Positions 1-64,000 of a stretch of DNA of 64,000 bases are shown in pieces. The translations under genes and the position numbers were made by a program. The stretch spans positions 544,001-608,000 of the forward strand of contig CAVSHB010000001.1 in NCBI GenBank assembly GCA_963727775.1, read 5' to 3'. Position 1 is the first letter of the stretch. Each line of letters starts with the position of its first letter. Under the pieces are notes generated by a model. It was not told the origin of the DNA. It worked only from the letters and a program-made list of their open reading frames with translations, and did not search any database. The stretch is from an uncultured Nitrospiraceae bacterium (GTDB lineage Bacteria; Nitrospirota; Thermodesulfovibrionia; Thermodesulfovibrionales; SM23-35).

Positions 1-1
1 T

Positions 2-304
2 CTGGAAATTATGGAGAAAATATATGCATTGCCTTACTTGCCTGAAGAAATCATATATTTGAAAAAGAGGGCATTTGCCTGGGCCCATCTTTTTAAGGCG
101 CAGGAATATATTGATATAAAGAAGCCTTGGTTTGCGCGATGGCATGCTTTTAAAGCACTCCTACTGAATAAAGACGTTTGCTTGAAACGAGGTGTAGAGT
201 TGTTTATTCAAGCCGCATTAAACAAAACGATATTTGAACGAATGAGACTAATAAAAAAGTTGATAATGGGATGGCGAAAACCAAGCAAAGATAGTACGAC
301 TTAG
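2..304 (+). CDS. C-terminal part of a probable glycosyltransferase (5' end outside window)
   Basis: Frame is open from the window edge; helical C-terminal region typical of GT2 tails; assignment rests mainly on context. Confidence 0.45.
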   Translation: MEIMEKIYALPYLPEEIIYLKKRAFAWAHLFKAQEYIDIKKPWFARWHAFKALLLNKDVCLKRGVELFIQAALNKTIFERMRLIKKLIMGWRKPSKDSTT

Positions 305-365
305 AATCTGGACTTATGTTTTACATTTAATGATCTTGCAAAGTTGCAGAACGTAACATGAAAAT

Positions 366-1505
366 ATGAAATTAGCTTACGTAACTACCTACGATTCATC
401 TGACATACATATGTGGTCTGGATTAGGCTATCATATTCATAAGGCATTGCAGGAATGCGGATTTCAAACAGAATGCATTGGAAATCTTCGGGTTCCACGC
501 AGTTTAATATTAAAGGTGAAGAGACTTTTCTATGCGAAAATATTATCTAAAACATATTTTCTTGATAGAGAACCAGCAATTCTTAAATCTTACGCTTCCC
601 AAGTAGAGAATTCTCTTTTATTCACTAAGTGCGATATGATTTTTAGTCCTGGAACGATCCCCATTGCATATTTGTGTGCCAACAAGCCAATAATTTTTTG
701 GACAGATGCAACCTTTGCTGGAATGATTAATTTTTATCCCAGCTTCAGTAATCTCTGTGCTGAAACTATCAAGAATGGAAACAAAATGGAACAATTAGCC
801 TTATCAAAGTGCCGCCTTGCAATTTATAGTTCCGACTGGGCTGCTAATACAGCAATACAAAACTATGATGTCGATCCTGCAAAAGTAAAAGTAGTGCCAT
901 TTGGCGCAAATATTGATTGCAAGCGCAATATTACCGATGTTCGGAGCATTATTGAAGGCAAAGAATTCAGCGTCTGCAAACTATTGTTTATTGGTGTTGA
1001 CTGGGTAAGGAAAGGTGGAAATCTGGCCTTAAAGATAGCCGAAAGACTTAATGCTCAAGGACTATACACCGAGTTGCACGTAGTTGGATGTGCTCCACCA
1101 TTTAATGTGCCTAATTTCGTTAGGCTCCACGGTTTCTTATCGAAAAGGACCGAACAGGGGAGGAAGCATCTATCGCAATTGTTTGCTCAATCTCACTTTC
1201 TTATTTTACCTTCTCGCGCAGACTGTGTTCCGGTAGTATTAGCAGAAGCATGCTCTTTTGGACTTCCTTCATTAGTCACAGATATAGGCGGTATTTCAAC
1301 TGCGATTAGGAATGGTATAAATGGAAAAATATTTGCAGTTGAAGAAGGCCCGGATAGATATTGTGAATATATTGCAGCACTGATGACTTCAAAACAAGAC
1401 TATCAACATTTGGCCTTATCTTCCTTCAAGGAATATAGTGATAGATTAAATTGGTCAGCGGCAGGGAAAAGGGTACAAGAATTGATTTATGAGTTTTGCA
1501 TTTAA
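366..1505 (+). CDS. Glycosyltransferase family 4
   Basis: LLFIGVDWVRKGG and LILPSRADCVPVVLAEACSFGLP (D/E-x7-E) GT-B motifs. Confidence 0.9.
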   Translation: MKLAYVTTYDSSDIHMWSGLGYHIHKALQECGFQTECIGNLRVPRSLILKVKRLFYAKILSKTYFLDREPAILKSYASQVENSLLFTKCDMIFSPGTIPIAYLCANKPIIFWTDATFAGMINFYPSFSNLCAETIKNGNKMEQLALSKCRLAIYSSDWAANTAIQNYDVDPAKVKVVPFGANIDCKRNITDVRSIIEGKEFSVCKLLFIGVDWVRKGGNLALKIAERLNAQGLYTELHVVGCAPPFNVPNFVRLHGFLSKRTEQGRKHLSQLFAQSHFLILPSRADCVPVVLAEACSFGLPSLVTDIGGISTAIRNGINGKIFAVEEGPDRYCEYIAALMTSKQDYQHLALSSFKEYSDRLNWSAAGKRVQELIYEFCI

Positions 1506-1577
1506 CACGGGAGTAATAGTGTTTTATTTTTAAAGTTTAGGAAGTTCTTATGGTTTATTAAATTTCTGTGTAGATCT

Positions 1578-2285
1578 ATGATGAGCAGCATAATTAGAAC
1601 GCTCAAGAGTATTTATCATGTCTTTGTACCTTTATCAATAAGACAATCAAGATTGGCCTTAAGGATCAACTGGTTCATTTGCAAATACCGCCTCGGGCAT
1701 AATGCAATCTATGACTCTGATTACTACTCGAGTATTATCGAAGGTCCAGCAGTGCGCAGTGCCGAAGCTATCTCGGAGTCAATTCTGTGCGACCTTCGGC
1801 CTAAGACTGTTGTGGATGTGGGCTGTGGCACGGGGGCACTTCTCGAAGCATTGCGAAGAAATGGCTGTCAGGTTTTTGGACTTGAGTATTCCGATACCGC
1901 CCTGCGATATTGCCACATGCGAGGACTTGATGTTCGGAAGTTTAATCTCGAAAAGGATACTCTTTCGACTGATCGGACGTTTGATGTCGTAATCAGCATG
2001 GAAGTCGCGGAGCATCTTCCCGAGAAGATAGCAGGGCGTTATGTGGATTTACTTGCTAGATTGTCAAGTGTGATCGTGTTCACAGCGGCGCCACCTGGCC
2101 AAGGAGGACGCGATCACGTTAACGAACAACCTCCGTCATATTGGATCTCTAAATTCCAGGCTTTAGGTTTCACATATGATAAAGGACTGTCAGAACAATG
2201 GCGTGAAAACTGGCGCGATAGGGCTGTTGTGGCCTTCTGGTATTACCAGAATCTGCTGATTTTTCGACGGATACAAGAGATTTAA
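1578..2285 (+). CDS. Class I SAM-dependent methyltransferase
   Basis: VVDVGCGTG motif I; FDVVISMEVAEHL; PGQGGRDHVNEQ. Confidence 0.9.
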   Translation: MMSSIIRTLKSIYHVFVPLSIRQSRLALRINWFICKYRLGHNAIYDSDYYSSIIEGPAVRSAEAISESILCDLRPKTVVDVGCGTGALLEALRRNGCQVFGLEYSDTALRYCHMRGLDVRKFNLEKDTLSTDRTFDVVISMEVAEHLPEKIAGRYVDLLARLSSVIVFTAAPPGQGGRDHVNEQPPSYWISKFQALGFTYDKGLSEQWRENWRDRAVVAFWYYQNLLIFRRIQEI

Positions 2286-2387
2286 TTTGATAAGGGACTG
2301 AGGTAAGAATGTTTTGTAAAGCAGTGTAGTAGACACGTTATTAAGTTTTAGTAATTCAACGTTGGGACAGTAATGTATTCGTGTATG

Positions 2388-3328
2388 ATTAAAATATACA
2401 GTAAAGCAATATTCGGAAGAGGTACGGGGCTTGGAAACAGGCTTTTCCCATGGGCTCGGTGCAGAATATTTTCCCATATACACAACACAAAGATGATTTC
2501 TCCCATTTGGTTCAGACTCGCAATAGGACAATTCTTTCGGGGGGGGATTGATTATAGAAGCTATTTGAGGCAGTTAGTATTACTGGGACTGTTCAAAAAA
2601 AAAGATGGAGACCTCGGTATAATTGAAGGCTCCTTAATTTCGAGGAGAGCAAAAATATTGGCTGAACCCGCAGATTTGTATTCAAAGGATTTTAAAACAG
2701 TAAATAATAGATATGGGATGAAAATAATATTTACAGGCTGGAAGAAGTTCTTTGAACCTCTGAATGGATGGCATGGTTTTCTCCTTAATGAACTTCGTGC
2801 AATCACCCGCAAGAAATATCTGGATTTGGTCGATTCAATAGAAAATATTCCTGTTGGTATATGCGTTAGATGCGGGAATGACTTTAAAGAACGGGCAATT
2901 ATAACTATGAACCAATTGGTCCTTTAGATAAAACTCCTGTTAAGTGGTTTAAGGAATCACTCGATCTTATACGACAAGCTGCTGGTTATCCTGCAAAGGC
3001 ATTTGTTGTTTCAGACGGAACCGAAGAACAATTAAAGGAATTGCTTGAAATGGACAAAGTGACTTTTGTCAGGCCTGGATCGGCTATAAGTGATTTACTC
3101 ATATTGTCGAAGTCAAAAGTGCTGCTTGCGCCTGGATCGAGTTCATTTGCAGCCTGGGGATGCTTTTTGGGACAGATGCCGAGCATATCGCATCCGGGAC
3201 AGCCGTTATCATCCATCTGGAGGATAAAAAATGAAAGCGGACAATTTATCGGGGAATTTAATCCATTAAACCCTTCCGAGGAGTTCCTGGGGCAGGCGGC
3301 AGTAGCATTAAAGAATGCTTACATATAA
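2388..3328 (+). CDS. Alpha-1,2-fucosyltransferase-like (GT11) protein, split by a frameshift near 2890
   Basis: GLGNRLF N-terminal motif and GICVRCGND (HxRxGD-like); downstream frame continues with FVVSDG and DLLILSKSK..SSFAAWG. Confidence 0.65.
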
Positions 3329-3356
3329 GATGAGATTTTTGTACAGCTAAGAAAAA

Positions 3357-4460
3357 ATGACAATGCATAAGTCGCCAATAAAAATTCTATTTAATGTTTT
3401 TGCAAATGAAGACAGCGTTAATGCTCAGAGTCTGAATGCTCGCGAAATAGCCCTGAGATTAAATCCGGAACGATATGAGGGTACTTTTTTTTTGTCCAAA
3501 GGTATAGAACCTGATGCACGATTAAGAAATAAAAGCAATATCCATTTTGTAATATTGCCACGCAGACTCGGGTCTCTGGTCATTGCAATGGAAATGCTCT
3601 GGGGACAGCAAGATGTTCTTTTTTATCCTGAGGCGAATAATAGGGCAAGCCGCATATTCTGGGTGCTGAAAGCTATTGGAAGGAAGAAAAAAGTGATCGT
3701 GAATATTGAAGCTTCATTAGATCAGCTGCATTCGATACCTGAGTTTGAAGTAAAGCGTTATCTGAAGAATGTTCGTGCTGCCGATTATTGTTTTTCAATA
3801 ACACCCTTTATTTCAGACTCATTTAGAGATAAATACGGTATCAACAGCAGGATTATTCCTGTAGGGGTAAATTTGGATATCTTCAAAAACGTAGACCGGA
3901 CAAACCATGAATTACCAGTAAGGGTTTTATTCGTCGGATCAATTCAGCCTCGAAAGCAGACACACTTAATACTCGACCTGGCAGATAAATTGAGGAAAGA
4001 ACAAGTTGAATTTAACATAATCGGGCCTGTAATAAGTCAGCATTCATATAAGCAAAATTTATTGTTGGAAAAAGAACATAGAAAATTAGAGAATGTTTTT
4101 TTTCATGATGCAATGGTTCAGAAAGAGATATATGAATGGATGAGGAAAAGTGATGTATTTATTCTTCCTTCCCGGGCAGAAGGTTTTGGCAAAGTTACTC
4201 TGGAAGCCGCAGCAACCGGTTTGCCCTGCATAGTTTTCAATGACTATCACACTACCGCGGTAATTGACAATGTAACAGGATTTCAAGTGAAAACATTTGA
4301 TGAAATGACGGACCGTTTGAAATTGCTTATTGATGACAAAGACCTAAGGATAAAAATGGGTGCAGCGGCTGTGGAACATGCTAAGAAGTTCGACTGGGAT
4401 ATTATTGCAAAGAAATGGGAAGAAGTTTTTGAAGAGGCTGTTAAAATGAAAAACATATGA
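3357..4460 (+). CDS. Glycosyltransferase family 4
   Basis: LFVGSIQPRK; FILPSRAEGFGKVTLEAAATGLP. Confidence 0.9.
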   Translation: MTMHKSPIKILFNVFANEDSVNAQSLNAREIALRLNPERYEGTFFLSKGIEPDARLRNKSNIHFVILPRRLGSLVIAMEMLWGQQDVLFYPEANNRASRIFWVLKAIGRKKKVIVNIEASLDQLHSIPEFEVKRYLKNVRAADYCFSITPFISDSFRDKYGINSRIIPVGVNLDIFKNVDRTNHELPVRVLFVGSIQPRKQTHLILDLADKLRKEQVEFNIIGPVISQHSYKQNLLLEKEHRKLENVFFHDAMVQKEIYEWMRKSDVFILPSRAEGFGKVTLEAAATGLPCIVFNDYHTTAVIDNVTGFQVKTFDEMTDRLKLLIDDKDLRIKMGAAAVEHAKKFDWDIIAKKWEEVFEEAVKMKNI

Positions 4461-4496
4461 TTGTTCTCAGTTGTTTTGTGAGCTGACTAATAAAAA

Positions 4497-5414
4497 ATGG
4501 TATCTGTAGTAATTGTCAATTATAACCGGCGTGATGACTTGCGCGAAGCACTATTATCTGTCAAAAAACAAGATTGTGAAAACATAGAAATTATCGTAGT
4601 CGATAATGCCTCAAAGGATGGATCACGGGACATGCTGGTGGAAGAATTCCCGGAAGTTGCTGTGATGGCGCTTCAAGAAAACATCGGGATGGATGGATAC
4701 TCTGTTGGCTTTCGACAGGCGAAAGGGGAATTCGTTTTTCAGATGGATAATGATTCTCTAATGCCTGATAAGAATGTGATCACTGAGGTACTCAGGCGTT
4801 TCACGGAAGGTCCTGACGAACTTGCAGTAGTTGCAACCAGAGTCGAGGAATTCAATCATGAGAAAGACAATATAGAAATCCTTCGGCTCAAGGACAATAG
4901 GGTTGGTCCCATAAACACTGGCGGGTTTCACAGTGGTGGTGTTGGATTCCGCCGGAAACATCTTGATCAGGTCGGTTACTATAACCGTGATGTTTTTCTA
5001 TACGGCTCCGAGTTGTTTCTTCAAATGAAATTCCTTGCGGCAGGTTATAAGGTATTCTATTATCCGGAAATTCTGGTGCTGCATAAATCTTCCACGGTTT
5101 CCCGTTCTGCGCAGGGAGTCTATTATGAAGTAAGAAACAGATACTGGTTTCTGCGCTGCTTTGCGTTGCCACAGCAGCAGGCGCGGGTGTTACCGTTAAT
5201 GCTTCTGCGTGATTTCTTTTATGCGGCATATAAAAGATCATTGATAGTCTTTGTGAAAGCTGTCTTAGACGGGTTGGGGCGTCTTCCTGACTCCATTCGG
5301 CCAATTCATTCATCTTATGAGGACTTTAAGTCCAAATTGGATGAGTTCGGCGCTGGCTTCAGCATTCGCGCATTGACAAAGAGAATTACTGCTGCCATAA
5401 GAGAAAGAAACTAA
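4497..5414 (+). CDS. Glycosyltransferase family 2
   Basis: VSVVIVNYN, IIVVDNASKDGS, DxD-like MDND. Confidence 0.9.
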   Translation: MVSVVIVNYNRRDDLREALLSVKKQDCENIEIIVVDNASKDGSRDMLVEEFPEVAVMALQENIGMDGYSVGFRQAKGEFVFQMDNDSLMPDKNVITEVLRRFTEGPDELAVVATRVEEFNHEKDNIEILRLKDNRVGPINTGGFHSGGVGFRRKHLDQVGYYNRDVFLYGSELFLQMKFLAAGYKVFYYPEILVLHKSSTVSRSAQGVYYEVRNRYWFLRCFALPQQQARVLPLMLLRDFFYAAYKRSLIVFVKAVLDGLGRLPDSIRPIHSSYEDFKSKLDEFGAGFSIRALTKRITAAIRERN

Positions 5415-7273
5415 TGAGCATTAAGGTCTTGTTGCTGGACGAGAGTTGCGACATTAACACTCTGTTACCTGAAATCCATGTATGTTATAACATGGTAGTT
5501 TGCCTATTTTGGGCTGCCCCGGCTACTAAGGAGAAAGTTGAGAAATTGACAGGGGGCAAATGTGTATCTATGAAAGAAATCCTCAGAGATGCGGAACAAT
5601 ACGAACTGAAAGTGTATGCGATAGTTCGAAAGATATGCGAAGGTGGTCCAAAATATGAGGGATTACCATGGAGATTCGAGTTGGCCGGACAACTATATCA
5701 GGAATGTGAACAGGTAATTGCAATTGCATCGGCTCTTGATATTCTTTTTGCTGTTCATCAACAGCATCGTTTTGACAGAGTAGAAGTTGATTATGTTCTG
5801 AGGGCGCAGAATGAAATATTTCTGAAGATGTTATATGCAGCCTCTGGTGAACCGACTGCCATTGTTTTTCGAGTACTTGCCGGCGAGTATCACATCGCTG
5901 CGTTAAGTTCCGGCAAGCCCTCTCTGCTCAAAAGGATCATTCGTCAATTTAGCAATGCGCTTGTTACCGGTAACTGGTACGCTCAACTATGGTTTGTAAT
6001 TGAAAAGATTGACAGCAGATATGAGAAAAGATGTAAATGGAATGTCCCTCGACATTCAGTAAAAATATCCGCGGGTGGAGCAACCTTTTTCTCTTCCTAC
6101 CTCAATAACAGTCGTGTTTTACTGGGGTATGAGAAGGCGATGCCGTTTCGCGTGAGATGGCTTGTCAACAATTATTATGCTTATAAAGGTGTTTCGCCTG
6201 ATTCTAAAACTGCAATAGAATGGCTTTGGCAATATTCATCTAAGCTATTTACGCTGGTGGAGGACCAAGAGAATATATCTCAAGGAAAAGAAGGTGTGAG
6301 TGTGGAAGAGGTTTTTCGGGCATGGTTGGCTAAAAGCAGCATTTGGCATACGTGGAGGAAAGTACGCTTGCCTTCCATGTGTAACCTTACAGATTGCTGG
6401 GACCGTTATCTTGAACTGGTCAAACCCAAGATAATTGTGGTGGCTAATCAGTGGGGCGTCGAGGGATGGTTTACCCGGATCGCAAGAGGACGAGGGATGC
6501 CTGTTGTTCAGGTGATGCACGGCGTGCTTGGAGGTTACTTCCATACGAAGACACCGATCATTTCCGATTCATTTGTTGTTCCGGGCGAATTTTGGAAAAA
6601 CTTGTGGCCGGAAGACCAGAGGGGAAAAATCATTGTCTTTAATCCCGACGGCTTTATAAAGCAAATACGACGGGAGAGCAGCTATTCAAAACGGAGACTC
6701 ACATTTTTTTCATGGCCTTTAACTCAAACCCCTTTCTATAACTTCCCGGAATTCATAGATGGATTTATTCGAATTTTTCAAAAGATATTGTCTTCCAAGA
6801 ATTATGAAATATGTATTCGCGCTCATCCCCTTGAGAACCCATCTGATTTTGTCAATAGGTGGAAGAGATTATATGGCGCTTTGCCCCACGGATTATCTAT
6901 TGAAAGCGGCAAAAAAGGCTCTTTGGATGATGTTCTCAGAAGGACGGATATTGCTCTTATGTTCCGATCAACTGTGATGTTAAATTGCCTTTCCAACGGT
7001 ATCCCAACAATCATGCCCGGATGGATTGACTTCGGGTGGAGGAAAGAGTTGCTGCAGAATGTGCATGGACTTTATGTGGCAAGAGACTTTAAGGACCTTG
7101 AGGAAATTCTGATAGGATGGCTCGATTCTCCTCCAAAGATTGATAGTGATACTGCAAGGTTTTTTATCAGACCGGCAGGGGAGGGTGAAAGTGAGTTTCG
7201 CACCATGGTGAATGATCTGGCGGCGAGTGAACTGAGTGTCCGACAATGCTTTACCGGCACGGTCAGTGGATGA
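5414..7273 (+). CDS. Capsule/polysaccharide biosynthesis protein with GT-B-like C-terminus (sialyltransferase-like or CDP-polyol transferase-like)
   Basis: VVQVMHG, IRAHPLE and STVMLNCLSNGIP resemble QHG / K-x-HP / ST-x-x-x-E motifs of GT-B capsule proteins. Confidence 0.5.
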   Translation: MSIKVLLLDESCDINTLLPEIHVCYNMVVCLFWAAPATKEKVEKLTGGKCVSMKEILRDAEQYELKVYAIVRKICEGGPKYEGLPWRFELAGQLYQECEQVIAIASALDILFAVHQQHRFDRVEVDYVLRAQNEIFLKMLYAASGEPTAIVFRVLAGEYHIAALSSGKPSLLKRIIRQFSNALVTGNWYAQLWFVIEKIDSRYEKRCKWNVPRHSVKISAGGATFFSSYLNNSRVLLGYEKAMPFRVRWLVNNYYAYKGVSPDSKTAIEWLWQYSSKLFTLVEDQENISQGKEGVSVEEVFRAWLAKSSIWHTWRKVRLPSMCNLTDCWDRYLELVKPKIIVVANQWGVEGWFTRIARGRGMPVVQVMHGVLGGYFHTKTPIISDSFVVPGEFWKNLWPEDQRGKIIVFNPDGFIKQIRRESSYSKRRLTFFSWPLTQTPFYNFPEFIDGFIRIFQKILSSKNYEICIRAHPLENPSDFVNRWKRLYGALPHGLSIESGKKGSLDDVLRRTDIALMFRSTVMLNCLSNGIPTIMPGWIDFGWRKELLQNVHGLYVARDFKDLEEILIGWLDSPPKIDSDTARFFIRPAGEGESEFRTMVNDLAASELSVRQCFTGTVSG

Positions 7274-8489
7274 GAATTCTTGTTATAACGCCTGTCTATC
7301 CGCATTCCGGTAATGAGATCGAAGGTCTGTTTAACGAACAGCATGCACTTGCAATGAGGGAACTGGGAGTTAAAATAACCGTAGTTCTCTGTAAACCATG
7401 GATTCCAGGCTGGATGGCAGGTATGGTTGCCCGCTATAAAAATCTGAAAGGATTGCCTCGCAGGGATGAAAGGAACGGGATAGAGATCCTCTATGCAAGA
7501 TATCTCCATGTCCCTCAATATCGGTTTATCAGAAGTACTGTTTCTTCCTGCGCGCGTGCCATTTTGAAAACGCTCAGGCGTTATGGAAGAACAACATTTG
7601 ATATAATTCAGGTCCACAGTGTCTGGCCTGATGGTCTTTCCGCTCCAACTGTGTCGAGAATTTTGGGCATACCTTTCGTTGTGACAGCGCATATTGAAGA
7701 TGATTCCGAGCTTTATACCTCCCCGGTCGGACACAGACTTTACAAAGTAATGTTTGAACAGGCATCAAAGATTGTTGTGGTCGGCAGCCCACTTGAAAAA
7801 TTCATGCGTAAAATTGTGCCTTCTTTCCCCGCTAATAAACTTGTAACAATTCCAAATGGTATAGATATAAAGCTTATTGACAGGATGATCCATGAACACA
7901 CGCATCGTCCCAATGGAGTCGTCTCTCTAATAAGTGTATGCAATCTCTGGAAGGTAAAGGGGATAGATATGAACCTCCATGCTTTGGCCGATTATATAGA
8001 AAAGGGGTTCGTTCGTGGAATTATACGATCGTAGGAGATGGTCCGGAGAGACATGCGTTAGAACAATTAGCGGGAGAGCTTGGCATTGGAGAGAAAGTTC
8101 TTTTTTCAGGTCGACTATTGCATGAAGAAGCGCTTCAAAAAATCATAGAAGCGGATATTTTCAGTATGCCGTCGCGAAGTGAATCTTTTGGGCTCGTATT
8201 TCTGGAAGCGATGGCATGTGGAAAGCCGGTTATCGGGTGTTTCGAAACAGGCGCCGAGGATTTGATCTTGCATAACAAGACCGGTATCCTGGTTCCGAAA
8301 GAGGACATCGAAAGTCTGTCCGCTGCGCTCGAATGTCTGATGACAAATGTGTCATGGTCAAAAGACCTCGGTGAAGCCGGACGGAAACGTGCTGAGGAAT
8401 TTAGCTGGAAAATTTCAGCGTTCAAATATCTTGAACTTTATCGAACAATAATAGAATCGAAAAACAGGAATGGATTCCTCCCACACTGA
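7270..8489 (+). CDS. Glycosyltransferase family 4, split by a frameshift near 8005
   Basis: MRILVITPVYP N-terminus; second frame has IVGDGPER and MPSRSESFGLVFLEAMACGKP; shift lies at a G run (AAAAGGGG). Confidence 0.85.
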
Positions 8490-8491
8490 AA

Positions 8492-9399
8492 ATGAGTAAC
8501 TCCCCGGAATCGATTGCTCAAGAATATTATGCTTTGCTGAGAAGAGAGATCATAGATGGGAATCCTTATCTTGATAATCAAGAGCAATCGATATTACAGA
8601 AATTTTATCCTGTAATGATGAACTCAAAACGATATGCCGTAAAGTCAGTTTCTGATATTTATGTTAATCGACGTTCACATGCCGTGCAAGCCATTTTAAA
8701 GACAGATACCCCGATTGTTTTTGATGCGGGATGCGGATTTGGGTCTGAAAGTTTTTTATTTGCAAGTTCAGGCGCAAAAGTTTTATCCGTTGACCGGTCG
8801 TCCGACCAAATTGCCATAGCGAAGAAGCGACAGCATTACTATGAGGAAATTTTCGGCAAAGAACTGGACATCTCTTTTGTGATCGCCGATCTTGAAGAGT
8901 ACGTCCCGGATACTAATAATATTTCCCTTACCTGGCTGGCATCCGTTCTGGCAGCGATCAGGGACCAGAATGATTTTCTCAAGCGCATTTATAAAGCAAC
9001 AAGGGAGGGCGGCAAAGTTATTATCACGGATATGAACCTTCTGAATCCCGCATTCCTCTGGAATGAATGGAGAAGGCGGAAGGAGTGCCAAAGGTTGATA
9101 GTTCGGAATTTGCCCGGCATGCAAACTTCTGGAAGATGTTCAGGCGAAAAGACAGGGTTGGTGCGAGGTATTTTATGCGCAACGGAGGAGGACATTTTGA
9201 TGATGTGCAATTTTTTTCAGAGTATACCTTATCAAGGCTTTTGAAAAATGCAGGGTTTAAACCTATACAAATATCATTTAGCGGGTTTATTCCTCCACTT
9301 TGTGTAACAAACGCAATCTCTTTTCTTGAGAAGACTTTTTCGAAGATGCCATTAATACAGTCATTCGGATATTTCTACCTCCTTGTCGGGATAAAGTAA
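8492..9399 (+). CDS. Class I SAM-dependent methyltransferase, frameshift near 9090
   Basis: VFDAGCGFG motif; second frame gives typical C-terminus LSRLLKNAGF..FGYFYLLVGIK. Confidence 0.75.
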
Positions 9400-9435
9400 T
9401 GATGAAGGTTAGGTAATGGACAAGGAATACAGAAG

Positions 9436-10747
9436 ATGATTCAACTGCTTGTATTGCTTATTATCGCATTGGTATGCTTTGTCATACCCATAAATCTTTT
9501 AATCATTTTTAGCGTAGTCGGCGTGATGCTGGCAGATACCAGGCTTGTCCCGGGAGATATCATTTATTATAGTCGTTTTGTACCGATCGGCATATTGGCT
9601 TCCAGAGTTTTATTGGCATTGTTTATGAAGAGGTCAGCGGAAAAAATTGATTTCAGCATGGTAAAGACATGGATACCTTTCCTGTTATTCGCGTCTGTCT
9701 CGGTAGTATATTCATTAGAACCGTCGATGAGCATCCAGCGCGTTTTCTCTGCATGGTTAGTTATGATCGGGTTTGGGATCGGAATACCATTATTCTTCCG
9801 GACTACAGAGGATTTGCATCGCATTGTTGTATTATTTTCTTTTTTCATGGGTGGCGCTATACTTTATTCCTATCACTCGATGCCTTCAGGACAATACGCG
9901 ATGCTTGGCGCACAGGAGTACGAGAGGTTTGCCGGTATTTTCAGGAATCCCAACACGATGGGGCTCCTGGCGATGCAGGCAATTTTCCCTTTGATGTATT
10001 TGTGGAAAAAAGAAAAGAAAAGGGCTATTCGGAATATTTTGTTTCTAATATCGATATTGGTCGGAGCTGCTATTATGATTTCGGGCTCGAGGGCAGCGGC
10101 ACTGGGATTTTTGACAGGTTTAATGGTTTTTTTATGGGGCAACAGCAAAATACAACATAAAACAATGTCTACATTTTTTATGGCGAATGTTTATTTTTGG
10201 CAAGCATATATGTGATAGTGGGATATTTTTTCCCGGAATATGCAGGCAGTCTTTTTCGGTCCGGCACAGCCGGTCGTACTGGGATAGTTGAGCATGAATG
10301 GGAGCTTGCGCAAGAAGTCTCCATTTTTGGGGGTTGGTTTTGGCGGGAGTGACGGATTATATATGAGGGACGCATGGAGAATGAGGATGCAGGGTATATA
10401 TGTTGCCGGGTTCTCATAACTCTTATATGCGATTGCTTGTAGAGTTGGGATTTGCAGGACTTTTGATGGCTTTGTTCTCTTTTGCAAAAGTAATCGGGCG
10501 TTCTATAAAATACCTTCGCCGGTTTGAAGACCCGGAAATGGGTATCTTTTTACTTGCTGTTGTTGTCGCAAGCCTTGTGAATTCGATATTCGAATCATGG
10601 CTTTTCGGTTTTGGAAACTCTTCCACTATACCTTTCTGGCTGTTTTTGTCGATGCTGTATTATCAGATAGATAAGGCAATAATGATAACACCTGATTTAA
10701 GCCTTTCAAGATCATCAATGCCGAATAACATCGGCAAGCCGTTTTAA
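9436..10747 (+). CDS. O-antigen ligase / Wzy polymerase family membrane protein, frameshifted around 10180-10400
   Basis: Multiple hydrophobic segments; RFAGIFRNPNTMG, SGSRAA, HNSYMRLLVELGFAG (Wzy_C motifs). Confidence 0.8.
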
Positions 10748-10819
10748 AAAGAGTCTCTAAATTATAGTTTATAAACAGACTCTCTATAGACACTAAATAT
10801 AAGATAAATTCCTCTGCGT

Positions 10820-11953
10820 ATGTTCAAAGTTGCATTGATAACTAATATACTGGCGCATTACCGTCTACCCTGTTTTATTCGGCTTTTTGAAAAGCAGGAG
10901 AAAAAAATTAATTTCTTTTTTCTTACAAAGGAAATGCCTCACAGGGATTATGTTTTCTCCAGTGAACAGCCGACTTTTCCCGCCTTTTGGCTTAAAGGAT
11001 GGCGATGGCGCATGCCTCCGTATGATGACAGGCATCTGAACGATATCAGACCATTCCTGAAAGGGAGGTATGACATAGTGATTATGGGCGGATGGGATGA
11101 GCCTACATATTTGTTGACCTGGTTAATATATAACATCACCGGGAAAAAGATTTTATTTTGGATAGAATCCACTGCCTATGAGAGCCTGCGCTCGGGAATT
11201 AGGGAAATATATAAGAAGTTTTTGCTAAAGCATGCAGCGGGCTGCATTGTGCCGGGGACGCGGTCTTATGAATATTGCCTGCAATTGGGGATGGCAAAAG
11301 AACGTATATTCATTGCTCCAAATGCGACAGACCGTGAATATTTCAGCCTTATGGCGAGACGGCTTGTCCCGACCAGACAAAATATTAGGGCAGAGCTTGG
11401 CTTGAAAGGACCGGTAATTCTTTTTGTAGGAAGGCTTGTTGAGGAGCATAAGAACGTATCCGTCTTGATCAAGTCATTCGGCAATCTTTCTCACGCTACA
11501 GCTGACATCAGCCTGTTGATAGCCGGTGAAGGACCGGACAGATTAAGATATGAATCATTTGTGAGAGGACAAGGCATTACCGGGGTCCGTTTCCTCGGGA
11601 AATTAGCGCACGATCAACTTTGCCGTATTTATACGTCCGCTGATATTTTGGTTTTGCCGAGTAAATGGGAACCGTGGGGTTTTGTATTAAACGAAGGAAT
11701 GGAATTCGGTTTGCCATTGGTTGTTTCAAATGCAGTCGGCGCCGGTCCTGACTTGGTCCGCGAGGGCAAAAACGGATTTGTTTTTCCTGCGGGGAATGTA
11801 GATGCATTGTCAGAAATACTCTCTATCCTAATCCGTGATGAACCTCTCCGCGCGCGGATGGGAAAATCATCTATGAAGATAATAGAGGAATATTCTCCGG
11901 AAAACTGGGCCGAAGGAGTTATGAAGGCCATAAGCACGGTCACAAAGACATGA
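10820..11953 (+). CDS. Glycosyltransferase family 4
   Basis: LFVGRL; VLPSKWEPWGFVLNEGMEFGLP. Confidence 0.9.
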   Translation: MFKVALITNILAHYRLPCFIRLFEKQEKKINFFFLTKEMPHRDYVFSSEQPTFPAFWLKGWRWRMPPYDDRHLNDIRPFLKGRYDIVIMGGWDEPTYLLTWLIYNITGKKILFWIESTAYESLRSGIREIYKKFLLKHAAGCIVPGTRSYEYCLQLGMAKERIFIAPNATDREYFSLMARRLVPTRQNIRAELGLKGPVILFVGRLVEEHKNVSVLIKSFGNLSHATADISLLIAGEGPDRLRYESFVRGQGITGVRFLGKLAHDQLCRIYTSADILVLPSKWEPWGFVLNEGMEFGLPLVVSNAVGAGPDLVREGKNGFVFPAGNVDALSEILSILIRDEPLRARMGKSSMKIIEEYSPENWAEGVMKAISTVTKT

Positions 11954-11982
11954 TGTAGGCTTATGATAGCCTTAATTTTTTA

Positions 11983-13197
11983 ATGAAAGTACTTTTCCTC
12001 AATCCCTGGGACCGCCTGATAGGGCCGAACCGTTACCTTATTGAGATGTTGCGCTGTTTGCCGGAATTGGCAAGGCGATCAACTGTAGTGTTTCACGAGA
12101 AAAACGCTGCCATGGATGATTATGTAAGCGCAGGGTGCCGGGTTTTAATATGCCCGGAGATCACACAGATACGCGCCCGGTTTTCTTTAGATAATATAGG
12201 GGAATTAATCCTGAGACATTCCTTAGGGTTATCGAAGTTAATAAAATTAGTGCGCTATGTCAAGCCTGATCTTGTTGTAAGCAATACGGAGCAGCTTTTA
12301 ATGGGAGATATTGTATCCGGGATTTTCGGTATAAGACATATCAAAATATTTCATGCGATGACTTTTGCCTATCGATTAGGACACAGGCCTAAGATCATGA
12401 AGGCATACCTGAAAGCCTTGACATTCGGAAGTTATAAAGTCGTAGCAGTCTCGGATACCTTACGGAAGGCCCTGATTTCCGGAGGCGTCAAAGAAGAAAA
12501 AGTTGTGACTGTGCCGAATCCGATTCCAGTTGATGCATTAAGAACATTCTCAGGAGAAATTCCTCCAAACATCCGGCGCATACTCGATGATCACAATCCG
12601 GTACTTCTGAGCGCTGGACAATTCTTTCCAAAGAAAGGGCAGGACCAATTAATAGAGGCTTTGCCCAGCATGCGAAAGATTTTCCCGGACCTCGTCTGCA
12701 TTTTTGCAGGCAAGACAGGTGAAAGCAGCGGAGCGGAAAACACGGAGAAATACTATCATTCGTTATTGACTCGTGTTGACGAATTGGGATTGAAAGACGC
12801 CATTCTATTCGCCGGTGAGGTTGATTATCTGCCATTATTAATGGGGCGGGCTGATGTCTACGTCCAGACCTCATGGACAGAGTCATTTAATCGGGCGGCT
12901 GCGGAGGCGCTTGTCTGCGGTGCGCCTGTCGTAGCATATAATGCAGGCGCAACAGGAGAAGTCACCGGACTGGGCGCAATATTAGTGAAACCTGGAGACA
13001 AAGAAGGTCTTGCCGGCGCTGTTGTGGAGCTTTTGCAGCACCCGCAGTTAAGGAAACAGATGGCCGTCAGCGGTGCTGAACATGTAGCGGCCCGTTTCGA
13101 TGCCGCGAAGGTCGCGGGGCGCTTTGAAAAGCTGTTGGAAACAGAGTCAAATGCAGAAGATATAAACCGGTGCTCTTGCAAAATCAATAGGAACTAA
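11983..13197 (+). CDS. Glycosyltransferase family 4
   Basis: KKGQDQLIEA; QTSWTESFNRAAAEALVCGAP. Confidence 0.88.
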   Translation: MKVLFLNPWDRLIGPNRYLIEMLRCLPELARRSTVVFHEKNAAMDDYVSAGCRVLICPEITQIRARFSLDNIGELILRHSLGLSKLIKLVRYVKPDLVVSNTEQLLMGDIVSGIFGIRHIKIFHAMTFAYRLGHRPKIMKAYLKALTFGSYKVVAVSDTLRKALISGGVKEEKVVTVPNPIPVDALRTFSGEIPPNIRRILDDHNPVLLSAGQFFPKKGQDQLIEALPSMRKIFPDLVCIFAGKTGESSGAENTEKYYHSLLTRVDELGLKDAILFAGEVDYLPLLMGRADVYVQTSWTESFNRAAAEALVCGAPVVAYNAGATGEVTGLGAILVKPGDKEGLAGAVVELLQHPQLRKQMAVSGAEHVAARFDAAKVAGRFEKLLETESNAEDINRCSCKINRN

Positions 13198-15260
13198 TGA
13201 TGAAACTACTTTACTTCGACACCTGGCGTCAAACACCGGACCCTCTGCCTTTTCCGGGGTGCATTACAGTACGGGTGATGAGCGCCTGTACTCCCGGCGA
13301 ACAGTCTTTTATGCGTTTGAAAGTATCGAAGACGGTACTCATCAATGATATTCTCAAACGCAGTAAAAGAGCTGTAAAACGCGCTTTTCAATATTCAAAG
13401 GCTATCGGCGCCTTAAGAACCATGGCCAAGGTCCGCTCGAATATCCTGGAATACCAAAGCCGGATGCTGGATACCATGGCCGCTGTATCCGGCATCGTTA
13501 CAGAGTCGCAAGATCCTTCAATCCCAATTGGTGCAAGGATTGCCGGGTTCCGAAAAGGCCACCCTTTATATGCAGATATCCTGCTGCTCCATCCTGAACA
13601 GATAGCTGACGTCCCGGACGGAATATCCTTTGAAGATGCGGCAACGGTAGTATATTATGCCTTTGCTTTTAATGCGCTCTGCCGTATTCAGAATGACTTC
13701 CCAACTGATGTGCCGATTATTATCTGTGGTGATTCACTTTCATGCCGCATCCTCAGGCAGTTATTACTGGACTCTCACAGGCAGATTGATTACATCGCCA
13801 AATATAAAGACAAACCGGCTCACATAGAGAATAAGACTCAAGAAGGTGCTGTGGCTGTGATAGGAAGCAAAGACTGGCTCAAATATTTAAGAGGAAAGAC
13901 AACCGGGAATCATGCATATTCTATGGGCTTGCACGCAGACAATTTGCGGACTGAAGAATGGCAGGAGTTGCAGCGTAACTGGATTGGTCTGCCACCTTCG
14001 TCATTGAAGAATCTCGATATCTTCAGCCGTATCCCACTTGAGCTGCCTGAGTATGTGAGCAGTAGGGGGCTTCATGATGCATTGGTCGATATGGGGAAGC
14101 GCGCCTGGTCCCCGAGTTCTTTCTTGATCCCCTGTGATCTTCAGATGCTAAAGAGAACACAACGTTGTTTTTGGAAAATGCTTATACCATCAAAGGCGGC
14201 AGAGCAGCACAAAATCCGTTAAGTGTCGTCAGAAGAAAAGAGCCTGAAGCCGGTAATGAACAGTCCCTCCGGGTGGGCTTTGTGGGGCTTGGATTATGGG
14301 CAAGAGGCAATCTGATACCTTTTCTGCTGAAAGACAAACGTGTGAGAATTGCAATGGGCGCGGACAGGGACCCTATCAGGCTGCATCAGGCTGCGGATAT
14401 GTTTGACATCCCGCTGATTTGCAGTGATCCTGAAGAATTGTGCAACAGCAAAGAAGTCGACGCCGTATTTATTTCCACATGGCATGATGCGCATGCCGAG
14501 ATAGCATCCATGGCGCTGAGGGCGAAAAAGAAGGTCTTTGTGGAAAAACCGCCTGTTGTGGATTATAATCAACTTCGAAATCTCGTTTCCTCTCTCAAAG
14601 ATAATCCGGGGTCTTTTCTCGCGGTGGGCTACAATAGAATCCACTCCGCTCTCACGAAGGTTATGCGCCCCGAAATCTCCAAAGATAAAGGTCCGATTAC
14701 TTTCACGGCGATTGTTCGTGAACCCACGATTCCGCGCACACACTATTATTACTGGCCACATCAGGGTTCCCGCATAATCGGGAACAGTTGCCATTGGATC
14801 GATTATGCTTTTTATTTACTGCTGCCCAGAATACCGAAAGATATACAGGTGGTTTCAGCATTTTCAGAAAATGCCCAGGACAACAACGTAATAATCATGC
14901 GGTATGACGACGGGTCTTTGGTGAGTCTGACATTTACCGACCGAGGTGAGTCATTGATAAACGGTGATGAATATATAGACATAAAATTACAGGGTGCCCA
15001 GTACATGGTCCATGACTTTAAAACCTGTCACAGGTACAAAGAGGGAAATCTCGATAAAATCTGGCAAAGCAAGGCCGATCGCGGATGGGAACAGGAAATG
15101 CACGACGTTGTGGAGGGTATGTTTTCAGGAAAACCGCCGAGGGATTATTCCGAGATTATTACATCCGCTGTTCTTATACTTGAGGCGAAACACTCTTTTG
15201 AAAAAAGGGGAGAGAAAAGAGATCTTAGCTCCCGAAATTCTGAGGGAGTTTATTTAAACC
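13197..15260 (+). CDS. Divergent bi-domain oxidoreductase (degenerate Zn-ADH-like N-half plus Gfo/Idh/MocA domain), frameshift near 14160; 3' boundary approximate
   Basis: SACTPGEQ and VPDGISFEDAA echo the ADH-like half of 23429-25627; RVGFVGLGLW, STWHDAH, KVFVEKP, VGYNR and GNSCHWID are Gfo/Idh/MocA motifs. Confidence 0.65.
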
Positions 15261-15262
15261 GC

Positions 15263-16135
15263 ATGAGTGACTTTATCTTGTCCCTTTCATTTCTCAAGCG
15301 TCTGTTTATGGACCAAAAGCATATCAGAGACTCTAAATGGAAAACTCTCTATAAAAACACACAGACTAATAAAGATATCCCGCTTTTTCGCGATAGAGAG
15401 ATTGAACTCACTGAATATTTCAGACTCTCAAAGAGAGAGCTTTGGAAAATATATCTCTCAAAAGGTTTTCCAAACACTAAGAAATATAAAAATTATGTCG
15501 CTTCTTTTTTTGAAGGCCGTACAAGGTATGGGGAATTAAAAACTGCTTATGAGGGAGCGGCATTATTTTATTCAATACGATTAATGCTTGCTTACGAACG
15601 CTATTCGATGGTGACGGCATATCTTGAAAAATTATTTGAACTTTTTGGGAAAGCAACTCATTCCCTGAATGGGATAATGATTTTGGAATATGGATGCGGG
15701 GTTTCTGATATTGGATTGCTTCTGTCTTTGCTTGGAGCAGATGTTACCATATGTGATCTTTCAGATAGGAAATTATCCTTTGCTGAATGGAGATATCGGG
15801 TAAGGAATAAAAAAGTAAAAGTTATAGCTATTGATGATGCCGAATATATACCTGATCTTGGCCGTAACAGATATAATCTTATAGTCACGACAGAAGTGTT
15901 CGAACACGTCAGAAATCCTCTGAAGCTTTTAGAGGAGATTACAAAAAGTCTCTGTCCAGGGGGATTGTTTTTTGATAGTATGGGGGGCGAATTTGAAAGA
16001 GAAGTTCAAGGGGACCACTTAGCGGAGGCTATTGAGATTGGGAACTCGGAGAGCTATCGTTATTTTTATCAAAGAAACTATCTCCCCATAAAAGTGGCCG
16101 GTGAATCAACTTTTCTTTTCCAGTATAAGGGATAA
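15263..16135 (+). CDS. Class I SAM-dependent methyltransferase (in frame with the upstream oxidoreductase in this assembly)
   Basis: ILEYGCGVS, LIVTTEVFEHVRNP, SLCPGGL; possible own starts at MSDFIL or MDQKH. Confidence 0.75.
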   Translation: MSDFILSLSFLKRLFMDQKHIRDSKWKTLYKNTQTNKDIPLFRDREIELTEYFRLSKRELWKIYLSKGFPNTKKYKNYVASFFEGRTRYGELKTAYEGAALFYSIRLMLAYERYSMVTAYLEKLFELFGKATHSLNGIMILEYGCGVSDIGLLLSLLGADVTICDLSDRKLSFAEWRYRVRNKKVKVIAIDDAEYIPDLGRNRYNLIVTTEVFEHVRNPLKLLEEITKSLCPGGLFFDSMGGEFEREVQGDHLAEAIEIGNSESYRYFYQRNYLPIKVAGESTFLFQYKG

Positions 16136-16138
16136 ATA

Positions 16139-17297
16139 ATGAAAGTTTGCATGCTTGCAGAAAAATTTCCTCCTGAATTTACCGGTTCAGGCCAGCAGGC
16201 GATGTACCTTTCGAAGGCTTTAAAAGATAGGGATATACAGGTGGTTGGTCTATGCTCATATCCTTCCAAAAAGACGGTTATCGATTATTCTGAGTTGTTT
16301 CCGATTGTTCGACTGAAGTCATCGCCGCACGAAAGGGTGCGTCCTTTTGAATTTGTCTTAAGATCCGTAGTCTGGCTATTTATGAATAGAAAAAAGTTCG
16401 ATATATTGCACGTGCATGGCTATTGCTTAGCGGCTATCCCTGCCATGCTGATAGCTAAATTATTCGGGAAAAAATCTGTTTACAAAATAACGCTTCCCGG
16501 TGAAGACGACCCCCGTGCTCTTTATCAGTCAAGATTCGGTCGAATAAAAAATATTTTTATAGATAAATTCGATGCATTTGTAGTTATCTCAACCAGAGTT
16601 TTGAAAGTCGTCAAAGATTTTGGGAAAATGCCGTCTAAGGTTGTGATGATTTCGAATGGTGTCGACAATAAATTTTGTGTCGATCAGCGTGCCTCTGCAG
16701 AAGCAAAACGGGTCTTTGTCAGAAAAATATAGACTTAATCCTGACTGTAGGATAATCTCATATGTGGGTTCTATAGAATACAGGAAAGGGACTGATGTTT
16801 TGGCTAAAGCCTGGCCTTTAATTATCGAGAAGGTACCTGAAGCACGTCTCTTTCTGGCGGGACCATGTTTCAAGAACACGGAATTTTACCGGCAGCTTGA
16901 GGGACTTCTTGACATGCATATTGGTAAAACAGTTTTTTTTGAGGGGAATGTCAGCAATCCTGAACTCTACTATCGCTCCTGTGATGTTTTTGTATTTCCG
17001 TCAAGAAATGAAGCTTTTGCAAACGTTCCTGTAGAGGCGATGGCTTGTGGAGCGGCATGTGTTTTAACAAGAATTGAAGGTTATACAGAAGATGTACTGA
17101 TAGATGGATATAATGGTCTGATCGTCGAGCAGGAGCATTATGGGGCTTTGGCGGATGCGGTCCTTTCCCTCCTCGGAAATTCGGAATGGAGGGACCGCAT
17201 TGCCGGTAATGCAAACAGGACGATTGAGGAGAAATTCCGTATTGAACGCGTGGCAGACAGGTATATTGAGTTGTATGACGGTTTACTCAATTCTTGA
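16139..17297 (+). CDS. Glycosyltransferase family 4, frameshift near 16725
   Basis: MKVCMLAEKFPP..GSGQQ; second frame YVGSIEYRKG and FPSRNEAFANVPVEAMACG; shift at an A run. Confidence 0.85.
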
Positions 17298-17341
17298 ATG
17301 GGCAAGAAAACAGTGCTGTTTTGGCTGAAAGCGAGGGAGAT

Positions 17342-18289
17342 ATGGTACCGCCTGTTTTGGCGATTGTTGTGCCTGCATATAATGAGGAAGCAGTCCTTGA
17401 GGAGACAGCTGCTAAGATCGTCTCAGCGCTTGATGAGCTGAAGGCTAAATCCACGGTTCATTCCTCCAGTTTCGTTTATTTTGTCGATGATGGAAGCAGG
17501 GACAGGACATGGGAGATCATCGCAAAACTCCATAAGGAGAAAAGCGTTGTCAAAGGTCTGAAATTATCACGGAATACAGGTCATCAAAATGCTCTCCTCG
17601 CCGGCTTGCTTCAGGTTAAAGACCGGATTGACTGTGTCATCAGCATGGATGCAGATCTGCAGGATGATGTATCAATAATAGAGACCATGGTGGACCGCTT
17701 CTCTGAAGGGTACGAAGTAGTATACGGAGTAAGGAAAGAACGTGACAACGACTCATTTTTTAAGAAATTTACTGCCCTTTTCTTTTATAAGCTGATGCAG
17801 TGGATGGGCGTTGAGTTGGTTTACAATCATGCCGACTGTCGGCTCGCGAGCAGAAGAGTTATAGACTCTTTGTCAGATTTCAGAGAGGTAAATCTCTTTC
17901 TCAGAGGGATTTTCCCTTTGATCGGTTTCAAATCGACGGAGGTTAACTACAACCGAAAAAAACGACTTGCAGGGCAGTCCAAATACCCCTTGGGAAAGAT
18001 GATCTCCTTTGCCCTGACCGGCATCACCTCCTTTAGCGTTGCCCCGCTGCGGATGGTGACGGTCATCGGCTTCATCATTTCCTTTTTGACTCTGCTAATG
18101 AGCATATGGGTGTTGTTCGGATATCTCCGTGGCAATGTTGTTCCCGGATGGGCATCGACAGTACTTCCCTTCTATCTTCTCGGAGGTTTTCAGATCCTCA
18201 GCATCGGATTAATCGGCGAATATATAGCGAAGATTTACAAAGAAGTGAAGGCGAGACCGCGCTTTATTAAAGACACGGAACTCTTTTGA
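17342..18289 (+). CDS. GT2 polyprenol-phosphate glycosyltransferase (GtrB/YkoT-like)
   Basis: VVPAYNEE, FVDDGSRD, LSRNTGHQNALLAG, MDADLQD, two C-terminal TM helices, KARPRF; GAGGGAG RBS before 17342. Confidence 0.9.
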   Translation: MVPPVLAIVVPAYNEEAVLEETAAKIVSALDELKAKSTVHSSSFVYFVDDGSRDRTWEIIAKLHKEKSVVKGLKLSRNTGHQNALLAGLLQVKDRIDCVISMDADLQDDVSIIETMVDRFSEGYEVVYGVRKERDNDSFFKKFTALFFYKLMQWMGVELVYNHADCRLASRRVIDSLSDFREVNLFLRGIFPLIGFKSTEVNYNRKKRLAGQSKYPLGKMISFALTGITSFSVAPLRMVTVIGFIISFLTLLMSIWVLFGYLRGNVVPGWASTVLPFYLLGGFQILSIGLIGEYIAKIYKEVKARPRFIKDTELF

Positions 18290-18290
18290 A

Positions 18291-18968
18291 ATGAAGAAAG
18301 TCGACTTCGATGAATACGCTGAGAAGTATGACACCCTTCTTCAAAACCAGTTGCATTTCTTTGATGAGGTCGACTATTTTGCTGAATATAAGGTAAAAAC
18401 CATTCGCAGTGCTATAAAGAAAAGCCCTCAGAAGATTCTCGAATACGGCTGCGGAATAGGCAGAAACCTACGGTTCCTACGCGCTTTGTTTCCTGAGGCA
18501 GAGATATATGGATGTGACACGTCGGAAAAGAGCATCGAGAGGACGGCAAAAGAGAACCCTTCTGTACACGTTTTCCTGCTTGGTAATGACCGATCAAGGC
18601 ATCATGAGAAATTCGATCTGATTGTCGTAGCGAATGTGCTACATCATATTCCGCCGGAAGACAGGGAGAATACCATGTCCCTGCTTTCCGAATGGCTTGA
18701 GAGAGACGGAAATCTCTTTATTTTTGAGCATAACCCTTATAACCCCGTTACCCGTCATTTGGTAAATACCTGTCCCTTTGACGAGGATGCTGTCCTTTTG
18801 AACCTTGGCGAGGTAAAATCGTTGCTTCTGAAATATGGACTCAGGATTATTTCGCAAAGCTATATCCTTTTCTTCCCGTCTTTCTTGAAGAGGCTGCGTT
18901 TTCTTGAAAAATATCTGGTTCACTTGCCGTTGGGAGGCCAATTCTTTGTTCACGCATCCAAGCCATAA
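18291..18968 (+). CDS. Class I SAM-dependent methyltransferase
   Basis: ILEYGCGIG, ANVLHHIP, FEHNPYNP. Confidence 0.88.
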   Translation: MKKVDFDEYAEKYDTLLQNQLHFFDEVDYFAEYKVKTIRSAIKKSPQKILEYGCGIGRNLRFLRALFPEAEIYGCDTSEKSIERTAKENPSVHVFLLGNDRSRHHEKFDLIVVANVLHHIPPEDRENTMSLLSEWLERDGNLFIFEHNPYNPVTRHLVNTCPFDEDAVLLNLGEVKSLLLKYGLRIISQSYILFFPSFLKRLRFLEKYLVHLPLGGQFFVHASKP

Positions 18969-18987
18969 TCAGCATGGAGGCAGATCC

Positions 18988-20832
18988 ATGTTCTCCAGAG
19001 CATTCTTGAATAAGGTGTACATTGCGGTTCTCTCTCTCAGCATCCTTGCGATTTACGCCTATCCTTATGCCGCAACGTGGTCAAGCCTCGGTAAATCCAG
19101 CGTGCCCCCATCATTCTTCGCAGATCTTTATCTGTATATGAATTTATCAAACCTTCAAGAAACAGGTGATGCGGGTGATAAGAAAGTTATCAATCCTTGG
19201 TATAAGACTGAAGTCCCATCTGGGCAACTGGTTCATCTCAAATTTGGTGCAACCTATCGAATGTTCTCTGTTTTTAGAAAATTACTCGGCGGACACTGGG
19301 GGGTTACTTTGTTAGTCTGGAACCTTCTCTGGATGTTCCTGATCATAACTTCTGCATGTTTTTTTTTCAGAGCAGTCTGCGGACCGCAAAGCACGATCTT
19401 ATTATGTTTGGGCCTCTCTCTATTGCTGCTTTTCAATTTCCCTTATCTTAAACAAACCATCCTTGCGATCTCCTCAATTTGGGCAGGCAATTCCTCATTT
19501 TCACTGGAATTGCCTTATATTCGATCATTTTTTCCACAGGCAGTCATCCCTTTTATTCTGCTTTATCTCGGTGTTCAGCTCTATGCATTGAGAACTGATA
19601 AAGTCCGGTATTGGCTTGGCATGCTGATTATACAGTTTATCGCATTCTTCATCTTCCCTTTTGCCGTACCCCTGATGCTTGGGGCAACCTGCCTTGCATG
19701 CATAGGTCTTTACGGACGGAGGGGATTATTTCGCAGACTTATGAAATGCGCCGGATATTTATTTTGGACCGGCGTTATTTACTTTGTTTTTTTTCAGGGG
19801 AGCATGCCGAGTCATGGAATTGCGGGCGGAGAGGGCATGGGAAACCCCATCGCCTTTGATGTATCACGTTTTGAAAAGATTTTTCACGGTATCGGCGTCT
19901 ACTGGACATTTATGGTTTTGCTTGCGGTGATGGTTGCTCTTATGAGGGAGGAGGAAAGCCCTGAAGTGAAATGGACTGTCGTGGGCGCAGGGTTCGCTAA
20001 CAGTATTTTTCTCTTTAGTGATGTGGCTTTTTCACCTGTTTGGCTCATATCGGCTCATATGGAATACTTCATGCATTTCTCTACAACCCTCCTTGCGGTA
20101 TATGCTATCTCAAAGGCTTTCAAACGATCCTCCGCACTTTATGGAGTGTCTAAGTTGGCCGTCATTGTGATAATACTGATTACAGTTGCGCAGGGTATTT
20201 ATGCGGCGGACCAAACATATCGAAGACATTTGGCTTCTAATGAAGCCCAAGCTACCCTAGAAAGTTTTTTTGAGCGTGAGTCGCTGAATAGTCATGATCT
20301 TATCATCTGCGAGCCCTTTGCGCCGGCTGGATGGATCCCTCTGTTACACGAGAGCCAGGTTCTCTTCAGCCAGCAGGCATATCATATCTTGACAAGAGGA
20401 CAACGTGAGAATATCCAACGGTCTCGGGAGGCTTTATACTTGTATCTGACCGGGATGGACATAGAGTCATTGGAACAAAGACTATCGGACTATCACAGGA
20501 TTACAGAATTCCCGTATCTGTTAGCTTCAGAGAATAAGGCCTTTCTATGGTATGATTTGAAGGAGAGCAAAGAGATAGTGTCTAAAATTGTTACAGATCT
20601 TCGTCCCTTTTTCAAGAAGGTGAAGGAAAGAGATAAAGAAGTAGAAGGGTTCTTTCGCCAATTTAAGAGAATCTTTGTCGTTGAAAGTGTCGGCAAGCCG
20701 GTTTTTCAGAGAGAGAAGTTGGGTGTGTATATGAGTGTGGAGGAAAGTCGCAGTCTCCAGGGCTTTTCAATAAGGATTGCTAAACCGCTGAATCTGCAAT
20801 CCAATGTGCGTCACACGCCTTTAAGGGGATAA
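18988..20832 (+). CDS. Multi-pass membrane protein, possibly a GT-C glycosyltransferase
   Basis: About 10 hydrophobic segments plus a soluble C-terminal domain; GGAGG RBS; adjacent to the GtrB-like gene. Confidence 0.55.
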   Translation: MFSRAFLNKVYIAVLSLSILAIYAYPYAATWSSLGKSSVPPSFFADLYLYMNLSNLQETGDAGDKKVINPWYKTEVPSGQLVHLKFGATYRMFSVFRKLLGGHWGVTLLVWNLLWMFLIITSACFFFRAVCGPQSTILLCLGLSLLLLFNFPYLKQTILAISSIWAGNSSFSLELPYIRSFFPQAVIPFILLYLGVQLYALRTDKVRYWLGMLIIQFIAFFIFPFAVPLMLGATCLACIGLYGRRGLFRRLMKCAGYLFWTGVIYFVFFQGSMPSHGIAGGEGMGNPIAFDVSRFEKIFHGIGVYWTFMVLLAVMVALMREEESPEVKWTVVGAGFANSIFLFSDVAFSPVWLISAHMEYFMHFSTTLLAVYAISKAFKRSSALYGVSKLAVIVIILITVAQGIYAADQTYRRHLASNEAQATLESFFERESLNSHDLIICEPFAPAGWIPLLHESQVLFSQQAYHILTRGQRENIQRSREALYLYLTGMDIESLEQRLSDYHRITEFPYLLASENKAFLWYDLKESKEIVSKIVTDLRPFFKKVKERDKEVEGFFRQFKRIFVVESVGKPVFQREKLGVYMSVEESRSLQGFSIRIAKPLNLQSNVRHTPLRG

Positions 20833-20841
20833 TAGGCAGAG

Positions 20842-21594
20842 ATGCTATCATTCATAAAGAATTTGTTTCCAAACGTCATGGTTTGGCTGTTCCTCCTGAA
20901 TTTATTCTTTCTGTGGGCAGCAGTAAGAAGAAAACGCAATGTCTTGAAATGGAGAATTCTTTTTCTGGCGGATCTTGGGCTGATATGCATTAGACCGGTG
21001 GCTGAAACTTTTCTCAGGCCGCTGGAAGCGTTTTATGCAACCCCTTCGATCACCGAACTCAAAGGGAAAGGAATAAAACGGGTTGTGGTGTTGACCGGCG
21101 GAGGATACGACCTGCGTGGCGAAATGCTCTCATTTACCTTGCCCCATGCTTCCATGTATAGGTTCATGGGCGGACTGGAACTATGTAACAGACTGGGACC
21201 CGCATGCACAGTCGTTTTTTCTGGGACATCGGGCGGACAGAATGGGATAACGACTGCGTCTTATATGGAAGGACTTGTGCGCATCCTGTCACCCGGGCGA
21301 AAGGTCATTTCTGAGTCGCGGTCGGGAAGCACGTCCGAACATCCCATTAACGTCAAGCCTTTGGTTGGCAAGGAACCTTTTGTACTTGTAACCTCGGCAT
21401 ACCATATGCCGAGGAGTGTTAAAGCTTTCAGAAAGGCGGGACTGGACCCAATCCCTTATCCTGTTGATTTTTTTGTGATGGGACATTATGGTTGGAACGA
21501 CCTCCTCCCGTCAGCGGAAAGTCTCTGGAAGATTCAAATCGGCATTCATGAATATATCGGATTGTTATATTATGAAGTGAAAGGGTATATCTGA
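20842..21594 (+). CDS. YdcF/ElyC (DUF218) family protein
   Basis: VVLTGGG, ESRSGSTSE, LVTSAYHMPRS, PIPYPVDF, HEYIG. Confidence 0.88.
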   Translation: MLSFIKNLFPNVMVWLFLLNLFFLWAAVRRKRNVLKWRILFLADLGLICIRPVAETFLRPLEAFYATPSITELKGKGIKRVVVLTGGGYDLRGEMLSFTLPHASMYRFMGGLELCNRLGPACTVVFSGTSGGQNGITTASYMEGLVRILSPGRKVISESRSGSTSEHPINVKPLVGKEPFVLVTSAYHMPRSVKAFRKAGLDPIPYPVDFFVMGHYGWNDLLPSAESLWKIQIGIHEYIGLLYYEVKGYI

Positions 21595-21664
21595 TGAAGA
21601 CAGCTATACAATTGTCGTTCTTGCTACCTAATTCAGGCATGTTTAATATATTAACCATGGATTA

Positions 21665-23359
21665 ATGAGAAGAAACATGAAGAAGTATGCATTCCTGAAT
21701 TACAATTATTCTTTGGTTCTTATTCTATTCTGCGGTTTTTTGTTACGGATAATCGGGGTTAATTTCGGCCTGCCGTTTCTTTATTATCCTGATGAGTATC
21801 ACCTCATAGAACATGCTCTTCAGTTCGGCACCGGGGATCTCAATCCGCGTTTTTTTGACTGGCCAGCTAATGTCATTATGTATTTCTATTTCATCCTCTA
21901 CGGACTGTATTATGTTGTACTGAAGTTGACAGGCTCAATTCACTCTCCCACGGACTTTGCGTTAATGTTCTGGAAGGATCCGACGACCTTCTATTTAATT
22001 GCGCGCTCCCTTACCGCTGTCGTTAGCACATTCAGTATATATCTAACGTACAAAATCGGTGAGTTGGTATATGGGAAAAAGGCAGGAATAATTTCTGCCC
22101 TTTTTATAGCTTTGAGTTATCTCTACGTCCGGGACTCGCATTACGCAATGTGCGATATTTATTTGATTTTTTTTCTTTTACTTTCAGTATTCTTTTTTCT
22201 GAGATTTTCGCAAAGCTCAAAGTGGAAACACTTGATTATAGCCTCGGTGTTTTGGGGGCTGGCGACAGCTTCAAAATATGGTGGAAGCATGCTGTTTCTC
22301 ACTCTTGTCGTATCAGTTGGAGCCAATTATAGAGCGATCCAAAAAAGATTTGATGGAAGAGCGCTTGCCATAATCGTTGTTTGCAGTCTCATTGCGGTCG
22401 TGACCTTTTTTATAGTTACGCCTTATGCTTTGCTCGATTATGATAGATTTATCAAGACTTTTTTATTTATGAGAGAGTATATTCAAGGAAATTTTGGTGG
22501 ATACCAAGGTGTGAAATTAGGTTTTCACGTTGAATATAGCGGCTATCTTTGGTTATTTACACAAGTGATTCCTCAAGCGGTAGGAGTTTTTTCGGCAGTG
22601 TTTCTTATTGCCGGAACTCTGTATTCATTAGCCGAAAAAAGAGAAAGGAAATGGATATTGGCCTCATTTCCGATTGCGTTTTATCTTCTGGTGTTGGGCC
22701 CGATTAATATCTTTTTCCCCCGTTACGCATTTCCGTTGCTGCCATTTATGTCCATATGGGGTGCGACTTTTCTGTTGACCATGTTGGAAAAGATGCCGGT
22801 TAGTCGTGTAGTTAAGAGGGTCGTTCTCGTCGTTTTTTTAATGCTTCTCTTAGGAAATCCTCTCGTGCGAATTATCAGACTTGATATGGCGCTGTCTGGA
22901 ACTGATACCCGAACACAGGCACGCAACTGGATCTTAACGAATATTCCAGCAGGTAAAAAAATCGCGCTTGAATCATTTGAAAATTCGCCTCAGTTTGAAA
23001 GTAAGGGACAATATCTGCTCCGTTTCCTTGATCAAAATAATAAGTATATCAAGTACATGAAGGTAGATGCCCCAAGAACAAAATACGACTTTGATTATAT
23101 GTGGACTCATAATCAATGTCCGACTACCGACATATTGCGCAGGGATGGTGTGGATTATATTGTCCTAAGCTCTCATAATTATGGAAGATATTTTACCAAT
23201 TACGCAACGCTCAACTATCCAAATAAACCGGAACGAGTTTTTTACCAAGAAGTGATGAATAGTCTCCCGCTAATTAAGGAATTTAAGCAACCAGCTTCTT
23301 TGGATTCAGATAGGTTTCATTCTCCAAGTCCGACGATAAAGATATATGTGTTACATTAG
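21665..23359 (+). CDS. ArnT/PMT-like (GT-C) lipid-carrier-dependent glycosyltransferase
   Basis: FGLPFLYYPDE, GDLNPRFF, GLATASKY, PRYAFPLLP, DTRTQARNWI; many TM segments. Confidence 0.85.
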   Translation: MRRNMKKYAFLNYNYSLVLILFCGFLLRIIGVNFGLPFLYYPDEYHLIEHALQFGTGDLNPRFFDWPANVIMYFYFILYGLYYVVLKLTGSIHSPTDFALMFWKDPTTFYLIARSLTAVVSTFSIYLTYKIGELVYGKKAGIISALFIALSYLYVRDSHYAMCDIYLIFFLLLSVFFFLRFSQSSKWKHLIIASVFWGLATASKYGGSMLFLTLVVSVGANYRAIQKRFDGRALAIIVVCSLIAVVTFFIVTPYALLDYDRFIKTFLFMREYIQGNFGGYQGVKLGFHVEYSGYLWLFTQVIPQAVGVFSAVFLIAGTLYSLAEKRERKWILASFPIAFYLLVLGPINIFFPRYAFPLLPFMSIWGATFLLTMLEKMPVSRVVKRVVLVVFLMLLLGNPLVRIIRLDMALSGTDTRTQARNWILTNIPAGKKIALESFENSPQFESKGQYLLRFLDQNNKYIKYMKVDAPRTKYDFDYMWTHNQCPTTDILRRDGVDYIVLSSHNYGRYFTNYATLNYPNKPERVFYQEVMNSLPLIKEFKQPASLDSDRFHSPSPTIKIYVLH

Positions 23360-23428
23360 CTTCGGAGACAAGACTTTGAGGTGCATTTTTTTTATAGTCA
23401 AGAATGATGGGAAACGTTACAACTGAAC

Positions 23429-25627
23429 ATGAAATCTGTTATACAAAATTACCGCACAGGTGAATTAGTTGTGGCTGATGTGCCCGCTCCGGTTTTAAAG
23501 CCCGGCGGAATACTGGTCCATAATGCGATATCTCTCGTCAGCGCCGGTACAGAGAAATTGATGGTTGAGCTTGCACAAAAAAGCTTGCTGGGCAAGGCCC
23601 GGGAGCGTCCTGACCTCGTTCGTCAAGTCATACAGAAGGTTAAAAAAGACGGAATCCTGTCGACGTATGAGGCAGTTCAAAGCCGTCTTGACAGTCCTGT
23701 ACCATTGGGTTATTCGACAGTCGGCACTGTTGTTTCGGTTGGTGAAGGAGTGGACAATTTTCAGGCTGGAGACAGGGTGGCATGTGCAGGGGCGGGCTAC
23801 GCAAGCCATGCGGAAATAGTTTTCATTCCGAAGAATTTGGCGGTGAAACTTCTTGATGAAGTCGACTTTGAATCGGCAGTTTTTACCACTGTGGGTGCTA
23901 TCGCGTTGCAGGGACTTCGTCTTGCGGAAATACAAATAGGAGAGACCGTAGCTGTCATAGGTTTGGGACTGATCGGTCTGTTGACCGCTCAGCTGGCAAG
24001 GGCTGCCGGTTGCCGTGTGATAGGGATGGATACAAATCCGGAACGATGCTTTGTCGGACAGCGGATTGGAATATCTGAAGCTGTCACTGAAGCAAACGCA
24101 TTAATTGCTCTCTGTAATCGGATTACAGAGGGGCGAGGAGCAGATAAAGTCATCATCACAGCAGGGACAAAAACTAGCGGACCCGTTCATCTTGCCGGAG
24201 AGATAGCAAGGGACAGGGCAATAGTTGTCGCTGTAGGCGCTGTAGGCATGGAAATCCCCCGAAAGACGTATTACGGCAAGGAGCTTACCTTCAGAGTTTC
24301 ACGCTCTTACGGACCCGGCCGCTACGACAATGACTATGAAGAAAAGGGACATGATTATCCAATAGGATATGTGAGATGGACGGAAAACCGGAATATGCAG
24401 GCATTTGTGCAGATGATTGCCGAACATAAAATAGATGTACAGTCTCTCATAACTCACAAGTTCCCTATAGAGAATGCTGTGAAAGCATATGAACTCATCA
24501 CCGGAAAAGGAGCAGAGTCTTTTCTCGGAATTCTCCTTACTTATCCGGAGCAAGCCGACCTATCGAGAAGAATTGAGATAGGAAGTTTAAAGTTCAAAGT
24601 TCAAAGTTCAAAGTTCAAAAAAACGGAACGCGTTAAGATTGGTATGCTTGGTGCTGGCAGCTTCGCCACATCTATCCTGATCCCGGCAATGAAAAAAGTC
24701 GATAATATCGAATTAGCGGGCGTCTGTACTGCTACGGGAGTCAGCGCCAACCACGTTGCACGCAAATTCGGCTTTCGCTATGCAACTACAGATGAGGCCG
24801 AAATCTTGAAGGATCCCGATATCAACACCGTAGCCATTACAACGCGGCACAATCTTCATGCACGGCAAGTTATTGCAGCTCTTAAAGCAGGGAAGCACGT
24901 CTTTGTCGAAAAGCCCCTTTGCATGACTCAGGATGATTTAAAAGAAATAATTGCTGCTTACTCTTCACTTTTGACTCCTGACTTTTCTCCTGTTCTGATG
25001 GTCGGGTACAACCGACGTTTTGCGCCAATGGCTGTCAAAATGAAGGAATTCTTATCAAAAGTGAGCGAACCCCTTATCATGTCGTATCGCGTGAATGCCG
25101 GCTATATTCCGCTGGATCATTGGACTCAAGACCCGCAGCAAGGCGGAGGGCGCATCATCGGCGAAGTATGCCATTTTGTTGATTTCTTGACCTTTCTTTC
25201 AAGCTCACTGCCGAGGCAAGTTTATGCGAGGGCACTGCCGAATCAAAACCGTTACAGGGATGATAATCTTATTATTACAATCGAATTTGAAAACGGTTCA
25301 ATAGGTACAATTATTTATGTTGCTAATGCGGATAAATCGTTCCCGAAAGAACGGGTGGAGGTATTCGGAGGCGGGGCGGTTGCCGTTCTTGAGAACTATA
25401 CAAGGCTTGAGATGAAGAAAAGCGGAAGGGGTACTGTTGAAAGGTCGATACTTCAGCAGGACAAGGGTCATTATGGCGAGTGGAAGGCGTTTGTGAGCAC
25501 TGTCAGCGGCGGTGGACCCGCGCCCATCCCGTTCGAAGAAACAATAGCTGTAGCAAAGACGACATTTTGTATCGTGGATTCGCTCAAACAGTCGGTCCCT
25601 GTGAAAGTATCCTTCCCCACCGAATAA
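23429..25627 (+). CDS. Bi-domain oxidoreductase (Zn-binding ADH-like plus Gfo/Idh/MocA)
   Basis: SLVSAGTE, PLGYS, GLGLIG, SRSYGPGRYD, VRWTENRN; GAGSFA, HVFVEKPL, VGYNRRF, GEVCHFVD. Confidence 0.93.
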   Translation: MKSVIQNYRTGELVVADVPAPVLKPGGILVHNAISLVSAGTEKLMVELAQKSLLGKARERPDLVRQVIQKVKKDGILSTYEAVQSRLDSPVPLGYSTVGTVVSVGEGVDNFQAGDRVACAGAGYASHAEIVFIPKNLAVKLLDEVDFESAVFTTVGAIALQGLRLAEIQIGETVAVIGLGLIGLLTAQLARAAGCRVIGMDTNPERCFVGQRIGISEAVTEANALIALCNRITEGRGADKVIITAGTKTSGPVHLAGEIARDRAIVVAVGAVGMEIPRKTYYGKELTFRVSRSYGPGRYDNDYEEKGHDYPIGYVRWTENRNMQAFVQMIAEHKIDVQSLITHKFPIENAVKAYELITGKGAESFLGILLTYPEQADLSRRIEIGSLKFKVQSSKFKKTERVKIGMLGAGSFATSILIPAMKKVDNIELAGVCTATGVSANHVARKFGFRYATTDEAEILKDPDINTVAITTRHNLHARQVIAALKAGKHVFVEKPLCMTQDDLKEIIAAYSSLLTPDFSPVLMVGYNRRFAPMAVKMKEFLSKVSEPLIMSYRVNAGYIPLDHWTQDPQQGGGRIIGEVCHFVDFLTFLSSSLPRQVYARALPNQNRYRDDNLIITIEFENGSIGTIIYVANADKSFPKERVEVFGGGAVAVLENYTRLEMKKSGRGTVERSILQQDKGHYGEWKAFVSTVSGGGPAPIPFEETIAVAKTTFCIVDSLKQSVPVKVSFPTE
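24583..24617 (+). repeat. Heptamer tandem repeat AAGTT(T/C)A x5 in the interdomain linker
   Basis: AAGTTTA AAGTTCA AAGTTCA AAGTTCA AAGTTCA read directly. Confidence 0.9.
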
Positions 25628-25646
25628 ATACCATTGTGAGAAAAGA

Positions 25647-27548
25647 GTGAAACTATATAATTTTATTGCCTATATTTGGACATTACTTCCTGAATCACTT
25701 CATAAGTTATATTATCGACTAAATTTTAAGCATTCACCATCTTCTTTGTTCTTTCCTAACAGTGTAAAAGAAGTGGAGATTAAAAGCGGATTTATTAAGG
25801 GGATGAAAATGTATCTCAATCCGAGTAAAGAAAGAGGATATTTTTTTGGAACCTATGAAGAGGAGGTGCAGTCTATTTTGTCCAGGCATGTTAAATCAGG
25901 CATGACCGCATTTAATATAGGGGCACACATAGGGTTTTTTACATTAGCGATATCTCGATTGGTTGGTCATGACGGAAAAGTTGTTGCATTTGAGCCTAAT
26001 CCGTCTGTCCGAAAAAGACTTAAGGAAAATTTAAAAATAAACGGAATTGAAAATACCGTAAAGGTGGAAGAGTATGCAGCTAATGATGTTGATGGCTCTG
26101 CAAAATTTTCTCTTGCCCTTAGTGGCTCACAAGGCAGATTTTCTGATCTCCCTTACGTTAAGCCCGGAAATGTTATAGAAGTGCCATGTATAAGTATCGA
26201 CACTTATGTTACAAAGAGCGGCGTCATCCCCGACTTTATTTTTATTGACGTTGAACATGCGGAAGGCCGCGTTCTTAAAGGCATGTCACATGTTATGGAA
26301 AAATACAGACCTCTAATGATTATAGAAATGCACGGAAAGGATTCAATAAAAAACGCATTTGATGAATTACGAAAACATGATTATCTAATCTCTGATTGTC
26401 ATGGAGAAATTATCTCTTCAGTCAATCGGGTTATCTATGGTAACTATTTTGCCGCTCATGTGAGTTATTTCAAAGAAAAAAGTCCTTTAGATAATGTCGG
26501 ATCGAGTTTGAAGGGAAAGCAAAGAAAAAGCACTTTAATGTCCAAGTCGAATTCGCCTATTCTCTTGACTAGCTTGCCTCGTTCAGGTGCTACATTACTC
26601 GGTGCAATACTTAACGCTCATCCAAATATTGCAATGTTTAACGAACCTTGGTTGTTTTTGATGAAGCAAAAATATGGGACACTTCGCAAACGATATAACA
26701 TTAATCTATTAGTTAATAATCTTTGTATTTCAACGGAAAGATTTGGATACAAAATAGATATTCAACTCAAGAAGCAAATATTAGATGATTTATTTGATCG
26801 AAGGGGAAGATTAACATATTTAGAGGCATTTGATATTTTCTTAAGAAACTTTTCAAAAAGTAAAGGGAAAGTTCGTTGGGGGATAAAGCAACCTTCGGAA
26901 CTTTATCATATTGCACTATTGAAAAAACAATTTCCTGATTTAAAGATTTTGCATATTGTGCGAGATCCTCGATCAACCGTTACTTACCGAATTGGGAAAA
27001 CCAGCTTAACCCCTGATGATTTAACACTTATATTGAAATATGCAAAATCTTGGAGAGCCTATATGAAATTCGCCAGAGAATCTTCAGTGTTAAATAGGAC
27101 CAATTATTTAGAAATAAAATATGAAGATTTAGTTTCGGATCCTGCCATATGGGTGGATCGAATTTGTGACTTCATCGGCGAAAAATATAATGCACAGATG
27201 CTTAATTACTATAGATTAAGCAACCCCTATGTACCACAAGATACTGAAGGTAATCCTTCGGTATCCCATAAGGACGTATTACTGCCAATACATACAAGCG
27301 GGATTAATGAATGGCGCAATCTCTTGTCTCCAGCCGAATTGGAAATAGTAGAGATGATATGTGGCGATGAAATGGTAAGGCGCGGATACGAGCGGCTTGG
27401 GACTACTGGGCACTTAACAAAAAAGCAATTTTTACAAACATATATAACTTATTATAAACAAAGAGTAATTCGTTATATGCGTACTGAAATATTTGAAATG
27501 ATGTTTCATAGGCTTCGGAAAGCATATATTTTTGTGAGTAAATCCTAA
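25647..27548 (+). CDS. FkbM-family methyltransferase fused in frame to a sulfotransferase (sulfotransferase may also start at ATG 26538)
   Basis: NIGAHIG, VAFEPNP, FIDVEHAE (FkbM); SLPRSGATLL, WGIKQP, HIVRDPR, IKYEDLV (sulfotransferase PAPS-binding motifs). Confidence 0.85.
   Translation: MKLYNFIAYIWTLLPESLHKLYYRLNFKHSPSSLFFPNSVKEVEIKSGFIKGMKMYLNPSKERGYFFGTYEEEVQSILSRHVKSGMTAFNIGAHIGFFTLAISRLVGHDGKVVAFEPNPSVRKRLKENLKINGIENTVKVEEYAANDVDGSAKFSLALSGSQGRFSDLPYVKPGNVIEVPCISIDTYVTKSGVIPDFIFIDVEHAEGRVLKGMSHVMEKYRPLMIIEMHGKDSIKNAFDELRKHDYLISDCHGEIISSVNRVIYGNYFAAHVSYFKEKSPLDNVGSSLKGKQRKSTLMSKSNSPILLTSLPRSGATLLGAILNAHPNIAMFNEPWLFLMKQKYGTLRKRYNINLLVNNLCISTERFGYKIDIQLKKQILDDLFDRRGRLTYLEAFDIFLRNFSKSKGKVRWGIKQPSELYHIALLKKQFPDLKILHIVRDPRSTVTYRIGKTSLTPDDLTLILKYAKSWRAYMKFARESSVLNRTNYLEIKYEDLVSDPAIWVDRICDFIGEKYNAQMLNYYRLSNPYVPQDTEGNPSVSHKDVLLPIHTSGINEWRNLLSPAELEIVEMICGDEMVRRGYERLGTTGHLTKKQFLQTYITYYKQRVIRYMRTEIFEMMFHRLRKAYIFVSKS
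26457..26509 (+). repeat. 53-bp imperfect direct repeat, copy 1
   Basis: 46/53 identity with 28283-28335 by manual alignment. Confidence 0.9.
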
Positions 27549-27575
27549 GCAATAATTTCTAATGGAGGATTATCT

Positions 27576-28262
27576 GTGAATCTAAAATATATAAATCAAG
27601 TGCGTAAATTTTTCATTAAGACAGAATTAAAAATAATTTTAAAGTTGAAGCTGATTGATACCTATCAACCAATTACAGGTTTCAAAAATCACGATGCATT
27701 AAGGCTGAAGGGTACAATTGATCGGTGGAATGCCATTGAAAAAGAACTGGGAGGGTTTGTAGGTAGTGCAATGGATATCGGTTCCAACAACGGATATTTT
27801 ACTTTTAAACTTGCCAGTATGGGTTATCTTTGCTTGGGGATAGAATCTTCTAAAGCACTTTGCTATATATGTAATTTGACAAAAGAAATAAATACTTTAG
27901 AAAATGCCATATTTTTGAATGCTAAACTTGAAGATGTTATTCATAGATTACCCAAATTTGAGGTTACTATATTTTTGTCGTTATTTCATCATATTGTCCG
28001 TGAGAAAGGATTTGAACATGCTTCTGATATTTTTTCACAACTGTTATCTAAGACAGATCGAGTAATGTTTTTTGAAACTGGACAATCTAACGAAATTAAT
28101 ACTACGTGGGCAAGGGATTTACCTGATATGGGCAAAGAACCAAAAGTATGGCTTCAAGATTATCTTATAAAAGCAGGTGCCACGCGAGTAAAGTGGTTAG
28201 GTGATTTTGAAAGCTTTCTTTCTCCTGTACCTCGATCTTTGTTTGCCGTTTATGCTAAGTGA
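27576..28262 (+). CDS. Class I SAM-dependent methyltransferase
   Basis: AMDIGSNNGYF, FLSLFHH, FFETG. Confidence 0.8.
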   Translation: MNLKYINQVRKFFIKTELKIILKLKLIDTYQPITGFKNHDALRLKGTIDRWNAIEKELGGFVGSAMDIGSNNGYFTFKLASMGYLCLGIESSKALCYICNLTKEINTLENAIFLNAKLEDVIHRLPKFEVTIFLSLFHHIVREKGFEHASDIFSQLLSKTDRVMFFETGQSNEINTTWARDLPDMGKEPKVWLQDYLIKAGATRVKWLGDFESFLSPVPRSLFAVYAK

Positions 28263-28282
28263 TATAAGCTGTAATGTGCTGC

Positions 28283-28335
28283 CATGCAAGCTATTTCAAA
28301 CAAAAAAGTCCTTTAGATAAAGTCGGACCGGGTTT
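28283..28335 (+). repeat. 53-bp imperfect direct repeat, copy 2
   Basis: catgcaagctatttcaaacaaaaaagtcctttagataaagtcggaccgggttt. Confidence 0.9.
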
Positions 28336-28356
28336 ATCATCAGGCCCCACATAGAT

Positions 28357-30196
28357 TTGCTATCCCCGATTTTAAATACTGTTTTAACTCTCGGTGCATC
28401 GAGAATTAAAGTTCGTCTGATGCGGCATGTCAGATACCGATTTCTCTATCCATATCTTGGCCGTATGATCTTTCCTTTGAGTATTAGTAATAAATCAGTC
28501 TCATCAAAATCGGGGTTAAAGAATTTTCATGAAAGCGCAGCCGCTCAATATCTTAACCGACAAAAACTTTTAGTCGATGCGGATAATCTCTGCCATTACC
28601 GTTTCTCTTTTCTGAACCTCCCGCTGCAGGAACTCGGAAACCCTGTGAAATGGGATTTCATGCCGAATGGTGACCGTCTCTGGCAATACAATCTACACTA
28701 CGGTGAATGGGCGCTGACATTGTGCCATGCATATCTTGTTACAAAAGAAGAACGGTTTTTGATGTCCCTGATAAATCTTATCGACGATTGGATCGAGCAT
28801 AATCCCGTCGGTAAAGGCGCCGGCTGGGAGCCTTATCCTATTTCGAGGCGATTGCCGGTGTGGTCACGGGTCGGGCTTTCACTTATGAATAATGATAAGT
28901 TCAGGGAATTTTGGGAAAGCCGGCTTGAGCCGTCATTGCATCAGCAGACAAAGGTATTGGCGTCAAACCTTGAGTTTGACCTATCCAATAACCATCTTAT
29001 CGCCAACTATAAAGCCCTTGCGTGGATGGGCATGCTTTTCCCTCACTGGAACAAAGCTGAAAAATGGAAGAGCACAGGTCTTGACGGACTCTGGGCTGAG
29101 ATGCGGAGGCAGGTCCTCGCCGACGGCGTTCATAATGAACGGAGCATCAGCTATCATACAATCGTGCTTCAGGATATTCTTGAAACATGGATGCTCTGCA
29201 AAGCAACGGGCGATAGAATTCCTGACGACGTCCTGCCGACTCTGAAGCGAATGATACAGTTCCTTGCGGACATGCAGGCGCCTGACGGAAGTTATCCTAT
29301 GCTGAATGACACTGTACCCGGCTATCCCATAAATCCGAAAAGTCTTCTTCTTGCGGGTGGTTTGTTTTTTGGAGATCAAAAATGGATTGCAGCCGGGACT
29401 GGAGCGGATGTTTCCTATGCCGCCTGGCTGACCGGCTTGACTGACATTACATTTCCTGAAGATGGGGTTTCTTCTGCAGAGGGACCTATTGTTTATCCCG
29501 ATGCAGGGTATGCAGTCCTTAAGGATGATACAGGCTGCTGCCTATATTTTGATGCCGGTCCGATGGGGCCGGAACACCTTCCAGGACATGGACATGCCGA
29601 TGCCTTGAGCTTAACTTTGTACGGAAAAACCGGGCCATTGATTGTCGATCCCGGAGTATACAGTTACCATGACAGCGGCTGGCGGAATTATTTCCGCAGC
29701 ACGGCTGCTCATAATACGATAGCTGTCGATGGTCAGGACCAATGCGTGTTCTGGGGCAATTTCCGCGTGGCCTATGCGCCGAAGGCCCATCTGACGGGCT
29801 GGTCCTCGAACTTCGTTTCGGGTGTGCACGAAGGATATAAAAGACTAAAGAAATCTGTTTTTCATAGCCGCAGGATTGATATGAAAGGGAACGGGACCTG
29901 GGAAGTGAGCGACACCCTCGAAGGGAAAGGTGAACATGACTTTGTTTTTACTCTTCAGTTATCGCCAGGCGCCTCCGTCAAAATTCTGAACGATGAGGCT
30001 CTGGTAACTTGGCCCGACGGTACAAGGCTCAAGGTTATTCCATCCTTCATTCCCTGCGCATAGAACAGTATTTATAGAAGACGGCTGGGTATCTTATGGG
30101 TGGAACTTGAAAGAGAAAGCCCCAAGGTATGTCTTGAAATGGCGGTCGGCTCTCCCTGTCAGAACACATCTGATCTTGACAGTTTCAAACAACTGA
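28357..30196 (+). CDS. Heparinase II/III family protein, frameshift near 30050
   Basis: LWQYNLHY, GWEPYPIS, NNHL, DGVHNERSISYH, GHGHADAL, DPGVYSY, RSTAAHNT; a downstream frame continues to TGA at 30196. Confidence 0.88.
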
Positions 30197-31412
30197 ATGA
30201 GAATCATTATTCACACGCAGTATTACCCTCCTGAGATGGGTGCGCCGCAGGCGCGGCTTTCAGACTTGGCGAGGAGGCTGAAGCAACTGGGGCATGAAAT
30301 CGAGATTCTTACAGCCATGCCCAATTATCCTACGGGTAGGATATTTGCCAGGCTACCGGGGCTTTTATATGAAAAACTCGATTGATGACATAGACGTTCA
30401 TCGCTCATGGATCCTCCCATCGAACAAGCTGAGCATCATACATCGTCTGATAAGTTATTTATCTTTCTGCTTCAGTTCCCTGATCACCGGCCTGATAAAA
30501 ACGGGGAAAGCCGATGTCATCATTACTGAAAGCCCCCCTATTTTTCTCGCCGCCGCCGGATTGATGCTTGCAAAAGCAAAGGGCGCGAAATGGATAATGA
30601 ACGTCTCCGACCTTTGGCCGGACTCTGCAAAATACATCGGACTGCTTAGTGAGCAGGGGACCTCTTATCGAATATTGCGCGGGTTGGCGCACTTCCTTTA
30701 CAGAAGGGCTTCTATGGTCACAGGCCAGTCCGCTGAAATCGTTGCTGAGATCAAACGGCAGACGCCGGATGCAAAGGCATACCACCTTTCAAACGGAGTG
30801 GATACGGAGCGGTTCGCTCCCGATAAGATGAGTGAGTCAATAAGGAAACAATATCTCAAAGAAGGTGAGGTAGGGTTCGTTTATGCCGGCTTGCACGGTC
30901 TTTTCCAGGGACTTGACCAAATCCTCCTTGCAGCAGAAAAGGTAAAAGGCAAGCCTGTCCGCTTCATTCTTATAGGTGACGGTCCGGAGAAGCAATTACT
31001 ATTGAAAACGGCAAAGGATCTTCACCTTACGAATGTAGATTTTTATCCGCCGTTATCCCATGATCAAATACCATCGATTCTTGCATCCATGGATACTGCG
31101 GTAATTACACTTAAGTCAACAATAACGGGCGCTGTCCCGTCAAAAATTTATGAGGCAATGGCATCGGGTATTCCGGTACTGCTGGTCGCCAGTGGTGAGG
31201 CGGCAGATATCGTCTTAAAAGCAAAGGCAGGAATTGCGGTTGCGCCCGGAGATATCGACGGTTTTGCCCGCGCAGTTTTAGCCATGATTTCAATTCCTGA
31301 AAGGCGCAGGGAGATGGGCCGGGCCGGACGTTCTCAGGTAGTTGCTTTGTACGACCGCATGAAAATCGCGGAAAGGTTCTCTGAAGCTCTCACCGGATCT
31401 GTTTTGAAATGA
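30197..31412 (+). CDS. Glycosyltransferase family 4 (WbuB-like), frameshift near 30345
   Basis: QYYPPEMGAP, TAMPNYPTG, ESPPIF, DLWPDS, VPSKIYEAMASG. Confidence 0.88.
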
Positions 31413-32464
31413 ATATACAGGAGTATCATAAAGGGATTGAAAAGCTTCAGAAGGGTATGACAATTCAAAAGGTCGATGGAGAACTTCTTTTTGCCAGTAA
31501 AGGCTACACTTTGTTCAGGTCTTCAGACGCGGGCAATACATGGACGGAAGACGGGCGTATAAAGGCAGGGTTGTTGCAGCGGGTATTGAATCCATTTCCG
31601 GTGCTGAGACGAATCAGTCGCGGCGGTATTTACTATGCTCTGACTCCGGAGGATGGTTCAAGATTATGTATTGTCTCCGGTATGATTGTTCGCGCCGAAG
31701 CAGGCTCTCCAATCTATAAATGTGTTTTCCGGTTTTCCAGAGGGTCCCGTCCTTTAAACCTCTGCCGAGGCAGTGACGGAAAAATTTACTGGGGTGAGTA
31801 TTTTCTTAATCTTAGGAGGTCGGAGCCTGTCCGCATTTTCTGCTCGGAAGACGGAGGAAAAAACTGGAGTGTTATATATACCTTCCCCAAGGGAGAAATC
31901 TGCCACGTGCACAGGATAGTCTATGACCCTTATGATAAGGCTTTATTGGTATGTACCGGTGACAGGGACCATGAGGTAGCTATTCTGAAAACAACCGACG
32001 GTTTTAAAACCTTGAGGCCGATAGTTAAGGGGGAACAGCAGTTCCGGACAGCAACTATCGTACCGCTCAAGGAGTGTATTCTTTACGGCACCGACAACCC
32101 CGGCGGAGAAAATTATATAATGTCGATCAATAGAAAAAACGGAATGGTCGGGAAGATCCAGCAAGTACCCGGACCGGTCCTTTATGGCTGTTTGGCGGGA
32201 GGTGCCATAGTGTTTTCCACTATGGTTGAAAAAGGGAACCACGAGGTGACTGTATGGGCCGGCAATGAGCGGTCTTTCAGGTTGATCGTCCACCTTGAAA
32301 CGAGGAAGATGAACTGGTTTTGGCGCGAGGTTGTAGGGTATAGTACGGTTATTCTGCCTGACGGCGACTCGAAGGGAGATTATCTGTACTGTACGCCCAT
32401 CGGCACCAGGCAATACAGCGAAAGGTTGATTAAAATAAATATGGGCGAATGCGGAGAAGCCTGA
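31409..32464 (+). CDS. BNR/Asp-box beta-propeller protein
   Basis: SSDAGNTW, SEDGGKNW, TTDGFKT Asp-boxes; YWGEY, HVH. Confidence 0.7.
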   Translation: MNIQEYHKGIEKLQKGMTIQKVDGELLFASKGYTLFRSSDAGNTWTEDGRIKAGLLQRVLNPFPVLRRISRGGIYYALTPEDGSRLCIVSGMIVRAEAGSPIYKCVFRFSRGSRPLNLCRGSDGKIYWGEYFLNLRRSEPVRIFCSEDGGKNWSVIYTFPKGEICHVHRIVYDPYDKALLVCTGDRDHEVAILKTTDGFKTLRPIVKGEQQFRTATIVPLKECILYGTDNPGGENYIMSINRKNGMVGKIQQVPGPVLYGCLAGGAIVFSTMVEKGNHEVTVWAGNERSFRLIVHLETRKMNWFWREVVGYSTVILPDGDSKGDYLYCTPIGTRQYSERLIKINMGECGEA

Positions 32465-32491
32465 AAAAGGCCTTCAATTAAAAAGACTGCC

Positions 32492-33613
32492 ATGAGGATT
32501 TTGCTGACAGCAGGCGTAAGGCCTAATTTTATGAAGATAGCCCCTCTCGTGCATGAGCTGACAAGATTGCAGACCGGCAGGCGGGACAATTGCAATCTGA
32601 GCTGGAAGCTTGTTCATACCGGGCAGCATTATGATTATGAAATGTCGAAGGTTTTTTTCGAGGAGCTTGATATACCTGAGCCGGATTACTTTCTTGGCGC
32701 CGGTTCGGGCAGCCATGCGGAACAGACGGCAAAAGTTATGGTGGAGTTCGAAAAAGTCTGTCTGGCGGAGAACCCGGATGTTGTTGTAGTTGTCGGTGAT
32801 GTAAATTCAACACTCGCGTGCTCGGTCACGGCGAAGAAGATGCAGATAGATGTTGCTCATGTTGAAGCAGGCTTAAGAAGCCGTGATATGTCGATGCCTG
32901 AGGAGATAAACAGGATTGTGACCGATTCCATTTCCGATTATCTCTTTGTTACGGAAGAGAGCGGTATAGAAAATCTCAGACATGAGGGCAGACAAAGAAG
33001 ACAGATATTTTTTGTCGGAAACATAATGATAGACACTCTTTATTACAGCCTGAAAAAACTGAGGGGCCGTGCTTTCGGTAGGAGCGCCGGTATGAAGGCA
33101 GTTGTCAGTACGGACGAAAGCGAATATGCTGTCCTCACGCTGCACAGACCTTCCAATGTAGACAATAAGGAAAAACTCGGGGATATTCTCTCAGCCCTGG
33201 CAGCAATATCAAAGGATATGAAGATAATTTTCCCGATACATCCGAGGACCCAAAAAAACATAGACACTTTCAACCTGAGCAATCTTCTGAAGTCTTCAAA
33301 TATTAAAGTAATACCTCCGATGCCCTATCTTGAGTTCCTTTGTCTTTGGAAAGACGCTGCGCTTGTGCTTACCGACAGCGGCGGGATACAGGAAGAGACA
33401 ACGGCCCTCGGTATCCCCTGTTTCACCATACGGGACAATACCGAAAGACCCGTCACTATTAAAGAAGGGACAAATATTTTGGTAGGTACTACTGGCAGGG
33501 CCATACTCTCCGCATACAGACGGTTTAAGAGAGGCGACCGGAAGCAGGGAAAGGTCCCGAAATTCTGGGACGGCAAAACAGCGAAGAGAATCATAAACAT
33601 TCTCGTGCGCTGA
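32492..33613 (+). CDS. wecB: UDP-N-acetylglucosamine 2-epimerase (non-hydrolysing)
   Basis: GVRPNFMKIAP, HTGQHYD, HVEAGLRS, MPEEINR, TDSGGIQEE, TERP. Confidence 0.95.
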   Translation: MRILLTAGVRPNFMKIAPLVHELTRLQTGRRDNCNLSWKLVHTGQHYDYEMSKVFFEELDIPEPDYFLGAGSGSHAEQTAKVMVEFEKVCLAENPDVVVVVGDVNSTLACSVTAKKMQIDVAHVEAGLRSRDMSMPEEINRIVTDSISDYLFVTEESGIENLRHEGRQRRQIFFVGNIMIDTLYYSLKKLRGRAFGRSAGMKAVVSTDESEYAVLTLHRPSNVDNKEKLGDILSALAAISKDMKIIFPIHPRTQKNIDTFNLSNLLKSSNIKVIPPMPYLEFLCLWKDAALVLTDSGGIQEETTALGIPCFTIRDNTERPVTIKEGTNILVGTTGRAILSAYRRFKRGDRKQGKVPKFWDGKTAKRIINILVR

Positions 33614-33689
33614 CGGGAAATTCAATTGACGATGAAATACTTTGATCGGATAAAAGCTTAGCCTGTATTGTTTATAATGCATAGAATAG

Positions 33690-33794
33690 CAGAGTAGATG
33701 CTATATCATCGCTCATTCTCGGTCCGCTTTGCGGACCTCCGAGGTATCCCGATAGGAATCGGGATAAAGCCGCTCTGATACAGCATCTACTCTG
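33690..33794. ncRNA. Unassigned structured element, copy 1 (19-bp closing stem plus two inner hairpins)
   Basis: CAGAGTAGATGCTATATCA pairs with TGATACAGCATCTACTCTG (18/19); inner GGTCCGC/GCGGACC and TATCCCGAT/ATCGGGATA; junction sequences shared with 56519-56622. Confidence 0.6.
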
Positions 33795-33809
33795 ATTGGT
33801 CAAAATATT

Positions 33810-34961
33810 ATGGATATACCTTTTCACAGACCATATATAACTGAAGAAGAAATTGCCGAAGTGGTCGATTCCATGAAATCCGGATGGATTACGATGGGAC
33901 CGAAGACGATAAAATTTGAAAATGAATTCGGGCTATATATAGGCGCGAAAAATGCCGTGGCAGTCAATTCCTGCACGGCTGCATTGCACCTTGCATTAAA
34001 GGCAATCGGCTTAAAGTCCGGCGACGAAGTTATCGTCCCAACAATGACTTTTACGGCCACGGGCGAGGTTGTCTGCTACTTTGGGGCGAAGCCGGTGCTC
34101 GTAGACTCGGAAGAGAATACACATAACATCGATGTCGCTGAAATAGAAAAAGCTGTAACACCCAGGACCAAAGCTATTATCCCCGTTCATTACGCCGGCC
34201 AACCGTGCGACATGGACGAGATAATGCGGATAGCCGGAAGCCATAACCTGAGAGTGATTGAGGATGCGGCCCACTCTTTGCCGGCATGGTACAAAGAAAG
34301 AAAAGTAGGAACAATAGGAGACATAACGTGCTTCAGTTTTTATGCTACAAAAACACTCTCAACCGGTGAGGGCGGTATGGTCACTACCGGAAATGATGAG
34401 TGGGCTGAAAGAATAAGGATATTGAGATTACATGGTATTTCCAAAGATGCGTGGAAAAGATACTCAGGCGAAGGCTCCTGGTATTATGAGGTTGTGGAGG
34501 CCGGATATAAGTACAATATGACCGATATACAGGCCGCGTTAGGGTTGGCCCAGCTCAAGAAAGTCGAATGGATGTGGGGACAAAGAAGAGAAATAGCGGA
34601 CAGATACACTGAAGCATTCAAGGATTCGGAGATAATAAAACCCCCGCATGGTAAAGCGGACAGGATTTCCGCCTGGCATTTGTATGTGATTCAATTGAAT
34701 CTTGAGTCATTGAGCATCGATAGATCACGATTTATTGAAGAACTCAGAATAAGAGGAATCGGGGCGAGTGTGCATTTTATCCCTTTGCATAAACATCCTT
34801 TTTACAGGAATGCTTTTGGGTATAATTCCGTGGATTTTCCGGTTGCCGAAAGGTTTTATGAACGGATTGTATCTCTGCCGGTTTATCCGGGGATGAAGGA
34901 TAGTGATGTTAATGCTGTGATAGGAGCAGTGGAAGATGTCTGCAGGAAATTCAGAAGATAG
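33810..34961 (+). CDS. DegT/DnrJ/EryC1/StrS family sugar aminotransferase
   Basis: SGWITMGP, NSCTAALHL, EDAAH, SFYATKTLSTGEGG, GYKYNMTD. Confidence 0.95.
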   Translation: MDIPFHRPYITEEEIAEVVDSMKSGWITMGPKTIKFENEFGLYIGAKNAVAVNSCTAALHLALKAIGLKSGDEVIVPTMTFTATGEVVCYFGAKPVLVDSEENTHNIDVAEIEKAVTPRTKAIIPVHYAGQPCDMDEIMRIAGSHNLRVIEDAAHSLPAWYKERKVGTIGDITCFSFYATKTLSTGEGGMVTTGNDEWAERIRILRLHGISKDAWKRYSGEGSWYYEVVEAGYKYNMTDIQAALGLAQLKKVEWMWGQRREIADRYTEAFKDSEIIKPPHGKADRISAWHLYVIQLNLESLSIDRSRFIEELRIRGIGASVHFIPLHKHPFYRNAFGYNSVDFPVAERFYERIVSLPVYPGMKDSDVNAVIGAVEDVCRKFRR

Positions 34962-35577
34962 GACCAAAGGGTTTTATGGAAGATACGGGAAGCGATTTTT
35001 TGATCTAACGCTGTCAGTCCCTTCTATTATTATCCTTTCCCCGGTATTCCTGATAAGCGCAATTGTAATCAAGCTTGAAACGCCCGGACCCGTTTCTTTT
35101 ACCCAGGAGAGAATAGGCTGTGGCGGAAGATCGTTTAAGCTTTATAAATTCAGGACAATGGTGAAAGACGCCGCGAAGATCGGCCCTCCCGTGACCCCCG
35201 CAAATGATCCGAGGATTACGAGAGTTGGAAAACTGTTGAGAAAATTCAAGATCGATGAGATGCTGCAGATATTTAATGTGATTAAAGGCGACATGAGCGT
35301 GATTGGTCCGAGGCCGGAGGTCGGGAAATATGTGGACCAATGCAAGGATGATTATAAAGAAATATTAAGAATTAAACCGGGCATGACGGATTATGCCTTA
35401 ATCGCTTTTAGGAATGAGGAAGAAATACTGAGCAAGTTCGACAATATTGAAGAAGGATATATAAAAGAAGTTTTGCCTGAAAAGATAAGGCTTTATAAAA
35501 AATATATGGAAGAGATGAGCTTTTTGACCGATATGAAAATATTTTTCAGGACGATCATGGAAATACTGGGAAGATGA
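34936..35577 (+). CDS. Priming phosphoglycosyl transferase (Bac_transf family)
   Basis: KRFFDL, LYKFRTM, DPRITRVG, KIDEMLQIFNV.KGDMSVIGPRPE, KPGMT. Confidence 0.93.
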   Translation: MSAGNSEDRTKGFYGRYGKRFFDLTLSVPSIIILSPVFLISAIVIKLETPGPVSFTQERIGCGGRSFKLYKFRTMVKDAAKIGPPVTPANDPRITRVGKLLRKFKIDEMLQIFNVIKGDMSVIGPRPEVGKYVDQCKDDYKEILRIKPGMTDYALIAFRNEEEILSKFDNIEEGYIKEVLPEKIRLYKKYMEEMSFLTDMKIFFRTIMEILGR

Positions 35578-37465
35578 GAAAATACATAATCTCTATTATA
35601 GATAAGGGACGGAAGTATAAGAGGATATTAGTCCCTTTCGGGGAAGCAGGTTTCCTCGTGGTGGTATTGTTTTTATCGTATTGGATAAGACTCGGCAGTA
35701 TCGACAAAGGATATGTGTCCGCAATTTATTTATCTGGCCGCAATCGTGGTCCCGATGAAAATTGCATTATTTTGGATGTTCAGGCTTTATCATATCTCAT
35801 TCCGGTTTATCTCTATGTACGAAATCATCGCTGTTCTGAAGGCGTCTTTTGTTTCGACTCTCATCTTTGCTTTGCTTATTATGGTATTCAGAGATGTGCC
35901 TTTTTTAAAGGGGTTCCCGAGGTCCGTTGTTTTCATAGACTTTATGTTTACTTTTCTCACAGGTTCAGGCTTAAGGCTTGCGTTTACGTTGTTTTATTTC
36001 CCGCAGATAAAGGGAGAAGGGAAAATAAAGGCACTGGTAGTCGGAGCGGGCAGCGCCGGGGTACAGTTGGTGAGGGAGATGATAACATCCCCTCATTCAA
36101 GATATATCCCGGTCGCTTTTGTCGACGATGATCCCGGCAAGCAGGGAAGCATAATACACGGGGTAAGGATCGAAGGAAGAAAAGAAGATATACCGGGAGT
36201 AGCGGACGATCTTCAGGTGGAGGAGATTATCATATCCATACCTTCCGCTTCTTCGGATCGAATTAAAGAAAGTCATGGAATATGTGAGAGCGTCGGGTGT
36301 TAAAAATGTAAAAATATTGCCGGGATTATTTCATATCCTCTCAGGCAATGCCGCCCTTGGTGAGATAAGAGATATAATCCCTGAAGACCTTTTGGGAAGA
36401 GAACCGGTAAAAATAGATTCTGAAAAAATTGCTTCTTATCTGACAGGGAAACGTATCCTGGTCACCGGCGCCGGCGGGTCTATCGGCTCCGAGCTTTGCA
36501 GACAGCTGGCAAGCTTTGAGCCTTCATCCCTTATTATGCTCGATACCGGGGAGACAGAGCTTTTTTATATAGACAGGGAGATGAAAGAAAAGTTCGGTAA
36601 GATACCCGTGACTTCAATAATAGCGGACGTAAAAGATATGGTAGGCATGAGGAGCATTTTTTCTCGCTATGTACCCCAGGTGGTCTTTCATGCCGCGGCT
36701 TATAAGCATGTGCCTCTCATGGAGACAAACCTCAGAGAGGCTGTGCTGAACAACATTGAAGGGACAAGAGTGACCGCGCTTTGCTCCATAGAGCGCGGCG
36801 TCGAAAAATTTATCTTTATTTCGACGGATAAGGCAATAAATCCCACCAGCATAATGGGAGCTTCAAAAAGGGTATGCGAGAAATTTCTCGGATGTTTGAA
36901 CAGTAAAGGATGCAGGTTTATTTCAGTCCGGTTTGGAAATGTACTGGAAAGCAGGGGGAGCGTTATCCCCATATTTAAAGAGCAGATTAAGAAAGGCGGT
37001 CCGGTCACCATCACTCACCCGGATATGAAGCGATATCTCATGAGCATCACCGAGGCTGTCGGGTTGGTTCTTCAGGCTGGAGCAATGGGGGAGGGCAGCG
37101 AGGTTTTTGTTTTAGATATGGGCGAGCCTGTAAATATCCTTGCCTTAGCGCATGATATAATCCGTTTCTACGGGTTTGAGCCGGATAAGGACATCCCGAT
37201 TGTTTTTACGGGCAAAAGACCGGGGGAAAAATTGTTTGAAGAACTTCTTACTGCCGAAGAGGGGACTTCAGCGACAAAGCACGAAAAGATTTATATCGCC
37301 CATGTTACCGACAAGCCCGGATTTGAATATATCGACAAAGTGGAGAACCTTATCACTATAGCCAGAAACGATGCTGAAAATAAAAATATTGTTCTTTTAC
37401 TTAAAGAGCTGGTCCCCACTTATCAGCCCGGAGACGGTCCGATAGGCAAAGTTGCTGATTGTTGA
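35574..37465 (+). CDS. CapD/PglF/WbpM-type nucleotide-sugar 4,6-dehydratase, frameshifts near 35715 and 36270
   Basis: N-terminal TM segments, VGAGSAG, EDLLGREPV, TGAGGSIGSELCRQ, HAAAYKHVP, STDKA, MGASK, VRFGNVL.SRGSV, RPGEKLFEEL. Confidence 0.9.
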
Positions 37466-37466
37466 T

Positions 37467-38612
37467 ATGAAAAATATCCCGGGAGAAATGGAACTGCTGC
37501 TTCTGCTTTCAAGGGTCAGCCCTGAAGCGTCAACCGTTGAAAAAGCACAGAATATTATAAACTCTTCTGTCAACTGGGATTTATTCACCGCCCTGTCTTT
37601 AAAACACGGCACGTCCGCTATTATTTATAAAAATCTTTACAGACTGCAAAACGTACCGGAACACATAATAAAGAAATATAAAGGCATTTATAATAATTTA
37701 TTGCGAAAGAACATACTGATGATCTCCGAGCTCGACAGGATCATTGACGGCCTGAACAGAAAAAACATAGAGGTCATATCACTTAAAGGCGCTGCAACAT
37801 CAGAAAAAATATTCGGTGACATAGGGATATATCCGTCAGGCGATATAGACATGCTCGTGAAGGTGGAAGATGTCGACAAGGTCAGAGAATTTCTTGAAAA
37901 CGACGGATACTCACTGAACGATGCAGGCTTCGAAAAATACAAAGGATATTATCTTAAAGAACAGTATCATATCAGTCTGACAAAAGACATGTATACGGTT
38001 GAGCCCCACTGGAACCTGTTCATGAGATACTTCAATTCCGCTCCGGAGTTCTGGTGGGAAGAAAGCAACAGCGTCTTATCCGGAGGCAGACAATACATGT
38101 TCCTATCGCCTGAAAGAAATATTCTTTACGGTTCTTTCAGACTGTTTTCTCAGGCGTTTAATTACTTGCGGTTTTTGGTCATGGTAGCAGAGATGATCAG
38201 GTATTACAGGAAAGAAATAGACTGGAACAAATTATTTATTTATGCGGACCGGTTTCAGTTTCAGCATGTCCTGGCAGTTGTTCTGAGATTGTCGAATGAG
38301 TTGTTGGGCGCGCCGGTGCCGAAAGAACTGATTGAGTTGAAAAGATTCAGAACGCGATTACTTTATAAATATGCCGGTAGAATATTGATGCAGGAAAAAA
38401 ATGTTAATAATAACTTTAATGTCCGGTATAAAATATTATTGACGCTATTGAGTACTGATTTTTCAAGGGCTTTCAGGATCTTTTCCCGCCGGATTTTCCC
38501 TTCTAAAGGAGAAATAGTTGCCCGTTATGGAATCCCTGAAGGATCGTATAAAATGATAATTTATTATTTGTTGAATCCTATTCTAATTTTGACCAGAAAA
38601 GATCTGCCCTAA
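37467..38612 (+). CDS. Nucleotidyltransferase family protein (NTP_transf_5-like)
   Basis: SLKG...SGDIDMLV...VEPHW motifs. Confidence 0.8.
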   Translation: MKNIPGEMELLLLLSRVSPEASTVEKAQNIINSSVNWDLFTALSLKHGTSAIIYKNLYRLQNVPEHIIKKYKGIYNNLLRKNILMISELDRIIDGLNRKNIEVISLKGAATSEKIFGDIGIYPSGDIDMLVKVEDVDKVREFLENDGYSLNDAGFEKYKGYYLKEQYHISLTKDMYTVEPHWNLFMRYFNSAPEFWWEESNSVLSGGRQYMFLSPERNILYGSFRLFSQAFNYLRFLVMVAEMIRYYRKEIDWNKLFIYADRFQFQHVLAVVLRLSNELLGAPVPKELIELKRFRTRLLYKYAGRILMQEKNVNNNFNVRYKILLTLLSTDFSRAFRIFSRRIFPSKGEIVARYGIPEGSYKMIIYYLLNPILILTRKDLP

Positions 38613-39859
38613 ACTTTTATCCTGCCGTAGTTCACTCCTTTTTCCGGACCTTCTATCCTGAAGAGTCCGTCATTCCCCAATAAATGCTTTAGTCTTTCCG
38701 TATCAATGCTGTTATAGAAGACTGGTTTGATGAATGTCGGGTCGTCGATATTGCCCAAAAGATTATCTTTCAATTTAGCGTCCTTCATAATGATATCCGT
38801 AATCTGCAATGATTTATACAGCCTGATATAAGTGTTTACCCCAACGCTGTCCGGCAGCGGCCTCCGCAGGACATCAAAATATTCCGATAGGTTATCGCCG
38901 GTCTCATAGGGAAATCCCGTGAGAAAATCTATCGCTACTTTTATGCCGGAGGACTTAGCGCCGAAGACGAACTTTTCATAATCCGTCCAATAGAGAGGGC
39001 ATTTCTTCCATGAATCCACCGACAATGTTATAAGGTAGACGCCTGTATCTTTCAACAACTTGAACAATTTTTTGTTGAAATTCGCAGGTTTCATGTACAC
39101 AGCCCATTTGATGCCTAAGCCTGCTTTTTTCAGGGCTGTACAGAAATTAATTGTATAATCAAGGTTCTCGTTGAACTCCGAATCGCAGAGGTGAAAGTTG
39201 TCATAACCGATATCCACGAAACTTTTTATCTCTTCAATAACGTCTTCAGGGTCCTTGAAAGACACCCGCGAATTTGCCTCGATACAGAACACGCACGAAG
39301 AACTGCATCCTTTGTGCGTCTCAAATCCGATGACCCCGCCGGCTTCAGTGTATTTTTTGTAATCGATCTTAAGCGGTCTTCGCCGGCACGAAATCCCACC
39401 CGCAGTTTTACCGTGATGGACCTTTCTCCCGGTATCGGAACGCCCCATCTTATCTAAAACCGCGTGGATCGTATTTTCAGCAGGTCCCGCGATAGCATAG
39501 TCGGCGTTCAGATATTCAAGCGTTCCTTCCGGGTTTGTCAAAACGCCGGTGCCGCCGATTATTACTTTAAGCCCGTGGCCGGATTTTATATGGTCAATGA
39601 TGTCTTTTATCTCGTCAAGGAAAAACTCATTCGTGTGATAAAGAACGCTGTCCGCATTTCTCACCGCTATCCCCACTACCTCAGGTTTGAAAGAAATGAT
39701 CGAGTTGTCTATGTCTTTATAAGACTCCCCGGAAAAGCATAAATCAACAATTTCAGCCGCGTGGCCTTTCTCTTCAAGGGAGGCGGTTATATATTCAAGC
39801 CCTAACGGAGGGACAGGAGGAGATTTATATCTGTTCGGATTAACAAGTAATACCTTCAT
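38609..39859 (-). CDS. Cobalamin-binding radical SAM protein
   Basis: VLLVNP..PPLGLEYI B12-binding N-terminus, VRNAD; KGCSSSCVFC CxxxCxxC; CDSEFN; GFPYET. Confidence 0.9.
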   Translation of the reverse strand: MKVLLVNPNRYKSPPVPPLGLEYITASLEEKGHAAEIVDLCFSGESYKDIDNSIISFKPEVVGIAVRNADSVLYHTNEFFLDEIKDIIDHIKSGHGLKVIIGGTGVLTNPEGTLEYLNADYAIAGPAENTIHAVLDKMGRSDTGRKVHHGKTAGGISCRRRPLKIDYKKYTEAGGVIGFETHKGCSSSCVFCIEANSRVSFKDPEDVIEEIKSFVDIGYDNFHLCDSEFNENLDYTINFCTALKKAGLGIKWAVYMKPANFNKKLFKLLKDTGVYLITLSVDSWKKCPLYWTDYEKFVFGAKSSGIKVAIDFLTGFPYETGDNLSEYFDVLRRPLPDSVGVNTYIRLYKSLQITDIIMKDAKLKDNLLGNIDDPTFIKPVFYNSIDTERLKHLLGNDGLFRIEGPEKGVNYGRIKV

Positions 39860-39870
39860 GCTGTCGGCTG

Positions 39871-40656
39871 CTACGTTATGTCAGCCTGGGAAAAAATTGT
39901 TTCGTCACGGAATGCCTTAATTAAGTAGATGGTCTTTCTGATATTTTCATCGAGGATATCTACCATAGCGGCATCGAGCCCGGCACCGGCCATATAACCG
40001 AGAAAAGTGGCTTCAAGAGGTTTTCTCAACGCTTTCGGCAGTCCCGTTGAAATATTCGAGACCCAGGCAATAGTATTGATCGGCGGCTCTACAAGCTCTT
40101 TCAGCAACTGAATACATTCATGAGAATTTACAAGATGCTTCTGCCCCATGCCCCTGCCTATATGGACAATTGAAGGGTCGGCAAATAGCCTCTCATTGGG
40201 TATATCGGCTTCATTTGCCTTTTCAAGGAGGTCTTCGATGATCTGCAGTTTTGCTTCCAATGATGAGGGGATTGCTCCGCTTGAAGCTCTAATGACCAGG
40301 GAGGCGCCGGATTTCGACACAATTGAAAACAGGGTTTCAGTATCTTCAGGCTCGATCTTTGAGATAAAGTTGATGAGGGGCGGCTTTGTACACAGCGGCA
40401 CCGACTTCTTGAGCGCGGCGGTGTTTCTTGAATCAAGAGATATGCCGCACTTCGTGGTTTCACAGAGTATCTCTGTGACCCAGGGCAAGGTCTCCTCATC
40501 CCCGGACCCGTCCAGAGAACACTGGATATTGATTATGTCGGCCCCGGATTCTTTCAGTCTTTTCGCAAGCTCCGCCACGGTCTTTTTGTCCTTCTTCATT
40601 ACCGCATCCATATAAATCTTGTTCCTCGTATTGAAGTTGTCTGCTATTGTTATCAT
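39871..40656 (-). CDS. Pterin-binding TIM-barrel protein, AcsE/MeTr-like (methyltetrahydrofolate:corrinoid methyltransferase family)
   Basis: SLDSRN, LINFIS, FADP, VSNISTGLP, AGLDAAMVD; GGGAGG RBS before ATG 40656. Confidence 0.8.
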   Translation of the reverse strand: MITIADNFNTRNKIYMDAVMKKDKKTVAELAKRLKESGADIINIQCSLDGSGDEETLPWVTEILCETTKCGISLDSRNTAALKKSVPLCTKPPLINFISKIEPEDTETLFSIVSKSGASLVIRASSGAIPSSLEAKLQIIEDLLEKANEADIPNERLFADPSIVHIGRGMGQKHLVNSHECIQLLKELVEPPINTIAWVSNISTGLPKALRKPLEATFLGYMAGAGLDAAMVDILDENIRKTIYLIKAFRDETIFSQADIT

Positions 40657-40724
40657 TTTGTCCTCCCTGTTAAAGTCTGAAACCAAACGATAAATTTATA
40701 TACAAATTATATCATGCCTTTACT

Positions 40725-42722
40725 CTACTTAACCTTTATCCCCACCTCGATCATCCTGCTTTTGATCTCCTTAATCTTGTCCCTTATCTTTGCGGCCAGC
40801 TCAAATTCAAGTTTTTTCGCGGCTTCTTTCATTTCCGACTCAAGCCTCTGCAACGCCGCCTCATCATATCCATATTCAGCTTTTTCCTCTGCTGCGGCAG
40901 GGACCGTCCAGTAATCGGCTTCGTAGATGGAACTGAGTATGTCCTTGATGTTCGACTTTACCGTCTCAGGGGTAATTCCCATTTTTTTATTATAATCTTT
41001 CTGTAATTTTCTTCGCCTTTCCGTTTCATTCAGCGCCTTGCGCATGGAGTTTGTGATGGTGTCCGCATACAAGATCACCTCTCCGTTGATGTTCCTTGCA
41101 GCACGGCCTGCCGTCTGTATCAATGAGCGTTCCGAGCGCAGAAACCCTTCTTTGTCCGCATCAAGGATTGCGACGAGGGAGACCTCAGGCAGATCAAGCC
41201 CTTCACGCAGGAGGTTGACTCCTATGAGGACATCGAATTCCCCGAGGCGAAGGTCTCTTAAAATCCCGACCCTCTCAAGTGTGTCGATGCCGGAATGAAG
41301 GTATCTTGCCCGTACACCGAGGCCGGCATAGTGGTCGGTCAAATCTTCGGCCATCTTTTTGGTGAGTGTGGTCACCAATACCCTTTCACCTTTTTCAGCC
41401 CGTTTCTTTATCTCACCCATAAGATCATCCACCTGTCCGGATATGGGCCGTACGATAAGTTTTGGGTCAATAAGGCCGGTGGGCCTTATTATCTGTTCGA
41501 CAACATGACCACTTGATTTTTCGAATTCATAAGCGCCGGGAGTAGCGGAAATGTAAACCGCCTGTTTGACCCTGTGCTCGAATTCAGCGAATCTGAGCGG
41601 CCTGTTATCCAGTGCGGAGGGGAGTCTGAACCCATAATTGATAAGGGTCTGTTTTCTCGACCTGTCGCCCTCGTACATCCCGCCGATCTGCGGAACAGTG
41701 GCATGTGACTCATCAATAACTATCAGAAAGTCTTCGGGGAAGTAATCAATCAACGTATACGGCGCCTCTCCGGGCGACCTTCCACTCAGGTGGCGGGAAT
41801 AATTCTCTATACCGTGGCAGTACCCGAACTCTTTCAGCATTTCCAGGTCGAACCTCGTCCTCTCTTCAATCCTTTGGGCCTCCAGAGGCTTCCCATCTCT
41901 TAAAAAAAATTCGATCCTTTCTACCATCTCTTTTTCTATATTCTTCAAAGCGGGATCGATTCTTTCCCTCGGGGTTATCCAGTGGCTGTTCGGGAAAATG
42001 GAAAGTCTTTCAAGCCTCCTTATTCTCTCACCCGTCAGTGGATCGAATTCATGAAGAGCGTCAATATCATCTCCGAAAAATTCTATGCGTATTCCTTTGT
42101 CGAGAGAAAAAGACGGGTGGATCTCCACAATATCACCCCTGACCCTGAATGATCCCCTCTTGAATTCTACGTCTGAGCGGACGTACTGCATATCGGTCAA
42201 TCTTTTCAGTATCTCGTCGCGCTCGGTGTGCATTCCTTCTTCAATAACAAGATGCATATCCATATAATCCTGCGGAGAGCCGATGCCGTAAATGCAGGAG
42301 ACAGAGGCCACGACAATTGTGTCCCGTCTTTCAAGGACGGCCCTTGTCGCCGAATGCCTCAGCCTGTCTATGTCATCATTTATCATTGCGTCTTTTTCTA
42401 TATATGTATCGGTTGTCGGAATATAGGCTTCCGGCTGATAGTAGTCGTAGTAGCTTACAAAGAACTCTACGGAATTCTCAGGAAAAAGCTCTTTAAACTC
42501 GCTGTAGAGCTGCGCCGCGAGGGTCTTGTTATGGGCGATTACAAGGGCAGGACTGTTTATGTCTGCGATCACATTGGCAATTGTGAAAGTCTTCCCTGAA
42601 CCGGTGACTCCCAGGAGGACCTGGTCCTTCAGACCTTTTTGCAGGCCTTTTGTGAGCTCGGCAACAGCCCTTGGCTGGTCGCCTTTCGGAGAGAAAGAAG
42701 TGACAAGTTTAAATTTATCCAT
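40725..42722 (-). CDS. uvrB: Excinuclease ABC subunit B
   Basis: [43 protein letters not shown]-terminal UVR domain. Confidence 0.98.
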
Positions 42723-43368
42723 TTAACTTGATCCCGGAAAGGTCTTGTAACGGACACTCATCACATGACGGTTTTTGCTTCTTACAGAATGTTTTCCCAA
42801 GTTTGACAAAAAGGGCATGATATTCATTCCAAAGCTTCAAATCTTTTTTCAGTGAAGAATGAAACAGCGCCTGGAATTCATTGTAGGATTTGTCATAGTC
42901 CATGACCCCGTGCCTTGAGAGCACCCTTTTGGTGTAGGCGTCAATGACAAAGACAGGTTTTTCGAGTGCATAAAGGAGGATTGAATCGGCTGTTTCAGGG
43001 CCGATCCCGTTGATACCGACGAGTTTTTCCCTCAGGGCACTGATATCCCCGCGTTGCATCCTTTGCATGCTCCCGTGATATTCATTCATGAGAAACCCGA
43101 TAAAGGACTTAAGCCTTTTTGCCTTTACATTGAAATATCCCGCCGGCCTTATAAGTTCGGCAAGTTTTCCGGAGGGCATTTCATGAATGACCTTTGCCGA
43201 GAGGGCGTTGTTCTTTTTCAGATTGCGTATGGCCTTTTCTACATTACCCCAGTTTGTGTTCTGCGTAAGGATGGCGCCCACCGCAATTTCAAACGGTGTA
43301 TCGCCGGGCCACCAGTGCTGGGGTCCAAAGGCTTGATATAATTTCCGATACATTTCGAACAGGCTCAT
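42715..43368 (-). CDS. Endonuclease III-related HhH-GPD protein
   Basis: [38 protein letters not shown]-terminal Cys cluster. Confidence 0.9.
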
Positions 43369-43489
43369 AAGTTCTCCCTATCCATTATTTTACATTAGAA
43401 TAAAAATTCCCCGGTAGATCAACTTGTTTATCCGCGAATAATCTCCTATAATATTAAATTCATCTTACAATTAAGAAACCGGAGGGAAT

Positions 43490-43990
43490 ATGCTGATTAA
43501 GGGCAGAGTCTGGAGATTCGGGAATGACATAGATACAGATGCAATTATTCCGGCGAGGTATCTGAATACCTCTGATCCGAAAGAGCTTGCAAGGCATGTG
43601 ATGGAGGATGCCGATAAAGAGTTTTCAAGTAAGATAAAATCGGGTGATTTCATTGTTGCCGGCAAAAACTTCGGCTGCGGTTCATCGAGAGAACATGCGC
43701 CGATTGCGATAAAAGCGGCAGGCATTCAGGCCGTCATAGCTAAGAGTTTTGCTAGGATCTTTTACCGCAATGCGTTTAACATAGGGCTTCCTATCTTTGA
43801 ATCTTCCGAGGTCTCAGAGAAGATCAGGGAGGCTGATGAGATAGAGATTGACGCGGAAAAAGGATTAATAAAAAATCTGACAACGAATGAAGAATACAAA
43901 GCCAATCCAATCCCTCCGTTTATGCAGGAATTGATCAATGCCGGCGGGCTGATTGAGTGGACGAAGAAGAAGTTAGAAGTTAAGATTTGA
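43490..43990 (+). CDS. leuD: 3-isopropylmalate dehydratase small subunit
   Basis: [39 protein letters not shown]; adjacent to leuB. Confidence 0.92.
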
Positions 43991-44020
43991 AAATTAAGCG
44001 GATAATACAGGAGAACACCC

Positions 44021-45094
44021 ATGAAATCTTATAATATTGCTGTTATACCCGGGGACGGTACCGGACCGGAGGTTATCCGGGAAGGCATTAAGGTATTAGA
44101 TGCGGTCTCGGCAAGGTTCGGCATCAAGTTTAATTTCAATTATTATAATTTCGGGGGGACACAGTATCTAAAGACAGGCGAGGTCTTGCCGGAAAGTGCG
44201 ATCGATGAACTGAAAAAATATGATTCAATCTATCTCGGCGCCATAGGACACCCGGAAGTGAAACCCGGCATACTGGAAAAGGGCATCTTATTAAGATTGA
44301 GGTTCGAGCTTGATCAATATATAAATCTCAGGCCCGTCAAGCTATATCCCGGAGTAGACTGCCCTTTGAAGAACAAAAAACCCGATGATATTGATTTTGT
44401 CGTAGTAAGAGAAAATACCGAGGGGCTCTATACGGGATCGGGAGGCGTTCTCAAAAAAGGGACCCCCGATGAAGTTGCGATACAGGACTCAATTAATACG
44501 AGAAAGGGCGTTGAAAGGTGCATCCGGTTTGCATTTGAATACTGCAAAAAAAGGAACAAGGCCAAAAAGCTTACGCTGTGTGGTAAGACCAACGTCCTTA
44601 CGTTTGCATTCGACCTCTGGGAGAGGGCATTTTATGAGGTGGCCAAAGAATATCCTGATATTAAGGTCGATTACGCGCATGTGGATGCGACCACTATGTG
44701 GTTTATAAAAAACCCGGAATGGTTTGATGTCATCGTGACGGACAATATGTTCGGAGATATCATCACGGATTTAGGGGCCATGATACAAGGCGGGATGGGT
44801 ATCGCCGCGGGCGGAAACATAAATCCTGAAGGCGTATCGATGTTTGAGCCTATCGGAGGGTCGGCGCCGAAATATACAGGTCAGAATGTTGTGAATCCCC
44901 TGGCGGCCATTTGTGCTGCGGGGATGATGCTTGAACAAATCGGAGAAGAAAAGGCCGGTAAGCTTATAGAAAAGGCGGCCATAGAGGTGACAGGGAAACA
45001 TCTTAAGAGTCTTGCCGCCGGGAAGATGGGTTACAGTACAACCGAAGTAGGTGATCTTGTCGAAAAGTTTGTGTCCGAACTCAGTCTCGATTGA
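44021..45094 (+). CDS. leuB: 3-isopropylmalate dehydrogenase
   Basis: [41 protein letters not shown]. Confidence 0.92.
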
Positions 45095-45120
45095 CAAAAT
45101 CTCGTTTATTTTGTTATAAA
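45091..45120 (+). promoter_or_regulatory. Sigma70-like promoter for tRNA-Asn
   Basis: TTGACA (45091-45096), 18-bp spacer, TGn-TATAAA (45115-45120). Confidence 0.6.
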
Positions 45121-45195
45121 ACAAATCTATCTCTGTAGATGCCCTGAAACGTAAATAGTCTTTAAACAGTTAAGGGTGTAACGTTCTTAAACTAC

Positions 45196-45271
45196 TCCCG
45201 GGTAGCTCAGCCGGCAGAGCAGGTGGCTGTTAACCACCCTGTCGGGGGTTCGAATCCCTCCCCGGGAGCCA
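45196..45271 (+). tRNA. tRNA-Asn (GTT)
   Basis: Acceptor TCCCGGG/CCCGGGA, D-arm GCTC/GAGC, anticodon stem GGTGG/CCACC with loop CTGTTAA, TTCGAAT T-loop, encoded CCA. Confidence 0.97.
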
Positions 45272-45524
45272 TACCTTAACACGTTGATTTTAAAGGAAAT
45301 AAATTTGCCGGCGTGTTACGCTCAGCAAAACTTTTTGCCCTGTACTCTAAATACTTCATAACCTATGCCTTGTATGCTTTAAACAGCTTTTTGTGCATTT
45401 TCGCCAAAACCGGAATTCATAAAATTTTTAACTTTTTAGCGAATTTCTCGGGATTATTTTACTCCTTACCACTATAGATCCGGGTTGAGATTTCAAAGAA
45501 GCTTTTTGTTATACTAACAAATAA

Positions 45525-45593
45525 ATGAATAAGAAGATATTAGAAAAGGTTTTGTCCGGGATTGCAGACCATAAGGAGCAGAAAAATGTATAA
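45525..45593 (+). pseudogene. Probable truncated hicA toxin remnant (MNKKILEKVLSGIAD...)
   Basis: 22-codon ORF resembling HicA N-termini, overlapping the hicB start, downstream of TGnTATACT. Confidence 0.5.
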
Positions 45594-45795
45594 ATATGAG
45601 GTGATAGTTTACTGGAGTGATGAAGATGAAGCATTCATCGTAGAGGTTCCGGAACTTCCTGGTTGTATGGCTGACGGTGCTACATATGAAGAAGCAATTA
45701 AGAATGTACAAGTAATTATTGCTGAATGGATAGAAACAGCGAGGCAGTTGAATCGCGAAATACCTGAGCCCAAAGGTAAACTTGCATATGCATAG
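45586..45795 (+). CDS. hicB: HicB-family antitoxin (short, UPF0150 type)
   Basis: YEVIVYWSDEDEAFIVEVPELPGCMADGATYEEA..WIETA..IPEPKG; AAGGAG RBS. Confidence 0.92.
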   Translation: MYKYEVIVYWSDEDEAFIVEVPELPGCMADGATYEEAIKNVQVIIAEWIETARQLNREIPEPKGKLAYA

Positions 45796-46192
45796 CTGCA
45801 AGCCTTTTTATTTAGATGTAAAGATATTCTACGCGGGCTGCACTTTTTGAAATCTCAATCATAATTGGAATTCTGTTGGTCGCACTAAATCTTTTTCTCA
45901 CTTTTGTCCTGCAGTAAACAGCACCAAAATCCGTCGTTCATATAGAAAGTAACCTTATAAATAAATAAGAAATATTAATTGGACAAATAATCTTTCTTCG
46001 TGTGTAATTGTTAGGGCATAAAATTAGCATTTGTTAAATATACAAATAGTAATATCCGAATAACTTCGGGGCGTAATATTTATCAGCGCAATAAGCCTTT
46101 ATCTGTGCAACACTTCTTCCTCTAATAGAGACATCTGAGCATGATATAATCGTCTTATGGTATACCTGCAATGAACATATCAGGAGGAACTT

Positions 46193-46768
46193 ATGGATAA
46201 AATAACAATGGATAAAAGTTTGTTTTGCCTGCCTTGGACACAGACTATTCTCGGTACGCACTTGAACGGAAAAGTTAATTTTATGGCTCTTGATTGGCTA
46301 ACCCGTGTAAATTTCAATCCTCCAATGCTTGGAATCTGCGTAAATAAGCAGCATGCATCACACGAGGCTATCCTAACTACCAAGGAATACAGTGTGAATG
46401 TTCCGACTGTGGATATGGTGGAAATTACTGACTTTACGGGACTTGTTTCCGGAAAGCGCGTTGATAAGTCAAAACTATTTGAAGTATTTTACGGAGAACT
46501 AAAAGCAGCGCCTATGATTATGCAATGCCCTATTACTATCGAGTGCAGAGTGGTCGAGGTAGTATCACTACCAACTAACTCTTTTTTTATCGGCGACATC
46601 GTTGGTATTTTTTCTGAGGAGAGATTTATGACGGATGGGAAGCCGGATGTTAAAAAGGTAAATCCATTCCTTTTAACAATGCCTGATAACAGATTTTGGT
46701 CTGTTGGAGACTGTGTAGGCAAAGCATGGAATGCAGGAACTGTTTTACGGGATCAACAAAAAACATAA
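46193..46768 (+). CDS. Flavin reductase / flavoredoxin family protein
   Basis: GKVNFM, PPMLGI, SVNVP, GLVSGKRVDKS, APMIMQCPITIEC. Confidence 0.9.
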   Translation: MDKITMDKSLFCLPWTQTILGTHLNGKVNFMALDWLTRVNFNPPMLGICVNKQHASHEAILTTKEYSVNVPTVDMVEITDFTGLVSGKRVDKSKLFEVFYGELKAAPMIMQCPITIECRVVEVVSLPTNSFFIGDIVGIFSEERFMTDGKPDVKKVNPFLLTMPDNRFWSVGDCVGKAWNAGTVLRDQQKT

Positions 46769-46851
46769 TCAAGGGTAACTATAATCGGCTCTTCATTAAT
46801 TTATACCGCTTGGATTTAGCGGCAGGGATACTAAGACCTAAGTAATAAAGC

Positions 46852-46946
46852 CTGGATACCCGGATCAAGTCCGAGCATGACGGCAATTGGATCACGTGGC
46901 TTCATTAATCAAAAGAATTCCTCGATGCTCTGCATCAGGGTTGTTC
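46852..46946. repeat. Small palindromic repeat remnants (CGGATCAAGTCCG..ATGAC and CCTCGATGCTCTGCATCAGGG)
   Basis: Short hairpins resembling dispersed bacterial palindromic elements; single copy each in this window. Confidence 0.4.
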
Positions 46947-46984
46947 ATTGACATAAATTTACCGGGTTAGTGTATTCTCTAACT

Positions 46985-47623
46985 ATGGCTGAAATTACGA
47001 GAAACAATGCAAGAAAAACGGCAAGGATAGCGGTTGAAAGAAAGGGAGCGACTCAAAAAATATCTGAATTGTCCTCTCTGATCAGCCTTCTGAAAAGAAG
47101 AAAATTAAGATCCGTCGTCGAAATAGGGACCGCTCGGGGAGGAACTTTGTATGCCTGGTGTAAAATCGCTGAGCCCAATGCCTTAATAATAAGTATAGAT
47201 TTGCCCGGCGGCCCTTTTGGCGGAGGTTATACGCTGAATGACATTAAGAGGTTTAGAAAGTATAAAAAGAGAAATCAGGAGGTACATTTTTTCAGGAAAG
47301 ATTCACATATGCAAAAAACGAAAGATAAATTGATCAAAATATTGGATGGCCGCAAATTAGATTTCTTGTTTATTGACGGAGATCACGGGTACAGGGGTGT
47401 CAAGAAAGATTTTCAACTTTATTCTCCTCTCGTGAAACAAAATGGGCTTATTGTATTTCATGATGTTCTTTTCCACCCGAAAGTCCCGAAATGTAAGGTA
47501 GATAAATTCTGGAAAGAAATTAAACTCAAGTATAGAAATGTGGAGTTTATCGACAAAGGAGATGATTGCGGGTGGGGGCAATGGGGAGGAATCGGCGTTA
47601 TCTATTATGTGATGAACCGTTAA
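46985..47623 (+). CDS. Class I SAM-dependent methyltransferase (Methyltransf_24-like)
   Basis: VEIGTARGGT, ISIDLP, DFLFIDGDH.Y, IVFHD. Confidence 0.88.
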   Translation: MAEITRNNARKTARIAVERKGATQKISELSSLISLLKRRKLRSVVEIGTARGGTLYAWCKIAEPNALIISIDLPGGPFGGGYTLNDIKRFRKYKKRNQEVHFFRKDSHMQKTKDKLIKILDGRKLDFLFIDGDHGYRGVKKDFQLYSPLVKQNGLIVFHDVLFHPKVPKCKVDKFWKEIKLKYRNVEFIDKGDDCGWGQWGGIGVIYYVMNR

Positions 47624-47779
47624 GTTTACTCAATCAGGTTTTTCCGACAGCTTTGTTGATTCCCTGCCGAATAGGGCATCCCATTTGACAACTGCCCTTG
47701 CTTCACCTTCTTCAGATACCTGGGCCTTCCTGTCCTGTTTCACGATCGGTTCAATTGCATCCGCACTTTGAAACAATTA

Positions 47780-47886
47780 TGTATATAATGAAACAAAATT
47801 GTTTTATTTAAAACTCCTTTGCAGATGAATGTTTTCGTGCAATGTCTTGATAATCAACGGGTTGAAGCTTTGGCATGGTGATTGCT
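47780..47886 (+). promoter_or_regulatory. nifH promoter: NifA-type UAS, IHF site and sigma54 -24/-12 element
   Basis: TGT-N10-ACA at 47780-47795; AATCAACGGGTTG (WATCAANNNNTTR) at 47852-47864; TGGCATGGTGATTGCT at 47871-47886 with GG-N10-GC. Confidence 0.85.
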
Positions 47887-47907
47887 CTTATAATTTTTAA
47901 TTGATGA

Positions 47908-48762
<855 letters not shown>

Positions 48763-48834
48763 ATTAAGTGTGCGTGAACTGTTATTAGGGGTCTCCCCAT
48801 AGTATATATGTTGACGCCGTCGATTCAGGGATTC

Positions 48835-48910
48835 ATAACCCCTCCTAACCTCCCCTTATCTTAAAGGGAGGATTTCCCCCTCTTGGGTTAAGAGGGGAAG
48901 GGGGGAGTTA
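48835..48910. repeat. C-rich/G-rich palindromic repeat (two hairpins) between nifH and nifD
   Basis: ATAACCCCTCCT..CCTCCCCTTA..AAAGGGAGG..CCCCTCTT..AAGAGGGG..GTTA; shares its left arm with 50413-50465. Confidence 0.8.
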
Positions 48911-48991
48911 CTTCGGTCAATTAAATCCCTAACGGTTTACGCTTTACACATCATCAGCTTACGTTTTTAATTATTGAATACAGGAGGATCA

Positions 48992-50416
48992 ATGAGCACG
49001 ACCATAAAAGACACACAGAAGATGATAGAGGAAGTTCTGGAGGTCTATCCGGAAAAAACGAAGAAAGACAGGAGCAAGCATTTGGCTGCCAATGATCCCT
49101 CCGGTCAATGCAGCAGTTGCCAGGTCAAGTCCAATATAAAGTCCAGGCCGGGCGTTATGACCGTCAGGGGATGCGCTTATGCGGGCGCAAAGGGTGTTGT
49201 CTGGGGACCTGTAAAAGATCAGGTCACCATCAGTCATGGTCCTGTCGGATGCGGCCAGTACAGCTGGTGGTCCAGGAGGAATTACTACAACGGTCAGACA
49301 GGGATTGATACCTTCGGCACCATGCATATAACGACTGACTACCAAGAGAAGGACATTGTTTATGGAGGCGACAAGAGTCTCTATGCAGCATTGCAAGAGT
49401 TGAAAGAGCTCTTCCCGCTTATGAAAAGCATGGGCATACTTTCAGAGTGCCCTGTCGGTCTCATAGGTGATGATATCGAGGCGGTGTCAAAAAAGGTATC
49501 AGCGGAGATGGGCATTCCCATTGTCCCGGTCAGGTGTGAAGGGTTCAGAGGTGTGAGCCAGTCGCTGGGACACCACATCGCGAACGATACGATCAGGGAC
49601 CATATCCTCGGCAAGGGTAAACTCGATAAATCTACCCCCTATGACGTGGCATTGATCGGGGATTACAACATCGGCGGTGACGCATGGGCGTCAAGAAAGA
49701 TGCTTGAAGAGCTTGGGTTGAGGGTCATCGCCCAGTGGACCGGTGATGCATCGATAAATGAGATGGGTATCGCGCATAAGTCAAAACTGAACCTCATTCA
49801 CTGTTATCGTTCAATGAACTATATCTGCCGGCACATGGAAGAACAATACGGCACCCCATGGGTGGAGTTTAACTTCTTCGGCCCGACAAAGATATACCAG
49901 AGCCTGAGGAAGATCGCATCATACTTTGACGACAAAATCAAGGAGAATGCTGAAAAGATGATCGAGAAGTACAAGCCCGTGATGGATGAAGTAGTTGAAC
50001 AGTTCAGGCCGAGGCTTGAAGGCAAGCAGGTGATGCTCTACGTCGGAGGCTTAAGGCCGAGGCATACTATCGGCGCGTATGAAGACCTCGGCATGGAGGT
50101 GGTTGCGGCGGGGTATGAGTTCGGACACAGCGACGACTATAAGAGGACTTATCCCGAGATGAAGGAGGGCGCAGTAATCATGGATGATGCAACGCTATAC
50201 GAATTGGAAGAGTTTACCCGGAGGCTGAGGCCGGATATGGTCGGGGCCGGTATTAAGGAGAAATATTCCTATCATAAAATGGGGGTGCCGTTCAGGCAGA
50301 TGCACTCATGGGATTACTCAGGGCCATATCATGGGTTCGACGGTTTCCCTGTGTTTGCCAGGGACATGGACATGACGGTAAACAGCCCGACATGGGATTT
50401 GATACGGAGGAAATAA
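48992..50416 (+). CDS. nifD: Nitrogenase MoFe protein alpha chain
   Basis: RGCAYAG, HGPVGC, SECP, HCYRS (Cys275 equivalent), [25 protein letters not shown] (His442 equivalent); GGAGG RBS. Confidence 0.99.
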
Positions 50417-50465
50417 CCCCTCCTTGCTCCTCCCCTTAAGATAAGGGGAGGATAGGTGGGGTTAT
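50413..50465. repeat. C-rich/G-rich palindromic repeat between nifD and nifK
   Basis: ATAACCCC..TCCTCCCCTTA-AGA-TAAGGGGAGGA..GGGGTTAT hairpin. Confidence 0.85.
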
Positions 50466-50507
50466 GAGGCAGCTCAGGCCGATAATAACTTAGGTATGGA
50501 GGATAAA

Positions 50508-52022
50508 ATGTCAAAACTGAAAATAAAGGACCACAATGAACTTTTTCTGGAACAGGAGTATCTCGATCAGTTTGAGAGAAAAAGAGAATTTGAAGATTGT
50601 CCGTCTGCGGAAGAAGTACAGAGAATAGCGGAATGGACAAAGACCGAAGAATATAAAGAGAAGAACTTCGCCCGGCAGCATATAAAGATCAACCCGGCGA
50701 AGGCATGCCAACCTTTGGGCGCGATCTTCTGTTCTTCCGGTTTTGAGGGCACGATGCCGTTTGTCCAGGGAGCGCAGGGGTGTGTCGCATATTTTAGGAG
50801 CCATCTGAGCAGGCACTTTAAAGAGCCGATGTCGTCGATCTCCACATCAATGACGGAAGATGCCGCGGTTTTCGGGGGCTTGAATAACATGATCGAAGGA
50901 TTGGAAAACGCCTATACGCTTTATAAGCCGAAGATGCTCTCTGTATGTACGACCTGTATGGCTGAGGTCATCGGAGATGATTTGAACGCTTATATAAGGA
51001 CGGCACGTGAAAAGGATATTATCCCTAAAGATTTTCCCGTACCGTTTGCTCATACGCCGAGTTTTGTGGGCTCTCACATAACCGGGTACGACAACATGAT
51101 GAAAGGAATACTGAGCGCCGTTACCACAGGCAGGAAGGGTGAGCCGAGCGGGAAGCTGAATATCATTATGGGGTTTGATACTTACACCGGAAATTACCGC
51201 GAGATGAAAAGGCTTCTAAAAGCGATGGACGTCGATTACACTCTGCTTTCCGATGCAAGTGATGTTTATGATTCGCCGAATACCGGAGAATACAAACTCT
51301 ATCCGGGAGGCACACCGCTGGAGGATGCGACCGGTTCCATCAATGCTGTGGCCACTGTAGCGCTCCAGAAGTATTCGACAGTGAAAACTCTGGATTATAT
51401 ACGGAAAGAGTGGGACCAGAAGGCCATCGCGCTTCCTCTCATCGGGATAAAGAATAGCGATAAATTTTTTGAAGAGGTAAGCAAGATTACTGGAAAACCG
51501 GTCCCACAGGAGATCGAGGACGAGCGCGGTCGGGTGGTCGATGCGATGGTCGACTCGCACCCCTATGTCCATGGAAAGCGGGTTGCCCTGGTCGGAGATC
51601 CGGATCTCCTGCTCGGAATGATCAGCTTCCTTATGGAAATGGGAGCATATCCGGTCCACATCGTATGTACTAATGGGGACAAAAAATTCGAGGACGAGGC
51701 ATATAAACTCCTGAGCGAGAGTCCTTTCGGGCAGGAAGGAAAGGGTTACATTCACAAGGACATGTGGCATCTGAGATCATTGATGTTCACAGACCCTGTT
51801 GACCTGCTCATCGGGAATTCATATGCAAAGTTTCTCTGGAGAGATACCGGGACCCCGTTGATCAGGATCGGGTTCCCGATATTCGACAGGCACCATCTCC
51901 ACAGATACCCGATCATCGGGTATCAGGGCGCCTTGAACCTCGTGAACTGGATCGTGAATACGGTTCTCGATGAGATGGACAGAAAAACCATAAATACAAC
52001 GAGCTTTGATGTAATAAGGTAA
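50508..52022 (+). CDS. nifK: Nitrogenase MoFe protein beta chain
   Basis: NPAKACQPLG, QGCVAYF, TTCMAEVIGDD, HTPSFVGSH, GFPIFDRH, C-terminal FDVIR. Confidence 0.99.
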   Translation: MSKLKIKDHNELFLEQEYLDQFERKREFEDCPSAEEVQRIAEWTKTEEYKEKNFARQHIKINPAKACQPLGAIFCSSGFEGTMPFVQGAQGCVAYFRSHLSRHFKEPMSSISTSMTEDAAVFGGLNNMIEGLENAYTLYKPKMLSVCTTCMAEVIGDDLNAYIRTAREKDIIPKDFPVPFAHTPSFVGSHITGYDNMMKGILSAVTTGRKGEPSGKLNIIMGFDTYTGNYREMKRLLKAMDVDYTLLSDASDVYDSPNTGEYKLYPGGTPLEDATGSINAVATVALQKYSTVKTLDYIRKEWDQKAIALPLIGIKNSDKFFEEVSKITGKPVPQEIEDERGRVVDAMVDSHPYVHGKRVALVGDPDLLLGMISFLMEMGAYPVHIVCTNGDKKFEDEAYKLLSESPFGQEGKGYIHKDMWHLRSLMFTDPVDLLIGNSYAKFLWRDTGTPLIRIGFPIFDRHHLHRYPIIGYQGALNLVNWIVNTVLDEMDRKTINTTSFDVIR

Positions 52023-52043
52023 CGCGAAAAATGCGGTCGATAG

Positions 52044-52190
52044 CAGGCATATATGCAGAGAAATCTTTCCAAATCGCAAATTTGGATTCAGGGGAATCAA
52101 TTGGGTATGCTGGAAAACATGAAGGTATATCCGGCTTGCAGTTGTCTTACAAAGGAGGCGATGGTAAAGCTTCCCCTGCATATATGCCTG
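52044..52190. repeat. 147-bp segment bounded by 15-bp perfect inverted repeats (MITE-like or long stem)
   Basis: CAGGCATATATGCAG (52044-52058) and CTGCATATATGCCTG (52176-52190). Confidence 0.7.
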
Positions 52191-52231
52191 TTCATTACTG
52201 CTGAATAAACGACTTTAAATAAGGAATAACG

Positions 52232-54895
52232 ATGTTAACAAACGTGGACAAACTTATTTCAAAAGGGTGCGACGTTGACAAGAAGGACAAAGTCTGCAGG
52301 TCCAGAGGCGGGGAGTCTTGCGCCTTCGACGGCGCTATGATTGTGCTTCAGCCGATTGCGGACACTGCACACATTGTCCATGGTCCGATTACGTGCTGCG
52401 GTAACTCCTGGGAAGGGAGGGGCACACTTTCTTCAAAAGGCAGCCTCCACAGGATGGGCTTCACAACGGATATCAATGAGATGGGCATAGTGTACGGCTC
52501 CGAAAAGAAGCTGTACTCCGCAATCTTCAAGGTATATGAAGCTGTCAGACCGAAAGCGGTCTTTGTGTACGCAACGTGTGTCAGCGGGTTGATCGGAGAG
52601 GACATAGAGTCTGTCTGCAGAAGTGCGGAGAAGAAATTGGGAATACCCGTTATCCCGGTAAACGCACCCGGATTTGTCGGCCCCAAGAATCTCGGAAATA
52701 GAATTGCAGGAGAGGTCCTCCTCGATTATGTCATCGGCAGCGGCGAGGTCCCTTATACAACGGATTACGATATTAATCTTATCGGTGAATACAACATAGC
52801 AGGTGATTTGTGGCTCGTTGAGCCGGTCCTCAGGCAAGCGGGCTTCAGGGTATTATCGAGGATTTCAGGAGATGCGGCGTTTGAAGAGATCACATACGCC
52901 CATAGGGCGAAGTTGAATGTCGTTGTTTGCAGCCGTGCGTTGATAAACATCGCAAAGGAGATGGAACAAAAATACGGCATACCGTATGTCGAGGTATCTT
53001 TCTTCGGAAAAACGGAAATGTCGAAAGCCCTGAGACTAATAACTTCAAATCTCTGCGAGATAGTTGGGACTGGGGCAGCTTTGGGCTTAAGCCTGTGTGA
53101 AAAGGTCGCGGCGATTATCGACACACAAGAGTCAATAATCTCAGAAAAATTAAAATCTTATGCGCATTTAAAAGGCATGAGGGCCATTCTGTATACCGGT
53201 GGAGTTAAAAGCTGGTCATTTATATCTGCTCTCCTGGATTTAGGAATTGAGGTTACGGCAGTAGGGACAAAGAAGAGCACCTTTGAAGATGAAGAAAAAA
53301 TGAAAGAGATACTGGGAGAGAACGCGCCGTTGATAGAGGATGTAACGCCGAAAAATCTTGCGAGACTGATGCGGGGAAATAACGCCGACATTCTTGTCGC
53401 AGGGGGAAGGAACCAGTACCTTGGAATAAAAGAGGGGTTCCCATTTGTGGACGTAAACCAGGAAAGACATACTGCTTATGCGGGATATGATGGATTGGTC
53501 AACCTTGCGGAGCAGATAAGCAACAGCATCGAATTTTATCGGAAAAGCTCAAATCCGTATTTGCCCGCCTTTTCTCAAGTGGGGAGCCGTGGGATTACTC
53601 CGGAGAAACTTGCAGCTCGAAACCTGAAGTCAGAAGATGTACTTGTAAATCCGTTAAAACATTCCCAGACGATCGGGGCTGCTATTGCTTTTCAGGGGAT
53701 TCATAAAGCATTGCCCATCATCCATGGGGCGCAGGGCTGCAACTTTCTGGCAAAGGTTTTATTGACAAAACATTTCAGAGAGCCGATAGCCCTGGCCGGC
53801 ACAAAATTGTTTACGGAAGATGTCGTTATGGGCAGTGAGGAAAACATTATAGGAATTGTTGAAGGATTTATAGAAAAGAACCATCCCGATATCATTGGGG
53901 TCCTCACATCCGGGTTGGCGGAGGTAAAGGGAGATGACGTCCATTCAATGGTGAAGCAGCTGCGGGCAAATATCGCGGGAAAAGGGAAAGGCTGTGAAGT
54001 TATCTCTGTTTCCACACCCGACTATGAAGGAGGACTTGAGACGGGATATGCAAAAGCTGTTGAATCCGTCATTGCGTATGTTGCGGATAATAAAGGTAGG
54101 CATGTATCTCCCTGCCGGCGTATCAATGTTCTTGCGGGATCACACCTCACACCGGCGGACTTTTGGGAATTGAAGGAGGTTATCGGATTGTTCGGTCTGA
54201 GGCCGTTAATGCTCCCTGACCTTTCGGCGCTTGACGGAAGCAGGCAGGGGTTTTCGCCTCTGGCCATGGGAGGCGCAAGTATTGATGATATAGCCGGGAT
54301 GGGAACGGCTGAATTTACCATTGCGATAGGACCCAGCATGGAACCTCCGGCAAAGGCGCTTAAAAAAAGATACGGCATCGAATACAGGGTCTTCGATAGT
54401 GTCTCCGGGCTGAACGACACGGATATATTTATGGAGACTTTGTCGATGATGAGCAACATCCCTGTCCCTTCACAATTTGAGAGACAACGGCGCGTTTTGA
54501 TTGATGGTATGAGAGACGCCCATTTTTTTTACGGGAACAAAAAGGTCTGCCTTGCGCTGGAAGCCGACCTTTCCATACAGATATCAAGGTTGCTTGATGA
54601 GATGGGCGCAGACGTAAGACTGGCGATCATCCCCGTACAGTCCGCGCATGCGCACAAAATGCCGGCGAAGGAAATAGACGTTGCGGATCTTTTTTCGATT
54701 GAAGGAGATTTTGATATCATGATTTCAAATTCTCATGCCGTGGATACCGCCAAAAAGCTTAAGTCGCCTTTGTACCAGATGGGCTTCCCGGTTTATAAGG
54801 TCCTGGGTACGACTTCAAAAGTCACTGTTGGGTACAGGGGAACGCTAACGCTTGTTAATGAAATCGCAAATTTGCTGATTAAGGAGGCAGACTGA
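52232..54895 (+). CDS. nifEN: Fused FeMo-cofactor scaffold NifE-NifN
   Basis: CAFDGA, HGPITC, YATCV, YTGGVKSWS, DVNQER (NifE), then NPLKHSQTIGA, HGAQGC, DLSALDG, GFPVY..GYRG (NifN). Confidence 0.95.
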   Translation: MLTNVDKLISKGCDVDKKDKVCRSRGGESCAFDGAMIVLQPIADTAHIVHGPITCCGNSWEGRGTLSSKGSLHRMGFTTDINEMGIVYGSEKKLYSAIFKVYEAVRPKAVFVYATCVSGLIGEDIESVCRSAEKKLGIPVIPVNAPGFVGPKNLGNRIAGEVLLDYVIGSGEVPYTTDYDINLIGEYNIAGDLWLVEPVLRQAGFRVLSRISGDAAFEEITYAHRAKLNVVVCSRALINIAKEMEQKYGIPYVEVSFFGKTEMSKALRLITSNLCEIVGTGAALGLSLCEKVAAIIDTQESIISEKLKSYAHLKGMRAILYTGGVKSWSFISALLDLGIEVTAVGTKKSTFEDEEKMKEILGENAPLIEDVTPKNLARLMRGNNADILVAGGRNQYLGIKEGFPFVDVNQERHTAYAGYDGLVNLAEQISNSIEFYRKSSNPYLPAFSQVGSRGITPEKLAARNLKSEDVLVNPLKHSQTIGAAIAFQGIHKALPIIHGAQGCNFLAKVLLTKHFREPIALAGTKLFTEDVVMGSEENIIGIVEGFIEKNHPDIIGVLTSGLAEVKGDDVHSMVKQLRANIAGKGKGCEVISVSTPDYEGGLETGYAKAVESVIAYVADNKGRHVSPCRRINVLAGSHLTPADFWELKEVIGLFGLRPLMLPDLSALDGSRQGFSPLAMGGASIDDIAGMGTAEFTIAIGPSMEPPAKALKKRYGIEYRVFDSVSGLNDTDIFMETLSMMSNIPVPSQFERQRRVLIDGMRDAHFFYGNKKVCLALEADLSIQISRLLDEMGADVRLAIIPVQSAHAHKMPAKEIDVADLFSIEGDFDIMISNSHAVDTAKKLKSPLYQMGFPVYKVLGTTSKVTVGYRGTLTLVNEIANLLIKEAD

Positions 54896-55290
54896 TGAAG
54901 ATTGCTTTTGCAACAACCGATGGCGTCAATGTCGATGAACATTTTGGAAGGGCGGGCATGTTCGCCATATACGACATGACAAAAGAAGGTTACACATTCG
55001 TTGAATTAAGAAAATTTGCCGACGGCAGGGACAAAGAGATAGAGGACACAAAGGGATTAGGGCAGTTACATGATGACAAAGTCCGTAAAAAAGTCGATTA
55101 TCTCAGTGATTGCAGGATAATTTACATTACGGAAATAGGCGGCCCGTCAGCAGCGAGACTTGTTAAGAAAAGCATGATGCCCATAAAGGTTAGAGAGAAT
55201 ACCCCGATAGAAAAATCCCTGCAGAAGCTTTTGGACACAGTCCAGACTTCTCCGCCGCCGTGGATAAGAAAGGCGCTGCAGGATAGATAG
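54895..55290 (+). CDS. nifX: NifX-family FeMo-cofactor carrier
   Basis: MKIAFATTD..VDEHFGRA, IGGPSAARLV, PPPWIRKAL. Confidence 0.9.
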   Translation: MKIAFATTDGVNVDEHFGRAGMFAIYDMTKEGYTFVELRKFADGRDKEIEDTKGLGQLHDDKVRKKVDYLSDCRIIYITEIGGPSAARLVKKSMMPIKVRENTPIEKSLQKLLDTVQTSPPPWIRKALQDR

Positions 55291-55333
55291 GCATGAAGAC
55301 CATTTTAGCTCCGTTTGGCACTGAATAGTAAAT

Positions 55334-55363
55334 GGTAGCCGCAGGCTTCAGCCTGCGGTTACC
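55334..55363. repeat. GTAG-type REP-like hairpin
   Basis: GGTAGCCGCAGGCT-TC-AGCCTGCGGTTACC. Confidence 0.7.
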
Positions 55364-55393
55364 TAAAACATATAAACACAGGAGGATTGAAAT

Positions 55394-55711
55394 ATGAAAA
55401 TGATCAGGGCTTTTATAAGACCGGAAAAGGAACAGGAAGTAGTATTGGCTTTGGAAGGCGCGGGGTTGTCATCTCTAACAAAGATGCCGGTGTTCGGCAG
55501 GGGCAAACAGAAGGGACTGCAGGTAGGCCCGGTGCACTATGATGAACTTCCAAAGACGCTTATTATGATGGTTGTTAACGATGATGATGTGGCAAAGGCT
55601 TTGAAGATAATCCAGGACAAATCAAAGACAGGCTTTGTGGGTGACGGGAAGATATTCATCAGTCCTGTCGAGAATGCATATACCATAAGAACAGGAGAGG
55701 CGGGACTATGA
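55394..55711 (+). CDS. nifI1: PII-family nitrogenase regulator NifI1
   Basis: MKMIRAFIRPEK, VFGRGKQKG, YDELPK, GDGKIF, YTIRTG. Confidence 0.88.
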   Translation: MKMIRAFIRPEKEQEVVLALEGAGLSSLTKMPVFGRGKQKGLQVGPVHYDELPKTLIMMVVNDDDVAKALKIIQDKSKTGFVGDGKIFISPVENAYTIRTGEAGL

Positions 55712-56124
55712 AGGAGATGACTGTAATTATAAGAAGAGACAAACTCCCTGAGACCAAAAACGTGCTTGAGGAACTCGGGTATCCCTCTCTCACAATACAG
55801 AGCGTTGACGGAAGGGGGAAACAGAAAGGCAGTATGTGTGATTATGCGGATGAAGAAATGCCGGAAAGCTTCTGCCCGGCTGTTAAACTCAAAGCGACGC
55901 CTTCTACATATGCGATAGAGCACACATTGCCTAAGGTCGCACTTTACGTGCCGAAGAGAATGCTGACTATCGTAGTGCCTGACGATGTGGTGAGCAAGGT
56001 TATCAAATCCATAATCAAGGTGAATCAAACAGGAAAGCACGGCGACGGCAAGATATTTGTAACACCAATCGAGGGTGCTTTGAGGATCAGGACCGGTGAG
56101 ATGGACGGCGAGGCAATTGCCTAA
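55708..56124 (+). CDS. nifI2: PII-family nitrogenase regulator NifI2
   Basis: MKEMTVIIR, GRGKQKG with long T-loop, PKRML, VNQTG..GDGKIFV, IRTGE..EAI. Confidence 0.88.
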   Translation: MKEMTVIIRRDKLPETKNVLEELGYPSLTIQSVDGRGKQKGSMCDYADEEMPESFCPAVKLKATPSTYAIEHTLPKVALYVPKRMLTIVVPDDVVSKVIKSIIKVNQTGKHGDGKIFVTPIEGALRIRTGEMDGEAIA

Positions 56125-56156
56125 ATATATGACAATTAAATAAACGGGAGGACGAT

Positions 56157-56435
56157 ATGCAACAGATAGTCGGATACACACGGGGCGGCAGAACCTGGAC
56201 GCCGAAATTCATTGAATCCATTGATATTGAAAAATGTATCGGTTGCGGCAGGTGTTATAAGGTTTGCAGCAGGGACGTCCTCGAATTGATCGAGAAGCCT
56301 TTTGAAGGAGAAGATGAATACGGAGACGACCTCGGCAACAAAGTTATGTCCATCTCGAACCGCGACAACTGCATAGGCTGTGAGGCATGTTCGCGGATTT
56401 GTACAAAGAAGTGCCATGTCCACATAAGTCTGTAG
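56157..56435 (+). CDS. fdxB: Nif-specific ferredoxin III (2x[4Fe-4S])
   Basis: TRGG..WTPKF, CIGCGRCYKVC and CIGCEACSRIC. Confidence 0.9.
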   Translation: MQQIVGYTRGGRTWTPKFIESIDIEKCIGCGRCYKVCSRDVLELIEKPFEGEDEYGDDLGNKVMSISNRDNCIGCEACSRICTKKCHVHISL

Positions 56436-56518
56436 AGGACTAAAACTTCTGTTTTTATTCCGTATCATAAAAAAAGGATGGCATAGCTTTAAGCCGCTTA
56501 ATTCATAAAATTTGTTGA

Positions 56519-56622
56519 TGCCGACAAATACAGTATTCGCGCTCATTCTCGGGCTGTCGCCCTCCGAGGTAAATTCTTTCTTTGAAAGAATTTAACCCGC
56601 TTAAATACTGTATCTGTCGGCA
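56519..56622. ncRNA. Unassigned structured element, copy 2
   Basis: TGCCGACAAATACAGTATT pairs with AATACTGTATCTGTCGGCA (18/19); inner GGGC/GCCC and AAATTCTTTC/GAAAGAATTT; same junctions as 33690-33794. Confidence 0.6.
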
Positions 56623-56653
56623 ATTTTATTGGATTTGGTAAAATAAACTACAC

Positions 56654-58336
56654 GTGAGACGGATAAAATCGCTATATAAAAGCATTGTTGCGCCCTTTTT
56701 CATAATTGTCCTTTTGTGTACCCACAGCTATGCATTCGAAAAAAGTCCATCTGTTAAGGTACTTGATTCAGGGTTTGACTTGCTCATTAAAAAGAAGATA
56801 GCTAAGTGGGGAAATCCCCTGAAAACATTTATTGCGGGAGAGAGGATATATTCTGCTGTTCTTGTCAAGAGCTTCTATAAAGGAAGAGACTACCGGGCTG
56901 CATGGATCCGGGATGGCCGCGTAACGCAGGCAGATACACTTATAAGGACGATAGAGGAAGCCTATGGCGAAGGGCTGACGCCTGATTACTATCATCTCGG
57001 CCCTATAAGGTCTTTTGTAGATAAGGCAGGAAAATTATCTGACCCATCAAATATGGCAGACCTCGATGTACTCCTGACAGATGCATTCCTTACTCTCGGC
57101 TGCCACCTGTCGGGTGGATGCGTAAATCCGGCGGCTGTTGAATCGGAATGGTTTGCGAAACGTAGGGATGTGGATGTTTCCGCTGTCCTTGAGCAGGCGC
57201 TCAAGAAAAAACAGATCAAAGCTGCCTTAATGCGGCTTCGCCCGGAACACGGCTCCTACGCAAGGCTTAGGGAGGCTCTGGCGCGGTACAGGGAACTATC
57301 ATCAAAGGGTGAACGGCCGCGGGTTTCAGCGGGTCCTTTCTTGAAAAAGGGCTCGACGTCCGGCAGGGTCGTGGAACTAAGAAAAAGACTTGCCGCTTCA
57401 GGTGATCTCGATGCTGACGGGGCAAAAGGAGGAGGCCTGTTTGATGAGAAACTGGAACAGTCCGTGATCATTTTTCAGAAACGGCACGGGCTCAAAGCCG
57501 ACGGCGTTGTCGGCCCTGTTACTCTCAACGCTCTTAACGTTCCATTGAAGCAACGTGTACGACAAATTGAATTGAATATGGAAAGGCTCCGCTGGTTAAG
57601 CGGCAATCACGATCAGCGCTCCATTGTTATTAACATCGCAGATTTCAGTCTGCATGTTATCGAAAACGGGAAGTCAATTCTATCGATGGAAGTAGTCGTG
57701 GGTAAGCCTTATCAGCGCACTCCTGTCTTCACGGCAAAGATGAGTTACGTTGCAATAAACCCTTCATGGAACATCCCGGACAGCATTGCGCGGAAAGAGA
57801 TTCTGAAAAAGATCAAGAAAGACCCTCATTATCTTGCCGAGCAAAACATTAAGGTCTTAAGGGGCCGGGGACCTCACGAAGAAGAAATAAGTCCGGAAGC
57901 AATTGACTGGTCTAAGATCACTCGAGATTCTTTAAAATATGTATTTCGCCAGGAGCCCGGGCCTTTGAATCCCTTGGGGCGCATTAAATTCATGTTCCCG
58001 AATCAGTTTAACGTTTATCTCCATGACACCCCCTCCAAACGCCTGTTTTCGGAGAATGTGCGTACCTTCAGCCACGGCTGCACCCGCATTGAAAAACCCA
58101 TTGAAATGGGGGAGTATGTCTTGCGGGATATTCCCGGCTGGACGCGGACAAAATTATTGGCTGCGATAGATAAAGGAACTGAGCAAAAAGTCCTGCTTCC
58201 TCATCCGTTAAATGTTCATTTCCTTTATCTCACGGCCTGGGTTGATGAAGGGGGCATCCTACAGTTCAGAAATGACATCTACGGAAGGGACAAGATCCTT
58301 GATGAGGCGCTTCGCAGGAAGCCATCTTTGCGCTGA
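56654..58336 (+). CDS. L,D-transpeptidase, YcbB/LdtD type
   Basis: Scaffold domain, PG-binding FQKRHGLKADGVVG, NMERLRW, NPSWNIP, RQEPGPLNPLGRIKFMFPN, YLHDTP, SHGCTR. Confidence 0.93.
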   Translation: MRRIKSLYKSIVAPFFIIVLLCTHSYAFEKSPSVKVLDSGFDLLIKKKIAKWGNPLKTFIAGERIYSAVLVKSFYKGRDYRAAWIRDGRVTQADTLIRTIEEAYGEGLTPDYYHLGPIRSFVDKAGKLSDPSNMADLDVLLTDAFLTLGCHLSGGCVNPAAVESEWFAKRRDVDVSAVLEQALKKKQIKAALMRLRPEHGSYARLREALARYRELSSKGERPRVSAGPFLKKGSTSGRVVELRKRLAASGDLDADGAKGGGLFDEKLEQSVIIFQKRHGLKADGVVGPVTLNALNVPLKQRVRQIELNMERLRWLSGNHDQRSIVINIADFSLHVIENGKSILSMEVVVGKPYQRTPVFTAKMSYVAINPSWNIPDSIARKEILKKIKKDPHYLAEQNIKVLRGRGPHEEEISPEAIDWSKITRDSLKYVFRQEPGPLNPLGRIKFMFPNQFNVYLHDTPSKRLFSENVRTFSHGCTRIEKPIEMGEYVLRDIPGWTRTKLLAAIDKGTEQKVLLPHPLNVHFLYLTAWVDEGGILQFRNDIYGRDKILDEALRRKPSLR

Positions 58337-58471
58337 GGTCCAATATTTTTTACCCGACGGCTTATACTCTGTGTCTTTCAGCTATTTAACGGGTGCGATT
58401 TTCATTGGATATCGGTTATTATAATAAAAGAGGTAATTTCAGTTGATCTTGTTGTTGAACGGAGGCATCCT

Positions 58472-59056
58472 ATGACATCTCAGGAAAAAGCGCCATTCCC
58501 GATAGCCCGCCATAATATAAGCCGCAGAGGTTTTCTCGCGGGAGCGCTGGCAACGACCGCTATGTGCCTTTTCCCCTATAAGGCTGTCGCTGCGGTCTCA
58601 AAAGTATTTATTGCTGAAAAAGCTCTCTCCTTTTATAACACCCACACAGGTGAGAACATGAAAGCCATATACTGGAGCGAGGGCACATATTTGCCACAGG
58701 CATTGGCTGATATAAATTACATATTGCGTGACTACCGCACAGGAGGGGTTAAGGAGATCGATACGGATTTATTAGACCTTCTCTTTGCTCTCCATCAGAA
58801 GCTGGAAAGCAAGAGCCCCTTCAGTATTATTTCGGGATATCGTTCCCAGGAAACCAACTCACTCCTAAACTTTGCGAGCAGAGGAGTGGCAAAAAACAGC
58901 CTGCACATAGATGGAAAAGCAATTGATATCCGTCTTCCCGGTCATGAGCTGAAGGCCCTGCAGCGTGCTGCCGTCGACCTTCGGAAAGGGGGCGTGGGGT
59001 ATTATCCCACCTCCGATTTTGTCCACGTGGATGTGGGAAGAATACGTTACTGGTAA
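58472..59056 (+). CDS. YcbK/MepK (DUF882) peptidase M15 family protein, Tat-exported
   Basis: SRRGFL Tat motif, YNTHTGE, ISGYRS, SLHIDGKAID, GGVGYYP..FVHVD. Confidence 0.92.
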   Translation: MTSQEKAPFPIARHNISRRGFLAGALATTAMCLFPYKAVAAVSKVFIAEKALSFYNTHTGENMKAIYWSEGTYLPQALADINYILRDYRTGGVKEIDTDLLDLLFALHQKLESKSPFSIISGYRSQETNSLLNFASRGVAKNSLHIDGKAIDIRLPGHELKALQRAAVDLRKGGVGYYPTSDFVHVDVGRIRYW

Positions 59057-59194
59057 CCCACAGAGGTCGCCGACAAGGCCGGGCGCAGGTTTCTGTACAT
59101 AATTTCCATTAATTTTCTTCTTCGCCTTCGATTAGTAGTTTACGGTAGGACTGAAGACCCGTTTTTGTTTTATTTGAAAATGAATGGCCTGAGG

Positions 59195-61040
59195 CGTATT
59201 TTCTTTTTAAAAACTACGAGGAACTCCATATGCTGCAATGATTTGAAGGCGATTTCTAATTTCAAGAAAATGGCTACAATTTTACCTTGAGCAGATCAAG
59301 AATCTTTTGCTGACTGTTATCCGGGGTGCAAACAATTCGGCACGAAGAGCCCTGCACTTGAAGTCTCTGCCTTCTCAGGCTCTTTAATCTCTCAATCACA
59401 TACTCAAATGTCCATCTGCGGTGTTTATTTTTTCCGTCAGACTGAAACAGAGGCTTTAGTCTCTGATTCATATGCCACTGCAAGTAGTAGGCAAGCATGC
59501 AAAGAAACACATGACAGCGGATTCGGTCGTCGGTCTTGTGATAAACGGGCCGCACCTCAAGCTGTACGCTCTTTAAGTTCCGAAACGCCTGTTCTACAAG
59601 AGCAAGCTTTTTATATGATGCCACTATTGCCTGCTTTGCCATCAGCCCGGCAGGAACATCGGAGGCAATGATGTAACAGCCGTCAATCAATTCCTCAGTC
59701 TCGATCTTCTCTGTTTTTAATTTCCATGTGAGACGTCCATCCTGTACTGACCACTCTACAAATTTACCTGTCTTCCACTTTCCCAGAACCTTCCCCACCC
59801 TTGCCGCTATCTTCTCGTTTGACGACTTCCGTTTTGATTGGGCTATGCTATCCAATGCCTTTCTGGTGACCTCAATCAAGCCTTTGCGTGTCACAGCTTC
59901 CCTTGTAGCGGTCTTTGGATTGCGGCATAAGCAGTATCGCCGTCCTATCGCCTCAGGATCCACTACTTCAATAATCTCCTTTTCATCAAACATATCGATC
60001 TGAATCACCTTGCGTTCCAGTAGCTCTTTTATCTGGTGGTGTGTTAATGCCGATATTATATTGAGCCCTTTTACATCCTTAACCTTTTCGTAATTGGCAT
60101 GAGTAACCATTCCACGATCACCTACAAAGATTATCTCCTGGATCCCATATTTTTTCTGCACCTCAGCTATTTTATCGGGTACCGTTTGAGCATCCTGAGT
60201 ATTCCCAGGGAAAACTTCCACACCCACAGGGCACCCCTCGGGACTGCAAAGCAGCCCTATCACCATCTGTTCATGCCCCCGCTTGCCGTCCCGGTTATAT
60301 CCGAATTTAACGATCTCACTGTCTTCATACTCGCCCTCAAAATAACTGCTGGTTATATCGTAAAGCACAAGCGCGCCGTTTCGGAGATGCTTTTTCGCCA
60401 ATGTACTTTGGATGGCATCCTGCCTCTGTAAAAGACGATCCATAGGCTCATAACAATGCTTATCTACGTCAACCGGCCCTTCTATCCCGCAGAGTTCCCA
60501 TAATGCCGTGTCCTCCCATCTGTGCGATAAAGCCAGCTTGCTGCCGCTATATACTAAACGGCCGATTATCATGGCAAGACAGTCTTTAACCCACTGCTCG
60601 GAATATCTCGAATAAATCATCTTGTCCAACTCTAATTCCTTCGCCAACTGCAATACCGCATAGGAAGCGCCGTACTCTTTCGATTCCGCGATTTTGTGAG
60701 CGTCGGCTGAACCCTTTACCAGCACATCGCCCCTGAAGGCGGCCTGTATGAGCTTTAGTTGTTCAAGACTCATATCCTTAATGGTCCCATGTGTCGTGTG
60801 CCTGATTTCGCCCTTCTCACGGAAGGTAGTGCGAATAACGCCGTAGTGCTTATTGCCGGAAGTCTGTATTTCGAGATGGGGGCGTGGCTTCTTTTTAAAT
60901 GGCATGGCTACTATTATAGGATATGATTACCACTATGTCAACTATAAAATGCTATATTATATGGCTACATTTGAAAGCCAAATACACGGTAATCTATTGT
61001 AATATAAGCATTTATGGGTGTTTTCATAAAAGAAAATACG
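59195..61040 (-). mobile_element. IS1634-family insertion sequence, 1846 bp
   Basis: 13-bp perfect terminal IR CGTATTTTCTTTT/AAAAGAAAATACG; flanking 6-bp direct repeat CTGAGG (59189-59194 and 61041-61046). Confidence 0.88.
59274..60905 (-). CDS. IS1634-family DDE transposase
   Basis: LYDITSSYFEG, FGYNRDGK, FPGNTQD, VGDRGM, YKKLALVEQAFRNLKS, RPVYH..RIRCHVFLCMLAY. Confidence 0.95.
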   Translation of the reverse strand: MPFKKKPRPHLEIQTSGNKHYGVIRTTFREKGEIRHTTHGTIKDMSLEQLKLIQAAFRGDVLVKGSADAHKIAESKEYGASYAVLQLAKELELDKMIYSRYSEQWVKDCLAMIIGRLVYSGSKLALSHRWEDTALWELCGIEGPVDVDKHCYEPMDRLLQRQDAIQSTLAKKHLRNGALVLYDITSSYFEGEYEDSEIVKFGYNRDGKRGHEQMVIGLLCSPEGCPVGVEVFPGNTQDAQTVPDKIAEVQKKYGIQEIIFVGDRGMVTHANYEKVKDVKGLNIISALTHHQIKELLERKVIQIDMFDEKEIIEVVDPEAIGRRYCLCRNPKTATREAVTRKGLIEVTRKALDSIAQSKRKSSNEKIAARVGKVLGKWKTGKFVEWSVQDGRLTWKLKTEKIETEELIDGCYIIASDVPAGLMAKQAIVASYKKLALVEQAFRNLKSVQLEVRPVYHKTDDRIRCHVFLCMLAYYLQWHMNQRLKPLFQSDGKNKHRRWTFEYVIERLKSLRRQRLQVQGSSCRIVCTPDNSQQKILDLLKVKL

Positions 61041-61566
61041 CTGAGGCACAAAGCCAACGAGAGCATTTGTTACAATCTGTATCAACCGGGTTTCTCGATT
61101 TCTCTCAAAACCGAATCTGAAGAGCGCCGGGTATCAACTCCACCGCGCTACTAAACACCGGATCATAAGAGTCACCAGTGATGATTTTCGAGAGAAGAAC
61201 TACGTGTAACACCAATCATCAGACTGCAGGATTCTACCTCTCATAATTAACATCATCAAGGTGTACATATGTGCAATTTATATTGCCGTAATACCGCAAT
61301 AGGGCCCGATGTTACATAAACACTCTACGCTATCGTTCTTGATTAGCTCCAGATATTGTTTTTTCATAATGCTTATTGTTCAGCAATATCAAACTTATGT
61401 GTGCTGTTCTCTGAGCCAAATGTGAGAGGCCTCATGAATAACTGAACGAATCAATTCCAAATAATGGGCGAAAGCTGCTTAATCACTGTGCCCCCCATGT
61501 AAAATAAGGCCGCTAGACGAAATGATTATAGCTCTTAATGTCATAACGTCTCATTAGGGAGAGGTA

Positions 61567-62982
61567 CTAACTTATATCTACGAAATCCCTTATATCCAGC
61601 CTCTGGTCTACCATCCTCCACTTTCCTGAAGAGGATTGACTGTCCTTGTGTACAGCAACCACAATTCTGACCCTATTGCCATAAGGGCCCAGTCTCTTTC
61701 TAATCTCGCTCAATACGCTGTCCGTATTCTCCTCTTTGTAATACTCAGCAGCATATACCCTCAGCTCCACTTTGCCGGGGCGTTCCTGATAGAGTTGAAA
61801 GCGCCCGATATTTTCTAAGACCCTGTAATCTATGTCGAGATTGACAGAGAAAACCTGCCCTTCCGAACCGATGAGAAAATCACCGATGCGCCCATCCATA
61901 CTTTCCAGCACCTCGTAACGCCTCCCGCACAGAGTACAGGAATTGCCCTTCCTGGTTATATCCCCGGTCACGTATCTGATAAGGGGCATTGCGTAGTTGA
62001 TGAATCCGGTTCCGACCAATTCAAACGCAGAACCCCGAACTGGAAGATACTCGGCATATCCGTATTGCGGATAGAGATGATAAATACCGGAGTGTTCACA
62101 TCCACCGCCGTGTATCACCTTCTCTACCATCCCGTAATCAGAAAACACCCTGGCTCCAAAGACATATTTGATGATTTCCCTCTGCCATTCATACACATTC
62201 TCGGCATAAACAATAACTCCCTTAAGCTTGTTACGCAGTGATTTCCCTCTATTTTTCACAGATGAGGCGAAAGTTGCGACCGCATAAGGAAAGCCTATGA
62301 GATATTCAGGCTTGAAATAGTTGATCATTTCTGTATATTCATCAATCCATTCATCTACAAAGTAATTGCTCGAAAGGATCAGTTTATTTCCGTATTTCTT
62401 CCATGGGAGGCTGTCCTTCTTTCCCTCTCTTATATTCGCTACTAAAAAAACTGTTCTCGAATGCGGGCTGTATCCGCTCCTGCTCCACAGATCAATTATC
62501 GTTGCCCAGTGTTTTTCTTCGGTCTCTTTTGTTCCATAAACTATGAGTGGAATGCCTGTCGTTCCACTAGTAGATGCCGCAATTAATTTGCTCTTATGAA
62601 TGTTTTCTGTTATGAATTCATGATGATTTTCTTTTATTGTAACCTTGTTGATATAGGGCAAAGCCTTAATATCGCTCAAGGCCTGTACCTTCTCCGGTTT
62701 AAACCCGTACTCTCCAAATAACTTTCTGTAGTAAGGCACATTTGCCCCAGCGTGCATCAACAAATCTCTTAATTGTTCGACCTGATAAGCCTCGATCTTA
62801 TCCCTGTCCCACTTTTCTGACTCTTTCAGGAATCCGAGCCAGTATCGAAATGTCGGCCCATAGGACCCATAGGAGATACTGTATCTGAACTTCAGTGGGA
62901 GTCTCTCTAATACTTCCCTAACGGCCTTTTCAATAACCGAGTTGGATTCTATGAATTTCTTAATGATCTCTATGGTACCCAT
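61567..62982 (-). CDS. Phenylacetate-CoA ligase / CapK-like adenylate-forming protein
   Basis: NVPYYR, STSGTTGIP, DYGMVE, ELVGTGFINYAMPLIRYVTGD, DGR, SSGK. Confidence 0.88.
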   Translation of the reverse strand: MGTIEIIKKFIESNSVIEKAVREVLERLPLKFRYSISYGSYGPTFRYWLGFLKESEKWDRDKIEAYQVEQLRDLLMHAGANVPYYRKLFGEYGFKPEKVQALSDIKALPYINKVTIKENHHEFITENIHKSKLIAASTSGTTGIPLIVYGTKETEEKHWATIIDLWSRSGYSPHSRTVFLVANIREGKKDSLPWKKYGNKLILSSNYFVDEWIDEYTEMINYFKPEYLIGFPYAVATFASSVKNRGKSLRNKLKGVIVYAENVYEWQREIIKYVFGARVFSDYGMVEKVIHGGGCEHSGIYHLYPQYGYAEYLPVRGSAFELVGTGFINYAMPLIRYVTGDITRKGNSCTLCGRRYEVLESMDGRIGDFLIGSEGQVFSVNLDIDYRVLENIGRFQLYQERPGKVELRVYAAEYYKEENTDSVLSEIRKRLGPYGNRVRIVVAVHKDSQSSSGKWRMVDQRLDIRDFVDIS

Positions 62983-63366
62983 TACTCAGGATTCTTAACC
63001 AACCTTTTGATTTTTCCGAATAAACCTTTTATATATTGGAGCAAGACATTATAAAAAAGCGATTTCAGGCAATAGGTTGCGGAAATAAAATATAGCATAC
63101 ACGTAATTTTTCCGAGCAAATATATTCCCAATATATATCATGAAAGATTTTCGCTCCAAAAACCCATTTTCCGGCCAGATCCATTCTTTCCCAGTCTCGT
63201 ATGACAACATTGCCTCTCCCGTGCGCTGCCTTCATTGTTTCAACTGACGATACTGCGTAATACTAGTTGTACTCTGTGATTTTAAGAAGTATATCACAGG
63301 TGTCGATAGCAGGAAGTACATCGCCGTGCATGTTTCGGATCGAAGTCGAGACTTCCTCCTGCCAGA

Positions 63367-63415
63367 GTGGCAGGTTTGCTCCGGAACAGGTGGCAGGAAC
63401 GGGTCGGAATCTGCA
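63367..63415 (+). mobile_element. Probable isolated IS21-family terminal remnant
   Basis: 23-bp-period repeat GTGGCAGG..CGGAA twice, ending ..CGGAATCTGCA, resembling IS21-type multi-repeat ends. Confidence 0.5.
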
Positions 63416-63569
63416 CCTACTCGAGTCCGTTTTGAAATGCCCGTTCGATAACTGCTCCCTTTTCAGCGGCTATGCCGTATCCAAGCGGTAAGCGATATCC
63501 TCAGAAAACACGATTATCCCGCCTAAGCGGCCACACAATCGAAGCAATCACCACAGCAAGTCTTACCTC

Positions 63570-64000
63570 CTATTGTACTGTAATAGTTTTCGTGTACACA
63601 TTGTCGGATTCATTGCTTTCAGGAATCACTCCTGTAGCATCGGTAATGATTTTAACTGTATGAGTTCCTGAGGACAATCGTCCTATGGGATAGCCAGTGA
63701 CATATATATAGTACTTCGGTGGAAGTTGAGAACTGTAACTCCATGAAGCTTTCTGCACCCCGTCTACATATAAGTTTGTATAGAAAGTCTTATTGGTCGC
63801 GGCGGTACCATTATTGATTACAGCCCAATCAATATACAGATTGTTAGTCGAGTAAAGAGGACTACTGTCTGTGGTTTTGCCGCTCGTATTGGACACCACA
63901 ATTTTATCTGACCATCCAGCCGGCTGATAGGGAGTCAGATTGGGCAGAGAATTTGTCCCGCTCGTACCGGTAAAGTTGGCCATAACGGTCTTTTGTCCAT
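63570..64000 (-). CDS. C-terminal part of a secreted/surface protein with a CARDB domain (5' end outside window)
   Basis: PNLTPY, WAVINNG, GTHTVKIITD..IPESNESDN; frame is open to the window edge (GQKTVMANF). Confidence 0.75.
   Translation of the reverse strand, partial: GQKTVMANFTGTSGTNSLPNLTPYQPAGWSDKIVVSNTSGKTTDSSPLYSTNNLYIDWAVINNGTAATNKTFYTNLYVDGVQKASWSYSSQLPPKYYIYVTGYPIGRLSSGTHTVKIITDATGVIPESNESDNVYTKTITVQ

Follow-up and report, generated by a model that had tools for sequence, protein, structure and literature searches.

A structured three-way-junction core within IS1380-ended miniature inverted-repeat elements of a Nitrospiraceae bacterium and in other phyla

Why should a folded intergenic sequence that abuts the start codon of an aminotransferase gene recur elsewhere on the same contig with identical joining strands? 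The question arises in a 64,000-nt stretch of DNA from an uncultured Nitrospiraceae bacterium, referred to here as the window, with copies of the sequence at 33690..33794 (copy 1) and 56519-56622 (copy 2). A first-pass annotation of the window took the pair for an undescribed cis-regulatory leader, possibly a riboswitch, selected for structure. On re-reading, both copies are present at these coordinates, and CGCTCATTCTCGG, CCTCCGAGGTA and a TAA..CCGCT segment are exact, common to both and in the same order. The limits of the element had been drawn too short, by ~30 nt on either side. The stems had been called unrelated in sequence yet still paired; the pairing is confirmed, but the closing stems belong to related subfamilies. 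Similarly, one A-C mismatch per stem was claimed, which is correct for copy 1, while copy 2 has two.

Anatomy of the two copies and the leader reading

Copy 1 lies on the downstream side of wecB (UDP-GlcNAc 2-epimerase; 32492..33613, plus strand), a host gene outside the element. TTAG (33658..33661) is the left copy of its 4-bp YTAR target site; the right copy has been lost, and the assignment follows the target-duplication pattern of other copies. The adjoining left terminal inverted repeat (33662..33679, plus strand) is decayed but of IS1380 type, as judged by alignment with subfamily copies and IS1380 ends. The core is best described on the minus strand. Folding places its closing stem, P1, between arm 1 (33690..33708) and arm 2 (33776..33794), giving 19 bp with one A-C mismatch on plus that reads G-T on minus. 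Between these arms are an invariant junction strand (33709..33721; T-CGCTCATTCTCG on plus; its minus strand is rich in purines and is predicted to form a tandem G-A beside P1), the P2 hairpin (33722..33736), which is a variable and exchangeable module, a second invariant junction strand, CTCCGAGG (33737..33744), with a CTC bulge and a helix with CTCG, the P3 hairpin (33745..33766), whose length in other copies ranges between about 15 and 120 nt, and the conserved junction strand AAGCCGCTC (33767..33775). A right-end remnant (33795..33809, plus strand) is truncated against the native ATG of the downstream host gene, which encodes a DegT/PseC-like aminotransferase (33810..34961, plus strand). 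The folding z-score of copy 1 is -8.1 for the minus strand as DNA and -7.9 for the plus strand as RNA, and none of 200 shuffles folded equally well.

Copy 2 is located between the nif ferredoxin gene fdxN and an L,D-transpeptidase gene. It comprises, on the plus strand, a TTAA target half-site (56489-56492) with the left inverted repeat (56493-56511), both within 56489..56511, then, on the minus strand (56520..56622), P1 arms at 56520-56539 and 56602-56622 with the same core (56540-56601) between them, and finally a decayed right inverted repeat (56623..56640, plus strand). The window also contains a complete nif cluster (47920-56435: nifH, D, K, fused nifEN, nifX, two PII genes and fdxN), a tRNA gene (45196-45268) and, at 59274-60905 on the minus strand, an IS1634-family transposase gene whose ends are unlike those of the element. 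In another genome, a copy (L642) is found between nifEN and nifX.

That copy 1 is a riboswitch or leader for the polysaccharide genes downstream is extremely improbable, despite the contact of copy 1 with the DegT start codon and a three-way junction with conserved joining strands. The absence of a known-family match was borne out, as Rfam gave nothing relevant in the window at E<=5, nor in 20 diverse loci from other genomes at E<=2; the Rfam results also lent no support to a likeness with hammerhead, twister-sister, SAM-I or K-turn motifs, and these comparisons were abandoned. The TATAAT (33673-33678) and the DegT ATG (33810) had been correctly placed, but the former belongs to the decayed left inverted repeat, where no sigma-70 promoter was called; neither promoter nor terminator was called at copy 1. 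All six DegT homologues examined lack the element upstream yet have the same gene start (MEIPFH or MDIPFH). Nor is the motif confined to two copies. In this genome, 74 copies stand next to unrelated genes in every arrangement (by crude ORF calls, the gaps that hold 70 of them are 35 tandem, 19 divergent and 16 convergent), and tabulation of downstream genes and orientation revealed no consistent sense placement upstream of related genes. In other genomes, Pfam annotation of 104 of 139 flanking ORFs yielded no recurrent family and no transposase. Moreover, the transcribed strand carries the weaker fold, and the many copies with target duplications are what the first-pass annotation itself had said would mark a mobile repeat. 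The element is thus real but is not a riboswitch. An earlier side remark, that the fold may act on the minus strand or as DNA, is supported by the results below.

A type II MITE with the ends of a resident IS1380

In the home genome (G000; 3.43 Mb in 4 contigs), the 13-mer occurs in 51 exact copies, 70 copies have no more than one mismatch per segment, 74 match the covariance model (R1), and nhmmer returns 79 matches including fragments. Full units have ends that read CCCAC.TAATTCATAAA ... TTATGAATA.TGTGGG and are 154-195 bp long where both ends align. The same ends bound four IS1380 copies of 1650-1651 bp in this genome, each encoding a 448-aa transposase (NF033539 at 409 bits). Of the 70 copies, 47 allowed both ends to be located (most of these copies are decayed), and 12 of the 47 have YTAR on both sides; identical 4-mers flank ten of the 12 (p=5e-4 against an expectation of one third). 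Flanks are identical in two of the four IS1380 copies and non-identical in the other two, and most old MITE copies are without matching duplications. A filled/empty pair (L055) places an insertion at a stop codon, and YTAR insertion sites are often stop codons. Occupancy is not conserved. The comparison, which excluded 20 Competibacteraceae loci, covered 42 loci of other genomes with both neighbours in G000. Of their junctions, 18 proved conserved, and just one of the 18 holds a copy in G000, compared to a background of 67 in 1364.

The repeat therefore has the features of a MITE: short, non-coding and dispersed copies, inverted-repeat ends of a resident autonomous IS, and target duplication. 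It is classified here, with high confidence, as a non-autonomous MITE of ~155-190 bp that has the ends of the resident IS1380, inserts at YTAR and duplicates 4 bp. It is presumably mobilized in trans by the resident IS1380 transposase. Since the R1 core was absent from all 13 IS1380 loci searched, the MITE is of type II, with an interior that was not derived from the IS by deletion as in type I.

Several other arrangements were noted in G000. A second family of IS1380-like elements, in 9 copies scoring about 205 bits, has different ends and mostly TTAA flanks, at C1:215601, 306302, 924113 and 1259225, C2:384798 and 689066, and C3:286189, 334992 and 526013. Adjacent inverted pairs of MITE copies, often of mixed subfamilies, suggest insertion beside or into the ends of earlier copies; these are at C1 266717-266983, 732680-732962, 517125-517418, 831300-831534 and 1378098-1378389, C2:292806-293065 and C3:471821-472102. 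A proposal that P1 is a captured host terminator was unsupported, since empty operon junctions are 1-47 nt long and have no such stems.

An interior conserved across end types and phyla

The core is not tied to IS1380 ends. One genome (G374, 43 matches) has it within a second end type with 5-bp duplications, and a member of the Competibacteraceae (G373, 45 matches) within a third with 3-bp duplications; ISs bearing these two end types were looked for but not found. In three further genomes, the core occurs without recognizable ends (103 matches in G375, 111 in G377 and 21 in G376). Such end-less families may be MITEs that have eroded, or they may move by a different route; inspection of Planctomycetota copies by eye found no vestigial ends. 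The absence of the core from 13 IS1380 loci, the three end types and the end-less families of 21-111 copies together argue that the core is independent of the IS. The middle of the element would thus be a separate, older module that is not IS-derived, and MITE ends of several IS types appear to have picked it up and spread it. In G374, the invariant strand of four loci (L205, L207, L213 and L219) is interrupted between CGCTCA and TTCTCG by a second hairpin element.

A search by sequence pattern, which disfavoured AT-rich stems, found at least 121 loci, and R1 matched 66 of the 74 that were scanned, in Planctomycetota, Latescibacterota, Gemmatimonadota, Parcubacteria, Saccharibacteria, Desulfobacterota and Nitrospirota. 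Handelsmanbacteria gave a weak R1 match only, and the eight R1-negative loci (e.g., in Micromonospora and Lachnospiraceae) look like chance matches. Overall, the core ranges over Nitrospirota, Planctomycetota, Gemmatimonadota, Latescibacterota, Desulfobacterota, Patescibacteria and Gammaproteobacteria, at 1 to >100 copies per genome; whole-genome R1 counts were 107 in a planctomycete, 45 in a gemmatimonad, 13 in a desulfobacterium, six in a parcubacterium and five in a latescibacterium. Carriage is patchy, with 43 of 101 genomes in the home class, 5 of 121 in a Desulfobacterota sample, 7 of 81 in a Gemmatimonadota sample and 2 of 61 in the Competibacter order (centres included). Carrier genomes are mostly MAGs, and mis-binning is argued against by lineage-specific stems and loops and by flanks made up of ordinary host genes. 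Viral contigs held no exact pattern match, and plasmid and phage collections gave no blastn match.

The claim of selection on structure was upheld on this broader set. Pairing holds in 93% of cells in an alignment of 24 diverse copies, where both-side changes number 149 as against 48 in shuffled data (0/500 shuffles as high), affecting 22 of 31 pairs. A further 68 model-fitted copies pair at 92.6%, with 607 both-side changes as against 185, in an alignment that leans to the model. Pairing in P1 is 0.7-1.0 as far as position 20, or 22 in the gemmatimonad, beyond which it drops to background, among copies with at least 10 of 14 pairs. Over positions 1-18, within-genome identity of P1 is 44% (planctomycete, 31 copies) to 70%. 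It would appear that the length of P1 matters and not its sequence. From Parcubacteria to Planctomycetota, the recurring parts are a set of 25 identical nucleotides and a 20-bp stem.

Divergence within one G000 subfamily of 25 copies is distributed very unevenly. The two main junction strands have two changes in 500 positions (0.3-0.5% divergence), the CCGCT segment has nine in 125, and the unpaired AAAN has 18 in 100; stems diverge by 3-9% and the bulge by 23%. The MITE ends have 230 changes in 900 positions (16% and 36% by end) in a count that is ungapped, so that indels inflate the figures for the ends. Seeds for this set tolerated one mismatch per strand, and the model added just four copies. 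Judging from the divergence of ends and junction, the parts needed by the transposase decay while the core does not. In ten single-copy genomes, too, the core is largely intact, at ten different housekeeping sites. Copies at one locus can differ by exchange of their P2/P3 modules (L157/L085 and L516/L519). Rearranged forms also exist, namely inverted cores, core-less copies and head-to-head dimers. L543 and L578, for example, are head-to-head dimers with two left halves, and G000 C4:4088 is a core-less copy with fused arms.

Which strand, which molecule and which explanation

Strand asymmetry was assessed in 55 de-replicated stems out of 228 distinct ones. A-C on plus, which is G-T on minus, occurs 78 times, compared to 26 for G-T on plus (p=3e-7), and the minus strand is the better fold in 48 (as RNA) or 49 (as DNA) of the 55, the plus strand being weaker by 6 kcal/mol. 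Among all 228 stems, the pair beside the core is T-C on plus in 151, yielding tandem G-A on minus. Of 142 P2 variants, seven have c-GNA-g triloops and five have GNRA tetraloops on minus, and none has either on plus. The shortest P2 reads GAGCGAAGCGAG on minus and contains the stable DNA mini-hairpin GCGAAGC.

With respect to transcription, plus is the mRNA strand in 29 of 35 tandem gaps of G000 (29:6) and in 41 of 54 cases (41:13) elsewhere, the latter from BLAST-validated genes around 209 elements, 45 of which have no validated neighbour; a cruder orientation count gave only 20 vs 15. The few scorable cases in Gemmatimonadota and Latescibacterota are reversed, with minus as the sense strand. 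L490 (Parcubacteria), a copy in the rpoB-rpoC gap, is oriented such that the mRNA contains the folded strand. No clear bias towards either replication strand is apparent (44:30, weak skew). A DNA-level role is favoured in that the strand mostly absent from mRNA would be the one that carries the working fold; counting against it, the orientation bias with transcription points to an RNA-level effect of some kind. Exposure of the minus strand in single-stranded form, if it occurs, could also produce its G-T excess by mutation. GNRA tetraloops are on minus as well, and the comparative data do not separate ssDNA from RNA, a distinction described as hard to draw by comparison in PMC5737381.

Where P2 tips carry GGA, it is on minus in 18 of 18 cases from Competibacteraceae, 9 of 9 from Latescibacterota, 6 of 6 from Gemmatimonadota, 9 of 9 from Desulfobacterota and 4 of 6 from CPR, but on plus in 11 of 15 from the planctomycete. 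A GGA hairpin loop is the binding consensus of CsrA/RsmA. A sponge for this protein was nonetheless rejected, as GGA tips occur in only 4 of 58 in G000, and csrA in one of five carriers (whose genomes are incomplete).

The explanation preferred here, at slightly less than even confidence, is a strand-specific DNA structure that is bound by a predicted protein and spread by MITE ends. The minus strand would fold into a three-way junction with purine-purine pairs, set on a stem of ~20 bp, and would act most likely as DNA extruded between genes as a hairpin or cruciform. A putative structure-specific protein would bind the extruded fold, and its binding would keep each core intact after the transposon ends decay. 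The invariant strands may enable hairpin modules to be swapped between copies by recombination, and MITE ends of several IS types would capture the core and disperse it. A less likely explanation, and still a serious one, places the function in RNA: a co-transcribed copy would present its 20-bp stem as a processing or stabilizing signal, cut by an RNase III-type enzyme or blocking an exonuclease, and the junction would be read by an RNA-binding protein, perhaps on antisense RNA. A two-turn stem is suitable for RNase III, copies sit right behind stop codons and within operons (rpoB-rpoC, trpE-trpG and nifEN-nifX), and the orientation bias fits; RNase effects have also been described for the ERIC and Correia elements (PMC10969869). 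However, the usual mRNA strand is the weaker fold, with pyrimidine-pyrimidine and A-C mismatches, both orientations persist (including the reversed cases above), and a conserved antisense promoter was not seen.

Rather unlikely is a selfish core that moves itself, whose junction would be the substrate of a mobilizing enzyme (an HUH nuclease, recombinase or reverse transcriptase) and for which IS ends would be incidental. Patchy carriage with bursts, end-less families of >100 copies, and the inverted cores, core-less copies and dimers are all in line with such an element. A partner gene, however, was found nowhere: not as a recurring neighbour in Pfam searches of 150 of 209 candidate frames from other phyla or of the 104 flanking proteins above, not beside the copies of the ten single-copy genomes, not in 15 dense regions compared all against all, and not as a gene-bearing long form in a long-insert scan of 472 elements. 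These searches identified no binding protein either, which counts against the preferred explanation. Y1 transposases do not follow carriers (Y1_Tnp searched in 40 entries, two of them duplicates), and site-specific P1 stems are still paired in single-copy genomes without a donor. Finally, under neutrality, template-switch repair would keep the arms complementary and gene conversion would keep the middle uniform without selection. Such events do occur, as shown by module swaps and by cores inverted within their arms; this reading is nevertheless improbable and largely refuted, as it leaves unexplained the cross-phylum junction, the variable AAAN in an otherwise invariant tract, the fixed 20-bp length and the intact single copies. 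The most far-reaching reading is possible but more doubtful than the preferred explanation: the core would be an undescribed cross-phylum single-strand nucleic-acid module, in which a three-way junction, purine-rich and invariant, stands on a 20-bp stem that serves as a ruler whatever its sequence. A specific protein is predicted to read it, and it would have moved between phyla, been captured repeatedly by unrelated transposon ends and been selected at up to 100 sites per genome.

Relation to known repeats

MITE interiors are usually regarded as filler. In the present element, conservation lies in the interior, and the ends are dispensable. To our knowledge, the reason for the elaborate folds of ERIC, bcr1 and RPE repeats has long been unexplained. 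If the most far-reaching reading is true, the core would represent a new class of structure-encoded chromosomal site, or else the substrate of a mobilizing enzyme, beyond MITE filling. The core offers a defined bait for protein pull-down and precise mutations for testing; a natural structured-ssDNA site or a new mobilizing enzyme may come to light in this way. A caution also follows, in that covariation screens will label such repeats riboswitches.

As described in PMC10969869 and PMC3184786, type II MITEs such as Correia, RUP, Nezha and QMITE share with the present element a short, non-coding, intergenic nature, the repeats of a resident IS, target duplication and a stable fold. Unlike them, the interior here is common to several end types and phyla and far more conserved than the ends; MITEs at 95% identity rarely cross genus limits according to PMC11602168. 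The ERIC/IRU elements of PMC2759123 (Table 1a) also have a rod-like fold with a central hairpin and one strand that folds better, and their motif order is similar by eye (CGCTCA, helix, hairpin, CTC bulge, helix, GCCGC). ERIC differs in its TA ends and duplication, a length of 127 bp and the lack of a third arm, compared to 4-bp YTAR and 154-195 bp here. Homology with ERIC/IRU was rejected, as R1 run without filters matched none of five E. coli K-12 ERIC copies (L471-L475). The sole R1 match in K-12 (58340-58421; L476:1501-1582), at 20 bits and E=0.48, includes the two outer junction strands, lacks a P2 arm and P1 pairing, and is probably due to chance.

According to PMC3184786, bcr1 of the Bacillus cereus group is likewise a ~155-bp mobile repeat with direct repeats, compensatory changes and a cruciform-like fold; it is confined to one species group, and the likeness drawn here is one of description. 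MRSC-65-2, one of the mobile/repeat sequence candidates of PMC11109978, is multi-copy and covarying, occurs in diverse phyla and possibly acts at the DNA level, but consists of one long stem that bears a UYCCGG repeat; the distinction applies to that MRSC only, as 249 others exist. REP/REPIN-RAYT systems and IS200/IS605 end hairpins resemble the core in having a strand-specific intergenic fold at high copy number, whereas the present element is five times longer and has a three-way junction, a 4-bp duplication and DDE-type ends. REP/REPIN-RAYT was rejected because no Y1 nuclease lies beside any copy examined or tracks the repeat, and integron attC because the flanks are conserved operon genes in place of arrays of single-gene cassettes with an integrase.

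No published description of the core motif was found, although the supplementary repeat-motif lists of PMC11109978 and PMC5737381 may contain it; exact 12-mers retrieved only two papers, both unrelated, and the best 20 of 362 literature matches listed included no description of an IS1380-ended MITE. The core is apparently undescribed, and its novelty is provisional. A different repeat core, GCGG-CGTAC-loop-GTACG-CCTC, gave no R1 match in the 74 of 125 loci scanned (L223-L347). In Desulfobacterota, NC10, Acidobacteriota, Rhodothermales, Myxococcota and others, it lies within MITE-like rods of many end types, and the ends of two of its loci (L311 and L316) are IS1380-like.
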